NCBI GenBank assembly: GCA_019058315.1
Contig: JAHPZH010000006.1
Span: 249,715 to 313,714, forward strand
Length of the DNA stretch: 64,000 nucleotides
Direction of reading: 5' to 3'
Source of the DNA: Candidatus Helarchaeota archaeon
Lineage (GTDB): Archaea > Asgardarchaeota > Lokiarchaeia > Helarchaeales > RDOG01
Shown here: piece by piece, positions 1-64,000 of the stretch
How positions within the stretch are numbered: the stretch's first letter is position 1
Layout: each line of letters begins with the position of its first letter
The notes under the pieces: generated by a model
Told to the model about the DNA's origin: nothing
Seen by the model: the letters and a program-made list of their open reading frames with translations, nothing else
The model's database searches: none
Made by a program: the position numbers and the translations under genes

Positions 1-1158
1 ACTAAAGCTATATTTTTAATACATCTGATAGTTTATACAACGGTTAATGTCTATTTGACTTTAATTAACTTTGTTTACATGGCTTCATGGCCTGGTGTTT
101 TATGGGCTCATATTCCTGCCTTGTTATGGGGATTTGCTGTTATGATGAACTTCGTTTTAACCATTATGATATCAGGAAAGGGATTATCGGCTGCAGAAAT
201 TAGAAAAAATGTGACGGGAATACTATTGTTAACCAATATTGGTTATTATGGCATCGTAAACGCTTTATTATATGCTCTAGGTAAATATGCCACAGTATAT
301 CATTTAGCTGTTGGAACTTTGCTCTACTGGGGTATTGCAGTTCTTGCTCATGCTGGTATTACGCTCCTATATAATTATGTAGAAGGCGTTAGTGGTGCTA
401 AAAAAGGAGTAATTCTACACGCAATCATATTTGGACTTTCAGGTTTGATCAATGTTATTGATATCACGTTTTTTAGTGAATATATGCTATTTTATACTAC
501 AAGGGTTAACGGATTCTTAATTTCTGTTGGAATTTGGGCATTAGTAATTGCAGCACATGCATTCTTAGCAATAAGATGGGATCAAACAGGTGGAGATGTT
601 AAAGATTTAATGAAATGGCTTTTAATTATGCATCTTGCAGTATATTGTGCTAGTGTTGGATATATGCTATTCTTAAATTTTAGCATCTGGGAAGGCAGAT
701 TTTGGGTTCCGACGGCTGCTTTAGGATGGGCTATAGGACTAAGCTTACATGGTCTCTATTATATTATTGTAAAAACTGATGAAACAAATATCATGAAAAT
801 TTCCCTATTGCTTCATTTGATAGCTTATATTGGTACGATGGTGTTATTAATCTGGCTCAATCTCGCTATCTGGCAAGGACGTTTTTGGGTCCCAACAGTA
901 GCATTAGGATGGGGAGTCGGTTTAGCAGCACATACAACGATTTATCTACTTAATAAAAACAACATGTTTACCTCTGAAAATGGTCTAAAAGCTTCGGTTT
1001 TCTTACATTTAACTGCTTATATTGCTGTTGCAGCCCTATTGATATGGTCGAATCTTTCTATGTGGGAAGGTAGACTTTGGTTTCCAATTGCATTAGCAGG
1101 CTGGGGTATTGGCTTGGGATCTCATATTCTCGTAAATTATTTCATCACAAGGAGATGA
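1..1158 (+). CDS. Polytopic membrane protein of at least 6 tandem 2TM-domain repeats (5'-truncated by the window)
   Basis: Frame is open from base 1 (TKAIFLIHLIVY...), so the TTG at 55 is not the true start. Repeated H-L-x-x-Y...W-x-G-R-x-W...GWGxGLxxH units match the 2TM domain pattern. Confidence 0.75.
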   Translation, partial: TKAIFLIHLIVYTTVNVYLTLINFVYMASWPGVLWAHIPALLWGFAVMMNFVLTIMISGKGLSAAEIRKNVTGILLLTNIGYYGIVNALLYALGKYATVYHLAVGTLLYWGIAVLAHAGITLLYNYVEGVSGAKKGVILHAIIFGLSGLINVIDITFFSEYMLFYTTRVNGFLISVGIWALVIAAHAFLAIRWDQTGGDVKDLMKWLLIMHLAVYCASVGYMLFLNFSIWEGRFWVPTAALGWAIGLSLHGLYYIIVKTDETNIMKISLLLHLIAYIGTMVLLIWLNLAIWQGRFWVPTVALGWGVGLAAHTTIYLLNKNNMFTSENGLKASVFLHLTAYIAVAALLIWSNLSMWEGRLWFPIALAGWGIGLGSHILVNYFITRR

Positions 1159-1206
1159 AAACAAAATCAATTCTTTTTTTTTATTTTAATAAAAGGTGAT
1201 TAAAAA

Positions 1207-1677
1207 ATGAATAATTTAGAAATTCCTAAGGTGCCTGTAATTAAAAGCAAAGCACCTGACGATACTGGATCTAAAAAGAAATATAAGGTGGATTGGTTCA
1301 CAAAAACTTTTTCAGCTGATTTAACATTGTATCTTCATTTATTCGTATATGCTTCAGTAATTGGACTTTGTTTAATGTTAAATTTAATGCATTTTAATGG
1401 AAGGCTATGGACAATTACAGCGGCGCTCGGATGGCTAGTTGGCTTGTCTACTCATTTTACATTATATTTACTCTTCAAAGAAGATATGTTAAACAAAGAA
1501 GAAGGACTCGAAGGATCTTTCTATATTCACTTATCGATATACATTTCGACTAACATTCTTATGATCTGGAGTAATTTAGCAAATTTTGAAGGTTGGTTGT
1601 GGTTCCCCATTGCAGCAGCTGGATGGGGAATTGGCTTAGGTGTGCATTTTCTCATATCTCGATATGCAGAAGTCTAA
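1207..1677 (+). CDS. 2TM-domain membrane protein (2 repeats), paralog of the upstream gene
   Basis: HLFVY...GRLW...GWLVGLSTH and HLSIY...GWLWFPIAAAGWGIGLGVH; AGGTGA SD-like site upstream. Confidence 0.8.
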   Translation: MNNLEIPKVPVIKSKAPDDTGSKKKYKVDWFTKTFSADLTLYLHLFVYASVIGLCLMLNLMHFNGRLWTITAALGWLVGLSTHFTLYLLFKEDMLNKEEGLEGSFYIHLSIYISTNILMIWSNLANFEGWLWFPIAAAGWGIGLGVHFLISRYAEV

Positions 1678-1727
1678 ATTAAAATATCTCTTTTTTATCT
1701 TTTTTTTTTAAAATATTGTGTATTAAA

Positions 1728-2666
1728 ATGACTAAAATAAGCAAAGTGAATTCTAAAAATAATAGTAATCAACAAAAAGATAGAAATAATTCAAACAAAG
1801 ATGATCAAACACAAACTTCAGATCCTGTAATTATTAGATTTTGGCAACGGATTCCCCTCTTGATCCGGGCTACAATTTTAGGAATATTTGTCAGTATGAT
1901 TGGTATTTACTCTTGGTTAATACCTGCATCCTTTATTCCCGCACCTTGGATATTCTTCATTATAGCTGGTGTGCTATGGATCTATTGGAAATATTTTCGT
2001 GGAAGTTGGTGGCCTAAGTCCACGGAAACTGCTAGAATAGAATATTCGCGTTCAAAAAAAATGTCAGCTCCTGTTTTGAAGTGGGGTTTATTAGCAGCGA
2101 TAATCTTCGTAATTCTTGCACAATCTAGCTTGGTAGTTACTTTCAGAATCATCCCATTTCCTGCTGAAGCATTTACATCAGGGAATAAGTACTTAAATAC
2201 CATGCCTGGTTGGCTTGCTTGGGTGATTATTAGCATCAATTCGTTAGTAGCAGGTATTTGTGAAGAAACTGGAATTCGTGGATACGCACAAGTTCCCATG
2301 GAGAAGCGTTATGGACCAGTAGTAGGAATCACTTTTTCTTCAATTTTGTTCCTCCTTATCCACGTGAATCAGGCTTGGTTTCTTCCAATTTTCATTCAAG
2401 TTTTTTGTCTTGGCATGATCTTGGGAATTCTAGCCTATACATCTGATTCCTTAATACCGGGCATAATTGCTCATTCAATCATGGATGTTGTTAATTTTTC
2501 ATACTGGTGGTCTGATATTGCGGGAAAATTTGAAGGAAGACCGATTTCTGAAACTGGAATTGATTTTATTTTTATCCTATCGCTTCTAATCTTTGTCTCA
2601 TCTTCAGTGCTGTTTTTTTGGACTAACCGAAAAATAATGGCTGCTCGTAATGAAATGTCTTTGTAA
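1728..2666 (+). CDS. CPBP (CAAX/Abi) family intramembrane glutamic endopeptidase
   Basis: EETGIRG, FLLIH and HSIMD motifs in a multi-TM protein; ATG at 1728 preferred over TTG at 1716. Confidence 0.85.
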   Translation: MTKISKVNSKNNSNQQKDRNNSNKDDQTQTSDPVIIRFWQRIPLLIRATILGIFVSMIGIYSWLIPASFIPAPWIFFIIAGVLWIYWKYFRGSWWPKSTETARIEYSRSKKMSAPVLKWGLLAAIIFVILAQSSLVVTFRIIPFPAEAFTSGNKYLNTMPGWLAWVIISINSLVAGICEETGIRGYAQVPMEKRYGPVVGITFSSILFLLIHVNQAWFLPIFIQVFCLGMILGILAYTSDSLIPGIIAHSIMDVVNFSYWWSDIAGKFEGRPISETGIDFIFILSLLIFVSSSVLFFWTNRKIMAARNEMSL

Positions 2667-2867
2667 TTGTCTTAATTTTATTTTTTTTCTTTTTATTTTT
2701 AAATAGACTTTTTTTACATTTCTCAATAGACTTAAACTCAATTTTTATTCAAATTAGAAATTGTAATTAATATTATAAAATATCTTTAAAAATACAAAAA
2801 AATCAACGTTATAACAAGATTTTCCATTTTATTTCCCAACCTATGTTAAATTAAAAAGGAAAGGAAT

Positions 2868-3887
2868 GTGATAAAAATTTTCATAAAAGAAAATTGCAAT
2901 TATTGTGGCGATTGTCTAGCTCGTTGTCAATATTTAGGATATGATACTGAAAAAGCAATTGCAGAATTCAAAAAATTAGTGGATGACCAAGAAACCCCTG
3001 TATTGAGTGATTGTGTCACTTGTTATGCATGTAACGAATATTGTCCCAAAGATGCAAACCCCTTTGACCTTATAGTCCAAAGACAAGAGGAACATAACTC
3101 AGTAAATATACCAGAAGGAATGAAACAGATGATTGCAGATCAACTTAAGCCTCCAGGTTTAAAAGGACCAATAGATACAGAAGGAAAGATGGTAATGTCA
3201 ATCTGTGTATTTGCAGACCATCCTAAATTCTATGAAGGACAATTATTTAAAGATTTAAAGTTAATTAGCGGTCGAAATTTTTTCTGTAATCTTTTATATC
3301 TTCATACTGGTCAAGAATCTGTAATAAAACAAAGAGCTCAAACCATAATTGACAATCTTGCAAGTCTAAATGTTCCCGAAATTATTTTCTTCCATGACGA
3401 ATGTTATGCATTCACGACAAAATATGCACCAGGATTAGGAATTAATGTCCCATTCAATTCGATTCATCTTTACGAATATCTTTATGGTTATCTAAAACAT
3501 AATAAGGATAAAATAAAGAAGCTTGGGCTGAAGATAGCATTACAAAGGTCATGTTCTAACAGGTTTAACCCCGAAGTCGACCATTTTGTTGATGATATCT
3601 GTGAGCTTATTGGTGTTGAGCGAGTTGCACGAGAATATGATCGTGAAAATGCATTATGTTGTACTGCCCCTCAAGGTCAGTTAGGGAAAGGCGATATGGC
3701 AAAGGAAAATATTAAGCGAAATATGGATGATGCTGTAAAACATGGAGCACAAGCTATGGTTACCATGTGTCCAATGTGTTATGATACTTTAAAACGCCCA
3801 ATTAGAAAAGCTGGAATGAAAAAGCTTTTCATCCACGAACTAGTTAGATTAGCATTGGGTGAGCTTGATTTCGAGACTTTAAAATAA
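2868..3887 (+). CDS. (Fe-S)-binding protein with 2x[4Fe-4S] and CCG-type domain (HdrD/GlcF-like)
   Basis: CNYCGDCLARC and CVTCYACNEYCP ferredoxin motifs; LCCT and CPMC in a CCG-like domain. Confidence 0.85.
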   Translation: MIKIFIKENCNYCGDCLARCQYLGYDTEKAIAEFKKLVDDQETPVLSDCVTCYACNEYCPKDANPFDLIVQRQEEHNSVNIPEGMKQMIADQLKPPGLKGPIDTEGKMVMSICVFADHPKFYEGQLFKDLKLISGRNFFCNLLYLHTGQESVIKQRAQTIIDNLASLNVPEIIFFHDECYAFTTKYAPGLGINVPFNSIHLYEYLYGYLKHNKDKIKKLGLKIALQRSCSNRFNPEVDHFVDDICELIGVERVAREYDRENALCCTAPQGQLGKGDMAKENIKRNMDDAVKHGAQAMVTMCPMCYDTLKRPIRKAGMKKLFIHELVRLALGELDFETLK

Positions 3888-3935
3888 TTTTTTTTTATTT
3901 TTAAGAATTTTTAAAAATTTTATAAGGTTAAAAAA

Positions 3936-5351
3936 ATGTCAGCTGAAGATCCGATTTTAAAAAGATTAGAAGAGATAGTAGGAAAAGATTTCGTATCCAA
4001 TCGAATCGAAGAGCGATATTATTATTCTAGAGATGCAGGTGCAACAGAACCATCTATGCCAGATTATATTGTCTTACCAAGTTCAACTGAAGAAGTTCAA
4101 GCAATAGTTAAATTGGCTAATGAGAAAAAAATCCCGATTACGCCATTTGGTGGTGGTGTGACTACTTCTGGTCTTGCAATTGCTACACGGGGCGGAATTA
4201 TAATTGACTTTAAAAGAATGGATAGAATATTAGAACTAAATAAAACAAGTTCCTATGTAATAATTGAACCTGGAGTCACACAAGGACAATTAAAAACATA
4301 TTTAGAGGAAAATACTAACAACGAATGGCAACACTCAATGCCTGGGGCACCCCCATCTGCTTCAGTTATTGGAAATTTAATGATTTATGGAGCAGGGCAT
4401 TTATGTAATAAATATGGGTATAATCATACAATGTGTAATGGAATTGAAGTTGTTCGTTCAGATGGTGAAATTTACAAATTAGGATCATGTGCTGTTTCCG
4501 ATAAATGGTTTGGAATACCTCCTATGCCTGATTTATCAAGCATTTTTTTAAATGGATGGATGGGAATAACAGGAATAATAACAAAATTATCACTCCAAAT
4601 TTTTCCAAAACCACCATTTAAAGAAGCTTTAGTATATACAACAACCAAGATTGACGATTTTACTGATGGAATGTATGAAGTTTTAAAATATGAGATTTGC
4701 GAAGATGTACTAGGTATGGTTGCTGGAATATTTGGCAAAACTATTATGTTATTTATGGTCTTTTCTGCAAATTTTCAAGAAGAATTAGATCTTAAAAGAA
4801 AGATGCTTAGAGATATTCTAGATAAGTTTGGACAGGGTCTTAATCCAAGAACTGGAAAAAAAAGACGACTTAGAGAGATGAAAGGGGTACCACAATCTCT
4901 TATAGAGGGTTTTTTAATTGTACCTCCTCCTGCATTAGCTAGTACAATGGGAGATGTTAGAAAAGGAGGCGGTGCAGAGTATATCGGAAGTTATATTCCA
5001 TTTGAAGCGATTAAAGAAGTTTTTGAAGGTGGACGTGAGATTTGTAATAAATATGGATTGGCAAAGGAGAGTTATATAATAAGGGCAATTTCATTAAATC
5101 ATGCTGTCATGTTTGCCTTAAATTATCCCTATAACCGTAAAGTTGAGGAAGAACGTAAAATGGTCGAGAAGCAACTAGCTGAAACAACAGAACTTATTTT
5201 AAAAGCTGGAGGGATACCATGGAAGCCAGATGTCCATGCACAGAAAAAAATTTTGAAGCTGGCTGATCCAAATTATGTAAAATTGATGAAAGAAGTGAAA
5301 AATTTACTAGATCCAAATAATATTTTAAATCCAGGAAAATGGGAGAAATAA
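3936..5351 (+). CDS. FAD-binding oxidoreductase (GlcD / D-2-hydroxyacid dehydrogenase family)
   Basis: PDYIVLPSSTEEVQ, PFGGG, GIITK, and C-terminal LDPNNILNPGK signature. Confidence 0.88.
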   Translation: MSAEDPILKRLEEIVGKDFVSNRIEERYYYSRDAGATEPSMPDYIVLPSSTEEVQAIVKLANEKKIPITPFGGGVTTSGLAIATRGGIIIDFKRMDRILELNKTSSYVIIEPGVTQGQLKTYLEENTNNEWQHSMPGAPPSASVIGNLMIYGAGHLCNKYGYNHTMCNGIEVVRSDGEIYKLGSCAVSDKWFGIPPMPDLSSIFLNGWMGITGIITKLSLQIFPKPPFKEALVYTTTKIDDFTDGMYEVLKYEICEDVLGMVAGIFGKTIMLFMVFSANFQEELDLKRKMLRDILDKFGQGLNPRTGKKRRLREMKGVPQSLIEGFLIVPPPALASTMGDVRKGGGAEYIGSYIPFEAIKEVFEGGREICNKYGLAKESYIIRAISLNHAVMFALNYPYNRKVEEERKMVEKQLAETTELILKAGGIPWKPDVHAQKKILKLADPNYVKLMKEVKNLLDPNNILNPGKWEK

Positions 5352-5355
5352 AAAA

Positions 5356-6516
5356 ATGACACTAGAAAAATTTTCTGAAATAGTTCATCGATGTTTTAGA
5401 TGTGGGTATTGTAAATTTACCGGAGGTAAAACTGTTGATGATCAATGGTTCATTAATTGTCCCGCTTTTAAAAAATGGAGATTTGAAACTTTTTCTCCTG
5501 GAGGAAAAATGTGGCTTATTTTTGCAGTTATGAATGACGAATTAGAATGGAGCGAATCAATGGCTAAAATTATCTATTCTTGTACAACTTGTGGTAACTG
5601 TATGGAACACTGTGTATTCAATTTTAATGAAGATATAATTGATATATTTGAAGCTGCTCGGGAACAATTATTTTTTCAAGAGTTAGCACCCGAAAAATTC
5701 CGTCAATTTGGAGAACATGTAGCCAGAGAACATAATCCTTATATGGAGGGGCATAAAGATAGATTAAATTGGCTTCCTAAAGATGCTAAAATATCCGAAA
5801 CCGCTGAAGTGGGATATTTTGTAGGATGTACTGCCTCATACAGACAAACTCAGATAGCACAAGATACTGTTAAAATATTGAATAGACTTGGAGTTGAATT
5901 CCAAATTTTAGGAGAAGAATGGTGCTGTGGTTCACCACTAATTCGTACCGGACAAACAAAAACTGCGCTTGAACTGGCTAAACATAATATTGAAAAATTT
6001 GAAGAAGCTGGGATCAAACAAATAATCACATCTTGTGCCGGGTGTTATCGTACATTAAAAGAAGATTACCCAAAAAAATTTGAATTAACCTATAATTTTA
6101 AAGTATTACATCTAACAGAATACCTTGAAAAGAATTTAGATAAACTAAATTTTAAAGAAGCTTTGAATAAAACCGTTACTTATCATGATCCGTGTCATTT
6201 AGGTCGACATGCTAATTTATATGAAGCTCCCAGAGCTATTTTAAAGAAATTTCCAGGTATTAAATTTATGGAAATGAAAAAAAATCGCCGTGATGCTACT
6301 TGCTGTGGTGCAGGCGGTGGTGTTAAATCAGAATTTTCGGAATGGTCTCTTGAAATGGCACGAGATCGTATTTTAGAAGCGATAGAAATAGGTGCTGAAA
6401 TATTAGTTTCAACTTGTCCATTTTGTAACAGAAATTTCCTTGATGCGAAGAGAGAATTCAATTTGAATATTGAAATTTATGATTTAACTGAACTCCTATT
6501 AAAATATCTAATCTAA
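5356..6516 (+). CDS. (Fe-S)-binding CCG-domain oxidoreductase subunit (HdrD/GlcF-like)
   Basis: CFRCGYC, CTTCGNCMEHC, GC...CCG...CAGC, YHDPCHLGR, CCGAGGG, CPFC. Confidence 0.9.
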   Translation: MTLEKFSEIVHRCFRCGYCKFTGGKTVDDQWFINCPAFKKWRFETFSPGGKMWLIFAVMNDELEWSESMAKIIYSCTTCGNCMEHCVFNFNEDIIDIFEAAREQLFFQELAPEKFRQFGEHVAREHNPYMEGHKDRLNWLPKDAKISETAEVGYFVGCTASYRQTQIAQDTVKILNRLGVEFQILGEEWCCGSPLIRTGQTKTALELAKHNIEKFEEAGIKQIITSCAGCYRTLKEDYPKKFELTYNFKVLHLTEYLEKNLDKLNFKEALNKTVTYHDPCHLGRHANLYEAPRAILKKFPGIKFMEMKKNRRDATCCGAGGGVKSEFSEWSLEMARDRILEAIEIGAEILVSTCPFCNRNFLDAKREFNLNIEIYDLTELLLKYLI

Positions 6517-6625
6517 CAAACTATTCAAGCTTATAATAATATAATAAATCTAACATCTATTACATATAACATTGAAATATTCTAAAAATTTATATAATTA
6601 AAATATTCTTTTTTCTGAATTAAAA

Positions 6626-7759
6626 GTGAGAATAATGACAATGATGGAAATATTTAATGAAGCATCGCAGACTCTTCAAAATAAATGGATGAAAGACTGG
6701 ATAAAACAAGGAAATAAGATTATGGGTTACTATTGTTCTTATATTCCAGAAGAGTTGATGGATGCTCTCAACATAATGCCAATCCGCCTAAGACCAGTTG
6801 GTGTGAGAGATACTGGGTTAGCTGATGCTTATATGTCACTATTAAATTGCACTTATGCCCGTTGTATGTTAAATATCGCATTGGAGGACAAATTAAATTT
6901 TCTAGAAGGAATAGTTGGTTATAATTCCTGTGACCACGTCCGCCGAATGTATGATAATTTAAAATGGAAAGTAAAATTACCATTCTATCATTTCTTAAGT
7001 GTACCACATCATGGTGACGAGGCTGCAATTAAATGGTTTCATAAGGAAATTTTAAACTTTAAATCTCATTTAGAGGATCATTTTAAGAGAAAAATAGAGG
7101 ATACAGCCCTAACTCGCGCAATTAAAGATTATAATGAATTTAGGACACTTATTCAACAATTATATGATATGCGTAAAGTGGAAGAACCTGTAATCACTGG
7201 GGAAGAGGCTATGAAAGTGAATCTAGCTTCAGTTTCGATGAGAAAAAGCCAAATCAACGAATATCTTAAAAAATTCTTGGAGGAATGTAAAGATAGACAA
7301 GGAATTAGTGGACGAATACGGCTAATGATAGCTGGAGGACAACTTGACAATCCAGAATATATTAAAATCATCGAAAACTTGGGAGGATTGGTGGTAACCG
7401 ATTTTAATTGTTTTGGAACCCGATATTTTACTGGTTTAGTCAAGGAAAATGGAGATCCTTATTTAGAACTTGCTCGTCGATATTTATTGAAAATCCCATG
7501 CCCTCGAATGATTGATGAAATTACAGGACATAAAACAAGGTTTGAACATATAAAACGGTTAATAAAAGAATATAGTGTTGATGGCGTTATTTTTCAGAAA
7601 ATAATTATGTGTGATTTTCATGCAGGCGAGAACTATTTGTTTACTCAAGAATTAGATGAATTAGGAGTTCCTACAATCGATTTAGAACGAGAATATATGC
7701 TCTCTGGTATTGGACAATTTAAAACACGAATGCAAGCATTTATGGAAATATTAACTTAA
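6626..7759 (+). CDS. 2-hydroxyacyl-CoA dehydratase subunit (HgdB/BcrC/BadD family)
   Basis: YYCSYIPEEL, NSCDHVRR, CPRM, VDGVIF..MCD, TRMQAFMEIL; start may be ATG 6635 or 6641. Confidence 0.88.
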   Translation: MRIMTMMEIFNEASQTLQNKWMKDWIKQGNKIMGYYCSYIPEELMDALNIMPIRLRPVGVRDTGLADAYMSLLNCTYARCMLNIALEDKLNFLEGIVGYNSCDHVRRMYDNLKWKVKLPFYHFLSVPHHGDEAAIKWFHKEILNFKSHLEDHFKRKIEDTALTRAIKDYNEFRTLIQQLYDMRKVEEPVITGEEAMKVNLASVSMRKSQINEYLKKFLEECKDRQGISGRIRLMIAGGQLDNPEYIKIIENLGGLVVTDFNCFGTRYFTGLVKENGDPYLELARRYLLKIPCPRMIDEITGHKTRFEHIKRLIKEYSVDGVIFQKIIMCDFHAGENYLFTQELDELGVPTIDLEREYMLSGIGQFKTRMQAFMEILT

Positions 7760-7768
7760 GGTGAAATT

Positions 7769-9151
7769 ATGAGCAAAATCAAGCCAATATTAGAAGTTGC
7801 ACCAGGGACGAAAACTATTTGGCACAGAATGATGGATTTGGCAGAAATTGGAATGCCTATGTTTGAAAGTATGGTCAATGAGAGAAAAAGAAAATTAGAA
7901 GCTCTTGGTCATGGTGACTTAGCCGAAGGGGCATCAATCTATGCACAGTTCATGAAAATATTACTTAATTATTTAAAAGGATATGATATTTCTGTAGCAC
8001 AAGGTAAAAAAACAGCAATATACAGCTTCTGCCTCCCACCTGAGATTTTTTATATGCTTGATATTTACCCCATGTGTCAAGAAGTTGGAACACTTGCCAT
8101 AGCTGTAACAAATATTGGTTCTGTTAGCACAGGATATATTGACCTTGCCGAAGAAGCTGGAATTTCATCGCATGAATGTAATGCACAGAAGATATGGCTA
8201 GGAGCTGCGTTAAAAGGTGAGGCCCCGAAGCCTGATGCGATTATCTATTCGTCCCAACCCTGTGATTCTACTAATAATCAATATCAAATATTGGAAAGGT
8301 GGTATAAAGCCCCAACTTTTACAGTTGACATTCCATATTGGAGCTACGAACCCAAAAACCCCTATTATGATGAAGATGTCTTACCATATATGACTAACCA
8401 ATTAAAGAATTTAATGGGGTTTCTAGAAAGAGTTTCGGGAAATATGTCTGATGAAGAGAAATTAAAACAAATCTTTAAATTATCAAATGAAGCAAGGGAA
8501 AATATTTCAGAAGTTCAAGAATTAGCTAAACATGTGCCATCTCCTCTTACAAGTATAACCGCAATCAATAATTATCTTGTTTTATTGACTAGTGCAGGGC
8601 TACCAAGTGCCGTAGAATATTCAACTAAGGCGAAAAATTTTGCATCAGAAGTAGTCAAACGAGGGTTAGGGGGAATAAATTTAGCTTATGGAGGAAAAAA
8701 AGAAGAAAAATTCAGAGTAGTCAGTTTATACCCATTCGATCCATCCGTAATTCAATGGATGGAACGAAAATATGGGGCAATAGTAGTACAGGATATGTTG
8801 GGATATCAATTAGCTCAACCAGTAGATTTAACGAGTGAAGAAACAATATTGAGAGATCTAGGAAAAACTGTATTAGATATGCCCATGGGACGCCAATCGA
8901 GAGGTCCCATGTATTTCTATTTTGATGATATGATCCGACTTGGGAAAGAATATAAAGCCGATTGTTATATATTTGGAGGTCATGTAGGGTGTAAACACAG
9001 TTGGGGTGGTATTAAATTATTAACTGACGTTTTAAAGGAAGAAACTGGACTCTCAACTATAGTATTTGAAACAGACGTATTTGACCCTCGAGTCGGAAAT
9101 CCTTCTGAAATGAAGAAAAAACTTAAAGTCTTTTTTGACAGTTTAAAATAA
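7769..9151 (+). CDS. 2-hydroxyacyl-CoA dehydratase subunit (HgdA/BcrB family)
   Basis: PPEIF, ECNAQK, QPCD, VDIP, HVGCK, ETDVFDPR; adjacent to the partner subunit. Confidence 0.85.
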   Translation: MSKIKPILEVAPGTKTIWHRMMDLAEIGMPMFESMVNERKRKLEALGHGDLAEGASIYAQFMKILLNYLKGYDISVAQGKKTAIYSFCLPPEIFYMLDIYPMCQEVGTLAIAVTNIGSVSTGYIDLAEEAGISSHECNAQKIWLGAALKGEAPKPDAIIYSSQPCDSTNNQYQILERWYKAPTFTVDIPYWSYEPKNPYYDEDVLPYMTNQLKNLMGFLERVSGNMSDEEKLKQIFKLSNEARENISEVQELAKHVPSPLTSITAINNYLVLLTSAGLPSAVEYSTKAKNFASEVVKRGLGGINLAYGGKKEEKFRVVSLYPFDPSVIQWMERKYGAIVVQDMLGYQLAQPVDLTSEETILRDLGKTVLDMPMGRQSRGPMYFYFDDMIRLGKEYKADCYIFGGHVGCKHSWGGIKLLTDVLKEETGLSTIVFETDVFDPRVGNPSEMKKKLKVFFDSLK

Positions 9152-9182
9152 TTAATTTTGAATAAACGGAAGGAAATAATAC

Positions 9183-10064
9183 ATGACTTCAATAAGGAAA
9201 GAAGGAAAAATAAATGAAGATACTACATTAATTGACGTTATGATGTTAGGACTTCCTGGTGGAGTAGCTATATATCTAGTTGAAGGGGAAAAAAAATGTC
9301 TTATAGACGGGGGAAATGGACCTGAAGCCCGGAGACTTGTTAAAGTGCTTCAAAAATTAAATGCATTTCCACCTGATATTATTATCGTTACACATTTTCA
9401 TTTTGATCATACTCAAGGTATCCCATATTTTCGTAAAAAAGCTGCAAAATTGAATAAAAAAATCGAAGTTATGGCTTCCCAGACCGCAATTCCTTTATTA
9501 GAGGATCAATCATTCAATGATATTTATGGAATTGGACCTTATAAGAACATAGTGGAAGTGACCCCACTTAAGGAAGGGGATAGGATTGATTTAGATGGGA
9601 TCAAGTTAAAAATTTTTGAAGTACCAGGACACTCAAAGGATCATATTGCAATCCTAGATGAAAAAAATAAAAATATTTTTGTTGGTGATGCGATTGGTGT
9701 TAAGGCTACAGATGATTTCTTCAGTTCTCCACCTTTTATGCCTCCCTTTTTTGATAAAGAGGCTTATTATAATTCTATAAACAAACTCAAAAAAATAGAT
9801 TATAAGACTCTTTGTTTAGCACACTTTGGCTATATTTATGATAAAGAAGCTAAAGATATTCTAGATGAGTCAGTTTCAACATTCGAAAAATGGTGGAAGC
9901 TGTTTGAGGATAATATTGAGAAATTGGATGATATCGATTATATGGTGGATAAAGTTTTGGACAATTGCTACCCAGAATATATTGATAAAAAAATAGCTAA
10001 AATTCGCTTACAAAATTCAGTACCATGGCTAATTAATAGCTTTAAAACTTATAAAAAAATATAA
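9183..10064 (+). CDS. MBL-fold metallo-hydrolase
   Basis: THFHFDH, PGHSKDH, FVGDA, LAHFG. Confidence 0.92.
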   Translation: MTSIRKEGKINEDTTLIDVMMLGLPGGVAIYLVEGEKKCLIDGGNGPEARRLVKVLQKLNAFPPDIIIVTHFHFDHTQGIPYFRKKAAKLNKKIEVMASQTAIPLLEDQSFNDIYGIGPYKNIVEVTPLKEGDRIDLDGIKLKIFEVPGHSKDHIAILDEKNKNIFVGDAIGVKATDDFFSSPPFMPPFFDKEAYYNSINKLKKIDYKTLCLAHFGYIYDKEAKDILDESVSTFEKWWKLFEDNIEKLDDIDYMVDKVLDNCYPEYIDKKIAKIRLQNSVPWLINSFKTYKKI

Positions 10065-10167
10065 ATTTCTTATTTTTTGAAATGAAATAAGGTCCAACAA
10101 ACTGAAAATTTAAATAGAATTCAAATCTATTAAATTAATTCATTTAATAAAAACTCGATAATAAGAC

Positions 10168-11628
10168 TTACCAATTATCTAACCAGCCACTTAATTTACC
10201 AGAGACAGTTCTTTTAATCTTTTTTGAGAGATCAGTATTATAATAAATATCCGCCAATTTTATGATAATTGGAATTTCATAACGTTCAATTTTTATATCA
10301 TATACAGCGTTCATCGATTTTATTAGATTATCCTCTGAAATTTCCGTAAAAGACTCGCATTCTTTTAAAATTTGATCCGTGTGAAGTATTAATCGCTCAA
10401 ATTCAGAATTAGTTTGTAAAATTTGTAAATTTTGACCTTCAATTTTTAAAATATTTTTAAATAATCGAAATTCAAAATCAAATATCTCATGATTTTCATA
10501 AGGATCAATAGCAATGTAAGAATTCAAATCAACAATAAGATAATCTTTGAATTTTTTAAATTTCTTTTCAAATTCTAATCTATTGACAGATAAAATTTGT
10601 TCTCCATATTCTAGGTTTATAAATATTTTTTTAAGAAATTTTATTAATTCCTCAACAATTTCTTGCTCTCCTATAAAAACGACCGGAATTCGAAAGAAAA
10701 TTGCATGAAAAATATTAAAAAAAAGATCTTGTCTAAAAAATGATATTAGATTTTCCATTGAAAGATTTGATAAATCCAATTCACTTTTAAAATCTAGCAA
10801 TTTCTCAATAAATTTAGTTCTAATATTTAATTTTTTATCAATAAATGCCAAAAAATAATGGTCACATTCGTTTGTACAAAGTTGAATGCGAAGGGTATTT
10901 TTTTTCAGAAGATAATTAGGAATGAATAAATAAGTTGATTTTTTACATTCAGGACATGAAATTTTGATAAGTCTGTGCTCTCGAAAATCTATATAATTCT
11001 TTGTTAACATTTTATAAAGAATTTCGAATAATTGATAATCTTCTATATTTAGTTGATTCATTATATCAAATAAACTTAAAGTTCCGCCACATAAATTCAT
11101 AATTTGGCTTTCTAATAAACTAAATTTTTCTTTAGAACTAATTTTTTTCGTGTAAAATGGTAAAATATTTTTATATAAATTCTCTCTATAAGATAAAGTA
11201 GGTATTTTTAATTCTTTTAAAGGTAGTTCTATAGATAAAGAGGTATTTCCAGCCAAATTTAAAGGAGAACTCTCAATTTTTAATGTACATTCCTCAATTG
11301 AATTTGAATATTTATTTAACATGCTTTTAAAGGTAAGTAATTGCCCGATTTTTCCCTTTGGATTATAAAGTATAATCATAGCATTATCTGCACTTTTAAA
11401 AAAAACTATATTTTCTGAACTGAGAGGAATGGAATGATCTCCCTGTTGAAGATATTTGAAATTTGTGTGTACAAAATCGGTTATAAATTTCTCATGATTT
11501 TTAAAAGCAGAATTGGAATAAATGAAATTTCCATAACTATCAGTAATTGAAACATAAACCCTTACACCTGTCATTTCTCCCATTTTTGCCATAATTTCTT
11601 TTGCTACTCGAAAAATACAGTCTTCCAT
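10168..11628 (-). CDS. Asgard-type multidomain hypothetical protein (sensor-like N-terminus, wHTH, Zn ribbon, DENN-like core)
   Basis: 486-aa ORF; CPEC...CDHYF Zn motif; IFHAIFFRIPVVFIG resembles a DENN core helix-strand. Confidence 0.5.
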   Translation of the reverse strand: MEDCIFRVAKEIMAKMGEMTGVRVYVSITDSYGNFIYSNSAFKNHEKFITDFVHTNFKYLQQGDHSIPLSSENIVFFKSADNAMIILYNPKGKIGQLLTFKSMLNKYSNSIEECTLKIESSPLNLAGNTSLSIELPLKELKIPTLSYRENLYKNILPFYTKKISSKEKFSLLESQIMNLCGGTLSLFDIMNQLNIEDYQLFEILYKMLTKNYIDFREHRLIKISCPECKKSTYLFIPNYLLKKNTLRIQLCTNECDHYFLAFIDKKLNIRTKFIEKLLDFKSELDLSNLSMENLISFFRQDLFFNIFHAIFFRIPVVFIGEQEIVEELIKFLKKIFINLEYGEQILSVNRLEFEKKFKKFKDYLIVDLNSYIAIDPYENHEIFDFEFRLFKNILKIEGQNLQILQTNSEFERLILHTDQILKECESFTEISEDNLIKSMNAVYDIKIERYEIPIIIKLADIYYNTDLSKKIKRTVSGKLSGWLDNW

Positions 11629-11820
11629 CTTTCTATTTCACCTTTATTTTTTAAAGTAAAATTCAATTTAAGTGCGATTCTTTAATTGATGTTTATATAA
11701 AAATATGTTGAATTTGAGATAAAAACATGTGGAATTTGAGAACAAAAAAGAAGAGAAATATTAAAGATTTATTCTCGTAAAACGAAAAGTTAATTAGAAA
11801 TTAATTTCGTTTTTATCTTT

Positions 11821-13137
11821 ATGTCTCGATCTGAAATCAAATTAAATCCATTAGCTATCGAATTAAATGAAATAATAAAGGCAAATCCCAAATTATTTTC
11901 AATGTTTTCTCCCCTAGGCAGAAGATTATATTTTCCAAAAGGGTTATTAAGTCAAGGTGCAGAAGCAAAACAAAAAGCCAATAAATTTAATGCAACTATT
12001 GGGATAGCAACAGAAAATGAAGTTCCTATGCACCTAAAGTGTATCCGTAGTTATTTTTCCGATTTAGACCCAAAAGACGTTTTTAATTATGCCCCTCCAT
12101 CTGGAAAATTAGAATTACGAGAAAGATGGCGTGAAAAAATTCTAAAAGATAATCCGTCTCTTAAAGGAAAATTATTCAGTATGCCAATTGTTACAAATGC
12201 TATTACACATGCCTTAAGCATAACGGCTGATCTTTTTGTTGAAGAAGGAGATAAAATAATTTTACCCAATAAAATTTGGGGAAATTTTCGTTTAATTTTT
12301 GAGATTAGACGTAAAGCAGAAATAATTCAATATCCTTTATTCAATCAAGAAGGTGGATTTAATATTTCTGGATTTGAAGATATATTAGATCGAAATAAAG
12401 ATAGAAAAAAACTGGTTATTCTTTTAAATTTTCCCAATAACCCAACAGGATATTCAATTAAGAAATCTGAAGCTGTCGAACTCGTAAAAATTTTGAAAAA
12501 AGTAACTGATAAGGGTCAAAATATTATTGCCATTTGTGATGATGCCTATTTTGGTCTCTTTTATGAAGAGGAAGTATTAAAAGAATCACTCTTTAGTCAA
12601 ATAGCAAATTTAAATAATAATCTTTTAGCTATTAAAGCAGATGGTGCAACAAAAGAGCTATTTGCATGGGGCTTTCGAACGGGATTTATTACAGTTGCCT
12701 GTGGAAATACTGATCAAACTGTTTATAATGCATTAGAGAAGAAAATTATGGGTTGTATTAGGGGAACAATTTCGAATTGTTCTCATCCATCCCAAACTAT
12801 AATTTTACAAGCTTTAAATTCGCCAGATTTCAATAAACAACAACAAGAAAAATTTGAAATTTTAAAAGCAAGAGCATTAAAAGTCAAAGAAGTTCTAAAA
12901 TCCGACAGATATGAGGGTGCATGGGATGTATATCCTTTTAATTCGGGATATTTTATGTGTCTACGCTTAAAAAACGTTGATGCTGAGAAATTACGACAAC
13001 ATCTTCTTAATAAATATGGTTTAGGGATTATAGCTTTAGGAAAATCAGATATTCGAATTGCTTTTTCATGTTTAGAATTGGATTCCATTCAAACGGTCTT
13101 TGATACAATTTATAGTGGAATAACTGATCTTTCTTAA
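11821..13137 (+). CDS. PLP-dependent aminotransferase class I/II
   Basis: NATIG, NFPNNPTGY, DDAYFG, GATKE...WGFRTG. Confidence 0.92.
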   Translation: MSRSEIKLNPLAIELNEIIKANPKLFSMFSPLGRRLYFPKGLLSQGAEAKQKANKFNATIGIATENEVPMHLKCIRSYFSDLDPKDVFNYAPPSGKLELRERWREKILKDNPSLKGKLFSMPIVTNAITHALSITADLFVEEGDKIILPNKIWGNFRLIFEIRRKAEIIQYPLFNQEGGFNISGFEDILDRNKDRKKLVILLNFPNNPTGYSIKKSEAVELVKILKKVTDKGQNIIAICDDAYFGLFYEEEVLKESLFSQIANLNNNLLAIKADGATKELFAWGFRTGFITVACGNTDQTVYNALEKKIMGCIRGTISNCSHPSQTIILQALNSPDFNKQQQEKFEILKARALKVKEVLKSDRYEGAWDVYPFNSGYFMCLRLKNVDAEKLRQHLLNKYGLGIIALGKSDIRIAFSCLELDSIQTVFDTIYSGITDLS

Positions 13138-13282
13138 TTTTTTTAAATTCTATAAGATCATTCGAATCTATATAGTAGTTTAATTCTTTTTAAGGCAGTA
13201 CTCTTAGCGTAATACTCACTTTATTATTTCTAAAATTTAGTATAATTCTCATAAATAATACAAGGATGTTATGTGAAAGAAT

Positions 13283-13633
13283 ATGTCAATACGTACTCTG
13301 AAAGAATTAGCATATACTTACTTTAAAAACATGGGGTATTCAATTCAATTTAATGTATCTCTTCCAGGAAAGATTCAAAAATGTAATTATAAATATGATA
13401 TGGTTTGCACTGACTCAAAAGATAATAAAATCGGTATTATAATAAAAGATTGGGGAAGAAGCATTGGAATTAATGCAATTAGACATTTTCATGAACAAGT
13501 AGTAAATTCTAATATGACCGAAGGAGTCCTTATAGGGCGATATTTTAGTGGATATGCCAAAAACTTTTCAAAGGATTATTATAATATCAAGACTCTTTCG
13601 AGAAACGAATTAATTTATCATTTGGGCATTTAA
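13283..13633 (+). CDS. Mrr-like restriction-endonuclease-fold protein, probably degenerate
   Basis: YFKNMGY...YDMV...IIIKDW...IG...FSGYA pattern; the (E/Q)xK acidic residue is missing. Confidence 0.65.
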   Translation: MSIRTLKELAYTYFKNMGYSIQFNVSLPGKIQKCNYKYDMVCTDSKDNKIGIIIKDWGRSIGINAIRHFHEQVVNSNMTEGVLIGRYFSGYAKNFSKDYYNIKTLSRNELIYHLGI

Positions 13634-13718
13634 TGCGTTTTGAAAAGGTATATGTAAATTGTTTTAAAGATAATGCAAGGATTTAACAGTAAAAATAGAA
13701 AAGAAGAATAAAATAAGC

Positions 13719-14123
13719 TTAACCCAATCTTGTAAGGGTCTGATCACAGACTTCAGAACCCTTTATAGTAAGAACCCACCCAATACCTCTCTTTTGGATA
13801 AAACCTTGCCTTTCAATTTTATCCAAGATCGAGAAAAGTTCAATTTCGTTTACGTTTTTTCGGAAATCCACTATAACACTTTTTACTACGTCTTCGACGC
13901 GAACTGGCCCTGCTAACTCATCTTCCATTACCCCAACACCTGCAATGACTGCATCTTCAACTGATAAATCATGATATAAGTTTAATTCATCAAATTCATC
14001 AATCATTGAGGGATATTCTAGTAATAATTTATTTATTTGCTCAAGATCATCAGCTTTTATAGCTTTTTTTATCAAATCTTTAACTTTCTTCTTTTTCATC
14101 ATTATAATTTCTTCCGTAAACAC
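13719..14123 (-). CDS. Hypothetical protein with C-terminal winged helix
   Basis: LDKIERQGFIQK...WVLTIKG; likely start ATG 14102 or 14099. Confidence 0.6.
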   Translation of the reverse strand: MFTEEIIMMKKKKVKDLIKKAIKADDLEQINKLLLEYPSMIDEFDELNLYHDLSVEDAVIAGVGVMEDELAGPVRVEDVVKSVIVDFRKNVNEIELFSILDKIERQGFIQKRGIGWVLTIKGSEVCDQTLTRLG

Positions 14124-14316
14124 AATAAATAAAAGAAATGCCCAAATTATCTCAATAATTAATAGTAATCATTTTTATAAATTGTTTAGATATATTTGAT
14201 TTTTTTTAATAAAAATTGAATATATAATTAAATATTTAAAATTGTTAATTTACTAATATTAAAAAAGAATAAAAATAGCTTAAAAAAATGCTGGATTAAT
14301 TTCGGGAGAATATTAA

Positions 14317-15612
14317 ATGAAAACATTAATATTAGCAGCTGGGGAAGGAAAAAGGTTAAGACCACTTACAGAAACATGTCCTAAACCTATGCTTCACATT
14401 GCTGGAAAGCCAACACTTCAACATGTTATTGAAAATTTAAAAAGTACAGGTTTAAATGATTTCGTTATAGTAGTTGGGTTTTTAAAAGAGCAAATTATGG
14501 ATTATTTTGGCACAGGCTTTGATTTTGGTGTTAAAATAAAATATGTGGAACAAAGAAAGCCAGAAGGACCTGAAGATGCCATTTTATCTGCAGAATCAGA
14601 ATTAGGGAACGAATCAGAATTTTTAATTGCACATGCTGATACTTTTTCAGACCCTACTATGATTAAAAGGACAATTGAAACTCATCAAAAATTAAATCCG
14701 GAAGCAACAATTTCAGTAACTTTGGTGGATAATCCAAGTTTATATGGTATTGTTGCTATTGATGAAGAAGCTAGAATCCAGCAAATAATTGAAAAACCGA
14801 AGCCTGGTTTTGCCCCATCTAACTTTGCGGTAACTGGAATTTATATCTTCAAATCTGAAATTTTTGATCATCTATCCAAAACTAAGCATTTAGATGATGC
14901 AATTCAGGCCATAATTACTAAAAAAGGTAATATTTATTCTTCTGTATGGGAAAAAGAATGGGTAGAAATTCGTTACCCTTGGGACATTTTAAAAGCAAAT
15001 GAATTTGTATTAAAAAGAAAATTAGAGGGTAAGGGTTCTTTTATTTCAGAATCTGCAGAAATTTCTGACGAATCTAGAATTAAGGGTCCAGTGGAAATTT
15101 CAAAAAATGTTATAATAAAAGCCGGAGCCGAAATTGTGGGTCCCTGTTTTATTGATGAAAATGCTTATATTGGTACGAATTCTTTGGTCAGAGGTCACAC
15201 CTCAATTGGGAAAAATTCAATATTAGGATATGGAACTGAGATAAAAAATAGTGTTATTTTTCCTGGAACTAAAGTAGGGCGTCTTAGCTTTATTGGTGAT
15301 AGTATTATTGGAAATGATGTTAGATTTAGATCGAGTATTCAAGTATCAAATTTTCCATCTGTAGAAAAATTAGAACCTGAAGATCCAAAAATCAAGATGA
15401 ATTTTGAGAATGAATCAATAATAGTTCCATTAAGAAAATTCGGTGCTATAATTGGAGACAAAACGGTACTAGAAAACAATGTTTCTATAGCACCCGGAAA
15501 AAAAATCGGTAGAAATTCGATTATAATGCCAGGATGTATTATAGAAAGTGATGTGGCATCAGAAACAATAGTTTCTGTAAAACAGAGTCTAGAATACAAA
15601 AAACTAAAATAA
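14317..15612 (+). CDS. Bifunctional sugar-1-phosphate nucleotidyltransferase/acetyltransferase (archaeal GlmU-like)
   Basis: ILAAGEGKRLRPLT..PKP, EKP, YPWD, C-terminal hexapeptide repeats. Confidence 0.9.
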   Translation: MKTLILAAGEGKRLRPLTETCPKPMLHIAGKPTLQHVIENLKSTGLNDFVIVVGFLKEQIMDYFGTGFDFGVKIKYVEQRKPEGPEDAILSAESELGNESEFLIAHADTFSDPTMIKRTIETHQKLNPEATISVTLVDNPSLYGIVAIDEEARIQQIIEKPKPGFAPSNFAVTGIYIFKSEIFDHLSKTKHLDDAIQAIITKKGNIYSSVWEKEWVEIRYPWDILKANEFVLKRKLEGKGSFISESAEISDESRIKGPVEISKNVIIKAGAEIVGPCFIDENAYIGTNSLVRGHTSIGKNSILGYGTEIKNSVIFPGTKVGRLSFIGDSIIGNDVRFRSSIQVSNFPSVEKLEPEDPKIKMNFENESIIVPLRKFGAIIGDKTVLENNVSIAPGKKIGRNSIIMPGCIIESDVASETIVSVKQSLEYKKLK

Positions 15613-15643
15613 TCATAAAGTCAATTTTAAATGAGGGATATTT

Positions 15644-16909
15644 ATGTCAGAAGAAAATGAAAAAGAATTAAAAGAAGAGAAAGAAATAAAAGATGAAAAA
15701 GTAGAATTAGAGGTAGTAAAAGAGGAAGATCAAGAAAAAATTACTGAAACTGAAGATATTGATAGAGATGCTCTTCTAGCTGAAGAAATGACATTATTAA
15801 TGAATGAATTTCAGACCGAAATAGTTGAAGGAGTAATTTCAAGAATAAGAGTCTATCTTGCTATTTCTGAACAGTTAAATTTTATTGTTGGAATCGATTT
15901 TAGCAATTTTCCAGATAAACCATTACTTACTGTGCAAGATGAATTAAAGTCTCTAATAAATCCAGATGAATTGGATACTATGAAAACTTGGAAAAAAGGT
16001 ATGCATATAGTCGAAATTTTCCGTGAATTAGAACAAAAGCTAGTTGGAATCAATAAAACAAAACAACAAGTAAGGCTAATTTCTGGAGAATTTAAATCAG
16101 AAGAAGTAGGACCTAAACAAATAAATGTTGATTTACTTACTTTTGGATTAAGGGAGTATCGAATTGAAATAGATTTAGAACCTCTCCCAAAAGTTCCTAC
16201 TATGAAATTTTCAAGTGAATTGCAAGATATGGTTAAAACAACTTATCAAGAACTTGAATCTGTAAAAAATTGGGATTTCACTATTATGTCTGTTAATGAT
16301 ATTCTCCGTGAAATTCAATGGGAAATTGATAAAAAATCAAGATTAATATTCGAAGTTGATCTACTTTGGGGCCTCGATAAAGTTGATTATAAACCCGATC
16401 AAAGAAAGATATATATTGAAATGAAAGGAAAAATGAAAACTGCAGATCAGATTTTTAAATTTGAAGTCGAACTTCCAGAAGATTACCCATCTAATCGCCC
16501 TACTATAAAGATTGTTTCAGAGGTATCAGATGATGAAGTTGCAAAACAAATGGAAAATGCAATGAAAATCTTGGATGAATGGTCCACCTTTACATACCTT
16601 GTGGATATATTTGAAACTATTTCTAAGGCAATTTTAAAAGCATCCATTATTTCATGCATTATTTGTCATAAAATGGAATGTCCTACTTGTGGTAAACCTA
16701 TGGTAGAGGTTGAAGCTCCTACAACGCCCCCCGAAGCTGCTGAAATGACCGGTGTTCCTACTGGTTCAGGAGGTACTTGCCATACTACTTGCCCTCATTG
16801 TGCAAAACCATATCATGAACACTGCTGGAACCAAAATATCCAAGCAATTAAAAAATGTGCGTTTTGTATGAGAGAGCCGTTTGTAACTTCTCCCATTCAA
16901 CAAGAGTAA
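15644..16909 (+). CDS. Putative E3 ligase: three tandem RWD/UBC-like domains plus C-terminal RING variant (FANCL-like architecture)
   Basis: Three x-P-x-x-x-P turn motifs (NFPDKP, PLPKVP, DYPSNRP), each followed by W...IF/IL; C-terminal CIIC...CPHC...HEHC...CAFC; directly upstream of E1 and E2. Confidence 0.7.
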   Translation: MSEENEKELKEEKEIKDEKVELEVVKEEDQEKITETEDIDRDALLAEEMTLLMNEFQTEIVEGVISRIRVYLAISEQLNFIVGIDFSNFPDKPLLTVQDELKSLINPDELDTMKTWKKGMHIVEIFRELEQKLVGINKTKQQVRLISGEFKSEEVGPKQINVDLLTFGLREYRIEIDLEPLPKVPTMKFSSELQDMVKTTYQELESVKNWDFTIMSVNDILREIQWEIDKKSRLIFEVDLLWGLDKVDYKPDQRKIYIEMKGKMKTADQIFKFEVELPEDYPSNRPTIKIVSEVSDDEVAKQMENAMKILDEWSTFTYLVDIFETISKAILKASIISCIICHKMECPTCGKPMVEVEAPTTPPEAAEMTGVPTGSGGTCHTTCPHCAKPYHEHCWNQNIQAIKKCAFCMREPFVTSPIQQE

Positions 16910-17027
16910 ATAAAAAATAGAATTTTATTTTATATTTTTATTTTATTATTTTAGATCAATTTTTAACAAAATTAAATAATAGAACATAGAAATAACATAA
17001 AATTATGAATAATTAGAGGAAAAATTC

Positions 17028-18257
17028 ATGACAACCAAAGAAAAGAAACTTTATACTCGCCATCATATGTTAGAAGGATGGGCGCAAGATTTAATCAAAG
17101 ATTCCACAGTTTTTATGATCGGAGTAGGAGCATTAGGATGTGAAATAGCTAAAAATTTAGCTTTAGTTGGTATTGGAAAAATGTACCTCTGTGATGTTGA
17201 TACAATTGAGACATCAAATCTCTCACGACAGATGCTCTTCAAACCTGGTGATGAAGGTAGAGGAAAAGCAGAAGTAGGTGCTGAAAGACTTAAGGAGTTA
17301 AATCCATTCATGGAAGTGGAACATTTTAATCAATTCCTGCAAGAAATTCCAATGAAATTCTATGAAGAATCAGATCTAGTTATTGGGGGTTTAGATAATA
17401 TAAGAGCTAGATTAGATTTAAACGATATTTGTCTTCGATTGAAAAAACCACTTATTGATTCTGGAACTCTGGGCTATGAAGGGCATGTACAAATAGTAAT
17501 TCCACCAGGGATAGAAGGGTTTGAGCAAACCCCATGTCTTCGATGCCTAATGCCAATTCCGCCAACCGATGAAAAGCTTGTAGCAGCGTGTACACCAAAA
17601 GGAATCCCACAAAAACGTGAGCATTGTGCTTTAAAGGCAGAATATGAATTCGGTAAAAAGTATAATAGAAGACCTGACTTTGAAAATGATGATGATATTG
17701 CTGTATTGGTTGAATATGCAAATAAATTTGTGGAAGAATATAAATTTCCTCCAGAATTTAATGCCGAAGATATGGAAAATGTGATAAAAAATAAAATGCC
17801 CGCAATACAAACTACAACTGCTGTGATTTCATCCATTCAATCCCATGAAATCTTAAAAATACTCCATAAATTGAAAGGTTATGATATTGGACCTTTAATG
17901 AACCCACCGTATATTAATTATAATGGAAAATATGGTTTATTTGAACAGATAGAGGTAGCTATTTGGGATGAATGTCCCGCTTGCGGTAAAGGAATTGATT
18001 TAAGAAGGATTGAAATTGAATCATCTGCAATTATTCTTTCTATTTTCGACCAATTGAAGTATGCAGGTTTTGATTTAGACCCTGATCAAACGTTAATAAC
18101 TAAAGAATTAACAAAAAAAGTAGTATGGAATCCATATGTTCCTAAATTAAAAGATCCTAATAAAACAATTGAAGAAAGTGGTATCCAAGATCACGATCTC
18201 CTTATGTGCTCTGTACCGAATCAAGAATCAATTAGAATTTTAGTAATTTATATTTAA
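17028..18257 (+). CDS. Eukaryote-like ubiquitin/Ubl-activating enzyme E1 (Uba3/Uba2-like)
   Basis: GVGALG, DTIETSNLSRQ, CLRC, catalytic AACT...EHC, PAIQTT, CPAC, and a C-terminal ubiquitin-fold-like domain. Confidence 0.9.
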   Translation: MTTKEKKLYTRHHMLEGWAQDLIKDSTVFMIGVGALGCEIAKNLALVGIGKMYLCDVDTIETSNLSRQMLFKPGDEGRGKAEVGAERLKELNPFMEVEHFNQFLQEIPMKFYEESDLVIGGLDNIRARLDLNDICLRLKKPLIDSGTLGYEGHVQIVIPPGIEGFEQTPCLRCLMPIPPTDEKLVAACTPKGIPQKREHCALKAEYEFGKKYNRRPDFENDDDIAVLVEYANKFVEEYKFPPEFNAEDMENVIKNKMPAIQTTTAVISSIQSHEILKILHKLKGYDIGPLMNPPYINYNGKYGLFEQIEVAIWDECPACGKGIDLRRIEIESSAIILSIFDQLKYAGFDLDPDQTLITKELTKKVVWNPYVPKLKDPNKTIEESGIQDHDLLMCSVPNQESIRILVIYI

Positions 18258-18530
18258 AAACTCCCCCTATTTTTAATCGATTCAAGCTATTAAGACATTT
18301 TTTTAATTAATCATAATTGTAGTATTCTAGACAATTCGAGTTCATTTATAAACGATATTTTTCACAAAACATATAAATTGAATAGTGCAGAAATCGTAAG
18401 ATATTAATGAATCCCAATCAAAATTTAAATTATTATAAAATTAAGCTAAAAACTGAAAATTGATACTTTAATATTTGAAAAAAGAAACTTCTGTTCTTTA
18501 ACGGTTGATATTTAATAAGAGGTGAAGTTA

Positions 18531-19040
18531 ATGCGAGAAGAAACAGACTATGTAGAAGCAACAAACCAATTTAGAGGAGATGATAGTGTTATCATCGAAC
18601 CTTGGGTTGACAGAGTCGATCATTTAAGAGTTATCATAGTTGGAATTTCAAATACTCCATTCCATAAAGGTAGATTCGTATTCGAAGTAAAATTACCATC
18701 AAATTTTCCTTATGCTCCCCCTTATGTGTACTGTCAGACTCTAATCTGGCATCCAAATATAGATCCAAGTGTTCCTCCAGGAAAGACGAATATTTGTTTA
18801 GATCTCATTAATCCTGATCTAATTGGGAAAGTTGATCCCCAGACTGGAGCTTCAGGTTGGACTCCTTCGAAAACTTTAATAAATGTAATAGAAGCTCTCA
18901 AAGGTATGATTCATTGCCAACCACCCTTCTTCAATCCTGATGATCCACTGAATAACAAGGCAGGAGAACAATATCAAAAAAATCCTAAAAAGTTCAATGC
19001 AGAAGCTAAAAAATGGACAGAAAAATACGCAATGAGATAA
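18531..19040 (+). CDS. Ubiquitin-conjugating enzyme E2
   Basis: TPF..G.F, FPYAPP, WHPNI, catalytic ICLD, WTPS; GAGGTGA SD before ATG 18531. Confidence 0.95.
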   Translation: MREETDYVEATNQFRGDDSVIIEPWVDRVDHLRVIIVGISNTPFHKGRFVFEVKLPSNFPYAPPYVYCQTLIWHPNIDPSVPPGKTNICLDLINPDLIGKVDPQTGASGWTPSKTLINVIEALKGMIHCQPPFFNPDDPLNNKAGEQYQKNPKKFNAEAKKWTEKYAMR

Positions 19041-19071
19041 TTCCCAAGGATTTGAAACGAGGGGAATAAAA

Positions 19072-20490
19072 ATGTCTGAAAAGAAAGAAAAGAAAGAAGA
19101 AAAAAAGGAAAAGAAGGAAGAAAAGAAGGAAGAAAAGAAAGAGGAAAAAAAAGAAGAAACGGTAATGGAAAAAAAAGAACCCTCTGGTGTTCAAGAGCCC
19201 GGTATTGTACATCTCAGCCTAAGAGCTTATCAATCTATTATACTTCATGCATCTCGATTTGCAAATTCAAAATTACCAATGGATGCTTGGAAGGAAATTT
19301 ATGGATTCCTGATAGGCAAATTGGAGGGGGAGGACGTTATAATAGAAGATGCAGTTCCTATGGCACATGGCTCGAGTGTAGAAGTCGAATTCGATGAAGA
19401 ACATTATATTAAATCAGCACAAATTGATTCTATGGCTGCCGAAAGAGGACAGTTTATGGTGGGATGGTATCATTCTCATCCTGGCTTGGGGTTATTTTTA
19501 TCAAATACAGATATAAAAAATCAACTCGGTTATCAAGGTCCAAATCCAAAAGCTATAGCGTTAGTTTTTGATCACACAAAATTAGATCCTCCAAAGCACC
19601 CAGGATTTGATATTTTCAAGTTAGATGACCCAAATTTAGGGACAATGTCGGACTTTCATGAAATAAAATATAAAATTGAAGAAGTAGATCATAAAAGTTT
19701 CACCGAATCTCTTGTTGACATGACGGAAAGAAGTGTTTCTAGGTTACCACTAATAGCCGAATTTGGAGAAGAAGGCACTATTTTTAGCTCAGGAGATGAA
19801 AGTTCCGATTCATCAATGCCATCAATAAGTACAACTCCACTTGGAGAAATACGTATTACTGTTCCGGCTATGAATATTGATCCAGCTTTAGAGGGGTTTA
19901 CACAAGGTTTTAAAAGTATGTTACAAGAAATTATGCCACCTATGTTTTCATCATTTGCTGATCAAACACAACAACTTGCCAATACATTTCAGGAATTAGG
20001 CAACCGACAAGTAAAGGCTATGAATGATTTACAAGAATTACTTTCAATTGGAATTGGAGAAGTGCGAACTCAAATTGTAAAAAAAATTGATGAAAGTCAT
20101 GAAGGATTAGTGAATGTCTCCGCAACAAACTTTGCAAACTTGACTGAGATTGTAGAGAAGACTTCCGATGACGTTTCAGACATGGAGGACCGAATAATTG
20201 ATGATGTTGTAAAGAGTAAAGATGAGATTCGAGAAAAAGTTTCAATTTCATTGTCCGAGTTTCATGATGATATAGGAAAAGAAATGGACAAAATGAAAGG
20301 CGATATTGAGGATATGGAAAAGGAAATAGTAGATAAAATAAACCTCCATATTGATAGTGTAACTGAAGAACTAACCAAAATTATTGAAATGAAAATTAGC
20401 GATAATTTAAAGGAATTTAATAAAGCAATAACAAAACGTCTTAATGATTTAGAAGAAAAAGTCGAAAAACTTAGTACAAAGGGCAGCTAA
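19072..20490 (+). CDS. JAMM/MPN+ isopeptidase (Rpn11/CSN5/BRCC36-like) with KEE-repeat N-terminus and long helical C-terminus
   Basis: EIYGFLIG and VGWYHSHPGLGLFLSNTD give an intact JAMM motif. Confidence 0.92.
   Translation: MSEKKEKKEEKKEKKEEKKEEKKEEKKEETVMEKKEPSGVQEPGIVHLSLRAYQSIILHASRFANSKLPMDAWKEIYGFLIGKLEGEDVIIEDAVPMAHGSSVEVEFDEEHYIKSAQIDSMAAERGQFMVGWYHSHPGLGLFLSNTDIKNQLGYQGPNPKAIALVFDHTKLDPPKHPGFDIFKLDDPNLGTMSDFHEIKYKIEEVDHKSFTESLVDMTERSVSRLPLIAEFGEEGTIFSSGDESSDSSMPSISTTPLGEIRITVPAMNIDPALEGFTQGFKSMLQEIMPPMFSSFADQTQQLANTFQELGNRQVKAMNDLQELLSIGIGEVRTQIVKKIDESHEGLVNVSATNFANLTEIVEKTSDDVSDMEDRIIDDVVKSKDEIREKVSISLSEFHDDIGKEMDKMKGDIEDMEKEIVDKINLHIDSVTEELTKIIEMKISDNLKEFNKAITKRLNDLEEKVEKLSTKGS
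19078..19160 (+). repeat. Purine-rich low-complexity repeat encoding (KKEE)n
   Basis: aagaaagaaaagaaagaagaa... reiterated at the start of the JAMM gene. Confidence 0.85.
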
Positions 20491-20570
20491 ATTTTCTCTT
20501 TTATAGAATTATTTAAAATATAAATATTTTTAAAAATCCTATCTATTTTTATTACTTATTTATTGATAAA

Positions 20571-21398
20571 TTAATCAATTGTACTTTTTCCACAAAGTAA
20601 ACAATTCTCTGCTCCTTCTAATTTCCACGTATCAATTGTTGAATTATATAAATCAATAATAGTTCGATTTGGAATTTCACTCCACCCTAATAAATAATGA
20701 ACCATATAACTAATAGCCATGTTGGAAACAATTGCGGCAGTATAATTTGTAGATGCTGCTAAAGGATGTTCCTGTTTATCTGCAATTTTATCAATTGGGA
20801 TACTATTTTGGTTGATAATATTGTTTGGAGAAAAAATACTCTGAAATTCAGTTGCAATTGAAGCAAGAGAGGCTTGTAAACATTCATAACATGGATAACC
20901 GTCTGGTTTTTGGTAAAGAATCATACCTGCATTACCACTAATAACATCAGTTCCAGCATAGATCATTGGTTTATGATTTTTTAAACAAAGAGAGGATACT
21001 GCTACTCGTTTAATTTCTGGGCAATCTAGTCCATTTAGAACAAAATCAGCTTCTTTGATTAGAGGAATAAAATCAGTCCAATTTTTAAAAATATCAAGAT
21101 CAATTGCTTCAATGGTAGTGTTAATTGCATGAAAAAATTCAAGATTTTTCTTAGCCACATTTACTTTTTTATTCCCAATCTCATTTTTATTAAATAATAT
21201 CTGGCGATTTAAATTAGAGGGTTCGATGATGTCATGATCAACTAAAACAATTTTTTTTATACCGAGTCTACAGCAACTCACAGCCATATGGGTTCCCATA
21301 CCTCCAACTCCTACAATTAGTATATTTTTCTTTAATGATTCTTGGTTCCAATTGGGAATTAATTTTTGACGATGAAAAAAATTCATATTTAAAACCAT
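20571..21398 (-). CDS. ThiF/MoeB/E1-like adenylyltransferase
   Basis: GVGGMG, DHDIIEPSNLNRQ, PCYEC, C-terminal CLLC; no Cys in the crossover loop. Confidence 0.9.
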   Translation of the reverse strand: MVLNMNFFHRQKLIPNWNQESLKKNILIVGVGGMGTHMAVSCCRLGIKKIVLVDHDIIEPSNLNRQILFNKNEIGNKKVNVAKKNLEFFHAINTTIEAIDLDIFKNWTDFIPLIKEADFVLNGLDCPEIKRVAVSSLCLKNHKPMIYAGTDVISGNAGMILYQKPDGYPCYECLQASLASIATEFQSIFSPNNIINQNSIPIDKIADKQEHPLAASTNYTAAIVSNMAISYMVHYLLGWSEIPNRTIIDLYNSTIDTWKLEGAENCLLCGKSTID

Positions 21399-21468
21399 CC
21401 CTAATTTCTTAAATATAAAAATTAATTATACATATTTGACTCTAATATTCTTCTATTAAAAAAAATAA

Positions 21469-22653
21469 GTGGTTTCTTTGAGTGAACTAAAGATTGAGGA
21501 CACCATTCTGTGTGTAGACACAAGTCGTAGCATGTTTAGAAAAGATTTTGACCCCAATCGAATACAAGCGGTCAAGAATGGGTTGAAAGAATTTGTACAA
21601 ATGAAAAACCAACTCGATGATAGAGATAGGTTTGCTATTGTAGTTTTTTCTTCAGAGGCTAAAATAAAATTAGAAATGACAAATGATGTTGACGATATAC
21701 ATAGCGCGATAGATACAATTAAAATTGGTGGTACAACTGGTTTAGGTGAAGGTTTAGCCGTGGGAATACAATTAGTTGTTAAAGAAATCCAGCAAGTTGG
21801 AGCTAAAGTTTATAGAATGTTAGTTATATCCGATGGTAAACCTTGGGTTTCAACAATAAATCCTCTGAAAATGAGTAAAATTGCTTCAGGACTTAAACTT
21901 TCTGTTGATACTATAGGTTTATTCGAGCTTGGAGTAGCTTATCAGGAAAGCATTTTAGAGAAGATCTCATCTGAGACAAATGGAGAATATGCAAGGGTTT
22001 ATGATACCACATCATTAAGAGAAAGTTTATCAAATTTTGCGAATAAAAAAGAAATTCCATATTCCGCATCTCAAGAAGAATTGGAGTCAACTACTGCATT
22101 ATTTCTTGAATCAATTGCAGGAGAGCTACTACATCCAGCAGATTTGTCGGAATCCCAAGAGCAGTTAATTAATCTCTTGTTAGGTAAAGAAAAAAATAAA
22201 TGTACTATTTGTTTTCAAGATATTTGCCCAATTTGTCACGGTCCGTTCTATGCGTGTGGTAGATATTGTCCAAATTGCAAAAGTCCTATGCATTTACATT
22301 GTGCAGCTGAATGGGCTGCCGCCACAAAAGCTGAAGGTGAAAGTGCTTTTAGATGCACACGCTGCTTCTTTTTATTAAGAGTCCCAAAATCAATAAGCAA
22401 AGTTAAACTAATTAGAGGCTCCCGAACAAGGACTTATGAGGAACAAACTCAAGACGTAACACGTTTTAAATTAATAAAACAAGATTCAGAGGATTTATTA
22501 AATTCAGTGTGCCCAATTTGCCATATGATATTCGAAAAACCGCCAGCTTATTATTGTCCAACATGTTCTACTTATTATCATCCTAAATGTCTTGATAAAT
22601 ATCTACAAAATGAAATGTCATGTCGTGTCTGTGGTAAGAAGATTGAATTATAA
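21469..22653 (+). CDS. vWA domain plus two RING-type Zn fingers (Ssl1/p44- or Rpn10-like vWA; putative E3)
   Basis: MIDAS DTSRSM, KDFDPNR, T, SDG; RING1 at 22201-22365 and RING2 at 22510-22632. Confidence 0.82.
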   Translation: MVSLSELKIEDTILCVDTSRSMFRKDFDPNRIQAVKNGLKEFVQMKNQLDDRDRFAIVVFSSEAKIKLEMTNDVDDIHSAIDTIKIGGTTGLGEGLAVGIQLVVKEIQQVGAKVYRMLVISDGKPWVSTINPLKMSKIASGLKLSVDTIGLFELGVAYQESILEKISSETNGEYARVYDTTSLRESLSNFANKKEIPYSASQEELESTTALFLESIAGELLHPADLSESQEQLINLLLGKEKNKCTICFQDICPICHGPFYACGRYCPNCKSPMHLHCAAEWAAATKAEGESAFRCTRCFFLLRVPKSISKVKLIRGSRTRTYEEQTQDVTRFKLIKQDSEDLLNSVCPICHMIFEKPPAYYCPTCSTYYHPKCLDKYLQNEMSCRVCGKKIEL

Positions 22654-22793
22654 TTAAAAATTAGAAAATTCTTCGATTTTCTGATAAGAAATAGCTTATT
22701 TTACAACTTTTGATTTCTTTAAACTGAAAAAGCAAGATTTAAATTAATTCTTGAACACCATTATTATAATTCATCTCAAAGGAGATTTATCAA

Positions 22794-23645
22794 TTGGACG
22801 AAAATTTAGCAAATGAAAAAGAGATAAACTGGACTAATATAGCCATTTGGACTTGCATTGGTAGTTTTTTTGCTATTGTTATAATTTTAGCACTATCCGG
22901 TACTAATTTAGGAGCAGAGTTAATTAAAATTGTTTATGGATTTAAAAATGCTTTTGGTCCTGAATGGTCATTATTTATGATTTTTATTGCTGTTTTTCTG
23001 ATTTCAATTTTTGGAAATCTTACTGTTATTTTTCCAGTTCCCTATACTATTGCGTTAGGTATCATAACGATTTTTCCTGAATTCGATATGACCCCAAGTT
23101 TGTTTAATCCTTCTGCAAACCCCCTTAATCTAATTCTATTAAGTCTTTTTGCAGGACTTGGTGCTGGACTTGGTGAAATTTCAGCATATCTATTAGGGAG
23201 AGGCAGTGCTAAGACCCTAGAAGATACAAGTTATGGTAAAAGTCTAGATAATTTAAAAACTAGAGTCCAAAGTGGCTGGGCTATTCCATTGATGCTTCTT
23301 TTCGCTGCAACTCCAATTCCAGATGATCCGCTATTAATAGTGTTAGGAATGGTGAGCTACAGCCTGACTCGAATGACGATAGTCTATATTTTTGGTAAAA
23401 TAACATTTTGTTTATATATTGCTGTATTAATTCGATTAGCGATACAAAATCCTGCTATTGCTAAAGTTATGGCATATTTTGGTCTTGATGTTCAAGCTAT
23501 TCAAATTTATGATTGGTTTGGTATTTGGGTATCTTCTGTTGATCCAATATCTTCTGCAATTTCTTGGATTGGTGTATTAGTATTTATAATATTACTGATT
23601 TTCGTTGACTGGAAAGCTGCATATCATAAATTGCGTAAGAAATAG
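22794..23645 (+). CDS. VTT/DedA (SNARE-associated, VMP1/TMEM41-like) membrane protein
   Basis: IFPVPY, GAGLGEISAYLLGRG, FAATPIPDD, GK. Confidence 0.82.
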   Translation: MDENLANEKEINWTNIAIWTCIGSFFAIVIILALSGTNLGAELIKIVYGFKNAFGPEWSLFMIFIAVFLISIFGNLTVIFPVPYTIALGIITIFPEFDMTPSLFNPSANPLNLILLSLFAGLGAGLGEISAYLLGRGSAKTLEDTSYGKSLDNLKTRVQSGWAIPLMLLFAATPIPDDPLLIVLGMVSYSLTRMTIVYIFGKITFCLYIAVLIRLAIQNPAIAKVMAYFGLDVQAIQIYDWFGIWVSSVDPISSAISWIGVLVFIILLIFVDWKAAYHKLRKK

Positions 23646-23872
23646 AAGTTTATTAATCTTTTAGATGTAATTAATCCAACCTATTAAATGAGATCAATTT
23701 TATATTGTGTAATTTTGTAAAAAATATCCTTCTTTAATTTATTTAGTTTCCTTTTTCCTTCTAATAAACCCCTTCTGAAATTTTATTCTTATTATAATCA
23801 GATTCGAGGTCTGTAAAATGGAAGTTTACTTTTTCTAGTTCCAAAATTTCATTTGCCCTAGATAATATTCAT

Positions 23873-24442
23873 TTACCTCATGAAAGAAGGTAAATGATCT
23901 GTATAAAATTTCAAATATTTTTCTAATATTGCTTTATCAGAAATCTTAAAACCCGTATTTAATTTTGTTATGAGTTCTGATTTTTTTAGAATTCCTGAAA
24001 CTAATAAAATATCTGTTTTATCTTTAATTATAAATGAAGAGTTAATATTGGGATTAATTATATGATGAATTTTTGGGATTGAAGCTAAAATATCAAATGA
24101 TTGAATCGTATCTTCTCCATACATTTGATTTCGTTCTGTTGTTATTATTGAAATAGTTTCTAAATAATCTAGTTTCTCAATAATCATATTCAATATATCC
24201 AAACTTATTGATTTAGATGCAACAATCAATTCAGTTTTAGAAGAATTTATAAAATTAGTGATTAAGTCATAAATTTTTTCATCATTTGGAGTTATTGATA
24301 TAGTTAGATGGAAATCTTGGCTATGGGAACTAAGAGCTTTAACTAATCTTTCCTCCAATTTTAAATTTTTTTCTCGAAGTTCTTTGATTTTATCCTGTAA
24401 ATTTTTTATCATTGTCCGATATGAATCAAAAGTTTCGGTCAT
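23873..24442 (-). CDS. Coiled coil plus degenerate PLD-like domain
   Basis: FINSSKTELIV...INSSFIIKDKTDILLVSG aligns with HxKxxxxD but lacks H and K. Confidence 0.6.
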   Translation of the reverse strand: MTETFDSYRTMIKNLQDKIKELREKNLKLEERLVKALSSHSQDFHLTISITPNDEKIYDLITNFINSSKTELIVASKSISLDILNMIIEKLDYLETISIITTERNQMYGEDTIQSFDILASIPKIHHIINPNINSSFIIKDKTDILLVSGILKKSELITKLNTGFKISDKAILEKYLKFYTDHLPSFMR

Positions 24443-24529
24443 TATAATTTCACCAAAAAATTAGTTTCTAATTATATAAATTAATTCTATATATTCTATT
24501 CAATTTTATCGGAAATAATAAGTTCAATT

Positions 24530-24910
24530 TCAACTAACTTTTGTCATTTCTTTAAATAATGTTGGGAAAATTTTTTTATATTTTTCATCTTCAAGGTTAG
24601 AAAGTATTTGAGCGGCTCCTTTCTTCAGTATATCTTTGAATTTCATTGTTTTTTCATCCCTTCTTAATATTAATGCAACTATATAGTTTGGAACGACTAT
24701 AATATTCTCCCCCATTCCACTGAAAAAACTTATAACTTTTTGGTCAGTTATCGTTAAAGATGCAAAATTTGGCTCTATATTGTTCATTCTATGACTTGCA
24801 TATATATTAGTTAATAATTTCGTAGTAATTTTTAAGTTTTTGGGATATTTTGCTACAAGGACCGCGCCAATTTCATTATCCCATTTTATAATTGCGATTC
24901 CTTTCGGCAT
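24530..24910 (-). CDS. Stand-alone uDENN/longin-domain protein
   Basis: IAIIKWDNEIGAVLVAKYP uDENN-type N-terminus; paralogous to the N-terminus of 27587..28705. Confidence 0.72.
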   Translation of the reverse strand: MPKGIAIIKWDNEIGAVLVAKYPKNLKITTKLLTNIYASHRMNNIEPNFASLTITDQKVISFFSGMGENIIVVPNYIVALILRRDEKTMKFKDILKKGAAQILSNLEDEKYKKIFPTLFKEMTKVS

Positions 24911-25077
24911 TTAAATCCTCATAAAGAATTTATTAAATAATATTATATGACGGTTTGATATAAAGTTTCATGATAAAAAAATTAAACTAGATGTTAGAAA
25001 TGGGTTAAAATACTTAAAAAAAGGATTTAAATAAATTACGTGTATAATATTTATTATTGCGAAATTATTATCTATAA

Positions 25078-26655
25078 TTATTCAATTAAACTAATTTTCA
25101 TTTGTGTAATTTTATATAAAATCTCTTTTTTTGCTATTTTTAATTCTTCAAATTTATTCTGATATTCTTCTTCAGAAATATTTTGGTAATTTGATTCAAG
25201 ATCTGAAATTTGAGCATTAATCTTCTTTAATTGTAGTTCTAGATTCAAAATATCCTTTTTTATGTTATTTTGTTTAATTATTACTCCTATGGGTTTGGAC
25301 TCACCATTTTCTTTTATTTGCTCTGGAACTTTCTTGATTTCTTTTACATTTTGATCTGATTTATTTAATAATGATGTGAGTTCATCTGATTTTACGGTTG
25401 TGGGTATTTTTACAGGAATTTCTGGTCCTAAAGGTTTGGGAGCTTTGGGTGTGGTTTTTTGTTTTATAGATTTAGGAATTTCTGGTATAGCTCCTACTTC
25501 TTTTGGAGTAACAGGTTTAATTTGTGGTTTTAATTCTTTGTGTTCATCAATTTTGGAGGGTTTTTCAGGTTCAGCTGATAATTCTTCTTTGAGTTTTTCA
25601 GTTTCTGAAATACTAATAATTTTTGATTTTATCCATTTTGCTCTTTCTAAAAATTCATTAGCTATTTTAGAATCTCCTAATTCAATACAATATTTTGCGA
25701 TATTTTCAAATATCATAATTGCAGTTTGAAATTCTCCATTTGTTAAAGCTTTTTCTGCATCCTCAACTAATTTATCACGATCTAATAATGGTTTTATTAA
25801 GGGAGATACTTGTGAGGTGATTCCTAATGTCTGAGCAACTATTTCAATCATTTTTGCACGATTATCTGGGTCAACAGCAATCATACCATGAGTTTTAGCT
25901 CCTATGAGTTTTTCAACTTCTTTCTCTGTTAATGCATCGGGAAGATCTTGTTTATTTGCAACTGCAGATAATCTAGCTGTAGGGACATTTTCATTAGTTA
26001 ATTTTATGAAAAATCTGGATTTCTCAATATTTCTTAATGTAGAATCAGTAATAATTAAAACTGCGTCAGAATCTTTGACGAATTTTGGCCATAGAAATGA
26101 AAATTGTTCTTGACCTGCGAAATCCCATAAATTAAAATGTAATTTGCCAATTTTCACCGTATAAATATCACCAGTCATGGTTGGATTATGCACTTTCGGA
26201 ATTTCATCCGCTCTAATTAATTTTGTAATTGTAGTCTTTCCTACTCCACTAAACCCTAACAAAGCAATTTTTGGTCTTAGATCCTTATGTATAAGATCTG
26301 AAATAGGATTTAAAGAGTCAAATACAGATGGATCATTTGCAGATTCAACAACTTTTTTAGAAAATAAATCTTGAAATTCCTCTTTTAATCTATCTAATTG
26401 TTTTTTAATTAATTTATCATTATCTGTAAGATCAGTAACAAACACAAATAATAAGTTCATTTCTCTAGTAGAAGTATATGAAACTTTAAATCGCATAAGG
26501 TCAGGTAAAACTCCTTCAAATACCTCCGGACTTGATTCAATTGAACTGCTAAAAGAAAATAAAATGGGTGCCAAGGTTTCCCAAGGAATGGCGTCTCCAA
26601 ATTGCCTCCAATATATGAGATCTGTACCCCTAAGGATATGAATTTCTCTCAACAT
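25078..26655 (-). CDS. Longin + Arf-like small GTPase + helical bundle + Pro-rich linker + coiled coil
   Basis: GFSGVGKTT, PT, WDFAGQ, NKQD; N-terminal longin-like LLFVFVTD...F..LF. Confidence 0.88.
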   Translation of the reverse strand: MLREIHILRGTDLIYWRQFGDAIPWETLAPILFSFSSSIESSPEVFEGVLPDLMRFKVSYTSTREMNLLFVFVTDLTDNDKLIKKQLDRLKEEFQDLFSKKVVESANDPSVFDSLNPISDLIHKDLRPKIALLGFSGVGKTTITKLIRADEIPKVHNPTMTGDIYTVKIGKLHFNLWDFAGQEQFSFLWPKFVKDSDAVLIITDSTLRNIEKSRFFIKLTNENVPTARLSAVANKQDLPDALTEKEVEKLIGAKTHGMIAVDPDNRAKMIEIVAQTLGITSQVSPLIKPLLDRDKLVEDAEKALTNGEFQTAIMIFENIAKYCIELGDSKIANEFLERAKWIKSKIISISETEKLKEELSAEPEKPSKIDEHKELKPQIKPVTPKEVGAIPEIPKSIKQKTTPKAPKPLGPEIPVKIPTTVKSDELTSLLNKSDQNVKEIKKVPEQIKENGESKPIGVIIKQNNIKKDILNLELQLKKINAQISDLESNYQNISEEEYQNKFEELKIAKKEILYKITQMKISLIE

Positions 26656-26772
26656 TGTTGTAAATCAAGTCCATTTCATTTTAGCATTATCTCATATTCT
26701 GATTAATTTAACCTTTCCATACATTTATATCTTTCAAATTTCATTTATGATTTATATTTATCAATTTGAGTC

Positions 26773-27273
26773 CTACGAAATATATTCAATCAATTTTTTT
26801 ATGTTCCCGAATTTTGGAGGTTGTATTATATCTAAATATTCCTCTAACTTTTTAATTTTTTCATTTAGACCTTTTAAATGATATTTATCTGATTTAATTT
26901 TGCTGTAAAAGAACTCTTCAACCTTTTCAGTTAATTTATTCAATTTATTTAAAATTGAAGATAGATCTTGTTTTGAATCTATAAGTGTAAGAATGTAATT
27001 TTCAGTCTTAAGTATAGAAAATATAATTTTATAATCCATATAATCAAAAATTATTTGATTTAAATTCTTTGAAACCGAACTACTTTCAAAATCTTTACTA
27101 ATTATGCCCTTTCCTTTGAGAAAGTCAAGGATAAACATATTTTCTGAAGTAGTTTTTTCTAAAGAAACTAAAACCATCCCATTCTGATCAATAATTAAAA
27201 TATTTTTTATTGAAATTTTTGTTGAAAAATTTTCAATTAAATTACTTAAGACATTTTTTGATTTATCTACCAT
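26773..27273 (-). CDS. Roadblock/LC7-like protein
   Basis: ILIIDQNGMVLVS...NQIIFDY...YILTLID topology; first gene upstream of the GTPase on the same strand. Confidence 0.68.
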   Translation of the reverse strand: MVDKSKNVLSNLIENFSTKISIKNILIIDQNGMVLVSLEKTTSENMFILDFLKGKGIISKDFESSSVSKNLNQIIFDYMDYKIIFSILKTENYILTLIDSKQDLSSILNKLNKLTEKVEEFFYSKIKSDKYHLKGLNEKIKKLEEYLDIIQPPKFGNIKKLIEYIS

Positions 27274-27573
27274 AAATTTTCCCTAATTATAATTTAATTT
27301 TTAACCAAAATGCTCATAAACTTCATTTATGTTTTAATTTTTCTAATTCTGCTAATATAATTTTATTTAATTAGATATATGATTTCTTATGTTAGCAAAA
27401 TCATTTTCATAATGAAATTCGTTACATAAATATTTTCGTATTAAAAATGTTTGATAACAAATCAAATTTGACTTGGATAATTTAAAAGGAATGCTTGATT
27501 AAAGACTTTAACTGGAATAAAAACAGTTGAGTTATATTAAGAAATTAAATTAATAAATATTAAATTAAAAACA

Positions 27574-27579
27574 AGGAGG
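27574..27579 (+). promoter_or_regulatory. Shine-Dalgarno AGGAGG preceding an ATT start codon
   Basis: acaAGGAGGaataaatATTccg; 7 nt between the SD and ATT at 27587. Confidence 0.75.
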
Positions 27580-27586
27580 AATAAAT

Positions 27587-28705
27587 ATTCCGATAGGACT
27601 TGTTGTTTTTACATGGGACGACAGAATTGGAGCAGAAGTAAAAGCAAAAATTCCAGAAGAACTACAAATACCTGAACAAACTTTAAAGCAAATCTATTCT
27701 TCTCATTTTCTTGAAGAAACTGGTGGTTTTCTATCTTTAATAATTGGAGCATTAAATGTAGCAAGTTATTATACAGGTTCAGATCTCAGCTACTTTGTAT
27801 CCTTATTATTGAGTATAGAGGAAGACCCCGATGATTATGAAGACGCAATAATTGATACTGCAAGACATATTATTACCAATTTGGCGAGTGACCGATATAT
27901 TGAATTATTACCGAATATGTATGACCGTATATCATTATATCCGAGCTTTGAAGATGAACAAAAAATTGCTCTTGCCTACACAGACGAAGTAAAAAGACTT
28001 ATTATAAATAGATTGGTTGAAGATGGTAACGCAACAAAAAATGACCTTTTAAATTGGCTAAAAGAAAAATTAGAAATTGAATACCTTGATATTGATGGTA
28101 TTCTTAATTCTTTGGTCAAATTAGGATTAATTAAAATAGCTTCAGTGAAAGGATTACCTAGTGAATCCGTATTTCTAACTAATGACGTATTTATAACTCG
28201 AACACCACCTGTAAATATAATAAAACAAGCTAAGGGTAAAAGAATTAGTGAAACTATGGGAACGGAGTATCTATCTAATGTGAAAGCATATTTTGAAAGA
28301 TACAAACCAAATTTGGACGATGAAAAAACTATTTCGGATATTATAGCAGATACAGATACTTATACAATCTTGAATTTACTAAGATTATCTCCAGTTACTC
28401 GTAGAGGATTAGATAAAGTTAAAAAGAAAGTCAAAGATCTTGATAAAGCTTTGAAAAAAATATGGTCTGGGGGAATAATTCAAGTTTTGAAGGATAAATC
28501 TGGTGAGGAATATTATTTCCTAAAAACAGATATTCGGATAGAAAAGTTCTATCCCGAATATTTAATTGATTTAATCCGCACAAGCTTTAATAATCGGACC
28601 GTAGCTAATCCAGTATTAATAGAACATCTCAGAAATCTTAAGGATATCTATGAATCGCAGCACGGAAAGGGAAAAAAGAAGAAGAAGGAGGAAAAGGGTG
28701 ATTAA
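27587..28705 (+). CDS. uDENN/longin plus tandem winged-helix protein (NPRL2/3-like architecture), 372 aa, ATT start
   Basis: Frame is open 74 codons upstream of the TTG at 27809: (M)PIGLVVFTWDDRIGAEVKAKIP...IYSSH aligns with 24530..24910. Two wH-like segments (LVKLGLIK; IWSGGIIQ). Confidence 0.78.
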   Translation: MPIGLVVFTWDDRIGAEVKAKIPEELQIPEQTLKQIYSSHFLEETGGFLSLIIGALNVASYYTGSDLSYFVSLLLSIEEDPDDYEDAIIDTARHIITNLASDRYIELLPNMYDRISLYPSFEDEQKIALAYTDEVKRLIINRLVEDGNATKNDLLNWLKEKLEIEYLDIDGILNSLVKLGLIKIASVKGLPSESVFLTNDVFITRTPPVNIIKQAKGKRISETMGTEYLSNVKAYFERYKPNLDDEKTISDIIADTDTYTILNLLRLSPVTRRGLDKVKKKVKDLDKALKKIWSGGIIQVLKDKSGEEYYFLKTDIRIEKFYPEYLIDLIRTSFNNRTVANPVLIEHLRNLKDIYESQHGKGKKKKKEEKGD

Positions 28706-28707
28706 CA

Positions 28708-31700
28708 ATGGTAAAAAATTCCTATTTTAAAAAAGGATTTAAAATTTGCCTTTTAGTACTTTTTGTTTCAAGTATATTGGTTGGAATCATTAATTACCAA
28801 AATGGCTTAAATTCCTTAATAACTCCCTTATCACAGCAACTAAAAGATACTAACAGCGATGATTTATCCTTGGACTCAAAAGCAGAAGCATCCAGCTGGT
28901 GGAACACCTCTTGGAGATATAGAATCCAAATAAATATTACAGAACCGAACATTGCAAGTAGAAATAATGAACCAGTAAGTGTTTGGTTAAATTTTACTGA
29001 TTTATCACCTATAAAAGTATCTCGTTGTGCAAATGATAGCATTCGTGTTCTTGAATATTCAATGGATACTTGGACTTTAATAAACAGTCAAGTTTGGAAT
29101 ACCACTTATATAAATGGTAACATTTCAACTGCAACAATTACCTTTTCAGCAGATGTTTCAATTGGTGAAACAAAAACATATTATGTATATTATAATGAGA
29201 CAGGTGAAACAATTAATTATGCAACAAATCTCATCAATGTATATTCTGAAGCGTTGAATAATGCATATATTTCAAATGGCGTTTTTGAAATTATGATTTC
29301 TAATAATACTGGAGTTTTTAATCTATCATATGATTCAGGAACAGTCCGTAATTATCATTTCAATCAATCCCTCTCACCGTTAGGACCTACATACAATTAC
29401 CATTATGGAACTGAATATTTTTATGCATATAGTACTGAATGGGTAGAAATATGTGCTTTTGAACCTGGAACAAAGGTCAGTTTATTGGATTCATCAGGAA
29501 TTGAAGTTGCAAATAATACTCTGAATCAATATGAATTATGGAAATATCCCTATACTGGAACTTTAAGTGCTGGCTTATATCAAGTTATATCAAACAATCC
29601 AGTTTCAATAATCGTTACAAGTTGTACCTCCCAATCAGGAACAAGCGATGACGAAGTCTGGGCTGCATATGATACAAAAATTCTTGGAAGAATAAATAAA
29701 CACTTATGGATTACTGCTTTTGAAAATGATACTTATGTAACAGTAACTGATACAAATTCCTCTATTCAAGTATTAAATCTCCATCTCAATGAAACAGATC
29801 ATATTTATAATGCAACTGTTTCTGCTGCAAACATTAATGAGGTATATCTGATTGAGTCAAATCATCCAGTTTCAGTTGTAGCAGGAGTTGCGAATGATGG
29901 TATGTTTACTGGTATTTATGGGAAAAATCAAATGGAATTCGTTTTTCCAGCGTTTAGAACTTGGGGTGTTTATGCCGAAGAAGGACCAGCATTAGTAAAA
30001 TGGAATAGTGACAAGACAGGGTCTGGATCAAGAACACTAGGTGAAGGTGAATTCTATGAAGTTGATTCTGGTAATAATAACCAAGGTGATATATGGGTCC
30101 AACTCAATTCTACAAAACCCGTCAGGATATTTACTAGAGATTATGGAGATACAGGTACAGCTGTAGCTTCTTTAAATCCAACTGGTAAGCTCTTTTACGT
30201 ATGTGATCCAGGTGGTGGTACAATTCGAATGACTGCACTAGAAGATGGTACAACAATAACTTATAATCAAAGTTCACCAAGTGGAACTTATAGAATAATA
30301 AATTTAGATAAAGGAGGAACTTATACACAGACTATTTCGGGAGCAGGATCAAAAATAATTTCAGATAAACCAATTTTTGTTCAATATTGGGATAATGGGA
30401 ACCCACAAAGCACTTCGATGTATATTCCTCAAGAGACTCAATATCCACGAATTACTGATATTGAATTAATCGAAAATGATTCGGTTTTTGTGAAATACCG
30501 CATAGATTGGGAAGGTCTTGGAGGTATGAATACCACTGATTATCTAACTGTATACGCAGACTATGAATTATTCCAATTAGAAAGAAATATATGGTTTAAT
30601 GACGCCTATACTAACCCTTCTTTCCGTATAATAGATACATACATTAATGGAAGTCAATTTGACCAATATATACATGATGATATGAGTTTTCTATCCTTAG
30701 AAGATCCTAACTTTAGTGCTGAAAATTATACAGTGGTTTATGATTCAACTAATGATAATAATCATATGACTTTAGGGATTTTTCTAAGTAATTACTATGC
30801 AAATGGAGCAGTGACTCTTAATTCTGTAGATTTAAGCGCAGACTATCATGATGGAATTGTACATTTAATTTCTGGTAATCAGACGGATATGCAAACACCT
30901 AATAATCCGACATCAAATGATTTTGCATGTTTTACATTATGGGAATATGTTCAAGATGGTATAACAGATTTAAATACGATATATGAAACTAATGAAAAAA
31001 TTTTCAATCCATTACAAATTTCAGGAACAGGAAATGAAAGTAGTCGCTTTTTCAACTTAATTATTACTCTAAAAGATATTGATAACCTTCCAGCAGCCAA
31101 TTTAAAAGTAGTTGTAAATAAAACTGATGCAAGTATACTTACAAAATACACTGATTATACGAATATCGGAGGAACAGTAACATTTTCTCGTTTAGAAGAT
31201 GGTGAATACTCTATAAACGTGACATATGTAGATGCAGATTTTGGAAAAGAATTAAATTTAAACTACACTCCTCAAATATTTCTAAACTCTGCAAATACTA
31301 CGCCTGAAGGAAATTATATTTTAAATATTGAAAATCTATTCATTACGCATTTTGATATTACCTTTGTAAGTTCCCCAGCTTTAGAACCTATAGACGGAGC
31401 AAATATAACATTTTTTGAAACAAATGGTACCCACTATACCCCAATAGGCTCAAAGATTTCACAAAATGGATTTATTTCACTATATTGGGCAAACACAACC
31501 GGAGTCAATTGGAATTATACTCTTAACTTGACATTTTATGGAACTGGACGCTTAATCCGACTTAACAAGACACCATCAGATCCTTGGGATAGTAATTATA
31601 ACTTTTCATTGGCTCAATATACATCTAGTGCTATTGAGGTGAGTTTACAGGACTTTTCGACTGAATTATTAAACCTTACCCCAAAATCACAAAAAGTTAC

Positions 31701-33357
31701 ATATGGTGAGAATCTAACATTCGGTGTAAGATATAATTATACACTTTTACCAACAGATAACAACACAGGAATCTCAGGAGCATCTTTTGACTTGCAGTTA
31801 TCTTACGAAGGAAATATTGTAGATACTTCATCTCTAGTATTTATAGAAGAAGCTCCTGGCCCTCCGGGAAATTATACACTTACTTTTAATAGTAGTGAAC
31901 TTGGACTTTTAGCAGAAAAAACATATATATTTCTTGTGGAGGCTTCAAAAGCAGGCTTCGAACCAAAAACTTTTGTCTTCACTTTTGAAGTAGATGCTAT
32001 TCAAACGAATATTTCAGTTACATTAAATTCTTCGGTGCACTGGGGGCAAAATTTAACCATAATCGTTAAATATACGGATAACAATACTAATGACATACCT
32101 AATGCAACAATTACTTATACTTGGGGTACACAAACTGAAGAATTAACAATGGATGACACAATACCAACAGATATCTTTTACTGGGTTAAAATAAATACTT
32201 CAATTAGCTTTCCTGGATATCAATTGATCGATATTTCGGCATCAAAATCAAATTACGAAACTAAAGGTACAACAGAATCATTCAATTTATTAGAACGAGA
32301 AACTAAGCTAAATAACTCAGATGATATATTCAAAGAGATTATCATATATGCCAATGACGCACATAATTTCACTTTTAATTATACAGATGTACTTAAAGCA
32401 GGTAAATTAATACCCGATGCTGTAGCCACGTATCAATGGAATGGGACCATTTATGATATGGATAATTTAGGAAATGGTTATTATGTTCTAGATTTTGATA
32501 CTGAGACAAGAGCTGTTGGTAAATATGTAATTGAAGTCAATATAAAACGTACCAATTATTCTCAACCCACAATGATACTATTCTTAAATATTCAAAAGAG
32601 ACCAGTAATAATTACAGTAATGCCTCCGGTTTTAACACTACCTCAAAAAACGACAACTATGATTTTAATTTCGTTAGAAGATGATGCTACAGGAAATGCA
32701 CTGTCTAACTTAAAATTATCTTATACAATTGATGCTATACCTATGGGTGTCTTAAGTAGTCAGGGAGATGGAAGTTATGTGCTTCCTATCGCTACTGAAT
32801 CATTATCTGTAGGTGGACATCTTATTCTCATTTCAATGGAACATGACAATTATACTATGCCTGTTGCAGCTGTCAGTTTAACAATAACATATGAACAAAT
32901 TTTTGGATTAGATGCTCCAATTTTCTATACAATATTGATTGCCGCAGCTGTTGCTATCGCTGCGGTTTCAATTTATGCGGCAATAAAATCAGCTAGAATC
33001 CCATATATAATTAAAAAAATCGACGAAACAATTAAAACTATTGACAAAGGAAAAGGTGAAATTAATGTTCCTGTGATGAAATCTAAGGAACAAATTTTCA
33101 TGGAGAAGTTTGGTGCCGATTGGGAATCATTAGGATTAGAAACCCCAATAAAACCAATAAAAGTCAAAGATGTAGCAATGGAGGAATTTAAAGATCTCTT
33201 AAGTAGCATGAAAGGCGTCAAAATGACAATTAAAGAAATGGAAAATCTCAAATCAAAGTTAAGCAAAGCTACTAAAGAAGAAGCAATGAAACTACTTGAA
33301 TCTATGGGCATACCACCAGATGCTAGTGAAAGGTTATTTGATTTAGCGAAGAAATAA
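28708..33357 (+). CDS. Large membrane-anchored cell-surface glycoprotein (DUF2341-like N-terminus, IgGFc-binding-like region, Ig-like repeats, C-terminal TM and cytosolic tail)
   Basis: N-terminal hydrophobic segment; WWNTSWRYRI; repeated S-x-x-P-V/I motifs; many NxS/T sequons; TM IFYTILIAAAVAIAAVSIYAAI. Confidence 0.8.
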   Translation: MVKNSYFKKGFKICLLVLFVSSILVGIINYQNGLNSLITPLSQQLKDTNSDDLSLDSKAEASSWWNTSWRYRIQINITEPNIASRNNEPVSVWLNFTDLSPIKVSRCANDSIRVLEYSMDTWTLINSQVWNTTYINGNISTATITFSADVSIGETKTYYVYYNETGETINYATNLINVYSEALNNAYISNGVFEIMISNNTGVFNLSYDSGTVRNYHFNQSLSPLGPTYNYHYGTEYFYAYSTEWVEICAFEPGTKVSLLDSSGIEVANNTLNQYELWKYPYTGTLSAGLYQVISNNPVSIIVTSCTSQSGTSDDEVWAAYDTKILGRINKHLWITAFENDTYVTVTDTNSSIQVLNLHLNETDHIYNATVSAANINEVYLIESNHPVSVVAGVANDGMFTGIYGKNQMEFVFPAFRTWGVYAEEGPALVKWNSDKTGSGSRTLGEGEFYEVDSGNNNQGDIWVQLNSTKPVRIFTRDYGDTGTAVASLNPTGKLFYVCDPGGGTIRMTALEDGTTITYNQSSPSGTYRIINLDKGGTYTQTISGAGSKIISDKPIFVQYWDNGNPQSTSMYIPQETQYPRITDIELIENDSVFVKYRIDWEGLGGMNTTDYLTVYADYELFQLERNIWFNDAYTNPSFRIIDTYINGSQFDQYIHDDMSFLSLEDPNFSAENYTVVYDSTNDNNHMTLGIFLSNYYANGAVTLNSVDLSADYHDGIVHLISGNQTDMQTPNNPTSNDFACFTLWEYVQDGITDLNTIYETNEKIFNPLQISGTGNESSRFFNLIITLKDIDNLPAANLKVVVNKTDASILTKYTDYTNIGGTVTFSRLEDGEYSINVTYVDADFGKELNLNYTPQIFLNSANTTPEGNYILNIENLFITHFDITFVSSPALEPIDGANITFFETNGTHYTPIGSKISQNGFISLYWANTTGVNWNYTLNLTFYGTGRLIRLNKTPSDPWDSNYNFSLAQYTSSAIEVSLQDFSTELLNLTPKSQKVTYGENLTFGVRYNYTLLPTDNNTGISGASFDLQLSYEGNIVDTSSLVFIEEAPGPPGNYTLTFNSSELGLLAEKTYIFLVEASKAGFEPKTFVFTFEVDAIQTNISVTLNSSVHWGQNLTIIVKYTDNNTNDIPNATITYTWGTQTEELTMDDTIPTDIFYWVKINTSISFPGYQLIDISASKSNYETKGTTESFNLLERETKLNNSDDIFKEIIIYANDAHNFTFNYTDVLKAGKLIPDAVATYQWNGTIYDMDNLGNGYYVLDFDTETRAVGKYVIEVNIKRTNYSQPTMILFLNIQKRPVIITVMPPVLTLPQKTTTMILISLEDDATGNALSNLKLSYTIDAIPMGVLSSQGDGSYVLPIATESLSVGGHLILISMEHDNYTMPVAAVSLTITYEQIFGLDAPIFYTILIAAAVAIAAVSIYAAIKSARIPYIIKKIDETIKTIDKGKGEINVPVMKSKEQIFMEKFGADWESLGLETPIKPIKVKDVAMEEFKDLLSSMKGVKMTIKEMENLKSKLSKATKEEAMKLLESMGIPPDASERLFDLAKK

Positions 33358-33426
33358 ATCTTTAATCTAAAATCCTTTTTTTTTATTTTCTCAATCTCAG
33401 AAATTTGATAATTTTTTAAATCAATT

Positions 33427-34062
33427 CTAATTTTTATCTTCTTTTTTTATTAATTCAGCAAATTCTTTGATAGCATTTTCTGCATATTGAGAAATACGAT
33501 AATCCTCATCTGTTTTAAAAAGAGATATATAAATTTGTAAAAATTGGTTAATTTTTGTAGAATCATCTTTTAACATCAATGTAAGCGATTCGAGAGCAGC
33601 CATACGAACTTCATAGTCTAGATCTTTACATTGATTTGACAGAAAAACAAGAATTTGATCATTATCTTTTACTTTTAATCCAATTTTACCTAAAGTTTTA
33701 AGAGCATCTACACGAACAGACCAATGTTTATCCTTAGTCGCTTTTTGTTTTATTTGACTTATAGAATCCTTTTTTAAGACTTTTTCAATAAATAATTCTG
33801 CTATATCACCAATTAGTTTAACGATATTTCGACGTACGATCCAATTTTCACTGTTTAAATACTGTATTAATATTTCAAAAAGATCGTCGGGAAAGGGAAG
33901 ATTTTTTTCTTTAATTTTATTAAAAATAGGTGTTAGAGAAGAAATAGCTTCACTTCTCTCCTCATCATCTTTATCTTGAATTATTTGAATAACATAATCT
34001 GTAATTTTTTGGATTTTTTCTTGTTTAACCATTTTTAAAATTTTTTTCTCAATCTTCCTCAT
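33427..34062 (-). CDS. HEAT-repeat protein
   Basis: ENWIVRR, DKHWSVRVDALKTLG, DLDYEVRMAALESL, DEDYRI repeats. Confidence 0.88.
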   Translation of the reverse strand: MRKIEKKILKMVKQEKIQKITDYVIQIIQDKDDEERSEAISSLTPIFNKIKEKNLPFPDDLFEILIQYLNSENWIVRRNIVKLIGDIAELFIEKVLKKDSISQIKQKATKDKHWSVRVDALKTLGKIGLKVKDNDQILVFLSNQCKDLDYEVRMAALESLTLMLKDDSTKINQFLQIYISLFKTDEDYRISQYAENAIKEFAELIKKEDKN

Positions 34063-34176
34063 TTTCTACCAACATATATTTAATTAAAATAAAATTTCTT
34101 AAATTGAATAATACACGATTTTAAATATATTTGAGCAATTGGATTTATTACTAAAGAAAAATGAAATGATCATTAA

Positions 34177-35451
34177 ATGAAAGAACTGGAAAAAGTATTT
34201 TCAGAAATCTCAATTAATTGGGTTGACGATAATCGAAATAATATAATGAATTCAGAAGTTTATACTAATTTTCTGGGAATTTTTCCTAGATTAAAAGAAA
34301 TTTTCCAAAAAAGTTTAAGATTGGATGGACCTGAGTTTGAAAGAACATTAAGACACACATTTCGTCTTTTAATAATTTATTATCAACTGAAAAATCGTAA
34401 ATTCAAATATAAATATCTAAATTCAAATACAATAAAAGAAATTAGAACACGAATTGAGAAATTAGACAGTATCAATTCGCTATATTTACCATTAATTTTA
34501 ATTTATCATGATATAGGTAGACCATTTAATAGAAAGCTTCATACTTATGAGAGTGCTAAAATCGTAAAAGAATCGAATTTATTAGATGCATATGATCTTA
34601 CAAAAAAAGAAATATTGCTAATAACTAAAGTTATTGAATATCATTTATTGATTGGGACAATCTATACTGGTGAATCAACCTATTTTGCTTTAAATACCTT
34701 GCTTAATGATAAAGAATTCATTGAATTTTTAGGAGATAAGGAATTTATTAAAATATATTTGTTATTAAGTTCAACTTTTACAATTTTAGATCCCTTTGGC
34801 TACTTTTATGCCCAAATTTTAGATCACTATATTGAAAATTACTCCGAAATTCAACAGAATCTATTAGAAATAATAAATAATTGGCCCAATATAGATTTAA
34901 TCAAGAAAAAACTCCAAAGTGTATGTTTTAGTAGATTAGATTGGAGATTAGCTTGTTCTTTGCGAATATTTCAATTAATTGATACAAAACCTCAATTAAC
35001 ATATGATTTTTTTATTGAAAAAATTAAGGAATCAGTTGAAGTTTTTACTAACAATAAGATGGATCAAAAAAATTGGTTGAACTTCAAAAAGAGTTCTCTG
35101 TCTGTAAATTATCTTATTCAATTAAAATATGCACTCCCAATTCTTATGGTACTTGCTTCTGGTGAGTTTAAACGGATTTTTAAGCCTAAAACTGTTAATA
35201 CTCATCTAATTTATTTCTGGACATGCCTTAACCAGAAAATAGAAAAAGAAAATGAAATATCGATTTATCCAAATGAAAATTGGAATGTAATTCTTGAAGG
35301 AATTCCACATTGGTCTAAATTAAAAGATTCATATTCCCAATTCTTAGACAAAAATCGAATAAAAACTGTAATAGAAAATGGTAAAGTCGAATTCGACAAT
35401 ATTAGGAAGGAAAATTGGCTTTTTCTTATTTTTAATAATGAAATTAAATGA
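34177..35451 (+). CDS. HD-domain protein
   Basis: RHT...YHDIGR...HTYESA...YH...LD. Confidence 0.7.
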   Translation: MKELEKVFSEISINWVDDNRNNIMNSEVYTNFLGIFPRLKEIFQKSLRLDGPEFERTLRHTFRLLIIYYQLKNRKFKYKYLNSNTIKEIRTRIEKLDSINSLYLPLILIYHDIGRPFNRKLHTYESAKIVKESNLLDAYDLTKKEILLITKVIEYHLLIGTIYTGESTYFALNTLLNDKEFIEFLGDKEFIKIYLLLSSTFTILDPFGYFYAQILDHYIENYSEIQQNLLEIINNWPNIDLIKKKLQSVCFSRLDWRLACSLRIFQLIDTKPQLTYDFFIEKIKESVEVFTNNKMDQKNWLNFKKSSLSVNYLIQLKYALPILMVLASGEFKRIFKPKTVNTHLIYFWTCLNQKIEKENEISIYPNENWNVILEGIPHWSKLKDSYSQFLDKNRIKTVIENGKVEFDNIRKENWLFLIFNNEIK

Positions 35452-35486
35452 AATATTCCAAATCAAAATTCTAGAGATGTTAAAAA

Positions 35487-35933
35487 ATGGGTAAAAAATA
35501 TGAAAAAAATATTGTTAAAGGAGTTAAAACGGTAAAATCGTTGCCATATCATAAACCTGATGTTTTCTTTTATCCAACATTAATGAGTTCTAGGAGAGTT
35601 CAAGATGCTAAACTATGGGCATATTATTTTTTTCTGCATACAACTGATGATTTGGCAAAAAACCCAACTATATCATGGGCTGATCGTCATCGTCATCCTG
35701 AAGGATCCAATGAAATGTATCTAATCATCGGTGATCCTGGAGCCATCACAGTTGAAGTAACTTTGGGTGACGATAAAGAGATGGAAGTATATGAAGTCAC
35801 AAGCCCTGGTGCAGCTTATATTCCTGCTGGAGTAACACACAGTATAAAACCTATTAGAGTTACACCTAATAAATGTGGTGGAATTTTAGCAATTGTTTCT
35901 AATGGAGAATATAAATGTCTCCCTCCAAAATAA
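35487..35933 (+). CDS. Cupin-domain protein
   Basis: HRHPEGSNE...YIPAGVTH. Confidence 0.85.
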   Translation: MGKKYEKNIVKGVKTVKSLPYHKPDVFFYPTLMSSRRVQDAKLWAYYFFLHTTDDLAKNPTISWADRHRHPEGSNEMYLIIGDPGAITVEVTLGDDKEMEVYEVTSPGAAYIPAGVTHSIKPIRVTPNKCGGILAIVSNGEYKCLPPK

Positions 35934-35948
35934 AAGTTAAGTGAATAT

Positions 35949-37100
35949 ATGAAGATCGGTTTAGTCGTTCATGGTCCAGAGGTAGTGGATTCTGGTGGGT
36001 GTAAACATATTTTAAATTTGTTTCAAAACCATTCGATAATCGCTAAGCTTGGAGGTATTATGGGGAAAACAGCTATTATAGATGCAGAATTGGAAGAGAT
36101 TATAGATATAAAAGAAAGCAAGAGACCGAGTGAACAAATTGACGAGCTATTTACAAAAAATTTTGATTTATTAATAATTTTAAATCATGGTAAAACTTTA
36201 GAAACAGGAATTGCCTTTGGTGGGGTATTAATTTCAAATTCAAAAAGATTCAGTGAAATTATTCCTGTAATTCAAATTGAACGACCAATGGAAGAAGATG
36301 GAGCTATCTTTGCTTGGAATGAATCAGGCAAAAGAATTCTCAATGAAATTGAAAAAATCATCAAAATTCCAATACTTTCAAAACCAGTTACAATCCCAAG
36401 TAGATTTAAAACAGAATCTGGCAAAAATTTCCGAATGTTAGTTGGTGTAAAACCAAATGAGAAAATATTTTTAAATAATGTTATAATTGGATATTCAAAA
36501 TCTGAAAAGATCACAATTATAGAAAAAAATGGTAAAATTATTGACTTATTAGGGGGAGAAATCAATCCACACGGTCTGGAAAAACTTAAAAAAAGAATCA
36601 ATCTAAAAACTGCGATGATTAAAACTGCTAAAGTTTTACGAAAAATAACTCCAGAAATGCAAAGGATAATTGACAAGACTTTGAAAACAAATAAAATCGC
36701 CATCCTATTTAACGCAGAAAAAGTGTATGATATAATTTTAAAAAATGTAGACCTAATTATTTCTGTTGGAGATGACACAACCGCGATAATTGCTGATTCT
36801 GCATCGAGATTTAATATACCAATTTTCGGAATTACCGATGGAGATATGGATTGTTTGTTAAATTCAATAGAAAAAGATTTTACAATAAATGAGTTAGGAA
36901 AAATTCTCTCATTAGCACCAAATTCTACTTTAATTAGAGTAAAATCTGGATGGGATGATAAAACTGGTGAATTAATTCAGTCTTCAATTTTCAAAGGGAA
37001 AGAAATTATAGAAATAAAAAATGATAAAATTCCAGTACTAAAAGAAAAAATTTTGAATTTAATATCAGAATATATTGTTTCAAAATATGAAAAACCTTAA
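35949..37100 (+). CDS. DUF2117 family protein
   Basis: MKIGLVVHGPEVVDSG, LNHGK, IQIERP, VGDDTT, GITDGD. Confidence 0.8.
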   Translation: MKIGLVVHGPEVVDSGGCKHILNLFQNHSIIAKLGGIMGKTAIIDAELEEIIDIKESKRPSEQIDELFTKNFDLLIILNHGKTLETGIAFGGVLISNSKRFSEIIPVIQIERPMEEDGAIFAWNESGKRILNEIEKIIKIPILSKPVTIPSRFKTESGKNFRMLVGVKPNEKIFLNNVIIGYSKSEKITIIEKNGKIIDLLGGEINPHGLEKLKKRINLKTAMIKTAKVLRKITPEMQRIIDKTLKTNKIAILFNAEKVYDIILKNVDLIISVGDDTTAIIADSASRFNIPIFGITDGDMDCLLNSIEKDFTINELGKILSLAPNSTLIRVKSGWDDKTGELIQSSIFKGKEIIEIKNDKIPVLKEKILNLISEYIVSKYEKP

Positions 37101-37161
37101 TATCCTCTTGTCGTTGGTTTCAAAGGCATTAGTCAAAATTTAATACCATTTGAATGAAATC

Positions 37162-37536
37162 TTAAGCAGAAACATTTGAAAAACACATTTCAAAATTAGA
37201 TAATTGTGGAATTAATCCACGTTGTTCAAAACTAATCCTTTGATTTATAAATTCTCTATAAAATTCCTTGATTAATCGTCTAAATTGTGGTAATAATTCT
37301 ATACCATCACCCTTATCACTAATAAATACGAAGAATAAATCGTGTCGGTGAAAATAATCAAATTTTAATGTGTTTGTACAAAAATTCGAAATTTTTTCAC
37401 CAATCGAAACATCACAGAATTTATATAGAGCTGAAAGAAATCCTCCAATTAATTGGGCATCAGGGGTTATCTTTGATAATGATTTATTATAAAGACAAAT
37501 TCCTGATTTATGCATCACAAAAATTCCTTTGATCAT
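37162..37536 (-). CDS. Small longin-domain protein
   Basis: IFVMHKSGICLY...DAQLIGGFLSAL..F...LFFVFISD. Confidence 0.8.
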   Translation of the reverse strand: MIKGIFVMHKSGICLYNKSLSKITPDAQLIGGFLSALYKFCDVSIGEKISNFCTNTLKFDYFHRHDLFFVFISDKGDGIELLPQFRRLIKEFYREFINQRISFEQRGLIPQLSNFEMCFSNVSA

Positions 37537-37831
37537 TTATTTTTCGCCTATTTACAAATTATTACACAATATCGTTTGGAGTTTATTTTATAAAGTCCTC
37601 TAATTAGAAATGCGATAATGATTGCGCAATTGAGTTAGGATGGAATTCAACGTTTCTAGTGGATTAGAATAAATATTTAGTATTATTATTTTCATTTTTT
37701 TTCTAATAGCAAAAAAAATATTGAAAATTGTCCGAAATTAATAACCCCACTAATATTAAATTTTAAAAATAAATCACCAAGATTAAATGCGCATTTTAAT
37801 TCACAAATAATTGAGAATCTTCGAATTATCT

Positions 37832-38128
37832 CTAACCTGTTCTTTTTATGATATGATAACCAAATTTTGTTTTTACTGGCTCCGATATTTCACCAACTTT
37901 CATTGAATAAACAGCTTGTTCAAATTCTTTGACCATTTCACCCCTCCTAAAAAAGCCCAAATCTCCACCTTTCTTCTTAGATGGACATTCAGAGAATTTC
38001 TGAGCCAATTTATTAAAGCTTACCCCAGATGCTAATTGCTTTTTTATATCTTGAGCCAAACTCAATTTTGGAACTAAAATATGGGAAGCTCTGACGTGTC
38101 CGGCTTTTCCTTTTTGTTTTTTTGGCAT
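37832..38128 (-). CDS. ppiC: Parvulin-type peptidyl-prolyl isomerase
   Basis: ASHILV, SECPS..GGDLG.F, MVKEFE, KTKFGYHII. Confidence 0.93.
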   Translation of the reverse strand: MPKKQKGKAGHVRASHILVPKLSLAQDIKKQLASGVSFNKLAQKFSECPSKKKGGDLGFFRRGEMVKEFEQAVYSMKVGEISEPVKTKFGYHIIKRTG

Positions 38129-38290
38129 ATTTTATCAACTCTTTTATATTGGTTTATTATTATTTTTAGCATCAAAATAGTTATTATTACATAAATACTA
38201 ATGAAGGAGACTATTAAAGAAGATATTAACTTTTAAATAGATTTTAATAAATATTATTTTAATCTAAAAAAAAAAATTAAGGAGGAAAGA

Positions 38291-38611
38291 ATGATGGAGT
38301 CTCTTAAGGTTGTTAAAATCCTGACTTTAATTCTATGTTGGGTTTCAATGGTTTTAATATTAATTGGATTATTAACAATTAATAATGGTAGCATGGCTTT
38401 GCAAGGGAATCAAGGACTTAAACCAATATTATTATTAACAATGGCAGGCGGAACAAATGATCCGTCAAAAGTTGCTGTTGATTCCATTGTACTAGATTTC
38501 GTACTTGGAGATATATCTGCAATTGTATCTGGAATCACATACCTATTTATTGGTATCGGTATTTTAATAGCCGCATCTATATCCGCCACAATTATGTTAG
38601 GTATCAATTAA
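38291..38611 (+). CDS. Small two-TM hypothetical protein
   Basis: AGGAGG SD upstream; two hydrophobic segments. Confidence 0.7.
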   Translation: MMESLKVVKILTLILCWVSMVLILIGLLTINNGSMALQGNQGLKPILLLTMAGGTNDPSKVAVDSIVLDFVLGDISAIVSGITYLFIGIGILIAASISATIMLGIN

Positions 38612-38796
38612 TCCACTTATAATTTTTTTATTTTTTTACCCTTACATAAAAAGTAATCTTATTACCCAACATTTCTATTAATTTCTCTTCCATACCCTCA
38701 ATCTCTATCAACTTTTTTAATATTAAATCTTTTAAGAATTAAATTTATTTATAATTTTTCATACACTAGTTTAAAAAATAGCTAGAGCGCATACTT

Positions 38797-40791
38797 ATGA
38801 GAGATTATAAGAAATTTAAATTTACTAAAAAGCAAGTGGGATTACCATCTTTTAACTTAGGAGTTGGATTGGACTCCCCCATTCTATCAAAATTGATTGA
38901 TGCAACGTATTATCCTATTACAATATTATTACAAGAAATATTAGGATTCGGATTTCCTAAAAATCGAGTTACAAGATTTAAAGAGCATTTAATTCCTTTA
39001 GAAGATGGTTCAAAACTTGCAACTGATGTTTATTTACCTAAAGTTGTGTACAAGAATTATTTAGAGAAAAAAATTGGTAAATCAAAATGTCCGACCATCC
39101 TTGTTAGACTTCCTTATTTTAAAGATTCTGTAAGTATAATCGGTTATTCTCTTGCTTCAAGAGGGTATACTGCAATAATTCAAGATATACGCGGCTGTGC
39201 ACGAAGCTCCCCCTACGGCACCAATACAATAATGCTCGGAGATAGAGCTGATGGATTTGAAACCCTTAAATGGATAACAAAAAGATTTTGGTATAATGGA
39301 AGGATTGGGATGTGGGGAGCGTCCTATTTTGGCGAAACCCAACTAGCGTTATCTTGGGATACTCATAATCTCATTACTTGTTTAAATCCTGGTCTTTGTT
39401 CTTATTCAAATATGATTTATCATGAGGGAGGTTTGAATTGTAATGAATTATTAGCCGGATTTCTTGATATACTATATGGAATTTCAAATACGACAGTTTC
39501 TGTTTCGGACACTAGTAAAATTAGCAAAAAAGGAGCCGAATATGTCGATTTAATGTTTAGATGTCCTTATGATCGTTTATATAACGACCCTCTTGATATT
39601 AAGGACTCCCTTATTAATCTTGGTGATTTAACAGGGAAGGGTTTCAAAGAAATTACTAAATTATTAAATAACAAATTTAATCTCAATCTAAACTTTTCAA
39701 AAAAAGATGATGGAAGCTTTAATAAGTTCATTGAAAAAGCAATTTATGAAAGAAAATTTGATCTACAATCAAAGTTAATGCCATCTAATCTAAATATTGA
39801 TTGGGCTCAAATAGATACTCCTATGCTTTTAATTGCTGGTTGGTACGACCTTTTCTTAGAAAAAATATTAAAGGACTTTATCACAATTCAAAAAATCACA
39901 CCGAAAGAAGCTCAAAAACATATTAAATTAATAATTGGGCCTTGGGGGCATGCCGATAAGGGGCATGCTGATTTAAGTCTGCTTGGTGGCATGCTAGGGT
40001 TAGTGAAGGAGTTATTTCCTATTAAGTGGTTTAATTATTGGTTAAATGGAAAAGATAATGCTTGGAAACATCAACCTGCTATTTGGTATTATGTTTTATG
40101 TAAAAATATCTGGCGACATACAAATAAATGGCCTCTACCAAACACCCAATATACAAAATATTTTATTCACTCTAAAGGTAAAGCTAATAGTAAATTTGGA
40201 AATGGTAAACTTACTGTAGAGGAACCAAAAGATGAGCTAACAGATTCTTATAAATTTCATCCTATGAATCCAGTACTAACTAAAGGTGGACGAAATCTAA
40301 ATATCGCAATAGGTGGCTTAGAACAAAATGAATCAGAATCTAGAAAAGATGTTTTAGTATATACTTCTGATAAATTAAAGCAAGGAATCCAAATTACCGG
40401 TCCTATTCAAATGATAATTTATGCTTCTTCTTCAGCAATAGATACTGACTTCATGGCTAAGTTGGTTGACGTGTATCCTAATGGAAAGGCTATTAATATT
40501 CTTGATGATGGTATTAGAACTCGATTTCGTGATGGTTTAGAATCTCTAAATTTGATTGAACCTGATAGAATTTATAAATATATAATCAATTTAGGAAATA
40601 CATGTATCTATTTTAGAAAAGATCATAAAATTAGAGTTGATATAACTTCAAGTAATTTCCCAAAATATGATATAAATTCAAATCTAGGTGGAAAACAAAA
40701 TGAAAAGGGATATACACTCGCTCTTCAAAAAATTTTCCATAATTCAGATAATCCATCTCATATTATTTTACCTATAATTCCAGAAAAATAG
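38797..40791 (+). CDS. CocE/NonD family serine hydrolase
   Basis: LATDVYLP, QDIRG, GMWGASYFG, GWYD, IGPWGH, SSNFPKY. Confidence 0.92.
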   Translation: MRDYKKFKFTKKQVGLPSFNLGVGLDSPILSKLIDATYYPITILLQEILGFGFPKNRVTRFKEHLIPLEDGSKLATDVYLPKVVYKNYLEKKIGKSKCPTILVRLPYFKDSVSIIGYSLASRGYTAIIQDIRGCARSSPYGTNTIMLGDRADGFETLKWITKRFWYNGRIGMWGASYFGETQLALSWDTHNLITCLNPGLCSYSNMIYHEGGLNCNELLAGFLDILYGISNTTVSVSDTSKISKKGAEYVDLMFRCPYDRLYNDPLDIKDSLINLGDLTGKGFKEITKLLNNKFNLNLNFSKKDDGSFNKFIEKAIYERKFDLQSKLMPSNLNIDWAQIDTPMLLIAGWYDLFLEKILKDFITIQKITPKEAQKHIKLIIGPWGHADKGHADLSLLGGMLGLVKELFPIKWFNYWLNGKDNAWKHQPAIWYYVLCKNIWRHTNKWPLPNTQYTKYFIHSKGKANSKFGNGKLTVEEPKDELTDSYKFHPMNPVLTKGGRNLNIAIGGLEQNESESRKDVLVYTSDKLKQGIQITGPIQMIIYASSSAIDTDFMAKLVDVYPNGKAINILDDGIRTRFRDGLESLNLIEPDRIYKYIINLGNTCIYFRKDHKIRVDITSSNFPKYDINSNLGGKQNEKGYTLALQKIFHNSDNPSHIILPIIPEK

Positions 40792-40868
40792 AAAAATAAT
40801 GAAAAAACAAAAATATTTTTAATTTAAAATTAATTGTTATGCAGTAGGATGAATTATAATAATTTTTA

Positions 40869-42095
40869 TTGGTAAAGAAAATGAAAAAAGCTATTTTAGT
40901 TGATTCTGATAAATTTCAGAATTATGACTTTGGACCTTCGCACCCACTTACACCTAAAAGACTTATTTTAACCCATAAATTAATCGAATTAATTGGTATG
41001 TTTGATGACCCAGATGTTGACCTAGAAGAAGCTAGGTATGCAACTGATGAAGAAGTGGGTTTAATACATGGTGAAGAATTTATTAAATTATTAAAAATCG
41101 CAAGTAAACCCTTAGCACCAGATTCTATGTGGGAAATTGGATTAGGACCTGGGGATAATCCAATTTTTGAAGGAATGTATGATGCATCTAGACTTTATGT
41201 TGGAAGTACTCTATTAGCTGCTGATCTAATAATGAAAGGGGAAACCAAACGTGCATTTAATATTAGTGGAGGATTGCACCATGCATTAGGCTCAAAAGCC
41301 ATGGATGCAAATGGAAAAACGGTAGATACTGGAAGGGATGATCGTGCATCTGGCTTTTGTATTTTGAACGATTGCGCAATTGCTGCTGCATATCTTACTA
41401 AAAATTATGGGGTAAAGAAGATTCTTTATTTCGATGTGGACGCACACCATGGGGACGGAGTTCAATGGATATTTTATAACTTAAATAATGTCTTAACTTG
41501 CTCAATTCACCAAGATGGAAGATCTCTGTTTCCAGGAACTGGCTTCATTGGAGAAAATGGACGAGGTGAAGGAAAAGGATATGCAGTAAATATTCCAGTA
41601 CTACCTTATACATTTGAAGAACCATATCTTGAAGTGTTAAAAGAGATTGTATATCCCGTTGCAAAGAAATATAAACCAGATATAGTAATAACCCAGTGTG
41701 GTGCAGATACTCATTTTTCCGATCCATTAACCAATTTATTCTTAACAACCGGTACTTATCAAAAAATAGCCAAATTTATTTATGACTTAACAAATGAATT
41801 TTGTGATGGGAAATGGCTAGCACTTGGTGGTGGAGGTTATAGCCCCGATATAGTAGGAAAAGCTTGGACGATATATTTTGCGCAGATGGCTGATTACAAA
41901 TTACCTGAGAAAGTTCCAGAGGCTTGGATGGATTTAAGTAAAGAATTAATAGGAAAAACACCTACTCCATATTTCATCGATAAAGAAAATCCTCTTTCCC
42001 GTCTTCGAGAGGAAGATCAACAATTAATCAAAGATAAAACTAAAGAAATTATCGAAAAAGTAAAAGAAGTCGTTTTTCCCCTTTTAGGTATTTAA
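40869..42095 (+). CDS. acuC: AcuC / histone-deacetylase family protein
   Basis: HPLTP, GGLHHA, SGFC, DVDAHHGDG, GAD, GGGGY. Confidence 0.9.
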   Translation: MVKKMKKAILVDSDKFQNYDFGPSHPLTPKRLILTHKLIELIGMFDDPDVDLEEARYATDEEVGLIHGEEFIKLLKIASKPLAPDSMWEIGLGPGDNPIFEGMYDASRLYVGSTLLAADLIMKGETKRAFNISGGLHHALGSKAMDANGKTVDTGRDDRASGFCILNDCAIAAAYLTKNYGVKKILYFDVDAHHGDGVQWIFYNLNNVLTCSIHQDGRSLFPGTGFIGENGRGEGKGYAVNIPVLPYTFEEPYLEVLKEIVYPVAKKYKPDIVITQCGADTHFSDPLTNLFLTTGTYQKIAKFIYDLTNEFCDGKWLALGGGGYSPDIVGKAWTIYFAQMADYKLPEKVPEAWMDLSKELIGKTPTPYFIDKENPLSRLREEDQQLIKDKTKEIIEKVKEVVFPLLGI

Positions 42096-42121
42096 TTTTC
42101 TTTCTTATTTTTAAATTATTT

Positions 42122-43645
42122 TCAAAAAGTATTGATAGAGATTCGCAATTTTTCAACAAATTTATTCAAAATTAGTTTAAATCTAGAAAATATATATGTT
42201 AACATATTTTTTTCTTTATTTTTCTTTGGATTTTTAATAGTTTCATAAATTTCTTCCCAAATTTTGAGTTCTTCAATTTTAATATTGTTAAATGGGAGCC
42301 GATTTTGTCCAAATGTTGCGATTTCTATCATTAAATTTTCGAAACCCGTGACAAATTGATTAAGAATTTTAGCTCCGCCATAATGATAAAAGTTAAAGAC
42401 ATAGGAAATGGCATCTATTACGGCAAAAAACATATCTTTAACCCAGAATTTAAATCTGCACCACATATAACGTCTTGCTAAGGTCAACTTGGAAATATTT
42501 TTAAAACCAAGAATTACATTCATTATCATATTTTTCCATTTTTCATCTAAATGGGCATATTTAATTATTCCTTCAAGCCAAATCCGTGTAAATCTCCTAA
42601 GAAATAATATACTCTTTAGTTCTTTTCCAAAATCCTTCAACCATAGTTTTTGATAAAGCCTCAAATTCTTTTCTGAAAAAGAATGACCTTTTTTTAATAT
42701 TTCAATACAAGTTTTTGCTGCAATTTCTCCAGAAGATAATGCGTAATATAATCCTTCTCCAGACAATGAATTTACGAAACCTGCAGCATCACCAATTAAT
42801 AGTACCTTATCCCCATAAGTTTTTTTTAGTGGAAGTTTTAATGGTATTAATGCACCCTTCAAATTTTCTATTTTTAAATCTGGAATTATTCCTTCTTCAT
42901 TCAATAGTGCAATATATTTATGATAGACTTCTTTCAAATTATCTTTTTTTTCAGAGAGTAAACAACCTATACCAATATTTATTCTATTTTTTTTAAAGAA
43001 CGTCCATGCGTAACCATAAAGATTTTCAAAGCCTATATGAATATGGATTCCTTTTTTATGTTTTTGAAGATGTTTAATATGATCTTCATTAATCTCAAAC
43101 TCTTTTAAAATGCAAACTCCTAGTTGATCTGGTCTCCAACGCAGATTCAATCCCGACTTTTTTGCAATAAGACTTCTAACTCCATCTGCACCGATAATAA
43201 CTTTACATTCTACTATAGAATCAGATTTTGAGCGAATTCTAACCGAATCTTTATTAAAAATTACATTTTTTATGTGATAATCATCAATAAATTCAACACC
43301 TGCGTTTTTAGCTATTTTTACTAATTCGTAATCAAATTCATCCCGAAAAACCATGAATCCTAAAGGATTCTCGCTTACAATTTCCGCAGAATATTTAAGA
43401 GAGGGAGAATAAATTTTTCCATCAAAAATTTCTTGTGAGGTTAATAATTTTCGTAAAATTTCTGCAATATATGGAAACCGTTCAATTACTCTTCTTGTTA
43501 ATGCACCACCACAAGGTTTATTACGGGGAAACTTTGCCCTATCTATTAATAGTACCTTAAAACCCTCTTCAGCAATAAATTTAGCGGCAGTGCTTCCTGC
43601 TGGACCTGCACCAACTATAATAACATCAAAAATATTTCGATCCAT
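42122..43645 (-). CDS. Geranylgeranyl reductase family FAD oxidoreductase with C-terminal extension
   Basis: GAGPAG, KPCGG, GADG, YAWTF, GDAAGFVNSLSGEG. Confidence 0.85.
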   Translation of the reverse strand: MDRNIFDVIIVGAGPAGSTAAKFIAEEGFKVLLIDRAKFPRNKPCGGALTRRVIERFPYIAEILRKLLTSQEIFDGKIYSPSLKYSAEIVSENPLGFMVFRDEFDYELVKIAKNAGVEFIDDYHIKNVIFNKDSVRIRSKSDSIVECKVIIGADGVRSLIAKKSGLNLRWRPDQLGVCILKEFEINEDHIKHLQKHKKGIHIHIGFENLYGYAWTFFKKNRINIGIGCLLSEKKDNLKEVYHKYIALLNEEGIIPDLKIENLKGALIPLKLPLKKTYGDKVLLIGDAAGFVNSLSGEGLYYALSSGEIAAKTCIEILKKGHSFSEKNLRLYQKLWLKDFGKELKSILFLRRFTRIWLEGIIKYAHLDEKWKNMIMNVILGFKNISKLTLARRYMWCRFKFWVKDMFFAVIDAISYVFNFYHYGGAKILNQFVTGFENLMIEIATFGQNRLPFNNIKIEELKIWEEIYETIKNPKKNKEKNMLTYIFSRFKLILNKFVEKLRISINTF

Positions 43646-43769
43646 CAGAAGATTAACCTATACTTATTCATTTATAAGGAATAATACGACAGTCTATAAG
43701 ATTTTTTACCATTAAATAATTAAACTAATCAAATTTTATCCTAGTAATCGCAGAAAAATATTGGTATTA

Positions 43770-45257
43770 TCAATCTTTCCATAATTCGGGATCTTTAGGA
43801 AGTAATTGCGAATATACTCCATATTTCCGTATATGATTCAACCATGGTAGCACTGCTTCAAAAAATTGACGAAAAATTTGCATTGTGCCATACAATTCAA
43901 TTCCTTGTCGAACTTCGTAGATTAATCGCCCTAAGAGATATCTGGGACTAAAATGCATACTTTTATATGCATATTTAATTAAATTTTTCATATCTTCTTT
44001 GGTTAATTCTGAAAGTTCCAATACTGGGTCCATCATAGTGTATTCTGACCAATCTGTGGGAATTTCTTTAATCCATCCCTTCTCTAATGCTTCATCATAA
44101 AACGGAGTTCCTGGATATGGTGTTGCAGCTGCCCAAACTACAAAGCTCGGACGTAATTTTTTCTTAACCCATTCTATAGTATTTAAACAATTTTTAAAAG
44201 TATCACCTGGAAATCCGAATGCTAACGAGGCGATTGTATTTAGACCCAATTTTTTTGCGTGTTTAAATACAGCCTCGACTTTTTGAGTTGTTATTCCTTT
44301 ATGAACATTATCCAAAATCGCTTGATCTCCAGATTCAACTCCAAAGAACAACATTGCGCACCCTGCTTTCCTCATCTTTCTAAGAATTTCATAATTTACA
44401 GTTTCTACACGTAATGCAGAACCCCAACAAACTTTTCCTACAAGACCTTGAGCGTGCATTTCATTACAAATATCGTAAACTCGTCTTTTATCTAAAGCAA
44501 AACAATCATCCATAAAACCTATGATTGTGGCTTTATATTTTTCATTAATATACTTTACTTCATTCACAACATCTTCAGCTGATCGTTTTCTCCATCTATG
44601 TTGGTAAAATTTAGTAATAGAGCAAAATTGACAAAGTTGATTGCAACCTCTAGAAGATACCATTGAAGTTCCTTTCATATTTGAACCAAAAAAATGATAC
44701 GACTTAGTTGGAAATATATGCCTTGCTGGCCATGGAATTTCATCTAAATTTTCTATAAGTTTTTCATCTTCATTATGTTTTATAATTCCATTTTCTCGAT
44801 ATGAAATTCCTCTAATTTCTTTTAAATTCGGTTCATTTGTTTCTAAAGTATTAAGTAAATTTGTAATAATTCTTTCTCCCTCTCCACGTACTATAAAATC
44901 TGTCTCGGGGGAAAGTTGCAGAGATTGTTCAGGAAGAAATGTCACATGATGCCCACCTATGACAATTTTAACATCAGGTAGAACATCTTTAGCAAGTTTA
45001 GCATACTGAGCTGCGTAATTAAACAATGGGGTAAAGGCTTGGATTGCAATAACATCCGGAGAATATTTTTTAAAGATGCCTTTAACTTGGTTTTGATTTA
45101 ATTCGAAAACTGCTGCATCGAGTGCTCTGACTTGATGGTCTTTTTCAAGTACTCCACCAATATAAGCAAGACCAAGAGGAATTGCTGTATAATTAATTAA
45201 TCTATGCCGTTTATATTTTGATACTTGACCTGCTGGATTGACCAATAAGACCCTCAT
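43770..45257 (-). CDS. B12-binding radical SAM protein
   Basis: PLGLAY, GGHH, RGEGE, SRGCNQLCQFC, GVESG, TPYPGT. Confidence 0.92.
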   Translation of the reverse strand: MRVLLVNPAGQVSKYKRHRLINYTAIPLGLAYIGGVLEKDHQVRALDAAVFELNQNQVKGIFKKYSPDVIAIQAFTPLFNYAAQYAKLAKDVLPDVKIVIGGHHVTFLPEQSLQLSPETDFIVRGEGERIITNLLNTLETNEPNLKEIRGISYRENGIIKHNEDEKLIENLDEIPWPARHIFPTKSYHFFGSNMKGTSMVSSRGCNQLCQFCSITKFYQHRWRKRSAEDVVNEVKYINEKYKATIIGFMDDCFALDKRRVYDICNEMHAQGLVGKVCWGSALRVETVNYEILRKMRKAGCAMLFFGVESGDQAILDNVHKGITTQKVEAVFKHAKKLGLNTIASLAFGFPGDTFKNCLNTIEWVKKKLRPSFVVWAAATPYPGTPFYDEALEKGWIKEIPTDWSEYTMMDPVLELSELTKEDMKNLIKYAYKSMHFSPRYLLGRLIYEVRQGIELYGTMQIFRQFFEAVLPWLNHIRKYGVYSQLLPKDPELWKD

Positions 45258-45449
45258 ATTAATCTCACTTCATTAAAAAATCCTAAACTAAAATAATAAA
45301 TTATTTCAATGGGAATAGCACTGTAATATTCTTTAGATAGTTTTAACATAAAGCCGTCGCTTTTAATTAGTAGATATAGCTAAAAAATAATAAATTTTGT
45401 AATTTAAAGTAAAATATCTTTATAATTTACCATGAATAATGATATATAT

Positions 45450-46472
45450 TTATGTTTCCTTATTCTCTAGTTTCTTTTCAAATTCAGAGGGTAGAGCACA
45501 ACACGAATCTATTTTTTTAATGACATAACCGTTTTTAGTTGCATATTTTATGAGAGCATTTGACGGTATTTCGATTCTATTAATTCCTGCTTTAAAAGCT
45601 AGTAAATCTAGTTGCTTACGAAAATTTCCCCCTGGTCTCATACAACCTAGAGAAATGGGAGTGGTTGGGAACATTAATCGTGCAATAGCAATTATTTTAA
45701 TTATTTTTTCAAGCTCTAATTTAATGTTTTCCATAAGTGTATTTTTTGTAGGCACTAATGCAAGCAGGACAATTAGATATGGTTTGAATTCTTCTATTAA
45801 TTTTAAAGCCTCAAATTCACCTGCAATTTCACCAAAATTTAACCCAATACAAATATGAGGAGCCACATATTTAATATTAGCCTCTTTTAAAGCTTTTAAG
45901 CTTTTCAAGTAATCATGAGGGGTCTTATTTATGCCATATACTTGTTTAATAGTTTCAGCATCACCAACAATATCAAATGATACAATATCAATTTCTGTTT
46001 TGCTTAATTTTTCTGCGAATTCTTTTGAGATTAATCCTGTATGTACATTTAGGATTAAGTTAGTATTTCTTTTTATATAAGACAAAGCTGCAATATAAGG
46101 TTCAAATGGTAATGCAAAATTTTCATCAAAACCTCCGCTAATAAGACAACCAATAGCCCCATCTTCTTCTAATTTCTTACATACTGTAATTAGTTTTTCT
46201 GGAGTATCTGCATTCGTCATCAATTCTAGATAATGTTTATTGCAATGCTTACAATTTAAAAAACACTGAGATCCTGTAATAGAGATAGCTGGAAATTTTT
46301 TACCAGGTATATAGCTATTTATAACTTTTCCAAAATTCTTATCTGTTATTTTTCTTGTAATTTTCAATAATTCATTAAGTTGATTTTTATTAATTTGAAA
46401 AATATCATTAATCCATTCTGATTGAAATGAGTTATACTCTATTTTGTCAAATAGTTTTTGCAGGTTCTCCAT
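45450..46472 (-). CDS. lipS1: Radical SAM lipoyl synthase subunit LipS1
   Basis: SITGSQCFLNCKHC, GCMR and C-terminal CC; adjacent to a lipoate ligase and LipS2. Confidence 0.8.
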   Translation of the reverse strand: MENLQKLFDKIEYNSFQSEWINDIFQINKNQLNELLKITRKITDKNFGKVINSYIPGKKFPAISITGSQCFLNCKHCNKHYLELMTNADTPEKLITVCKKLEEDGAIGCLISGGFDENFALPFEPYIAALSYIKRNTNLILNVHTGLISKEFAEKLSKTEIDIVSFDIVGDAETIKQVYGINKTPHDYLKSLKALKEANIKYVAPHICIGLNFGEIAGEFEALKLIEEFKPYLIVLLALVPTKNTLMENIKLELEKIIKIIAIARLMFPTTPISLGCMRPGGNFRKQLDLLAFKAGINRIEIPSNALIKYATKNGYVIKKIDSCCALPSEFEKKLENKET

Positions 46473-46486
46473 TTCTCTTTCATATA

Positions 46487-47260
46487 TTATCTTATTTTAA
46501 AATTCCATTCTTTGGTATAATATTTTGTGTTACGAAGTTTTTCAGCCATTTTTAATTCGTAATTTGTAAGTATTCCAGTTTTAAAATTATTTCCAAAGAC
46601 TTCTTCATATCCTTCAACTAGAAATTCTTTTATTTGGTTAATTTTCATGCTTTTTTTAATTTCTTCCTTGATAGTTGTAACTTTTTGGAATACAGAACTT
46701 ATAACTTTCTCTCTTTTTTGCTCTTCACGAACTAATAGAACTTTATACATTAATTCTGGATTGTAATCTAATAATATAGTACCATGTTGTAAAATCACAT
46801 TTTTTCTCCTAGTTTGGGCATTTCCAGAGATTTTCCGATTATTCACAAAGATTGATGGACAGTGGGATTTTCCATGATATGCTTCTAACCCAATCTTTGA
46901 TAATGCAATAATAATACCATGACATAATTTTCGAAATGATTCGTCAATATTGATTGGAATTAAATCAGTTTGTTTTGCGATTATACTATAGGTAATTTCA
47001 CCATTATAATCATGGAAGACAGCCCCTCCGCCGGATATTCTCCTAACAACTTTAAACCCTAAGTTTTTACATGAATCAAGATCAATTTCATTTGAAATGC
47101 TTTGATTTTTCCCAATAGAGCAAGTAGAAGGAAACCATCTATAAAATCTAAGAGTATTTGGAACTTTGTTTTCTATACGTGCATTTAATATAGCTTCATC
47201 TATAGCCATATTAGTATAACCATCATAAGTATCTAAATCGATGAGCCGCCAGTTATCCAT
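46487..47260 (-). CDS. lplA: Lipoate-protein ligase A family (catalytic domain only)
   Basis: NMAIDE, RRISGGGAVFHD, KISGNAQ, QHGT. Confidence 0.9.
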   Translation of the reverse strand: MDNWRLIDLDTYDGYTNMAIDEAILNARIENKVPNTLRFYRWFPSTCSIGKNQSISNEIDLDSCKNLGFKVVRRISGGGAVFHDYNGEITYSIIAKQTDLIPINIDESFRKLCHGIIIALSKIGLEAYHGKSHCPSIFVNNRKISGNAQTRRKNVILQHGTILLDYNPELMYKVLLVREEQKREKVISSVFQKVTTIKEEIKKSMKINQIKEFLVEGYEEVFGNNFKTGILTNYELKMAEKLRNTKYYTKEWNFKIR

Positions 47261-47264
47261 AATT

Positions 47265-48263
47265 CTATTTCCTCTCTAAAATATCATGAAAAAATTTTTC
47301 TATGTTTTTTAATTCATATGATGATAAAGGTTTTGGAAAGTTATAAAGTTCTTGACCTGGGCGTTCATTATAATAAGGGCGATTGCAATTTGGGCATCCA
47401 CTTGTCATAAACGGCAAACCACTTTGTATAATCTTAAATAATTTAGTTGATTCTATTCCAAATTCTGTAATATTTCCTTCTTCATCAAATTTAAAATCAT
47501 TTATATTTGCCAGCTTTTTAATAATTAAATAACGAGTTAATTGAATTTTTCGATACTTCTCAAGAGAAGGTTGGAGTTTATTTTCTAAAGTTGTTCCTTT
47601 AATTGGAGTGAATGCAAATAATCCAGTACTTATTCCTAAATCAAATAAGTTTTGTAAAAATGATAATGCCTCAAAATCTGTTTCTCCTAACCCTATAATT
47701 AAGTGAGAAGTAACAGAAAAGGTACCAAAAATTTTTACTGCTTCCTTAATAGTCATTAAATGAGTTTCCCATTTATATGGTCCTTTATTTTGTATCCCCT
47801 TTATTTTGGAAAAAATAAGTGGAGTTGCAGCATCTAATGCTATCCCTATTCTATTTACCCCTAAATCATGTAACTTCTTTAATTGATTTCTATCGAGAGG
47901 TGGAATTGATAAAGAAATAGGTAAATTTTGAGAATTTCTTAATTTATTTATTATTATTTTTAAATCTTCAAATAATTCGGGGTAATTTAATGCTTGTATA
48001 CAGATCCTTTTAAAAATATTCTTTGCCTTTTTATCCGAAAAACCTTTTATTACCTCTTTTAAGGGGAAAATTGGCCATTGAATACGTGATAAAAACTCCT
48101 CTTTAGTTTGACTTTCTCTTGCTTGAGGGCAAAACGCACAATTGGCGTAACATTTTCTGGGAATATAGGTCATTAAATATGCAGTTGTTGGGAAGGCATC
48201 CAGTTTACAAGAAGTTAATCCTAAAATTGTGGCAGTTCCGAGAGATACTCTAATTTTTTCCAC
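47265..48263 (-). CDS. lipS2: Radical SAM lipoyl synthase subunit LipS2
   Basis: CYANCAFCPQAR and TSGCPNCNRP. Confidence 0.82.
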   Translation of the reverse strand: MEKIRVSLGTATILGLTSCKLDAFPTTAYLMTYIPRKCYANCAFCPQARESQTKEEFLSRIQWPIFPLKEVIKGFSDKKAKNIFKRICIQALNYPELFEDLKIIINKLRNSQNLPISLSIPPLDRNQLKKLHDLGVNRIGIALDAATPLIFSKIKGIQNKGPYKWETHLMTIKEAVKIFGTFSVTSHLIIGLGETDFEALSFLQNLFDLGISTGLFAFTPIKGTTLENKLQPSLEKYRKIQLTRYLIIKKLANINDFKFDEEGNITEFGIESTKLFKIIQSGLPFMTSGCPNCNRPYYNERPGQELYNFPKPLSSYELKNIEKFFHDILERK

Positions 48264-48295
48264 ATATTAACCTCTTATTATTCAAAAGATTATAT

Positions 48296-48493
48296 TCAAT
48301 AGGTACTTCGAACACCATAAGGAAATTCTTGTCCACAATGTGGACATTTTATCATTCCACAATCTCCCATAGCTACAGAAGGACATGAGCCACAAGCGGT
48401 CATTCTTGCATACATTGGACTGAATTGGCGATGGCATTTCGGACACATAACCAGATTTTTAGTCGAACCACTGATTTTTCTCAATATATACAA
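48296..48493 (-). CDS. Small Cys-rich (Zn or Fe-S) protein
   Basis: CPKC...ACGSC...C..IKCPHC in 65 aa, upstream of lipS2 on the same strand. Confidence 0.7.
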   Translation of the reverse strand: MYILRKISGSTKNLVMCPKCHRQFSPMYARMTACGSCPSVAMGDCGMIKCPHCGQEFPYGVRSTY

Positions 48494-48530
48494 CCTTTAA
48501 TTAAGAAATTGTTATAAAATCTACATTTGT

Positions 48531-49136
48531 TTGATCGAAAAGATCATTTTAAATTTTCTCGATTTTAAATATTTAATTGAAAATTATAATAAAATGATAG
48601 CACGGGATGGTTTGTTGTCTAATAAAATATTTGAAGTTTTGGTTAGCTTTATGGCTGAAAAATTATTTGATAAATTAATTGATAAATTGCATTTTAAAAA
48701 GAAAGAAACAAAAAGTATTGCATCAGGTTTTATTGATGGTGCATATGCTACACTTTATTATGAGGGAGAAAAATTTACAATTATTATTCCTGATGAAAAA
48801 CTTACTGAAGAAGAATGTAGAAAAATTGCAAAAAAAATTCTTTTAGAATTATATAAATTAGAAGGAATTGAATTAGATATTAATGAAATTGAAATAAGAA
48901 TGAAAGGTTTTGCTTCAGGGATTTGTAATTATTGTCTAATTAGATTTCCATTTACTTATAAATGCAAGAGATGTAAAGGCTATTATTGTTCTGAACATCG
49001 TCTTCCCGAAAAACATAATTGTCCTGGTGAGAGGGAAATCAAATTCGAAATAAAGCAAAAAGAAAAATTTAAAAAGAAGAAGGAAAGTGGAGAAAAAACA
49101 GAAAAAATTGTGATAACAGAATCACATTGTGGATAA
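48531..49136 (+). CDS. AN1-type zinc-finger protein
   Basis: CNYC...CKRC...CSEHRLPEKHNC; true start is probably ATG 48594 or 48651. Confidence 0.82.
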   Translation: MIEKIILNFLDFKYLIENYNKMIARDGLLSNKIFEVLVSFMAEKLFDKLIDKLHFKKKETKSIASGFIDGAYATLYYEGEKFTIIIPDEKLTEEECRKIAKKILLELYKLEGIELDINEIEIRMKGFASGICNYCLIRFPFTYKCKRCKGYYCSEHRLPEKHNCPGEREIKFEIKQKEKFKKKKESGEKTEKIVITESHCG

Positions 49137-49180
49137 TTTTAGTTTAAAATATTAATTATTTCATTCAAAATTTTGAAAAA

Positions 49181-60900: not shown

Positions 60901-62785
60901 AAATATAAAAAATATTAAATTTATACAAGTATCTGACCTAGAAGAGCTTAAAAAAGCTGTTAATAGCTTAATTAGTATCATTAAGCAGTTTAAAACTAAA
61001 CTGATCATAGTTAATCAGCCAATTCCTCTTATTAGGCAGCAGTTAGTCATAGAAAACGAACAAGTTTTAATAACAACCATTGCAAAACGGGCAGATGTGG
61101 CTACAAAAATAAGTTGGGCTCTTAGTAAAATTGCAGGAAATCACAATATAATTGTGTTATTAACCCATGTAATTTATAAGGAAGAAGAAAAAGAAACACT
61201 CCCCTATCAGAATATGGCTAAATTTCATACGGAATTATTCTTAGAAAGAGATATGGGTAGATACTTGAAATTACATTTAACAGAAGAGGATCTTTATAGG
61301 GATTTTTGTAATTCGGTTCTAAGAAAAGGAAAATCTTCAGAATTATCATTATCAGACTTTTGCCATCCTCATATATTAATGCAGACAAATGAAATTCTCG
61401 ATGATGATCTTTACAAAGATTACCCTGAATTACAATTCTGCATGGAAGGAATGAATATTGCAGGAATAAAATATGTGCTTTTTATTTTCAACTCATTTAT
61501 AGCTCCTGATAAAGTTGATAAATTAAGAAACAGGATTGAAGTAAAAAGAGGTCAAAATATCGATATCTGCTTATGGTATAATAGTAATTTCCATATCTAT
61601 AATTTTGATAAAAGAAATATTAATTTAAAGGTTCTTTTAAAGTTCGGAGGGGAGATAGATGGTGACCAAATAAAATTTGATAAGGAAAAATACTCTAAAT
61701 TCTTTAAATCATTTGGAGAGTTTTTTATAGAATTACTTAATGTAAATATCGAACATCAAATTTCTGATTATAAACAATTTTTAAAAATTTTAGAAGTGTT
61801 TAGTCTTAATTTCTTTCAAGAAGCATGGTTCGATTTTGATTCACGAATAATTAAGGATGATATAATTAATGGGATAAATCCAATTAACAAGAAAAAAATA
61901 ATAAAAAGGATCACCGATTTTTTTGAATCATCTATCCATATGAAATCAGGATTAAGAGTCAGATGGTACGAATTACATATTCAATTATTGAATTATTTAA
62001 ATCTAGATAAGGCTCAAGAATTTCTTAACTTATTATTTAATCATTTCTATAAATTTAATGATTGGTCAGATATTAATATTGTTAGAGAAAGTATAAAACA
62101 CTTCTTGAATCAAATATTGTTTTCTATTTTATTAAATAGAATTCGGGCAGAACGGGAAATAAATCTCAAGATTATAAGTAATTTTTTTGAAGATTTAACA
62201 ATTAGAGAATTCAGAGGATTAATTAGGGAACTATTAAAATTGGAGAAGATTGAAGGATATATTGAAAACTCAATTTTTAAAATTGATTCAATAATTGGAG
62301 AATTTGTTTACCAATTTGAAGAAATTTTAAAAAATAAACAACTAGGTCCTTATAAAACACACATTAAACCTCAAATTATTGAACCCATACCTATTAAAGA
62401 GGAATATGTAGAAGAACTGGAACGTCTTAATTATAATCACCCTGCCCTCGAATATTGTAAAGCTGGTGAAACAGATTTTGGACAAAGATTTCTATTATTT
62501 GAATTTAACGATTTTATCCATAAAAAAGAACAAACTGAATTTCGAGAGAATATCACTGAAATGCGAGATTTAGATATCTGTCTTTGGATAGATGGCAATG
62601 TTTCAATTTATAATAGAAATCCTCTATTCGTAAATTTAGGAATTATTGTTATTGAACTCTTAGATGGGGAAATCCGATCGAAGGACAGGGAAATTCTATT
62701 TATTTATGAATCAGAATATGAGAAATTTGGATCTTTTAAAGATTTAATAAATCAAATTACTAAGCTTGACTTAAAAAATCCATAA
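54983..62785 (+). CDS. cas1: Giant fusion: SF2 helicase - wHTH - Zn fingers - Cas1 - DHH/DHHA1 - degenerate RadA-like - two DHHA1-like repeats
   Basis: APTGKGKT/DESH/HAG/QMIGR; Cas1 motifs ARQMVYAKIMSN, AEG, DKYNACLNYLY, AG..GILH, DFMDSYRP; DHH motifs HVDFDG, AD, DHH; SIR...GHETA. Start codon uncertain. Confidence 0.85.
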   Translation: MIKLIELFLIIFLNFPSLLVLISFLYILFLSISKHINYADGYARKKGFLIENYYDYQKDGYKIILSGESIFIVAPTGKGKTELAKLALSRSLSKKKVGVYLVPTVMLLHQKAKELEEFYENEVKILIMQAEIKPRNEDLKDALGHTIIVATYEAFRSFLFEIQKRRYFNTRKPFGSVVIDESHMLGNESRGAKLETMLLKLQKEHNPQFCFLSGSFSEKSAKKWAKKFNCKLRYDSLERNFKGKIVEKFDADYKGIDPKLLRMKKDEKRDLTITECNIFFKSHIIESKMAIKPGKMLIFTYSRRAAEELCYDIYNFLWSKYFDYRKNIFCDYIHAGIDLERRKQIFNSFMSEDGIRFLFCSPVLEVGVDIKNIHAILITDGEIYNTVELTQMIGRSREEGSLIIFLIARKKIKTLKNKLIYNDELNKKYINNLTVLPRGHFFFKGFKLEDIKSQLSLEIIPILALERLFHHQIDLNKLKDHIYSTLSAIAEVDIRKEIIRKLKVYEDFLAKKQRIHNWKEKNKEDIKDFSTAELKKELKRITPLAIENRTQFHYSKLQFREYIRSSRKKIGLTYIGEATVESQINIQTADKLLHFFKTNQKPPSHKCRSLISQLVAKNATAGDPRFRDEGEDKEYIEAKRENIQEFLENFRWDIKTEKISSLKSDFYEGDIENYRKTAIWLSASLYLFYRGFLIHDYVKDIIKKPKEDYWEVDFNERLDEYKKSINRIRRLYRRYQKDPREKRNRKPGIWRHRENWRNKGPSKLDKQILKELKKSGTDGFTVKELYMKIYGDVSFRKIRGHLQNSLADKVEYIIEYGHTGRPNKRYFLKEYFNKPKYKTCNECQYLKYDPTERKKKGESKYKCNFHDNRRIFPKQRACEEFIEKVRMSFKFSSFKFIKNRPKCPGCGQINSIIIPPHGFLSICKNCWIVVFRGERGMFQARKGLQIPAYKLKEKNGFLVAKKRNYKWGIIVKRDFELEVDKDPRSGIYRFFVSKTKRRYFADAVGRITLFGGIISNEAEKVIEDHKIEVIEHSQEEIKRSEQQEKIENELRERVWKRRRKGELIEVARQMVYAKIMSNVIYTIKLGRQILKEWKRESLLEMYEEELKYKQLDRIVLTYLFYDPDIKLTWRDREEIIDILNKFRSAEGNAEIAAWESVKRVLSRKYQFIGRQSQRYAQTILYYGAKAYDKYNACLNYLYQLLQEKAGKALEKAGFNRFFPGPGILHYRIKKRERHRKYKNFYSIMTKKNKELLFDFMDSYRPTIRYYFGEFLRNDELDDSKDIWWGLDELRRRVYYVSETGKNKLKILFEEICSRKFYYKNESKTILEIMETEAQNLADYLKSEESLEYVPFCAFETREDAQWVFHIVQTIDKILGNGKIPEYMDLKPEETPKKDISIEPEIVHSTSILDPRVNICIVPHVDFDGYKSALNLTFMHSRNKSISIFPATNSYQFNYIETVLEKKVSRALKHDQRNIIYIADFPFFHSRMQFLNRLHKRFQTYGLKVEIIWFDHHPATESEEQLSLRKIFMERRGWKFYYSRKDDTQDIITRYMNQIMEKHKSFKESDRKESMDLNNWLKITREIIIFEEGYLFYRYYLYHLFKKGEKINLASFFRDLYGYKLPRKRKGLRKYLDRQKKLIKHPEKLLYYWEFGWTCDHFYFAAFIFRKDFSISKLDELIHNLGEDPNGIDMIICCWDNKTISIRASKRSGVNLHNIFNKNMGHETAIGILNPMCEYLGVDEWEDEYHYINIGHYITFDEVLVRIKISSLFDYDKQYQERFAATKLNIKAYDDDFFTTLKFQRPSKLCFPTYLKEFDKLLQPKTEIRFQAPDKIRTNTEIKIKEDLEGITFAYVYKADKRYNLDIVSDIPVGEEIRLTLNNKVELGIDLNKDDFIIIKGSEKIPKRGGYYCGSYNYMLCHKNEEQYLLDLICYLMLAAQDKNGLNSENVVCINANKFPFYQNLLNIAKKNKDFNLENIKNIKFIQVSDLEELKKAVNSLISIIKQFKTKLIIVNQPIPLIRQQLVIENEQVLITTIAKRADVATKISWALSKIAGNHNIIVLLTHVIYKEEEKETLPYQNMAKFHTELFLERDMGRYLKLHLTEEDLYRDFCNSVLRKGKSSELSLSDFCHPHILMQTNEILDDDLYKDYPELQFCMEGMNIAGIKYVLFIFNSFIAPDKVDKLRNRIEVKRGQNIDICLWYNSNFHIYNFDKRNINLKVLLKFGGEIDGDQIKFDKEKYSKFFKSFGEFFIELLNVNIEHQISDYKQFLKILEVFSLNFFQEAWFDFDSRIIKDDIINGINPINKKKIIKRITDFFESSIHMKSGLRVRWYELHIQLLNYLNLDKAQEFLNLLFNHFYKFNDWSDINIVRESIKHFLNQILFSILLNRIRAEREINLKIISNFFEDLTIREFRGLIRELLKLEKIEGYIENSIFKIDSIIGEFVYQFEEILKNKQLGPYKTHIKPQIIEPIPIKEEYVEELERLNYNHPALEYCKAGETDFGQRFLLFEFNDFIHKKEQTEFRENITEMRDLDICLWIDGNVSIYNRNPLFVNLGIIVIELLDGEIRSKDREILFIYESEYEKFGSFKDLINQITKLDLKNP

Positions 62786-63043
62786 AATTTTTTATATTTT
62801 TTATTAAATCTTAAAACTCTCTTTTTTAAATAATGGTTTTTAAAATGACGTTGTATATATCAACAAAATTAATGAATAAAATTAATACAAGGTATTTAAA
62901 TAAATTATTAATAAAATATTGATTAAAAAGGAATAATGGAAAAAATATAAAATCGGGGGTCTAGCGATTATGATAAAAATTTTAGAAGATAAAAACTTAA
63001 TGAATAATTCCAAAGTTAAACTAGTGTTCTTTAGTGAAAAAAA

Positions 63044-64000
63044 TTGAATGAGAATTCCTATATCCCATGGTACTGGGTTTTACTGGAAAGTATTTATGCA
63101 GGAATTGCACTACCTGCTTTTTTTAGTGGTCTTGATGCGAATTTTGGCAATTTTTTAATGTTTGATGATTTTAGATTTATAATATGTTACATTTTTTTAT
63201 CTTTACTATTTGTTGGAATGATAATTATTGATTTCATAAAAGGACTTATTTATGGAAAAGAAAAAGTCAAATCCGAAATGATTATCAATATTGGCTTCTT
63301 AGTTTTTTCCATAATCAATCATTTTTTAACTTTCTTTTATAAATATGACTCAAGTAATATAATTAACAATAATTTTTTAGGATTTTTAATATTATCGAGT
63401 TCATTTGGTCTTGAATTTCTTATCAACATATCTATAAATGCACCAGATGGGATTAAAGATGCAAAGCAAAAATATCAGCAGTCTAAAGAGGATAATAGGA
63501 ACCGAGATCTATTAAGAGACCGATTAAATGTTCAATTTGGAAGATACAAAAGTAATTCCACAAGAGAACTTGAAAAAAGATTTATAAGAATGTATAATAC
63601 TACATCAAAAGAACCTAGTTTAAAAGAATCAACTCAACTGGGACTCGATCCACAAAAAAGACCGTCTGAAAAATTCTATATTAAATTCTGTCTTGATTAT
63701 AATTTTGTAAAGGAAAAATTAAAAGATTATAAAACTTCCATGCTAGAAATTACTAAAATTATACCATCATTTTTACTCAAAATAGGAAATTCACTTTTTT
63801 ATAAAAATAATTTTAATGGTGCAATAAAATATTATAAAAAAGCTCTTGAAATAAAACCCGACAACTACGATGCTCTTTTTAACTGGGGAACTGCCCTAAT
63901 GGAGATTGCAAGAACCAAGGATGGTGTCGAGGCGGAAGAGTTATACAGGGCATCCTTTGAAAAATATAAAAAAGCTCTTGAAATAAAACCCGACCATTAC
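63044..64000 (+). CDS. Membrane protein with C-terminal TPR repeats (3'-truncated; absent from the ORF track)
   Basis: Open frame from TTG 63044 (MNENSYIPWYW...), about 4 hydrophobic segments, then GAIKYYKKALEIKPDNYDALFNWGTAL...KYKKALEIKPDHY. Confidence 0.85.
   Translation, partial: MNENSYIPWYWVLLESIYAGIALPAFFSGLDANFGNFLMFDDFRFIICYIFLSLLFVGMIIIDFIKGLIYGKEKVKSEMIINIGFLVFSIINHFLTFFYKYDSSNIINNNFLGFLILSSSFGLEFLINISINAPDGIKDAKQKYQQSKEDNRNRDLLRDRLNVQFGRYKSNSTRELEKRFIRMYNTTSKEPSLKESTQLGLDPQKRPSEKFYIKFCLDYNFVKEKLKDYKTSMLEITKIIPSFLLKIGNSLFYKNNFNGAIKYYKKALEIKPDNYDALFNWGTALMEIARTKDGVEAEELYRASFEKYKKALEIKPDHY
63833..63994 (+). repeat. Exact 30-nt direct repeat (132-nt period) inside the TPR-coding region
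   Basis: TATAAAAAAGCTCTTGAAATAAAACCCGAC at 63833-63862 and 63965-63994. Confidence 0.9.

What the first reader, a model, noticed from the sequence alone, without database searches (positions are those of the whole stretch)
15644..16909. FANCL-like architecture (three E2-like folds plus C4HC3-type RING) in an archaeon
Three ~95-aa repeats carry the UBC/RWD 'YPxxxP' turn and lack a catalytic Cys; they are followed by a RING with C..C...P(Y/F)HxxC...CxxC spacing. Eukaryotic FANCL is ELF + double RWD + C4HC3 RING, the same order and count. This is a candidate archaeal relative of the Fanconi anaemia E3, or a convergent assembly.
Basis: partly seen in the sequence, partly recalled or inferred. Interest (0 to 1): 0.72.

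Follow-up and report, generated by a model that had tools for sequence, protein, structure and literature searches.

The report
Asgard pseudo-E2 array RING ligase
An Asgard archaeon encodes a probable ubiquitin ligase with three inactive E2-like folds and a three-zinc RING finger; human FANCL is its nearest solved look-alike, but common descent is not shown.

Summary
Window 15644-16909 (+) encodes a 421-aa protein. It has an acidic disordered tail and three helix/four-strand-meander/helix units without any cysteine. These are followed by a Cys/His-rich domain with 12 conserved metal ligands.

- Unit 3 is a UBC/RWD fold (Z 10-11.7).
- Units 1 and 2 are duplicates of each other (hhalign E 2e-16). 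They link to true E2s only through the extra N-terminal unit that longer relatives carry.
- A model of the zinc domain alone matches only RING/U-box domains. Its ligands align one for one with RBX1, including RBX1's third zinc site.
- Foldseek's best solved match to the whole model is human FANCL (E 7.9e-8, collinear), followed by BRE. A language-model search also ranks FANCL clusters first among eukaryotic families.
- No sequence method links the protein to FANCL specifically.
- The family occurs in at least 94 Asgard species genomes, often with four units. It usually lies upstream of ileS. Only Helarchaeota-like genomes place it beside an E1.

Best reading: a RING E3 or scaffold of the Asgard ubiquitin system with a FANCL-like layout. 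Common descent with FANCL is open. This scan had already flagged the same family in several other genomes, with similar verdicts.

The parts
15644..16909 (+). Whole gene: 421-aa pseudo-E2 array plus RING protein (P0001)
   Evidence: ORF and translation. 34 clusters of full-length relatives. 94 Asgard species genomes.
15644..15745 (+). Acidic, disordered N-terminal tail (aa 1-34)
   Evidence: pLDDT 32-36. Poorly conserved and replaced by an extra UBC-like unit (D0) plus linker in the 540-620-aa relatives.
15746..16006 (+). Unit D1 (aa 35-121): UBC/RWD-like pseudo-E2 fold with FPDKP turn and W116
   Evidence: Secondary structure H35-55, E57-97 and short helices. hhalign D1~D2 98.7% (E 2e-16) and D0~D1 97.6%. 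D0 matches the true E2 profile at 92.8% and Pfam UQ_con above its cut-off. D1 gives no direct match to E2.
16007..16291 (+). Unit D2 (aa 122-216): second pseudo-E2 fold with LPKVP turn and W210
   Evidence: H122-149, E151-189. hhalign D1~D2 and D0~D2 95.9%. No Cys.
16292..16651 (+). Unit D3 (aa 217-336): UBC/RWD fold with YPSNRP turn and W313; Cys and HPN are lost. It starts with the most conserved helix of the protein (R222, W226, D229, R233, F236, E237, L240, L241 invariant).
   Evidence: Pfam UQ_con 3.1e-7 (30.5 bits, cut-off 27) and RWD 8e-4. VIA Z 10-11.7, rmsd 2.2-3.0 over about 100 aa against E2s, RWDD1 and GCN2 RWD. hhalign to the E2 family 84%. Invariant columns.
16652..16879 (+). Zinc domain (aa 337-412): C4HC3 RING core with an inserted third zinc site. 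Inferred sites: I = C338, C341, H391, C394; II = C383, C386, C405, C408; III = C346, C349, C379, H393.
   Evidence: Invariant ligands in 70 sequences. Ligand-for-ligand alignment to RBX1, E 0.017-0.03. In the domain-only model (pLDDT 70.7) all 50 best of 48,161 chains are RING/U-box domains, and the Foldseek list is dominated by RING E3 domains, rmsd 0.8-1.6 over 32-34 aa. The site assignment is an inference; the coordinates could not be inspected.
16718..16768 (+). Variable, disordered Pro/Ala/Thr-rich loop inside the zinc domain (aa 359-375)
   Evidence: pLDDT below 50. Length varies from 0 to about 40 residues among relatives.
17028..18257 (+). E1-type activating enzyme (P0003), 118 bp downstream
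   Evidence: Pfam ThiF 2.9e-57. NCBIfam Ube1 subfamily 1e-37. E3-E1 adjacency is repeated in L001, L002 and L004.
18522..19040 (+). Active E2 (P0007) with H77-P-N79 and C92; the likely true start is at 18531
   Evidence: UQ_con 5.1e-26. 86 Asgard relatives at 48-91% identity with H77, N79 and C92 invariant.
19072..20490 (+). JAMM/MPN+ deubiquitinase with a long C-terminal coiled coil (P0008)
   Evidence: JAB 8.3e-14. Closest solved relatives are the Caldiarchaeum Rpn11-like protein 6fjv (7e-16), Rpn11 and CSN5; BRCC36 scores only 2e-5 to 6e-4.
20571..21398 (-). Second, short ThiF-only E1-like protein
   Evidence: ThiF 4e-40.
21469..22653 (+). vWA (Ssl1-like) protein with C-terminal RING-type fingers
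   Evidence: VWA_2 7.5e-17, Ssl1 3.9e-8, zf-RING_2 2e-4, zf-ANAPC11 3e-3.
14317..15612 (+). Sugar-nucleotidyltransferase/hexapeptide gene 31 bp upstream; conserved upstream neighbour in the Helarchaeota-like loci
   Evidence: NTP_transferase 1.9e-41. Same order NTP-E3-E1 in L001, L002 and L004.

Best explanation
P0001 is a RING-type ubiquitin (or ubiquitin-like) ligase or ligase scaffold of the Asgard ubiquitin system.

The C-terminal three-zinc RING is a C4HC3 cross-brace with an RBX1/APC11-style inserted zinc site. It would dock a charged E2, most plausibly the conserved E2 encoded two genes downstream, which the adjacent E1 would charge.

The three catalytically dead E2-like folds arose by internal duplication of one UBC-type unit. 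They would form a rigid, helix-linked array that binds substrate, ubiquitin or partner proteins. Non-catalytic UBC/RWD/UEV domains do this in FANCL, BRE, Listerin and RNF25.

Shown here: the folds, the loss of the active site, the conserved metal ligands, the RING-class fold, the family's range and the gene context. Inferred: E2 binding, ligase activity, the zinc-site assignment and the role of the array.

The resemblance to FANCL is one of layout. Common descent is neither shown nor excluded.
For: - Fold of the units: D3 is a UBC/RWD fold. D1 and D2 are duplicates linked to E2s through D0. No Cys occurs before aa 338.
- Zinc ligands: 12 conserved ligands with an RBX1-like layout.
- RING fold: the top 50 of 48,161 chains are all RING/U-box, and the Foldseek list is dominated by RING E3 domains.
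- E2-contact positions: a hydrophobic pair between C338 and C341 ([IV][IV]), invariant W395 after C394 and a basic residue two positions after C408 are conserved. I judge these to be typical E2-contact positions from my own knowledge of RING-E2 complexes.
- Modular reuse: the same zinc module is fused to beta-helix and LRR domains in other Asgard proteins, the usual build of E3s.
- Gene context: the gene sits with an E1, an active E2 and a JAMM DUB, and E3-E1 adjacency recurs in three related genomes.
- Modifier supply: ubiquitin genes exist elsewhere in the genome, including an 81-aa protein ending in GG.
- Whole-model matches: FANCL, BRE and Listerin are the best hits. FANCL, RWD-RING and Listerin clusters are the nearest eukaryotic families by language-model features.
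Against: - There is no biochemical evidence.
- In most genomes (49 of 80 loci immediately, 59 of 80 within 6 kb) the neighbour is ileS, not ubiquitin-system genes. The ubiquitin-operon context is therefore lineage-specific.
- No ubiquitin gene lies in this locus.
- The match to RBX1 is marginal (E about 0.02). Pfam RING models hit family members only below their cut-offs, and zf-rbx1 does not hit this gene at E<=10.
- Z scores for the small zinc domain are low in absolute terms (at most 4.3).
Confidence: 0.7

Rival explanations
1. The family is a true homologue (ancestor or sister) of eukaryotic FANCL. D1, D2, D3 and the zinc domain would then correspond by descent to ELF, RWD-N, RWD-C and the RING.
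For: FANCL is the top Foldseek hit with an end-to-end collinear alignment: 7kzp_L 7.9e-8 and 9a0j_L 2.6e-7, with fly 3k1l_B at 9.3e-4. FANCL clusters are the nearest eukaryotic families by language-model features, at 0.90, 0.89 and 0.88. The C4HC3 core carries a P-[YF]-H-x2-C motif. The family is Asgard-wide, as expected for a pre-eukaryotic gene. D1-D2-D3-Zn is the commonest architecture among family representatives.
Against: No FANCL Pfam family hits any of 32 members at E<=1, and FANCL_C does not hit the gene at E<=10. Profiles retrieve E2s and RBX1 from PDB sequences, not FANCL. Per-domain structural similarity to FANCL is no better than to kinetochore RWDs or other RINGs. The RING has a third zinc site. 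Both positive methods respond to architecture, and FANCL and BRE are, as far as I know, the only solved proteins with three tandem UBC-like folds. No FancD2 match was found in the genome, although that search's control genomes also found nothing.
Confidence: 0.15
2. It is a BRE/BRCC45-like non-catalytic scaffold of a JAMM deubiquitinase complex. The locus would be a BRISC/BRCA1-A-like module made of a tandem-UEV protein, a JAMM coiled-coil protein and a vWA protein.
For: BRE is the second family in Foldseek (6gvw_C 3.8e-6, 382 columns; 6h3c_C 3.3e-4). Pfam BRE hits 9 of 32 members weakly, best 4.5e-5. The window holds a JAMM protein with a coiled coil and a vWA protein within 6 kb.
Against: The JAMM domain is closest to Rpn11 and CSN5, not BRCC36. 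The BRE Pfam hits are short, fall below the cut-off and cover only the turn-motif segment. As far as I know BRE has no RING. The vWA protein is Ssl1-like and has RING fingers. The JAMM and vWA genes are not neighbours of the family in any of 80 other loci.
Confidence: 0.07
3. It is a ligase, but its work is linked to translation or the ribosome, like the RWD-RING modules of Listerin, RNF25 and RNF14, rather than to DNA repair.
For: ileS (TIGR00392, 792 bits) is the immediate same-strand downstream gene in 49 of 80 loci and lies within 6 kb in 59 of 80, across several Asgard lineages, with a median gap of 157 bp. The best structural match of the zinc domain among 48,161 chains is the Listerin RING (Z 4.3 and 4.1). 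The Listerin RWD region is among the whole-model hits. Listerin and RWD+RING clusters are among the nearest feature hits. All 32 members hit Pfam RWD.
Against: Conserved gene order with a housekeeping gene may be historical. The gaps of 77-429 bp allow separate promoters. In this genome the neighbour is an E1, not ileS. Z 4.3 is weak.
Confidence: 0.15
4. It is not a ligase. The zinc domain would be a structural or PHD-like binding module, and the protein an adaptor that reads ubiquitin or other marks.
For: The C-x2-C-x4-H-x2-C core also fits the PHD consensus. The PHF21A and MLL3 PHD fingers appear among the weak profile hits. UEV/RWD arrays are binding modules.
Against: Structural neighbours are RING/U-box E3 domains, not PHD fingers. 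The hydrophobic and Trp positions used for E2 contact are invariant.
Confidence: 0.08

Closest known systems
FANCL (Fanconi anaemia core-complex E3; PDB 7kzp_L, 3k1l, 3zqs, 4ccg)
   Same: Three tandem Cys-less UBC/RWD-type folds followed directly by a C4HC3-type RING, in the same order. Best whole-model Foldseek hit and nearest eukaryotic family by language-model features.
   Different: No sequence-level signal. A third zinc site in the RING. Many relatives have four units. No FA partners were found. The context is a ubiquitin operon or ileS rather than DNA repair.
RBX1 / RBX2 / APC11 three-zinc RING-H2 fingers
   Same: The zinc domain aligns to RBX1 with C338/C341, C346/C349, C379, C386, H391, H393, C394 and C405 opposite RBX1 C42/C45, C53/C56, C68, C75, H80, H82, C83 and C94. 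Structural matches: RBX2 Z 3.5, APC11 Z 3.2, RBX1 Z 2.9.
   Different: E-values are marginal (0.017-0.03). Ligand 4 is Cys (C383, placed before C386) instead of His after it. There is no cullin-binding N-terminal strand. Here the finger is fused to pseudo-E2 folds.
Listerin (LTN1) C-terminal RWD-RING module; also RNF25 (RWD+RING)
   Same: A non-catalytic UBC-like fold immediately before a RING. The Listerin RING is the best structural match of the zinc domain (Z 4.3, 54 aa, 20-24% identity). The Listerin RWD is among the whole-model hits.
   Different: Listerin has one RWD after a long HEAT solenoid. No sequence-level link was shown.
BRE/BRCC45 (BABAM2) of BRISC and BRCA1-A
   Same: Three tandem UEV-like folds. 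Second family in Foldseek. Weak Pfam BRE hits.
   Different: BRE has no RING, and the partners do not match.
Archaeal small RING finger E3s of E1/E2/RING operons (Caldiarchaeum cascade, PMC5654768; Pfam Prok-RING_1)
   Same: A prokaryotic RING working with a eukaryote-like E1, E2 and Rpn11-like JAMM protein. Prok-RING_1 hits 15 of 32 members weakly. The genome's own small RING protein carries a similar CPHC..P.H motif.
   Different: Those are single-domain proteins of about 90 aa. This one carries a three- or four-unit pseudo-E2 array and a third zinc site.

Membership tests
UBC/RWD (E2-fold) superfamily, non-catalytic branch | alpha-beta(4)-alpha UBC fold in each repeat | tested here: met
   D3: Z 10-11.7 against E2s and RWDs and Pfam UQ_con above its cut-off. 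D1 and D2: the same secondary-structure pattern and hhalign links D1~D2 (E 2e-16), D0~D1, D0~D2 and D0~E2. D1 and D2 were not fold-searched on their own.
UBC/RWD (E2-fold) superfamily, non-catalytic branch | Loss of the catalytic Cys and the HPN triad | tested here: met
   No Cys in aa 1-337. No Cys at the active-site column in 103 relatives, and HPN is replaced.
RING/U-box cross-brace fold | Eight ligands in C-x2-C ... C-x2-C-x4-H-x2-C ... C-x2-C order, and a RING fold | tested here: met
   Invariant ligands. In the domain-only model all 50 best of 48,161 chains are RING/U-box. Foldseek core rmsd 0.8-1.6 over 32-34 aa. Cross-brace pairing is inferred, because the coordinates could not be inspected.
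RBX1/APC11-type three-zinc RING | An insertion between ligand pairs 1 and 2 that carries C-x2-C...C, plus a His next to ligand 6, forming a third zinc site | tested here: inconclusive
   A position-for-position match to RBX1, but at E 0.017-0.03. Pfam zf-rbx1 hits the genome's paralogue (0.002-0.003) but not this gene. Zinc stoichiometry was not measured.
FANCL | Domain order ELF, double RWD, RING (three E2-like folds plus RING) | tested here: met
   Collinear Foldseek alignments to 7kzp_L (409 columns of a 370-aa chain), 9a0j_L and 3k1l_B.
FANCL | Sequence membership in Pfam FANCL_d1, FANCL_d2, FANCL_d3 or FANCL_C | tested here: not met
   No hit at E<=1 in 32 members. FANCL_C does not hit the gene at E<=10. 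The FANCL RING is not retrieved by the zinc-domain profile at E<=10.
FANCL | Two-zinc C4HC3 RING | tested here: inconclusive
   The C4HC3 core is present, but four further conserved ligands indicate a third zinc site. The FANCL RING 4ccg_Y scores Z 2.7, below Listerin at 4.3.
FANCL | Works with UBE2T, FANCB/FAAP100 and the FANCD2-FANCI substrate | tested here: inconclusive
   No FancD2 match in the 94%-complete genome, but the control genomes gave no match either. The other partners were not searched.
BRE/BRCC45 | Three UEV-like folds without a RING, bound to BRCC36-Abraxas and MERIT40 | tested here: not met
   A RING is present. BRE Pfam hits fall below the cut-off and are short. The local JAMM protein is Rpn11/CSN5-like. 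Those neighbours are absent from 80 other loci.
Listerin C-terminal module | A UBC_like/RWD fold directly followed by a RING, at the end of a HEAT solenoid | tested here: inconclusive
   RWD-RING juxtaposition and the best RING match. Pfam UBC_like hits 13 of 32 members, most below its cut-off. There is no solenoid.

The most novel reading that the evidence does not exclude
This Asgard-wide family is the prokaryotic stock from which eukaryotic ligases that join non-catalytic E2/RWD folds to a RING were derived: FANCL, and perhaps the Listerin and RNF25 C-terminal modules. Multi-domain pseudo-E2 RING ligases with an RBX1-like three-zinc finger would then predate eukaryotes.
Probability: 0.18. 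Interest if true: 0.85.

Novelty: new variant of a known kind. Interest (0 to 1): 0.6.

Why it matters
Known archaeal ubiquitin cascades use small, single-domain RING proteins. An Asgard-wide ligase candidate with an array of dead E2 folds and a three-zinc, RBX1-like RING would show something new. It would mean that complex, scaffold-type E3 architecture existed in the archaeal relatives of eukaryotes; until now that architecture has been described only for eukaryotic ligases such as FANCL, Listerin and RNF25. It would also give a testable candidate for the origin of RWD-RING ligases. The partners needed for reconstitution are at hand: the E1 and E2 in this locus and the ubiquitins encoded elsewhere in the genome. 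I found no paper describing the family. Public records call it an E2, an RWD protein or hypothetical.

Tried and rejected
- Complex prediction. D3+RING (aa 217-421, alignment A1) was folded with the neighbouring E2 (alignment A3). The result was 'no answer' (score 0.19, mark 0.32). It carries no weight either way.
- BRISC-like reading. Rejected as the main explanation, for the reasons given under the rivals.
- Ubiquitin-operon context as a family trait. Rejected. Only this window and L001, L002 and L004 have an E1 beside the gene, and an E2 and JAMM protein follow only in this window.
- Direct profile match of D1 and D2 to E2s. None (hhalign probability below 1%). The link is transitive, through D0.
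- FANCL Pfam families, FANCL_C over the genome and FancD2. No support.
- Eukaryotic members. Of the 10 profile hits looked up, every one that carries a source name is labelled as an Asgard lineage; 182 hits reached E<=1e-3 in 1.84 billion representatives. The remaining hits have no taxonomy, so eukaryotic members are not excluded.
- Literature. Searches for Asgard with FANCL, RWD or RING, and two structure-based surveys of Asgard proteins, gave no description of this family.
- Not done. I could not obtain FANCL or BRE sequences through the tools, so no profile-profile comparison with them was made. 
Full report
WHAT IS THERE

Window 15644-16909 (+) is an intact ORF of 421 aa, P0001. The window has about 30% G+C. 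All named relatives are from Asgard archaea, chiefly Helarchaeota, Lokiarchaeota and 'Promethearchaeota' metagenome-assembled genomes (MAGs). An AlphaFold2 model built on 32 relatives is confident outside three disordered stretches (mean pLDDT 79.3).

The model has four parts after an acidic tail (aa 1-34):
- D1, aa 35-121: a long helix, a four-strand meander and short helices.
- D2, aa 122-216: the same pattern.
- D3, aa 217-336: the same pattern.
- A Cys/His-rich domain, aa 337-412, interrupted by a variable loop (aa 359-375).

THE THREE UNITS

D3 is a UBC/RWD fold.
- Pfam UQ_con scores 30.5 bits against a cut-off of 27, and RWD gives 8e-4.
- VIA-align gives Z 10-11.7 at rmsd 2.2-3.0 over about 100 residues against many E2s, RWDD1 and the GCN2 RWD.
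- The family profile retrieves Ubc13- and Ubc4-type E2s from PDB sequences, best 1.4e-4.

D1 and D2 give no Pfam hit. I sliced a 103-sequence alignment into units and compared them with hhalign.

| Pair | Probability | E-value |
|---|---|---|
| D1-D2 | 98.7% | 2e-16 |
| D0-D1 | 97.6% | 4.6e-12 |
| D0-D2 | 95.9% | 5.5e-9 |
| D0-D3 | 93.6% | 2.1e-7 |
| D1-D3 | 37.5% | 3.5e-4 |

D0 is an extra N-terminal unit found in the 540-620-aa relatives.
- D0 matches the profile of the true Asgard E2 at 92.8%, and D3 at 84%. D0 also passes Pfam UQ_con.
- D1 and D2 do not match the E2 profile directly.
- All units are therefore homologous UBC-type folds made by internal duplication. For D1 and D2 this rests on transitive homology plus the secondary-structure pattern, not on a fold search of their own.

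The active site is gone.
- P0001 has no cysteine before residue 338.
- In 103 relatives no Cys occupies the active-site column. The one partly conserved Cys (46% of sequences) aligns to S152 in D2 strand 1.
- HPN is replaced in D3.

The turn motif is YPSNRP in D3, but FPDKP in D1 and LPKVP in D2. The prolines and a following Trp (W116, W210, W313) are invariant. The most conserved stretch of the whole protein is the helix that opens D3 (R222, W226, D229, R233, F236, E237, L240, L241). This makes it a likely interaction surface, which is an inference.

THE ZINC DOMAIN

In 70 diverse sequences C338, C341, H342, C346, C349, C379, C383, C386, H391, C394, C405 and C408 are invariant, and H393 is at least 90% conserved.

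A profile of the domain aligns to RBX1 at E 0.017-0.03. Ligands match one for one, including those of RBX1's inserted third zinc site.
- From that alignment, and from what I recall of the RBX1 structure, I infer three sites:

| Site | Ligands |
|---|---|
| I | C338, C341, H391, C394 |
| II | C383, C386, C405, C408 |
| III | C346, C349, C379, H393 |

Site III is additional.

A model of the domain alone (pLDDT 70.7) was compared with 48,161 representative chains.
- All 50 best matches are RING or U-box domains.
- Scores:

| Match | Z |
|---|---|
| Listerin | 4.3 and 4.1 |
| RNF4 | 3.9 |
| RBX2 | 3.5 |
| APC11 | 3.2 |
| RBX1 | 2.9 |
| FANCL 4ccg_Y | 2.7 |

- Foldseek's list is likewise dominated by RING E3 domains, with core rmsd 0.8-1.6 over 32-34 residues.
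- Absolute scores are low, as expected for about 60 ordered residues. The uniformity of the list is the evidence.
- Positions that usually contact E2s are conserved: the [IV][IV] pair between C338 and C341, W395, and a basic residue two positions after C408. That these are E2-contact positions comes from my own knowledge.
- The same zinc module is fused to beta-helix and LRR domains in other Asgard proteins, which is how substrate-binding modules are attached to RINGs in E3s.

COMPARISON WITH FANCL AND OTHERS

Against 350,542 PDB chains, Foldseek's best whole-model hits are:

| Hit | E-value | Note |
|---|---|---|
| Human FANCL 7kzp_L | 7.9e-8 | 409 columns for a 370-aa chain, so end to end |
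| Human FANCL 7kzp_M | 2.6e-7 | |
| Human FANCL 9a0j_L | 2.6e-7 | |
| BRE 6gvw_C | 3.8e-6 | |
| Knl1 8ppr_K | 1.2e-5 | double RWD |
| Human FANCL central domain 3zqs_A | 5.4e-4 | TMt 0.49 |
| Listerin 9gy4_F | 5.7e-4 | |
| Fly FANCL 3k1l_B | 9.3e-4 | |

- Global TM-scores are low (0.2-0.3) because the relative orientation of the domains differs.
- A protein-language-model search independently lists eukaryotic FANCL clusters as the nearest non-Asgard families (0.90, 0.89, 0.88). After them come an arthropod RWD+zf-C3HC4 cluster and Listerin C-terminal fragments. These scores are leads only.

Nothing ties the family to FANCL beyond layout.

Both positive methods respond to architecture. FANCL and BRE are, as far as I know, the only solved proteins with three tandem UBC-like folds. 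Common descent is therefore open. I put it at about 0.15-0.2.

DISTRIBUTION AND CONTEXT

- A pattern scan of 185,579 species genomes found 94 that encode a relative. The best 80 were kept; most carry Asgard lineage labels, some are labelled only 'uncultured archaeon' and one is labelled Bathyarchaeota.
- A full HMM search of 1.84 billion representatives found 182 hits. Architectures include D1-D2-D3-Zn (35), D0-D1-D2-D3-Zn (16), many D1-only proteins (74) and Zn-only proteins (18). Of the 10 hits looked up, every one that carries a source name is labelled as an Asgard lineage.
- The usual neighbour is isoleucyl-tRNA synthetase. It is the immediate downstream gene on the same strand in 49 of 80 loci and lies within 6 kb in 59 of 80, with a median gap of 157 bp.
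- Only the Helarchaeota-like loci L001, L002 and L004 share the order sugar nucleotidyltransferase, E3, E1 that is seen here.
- The further run of active E2 (H77/N79/C92 invariant), JAMM coiled-coil DUB (Rpn11/CSN5-like), a second ThiF protein and a vWA-RING protein was seen only in this window.
- No ubiquitin gene lies in the locus. The 5.8-Mb genome has six ubiquitin-fold matches, among them a compact operon of E1, E2, ubiquitin (ending RTEGG), a small RING protein and a UEV-like protein on another contig.
- The genome also has a 434-aa paralogue (26% identity, same architecture) beside a Roadblock gene.

MECHANISM

The best-supported reading is a RING E3 or E3 scaffold. The three-zinc RING would recruit a charged E2, and the helix-linked pseudo-E2 array would bind substrate, ubiquitin or partners.
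- Shown: the folds, the dead active sites, the conserved ligands, the RING-class fold, the modular reuse of the finger and the local ubiquitin-system context.
- Inferred: E2 binding, catalysis, the zinc-site assignment and what the array binds.
- The ileS adjacency, together with the Listerin and RWD affinities, makes a translation-linked role a serious alternative for the family's substrates.
- The BRISC-like reading is weak.

NOVELTY

The proteins are in public databases as 'E2', 'RWD domain-containing' or hypothetical. I found no paper that describes the architecture. This scan had already flagged the family in at least five other genomes with similar verdicts.

- The duplication history of the units.
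- The RBX1-type layout of the third zinc site.
- The RING-class fold of the isolated domain.
- The finding that ileS, not ubiquitin genes, is the family's usual neighbour.
- The modular reuse of D1 and of the zinc finger.

Noticed in passing
window 54983-62785 (+), with 50454-53045 (-) and 53158-54633 (-): A 2600-aa ORF joins a DEAD/Helicase_C helicase (aa 55-396) to a Cas1 domain (aa 994-1227, 4e-9). It lies next to a family-B DNA polymerase and an OrfB_IS605/TnpB gene. This looks like a casposon-like element in an Asgard genome.
   Followed up: no
L081 (own genome, contig C10:103134-106334): A compact second ubiquitin operon: E1, an active E2 (156 aa), an 81-aa ubiquitin ending RTEGG, an 87-aa small RING protein and a UEV-like protein. 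It could supply the modifier for the window's locus, which has no ubiquitin gene.
   Followed up: partly
L006:7232-10378 and 48 other loci: ileS is the immediate same-strand downstream neighbour of the family in 49 of 80 Asgard loci (gaps 77-429 bp). Sugar-nucleotide and glycosyltransferase genes recur nearby. The conserved order is unexplained.
   Followed up: partly
L088:1483-2787 (-) (own genome, contig C5): A 434-aa paralogue with the same D1-D2-D3-RING layout (26% identity). Its RING matches Pfam zf-rbx1 over the full profile (0.002). It lies beside a Roadblock/LC7 gene.
   Followed up: partly
P0108, P0126, P0136 (beta-helix + Zn) and P0118 (LRR + Zn); 74 D1-only proteins such as P0092 and P0097: Both the three-zinc finger and the D1-type pseudo-E2 unit are reused in many other Asgard proteins of 115-760 aa, most without any Pfam domain.
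   Followed up: partly
window 21469-22653 (+) and 20571-21398 (-): An Ssl1-like vWA protein with two RING-type fingers and a short ThiF-only E1-like protein complete the locus. vWA plus zinc fingers recalls TFIIH p44/Ssl1.
   Followed up: no
window 25078-26655 (-): A 525-aa protein with an Arf/Roc-type small GTPase domain (aa 122-255) inside a larger frame, a typical Asgard eukaryote-like gene.
   Followed up: no
window 18258-18530: A 265-bp gap separates the E1 from the E2. The E2's listed GTG start (18522) lies three codons upstream of the ATG (18531) that matches the conserved MREE N-terminus of its relatives.
   Followed up: partly
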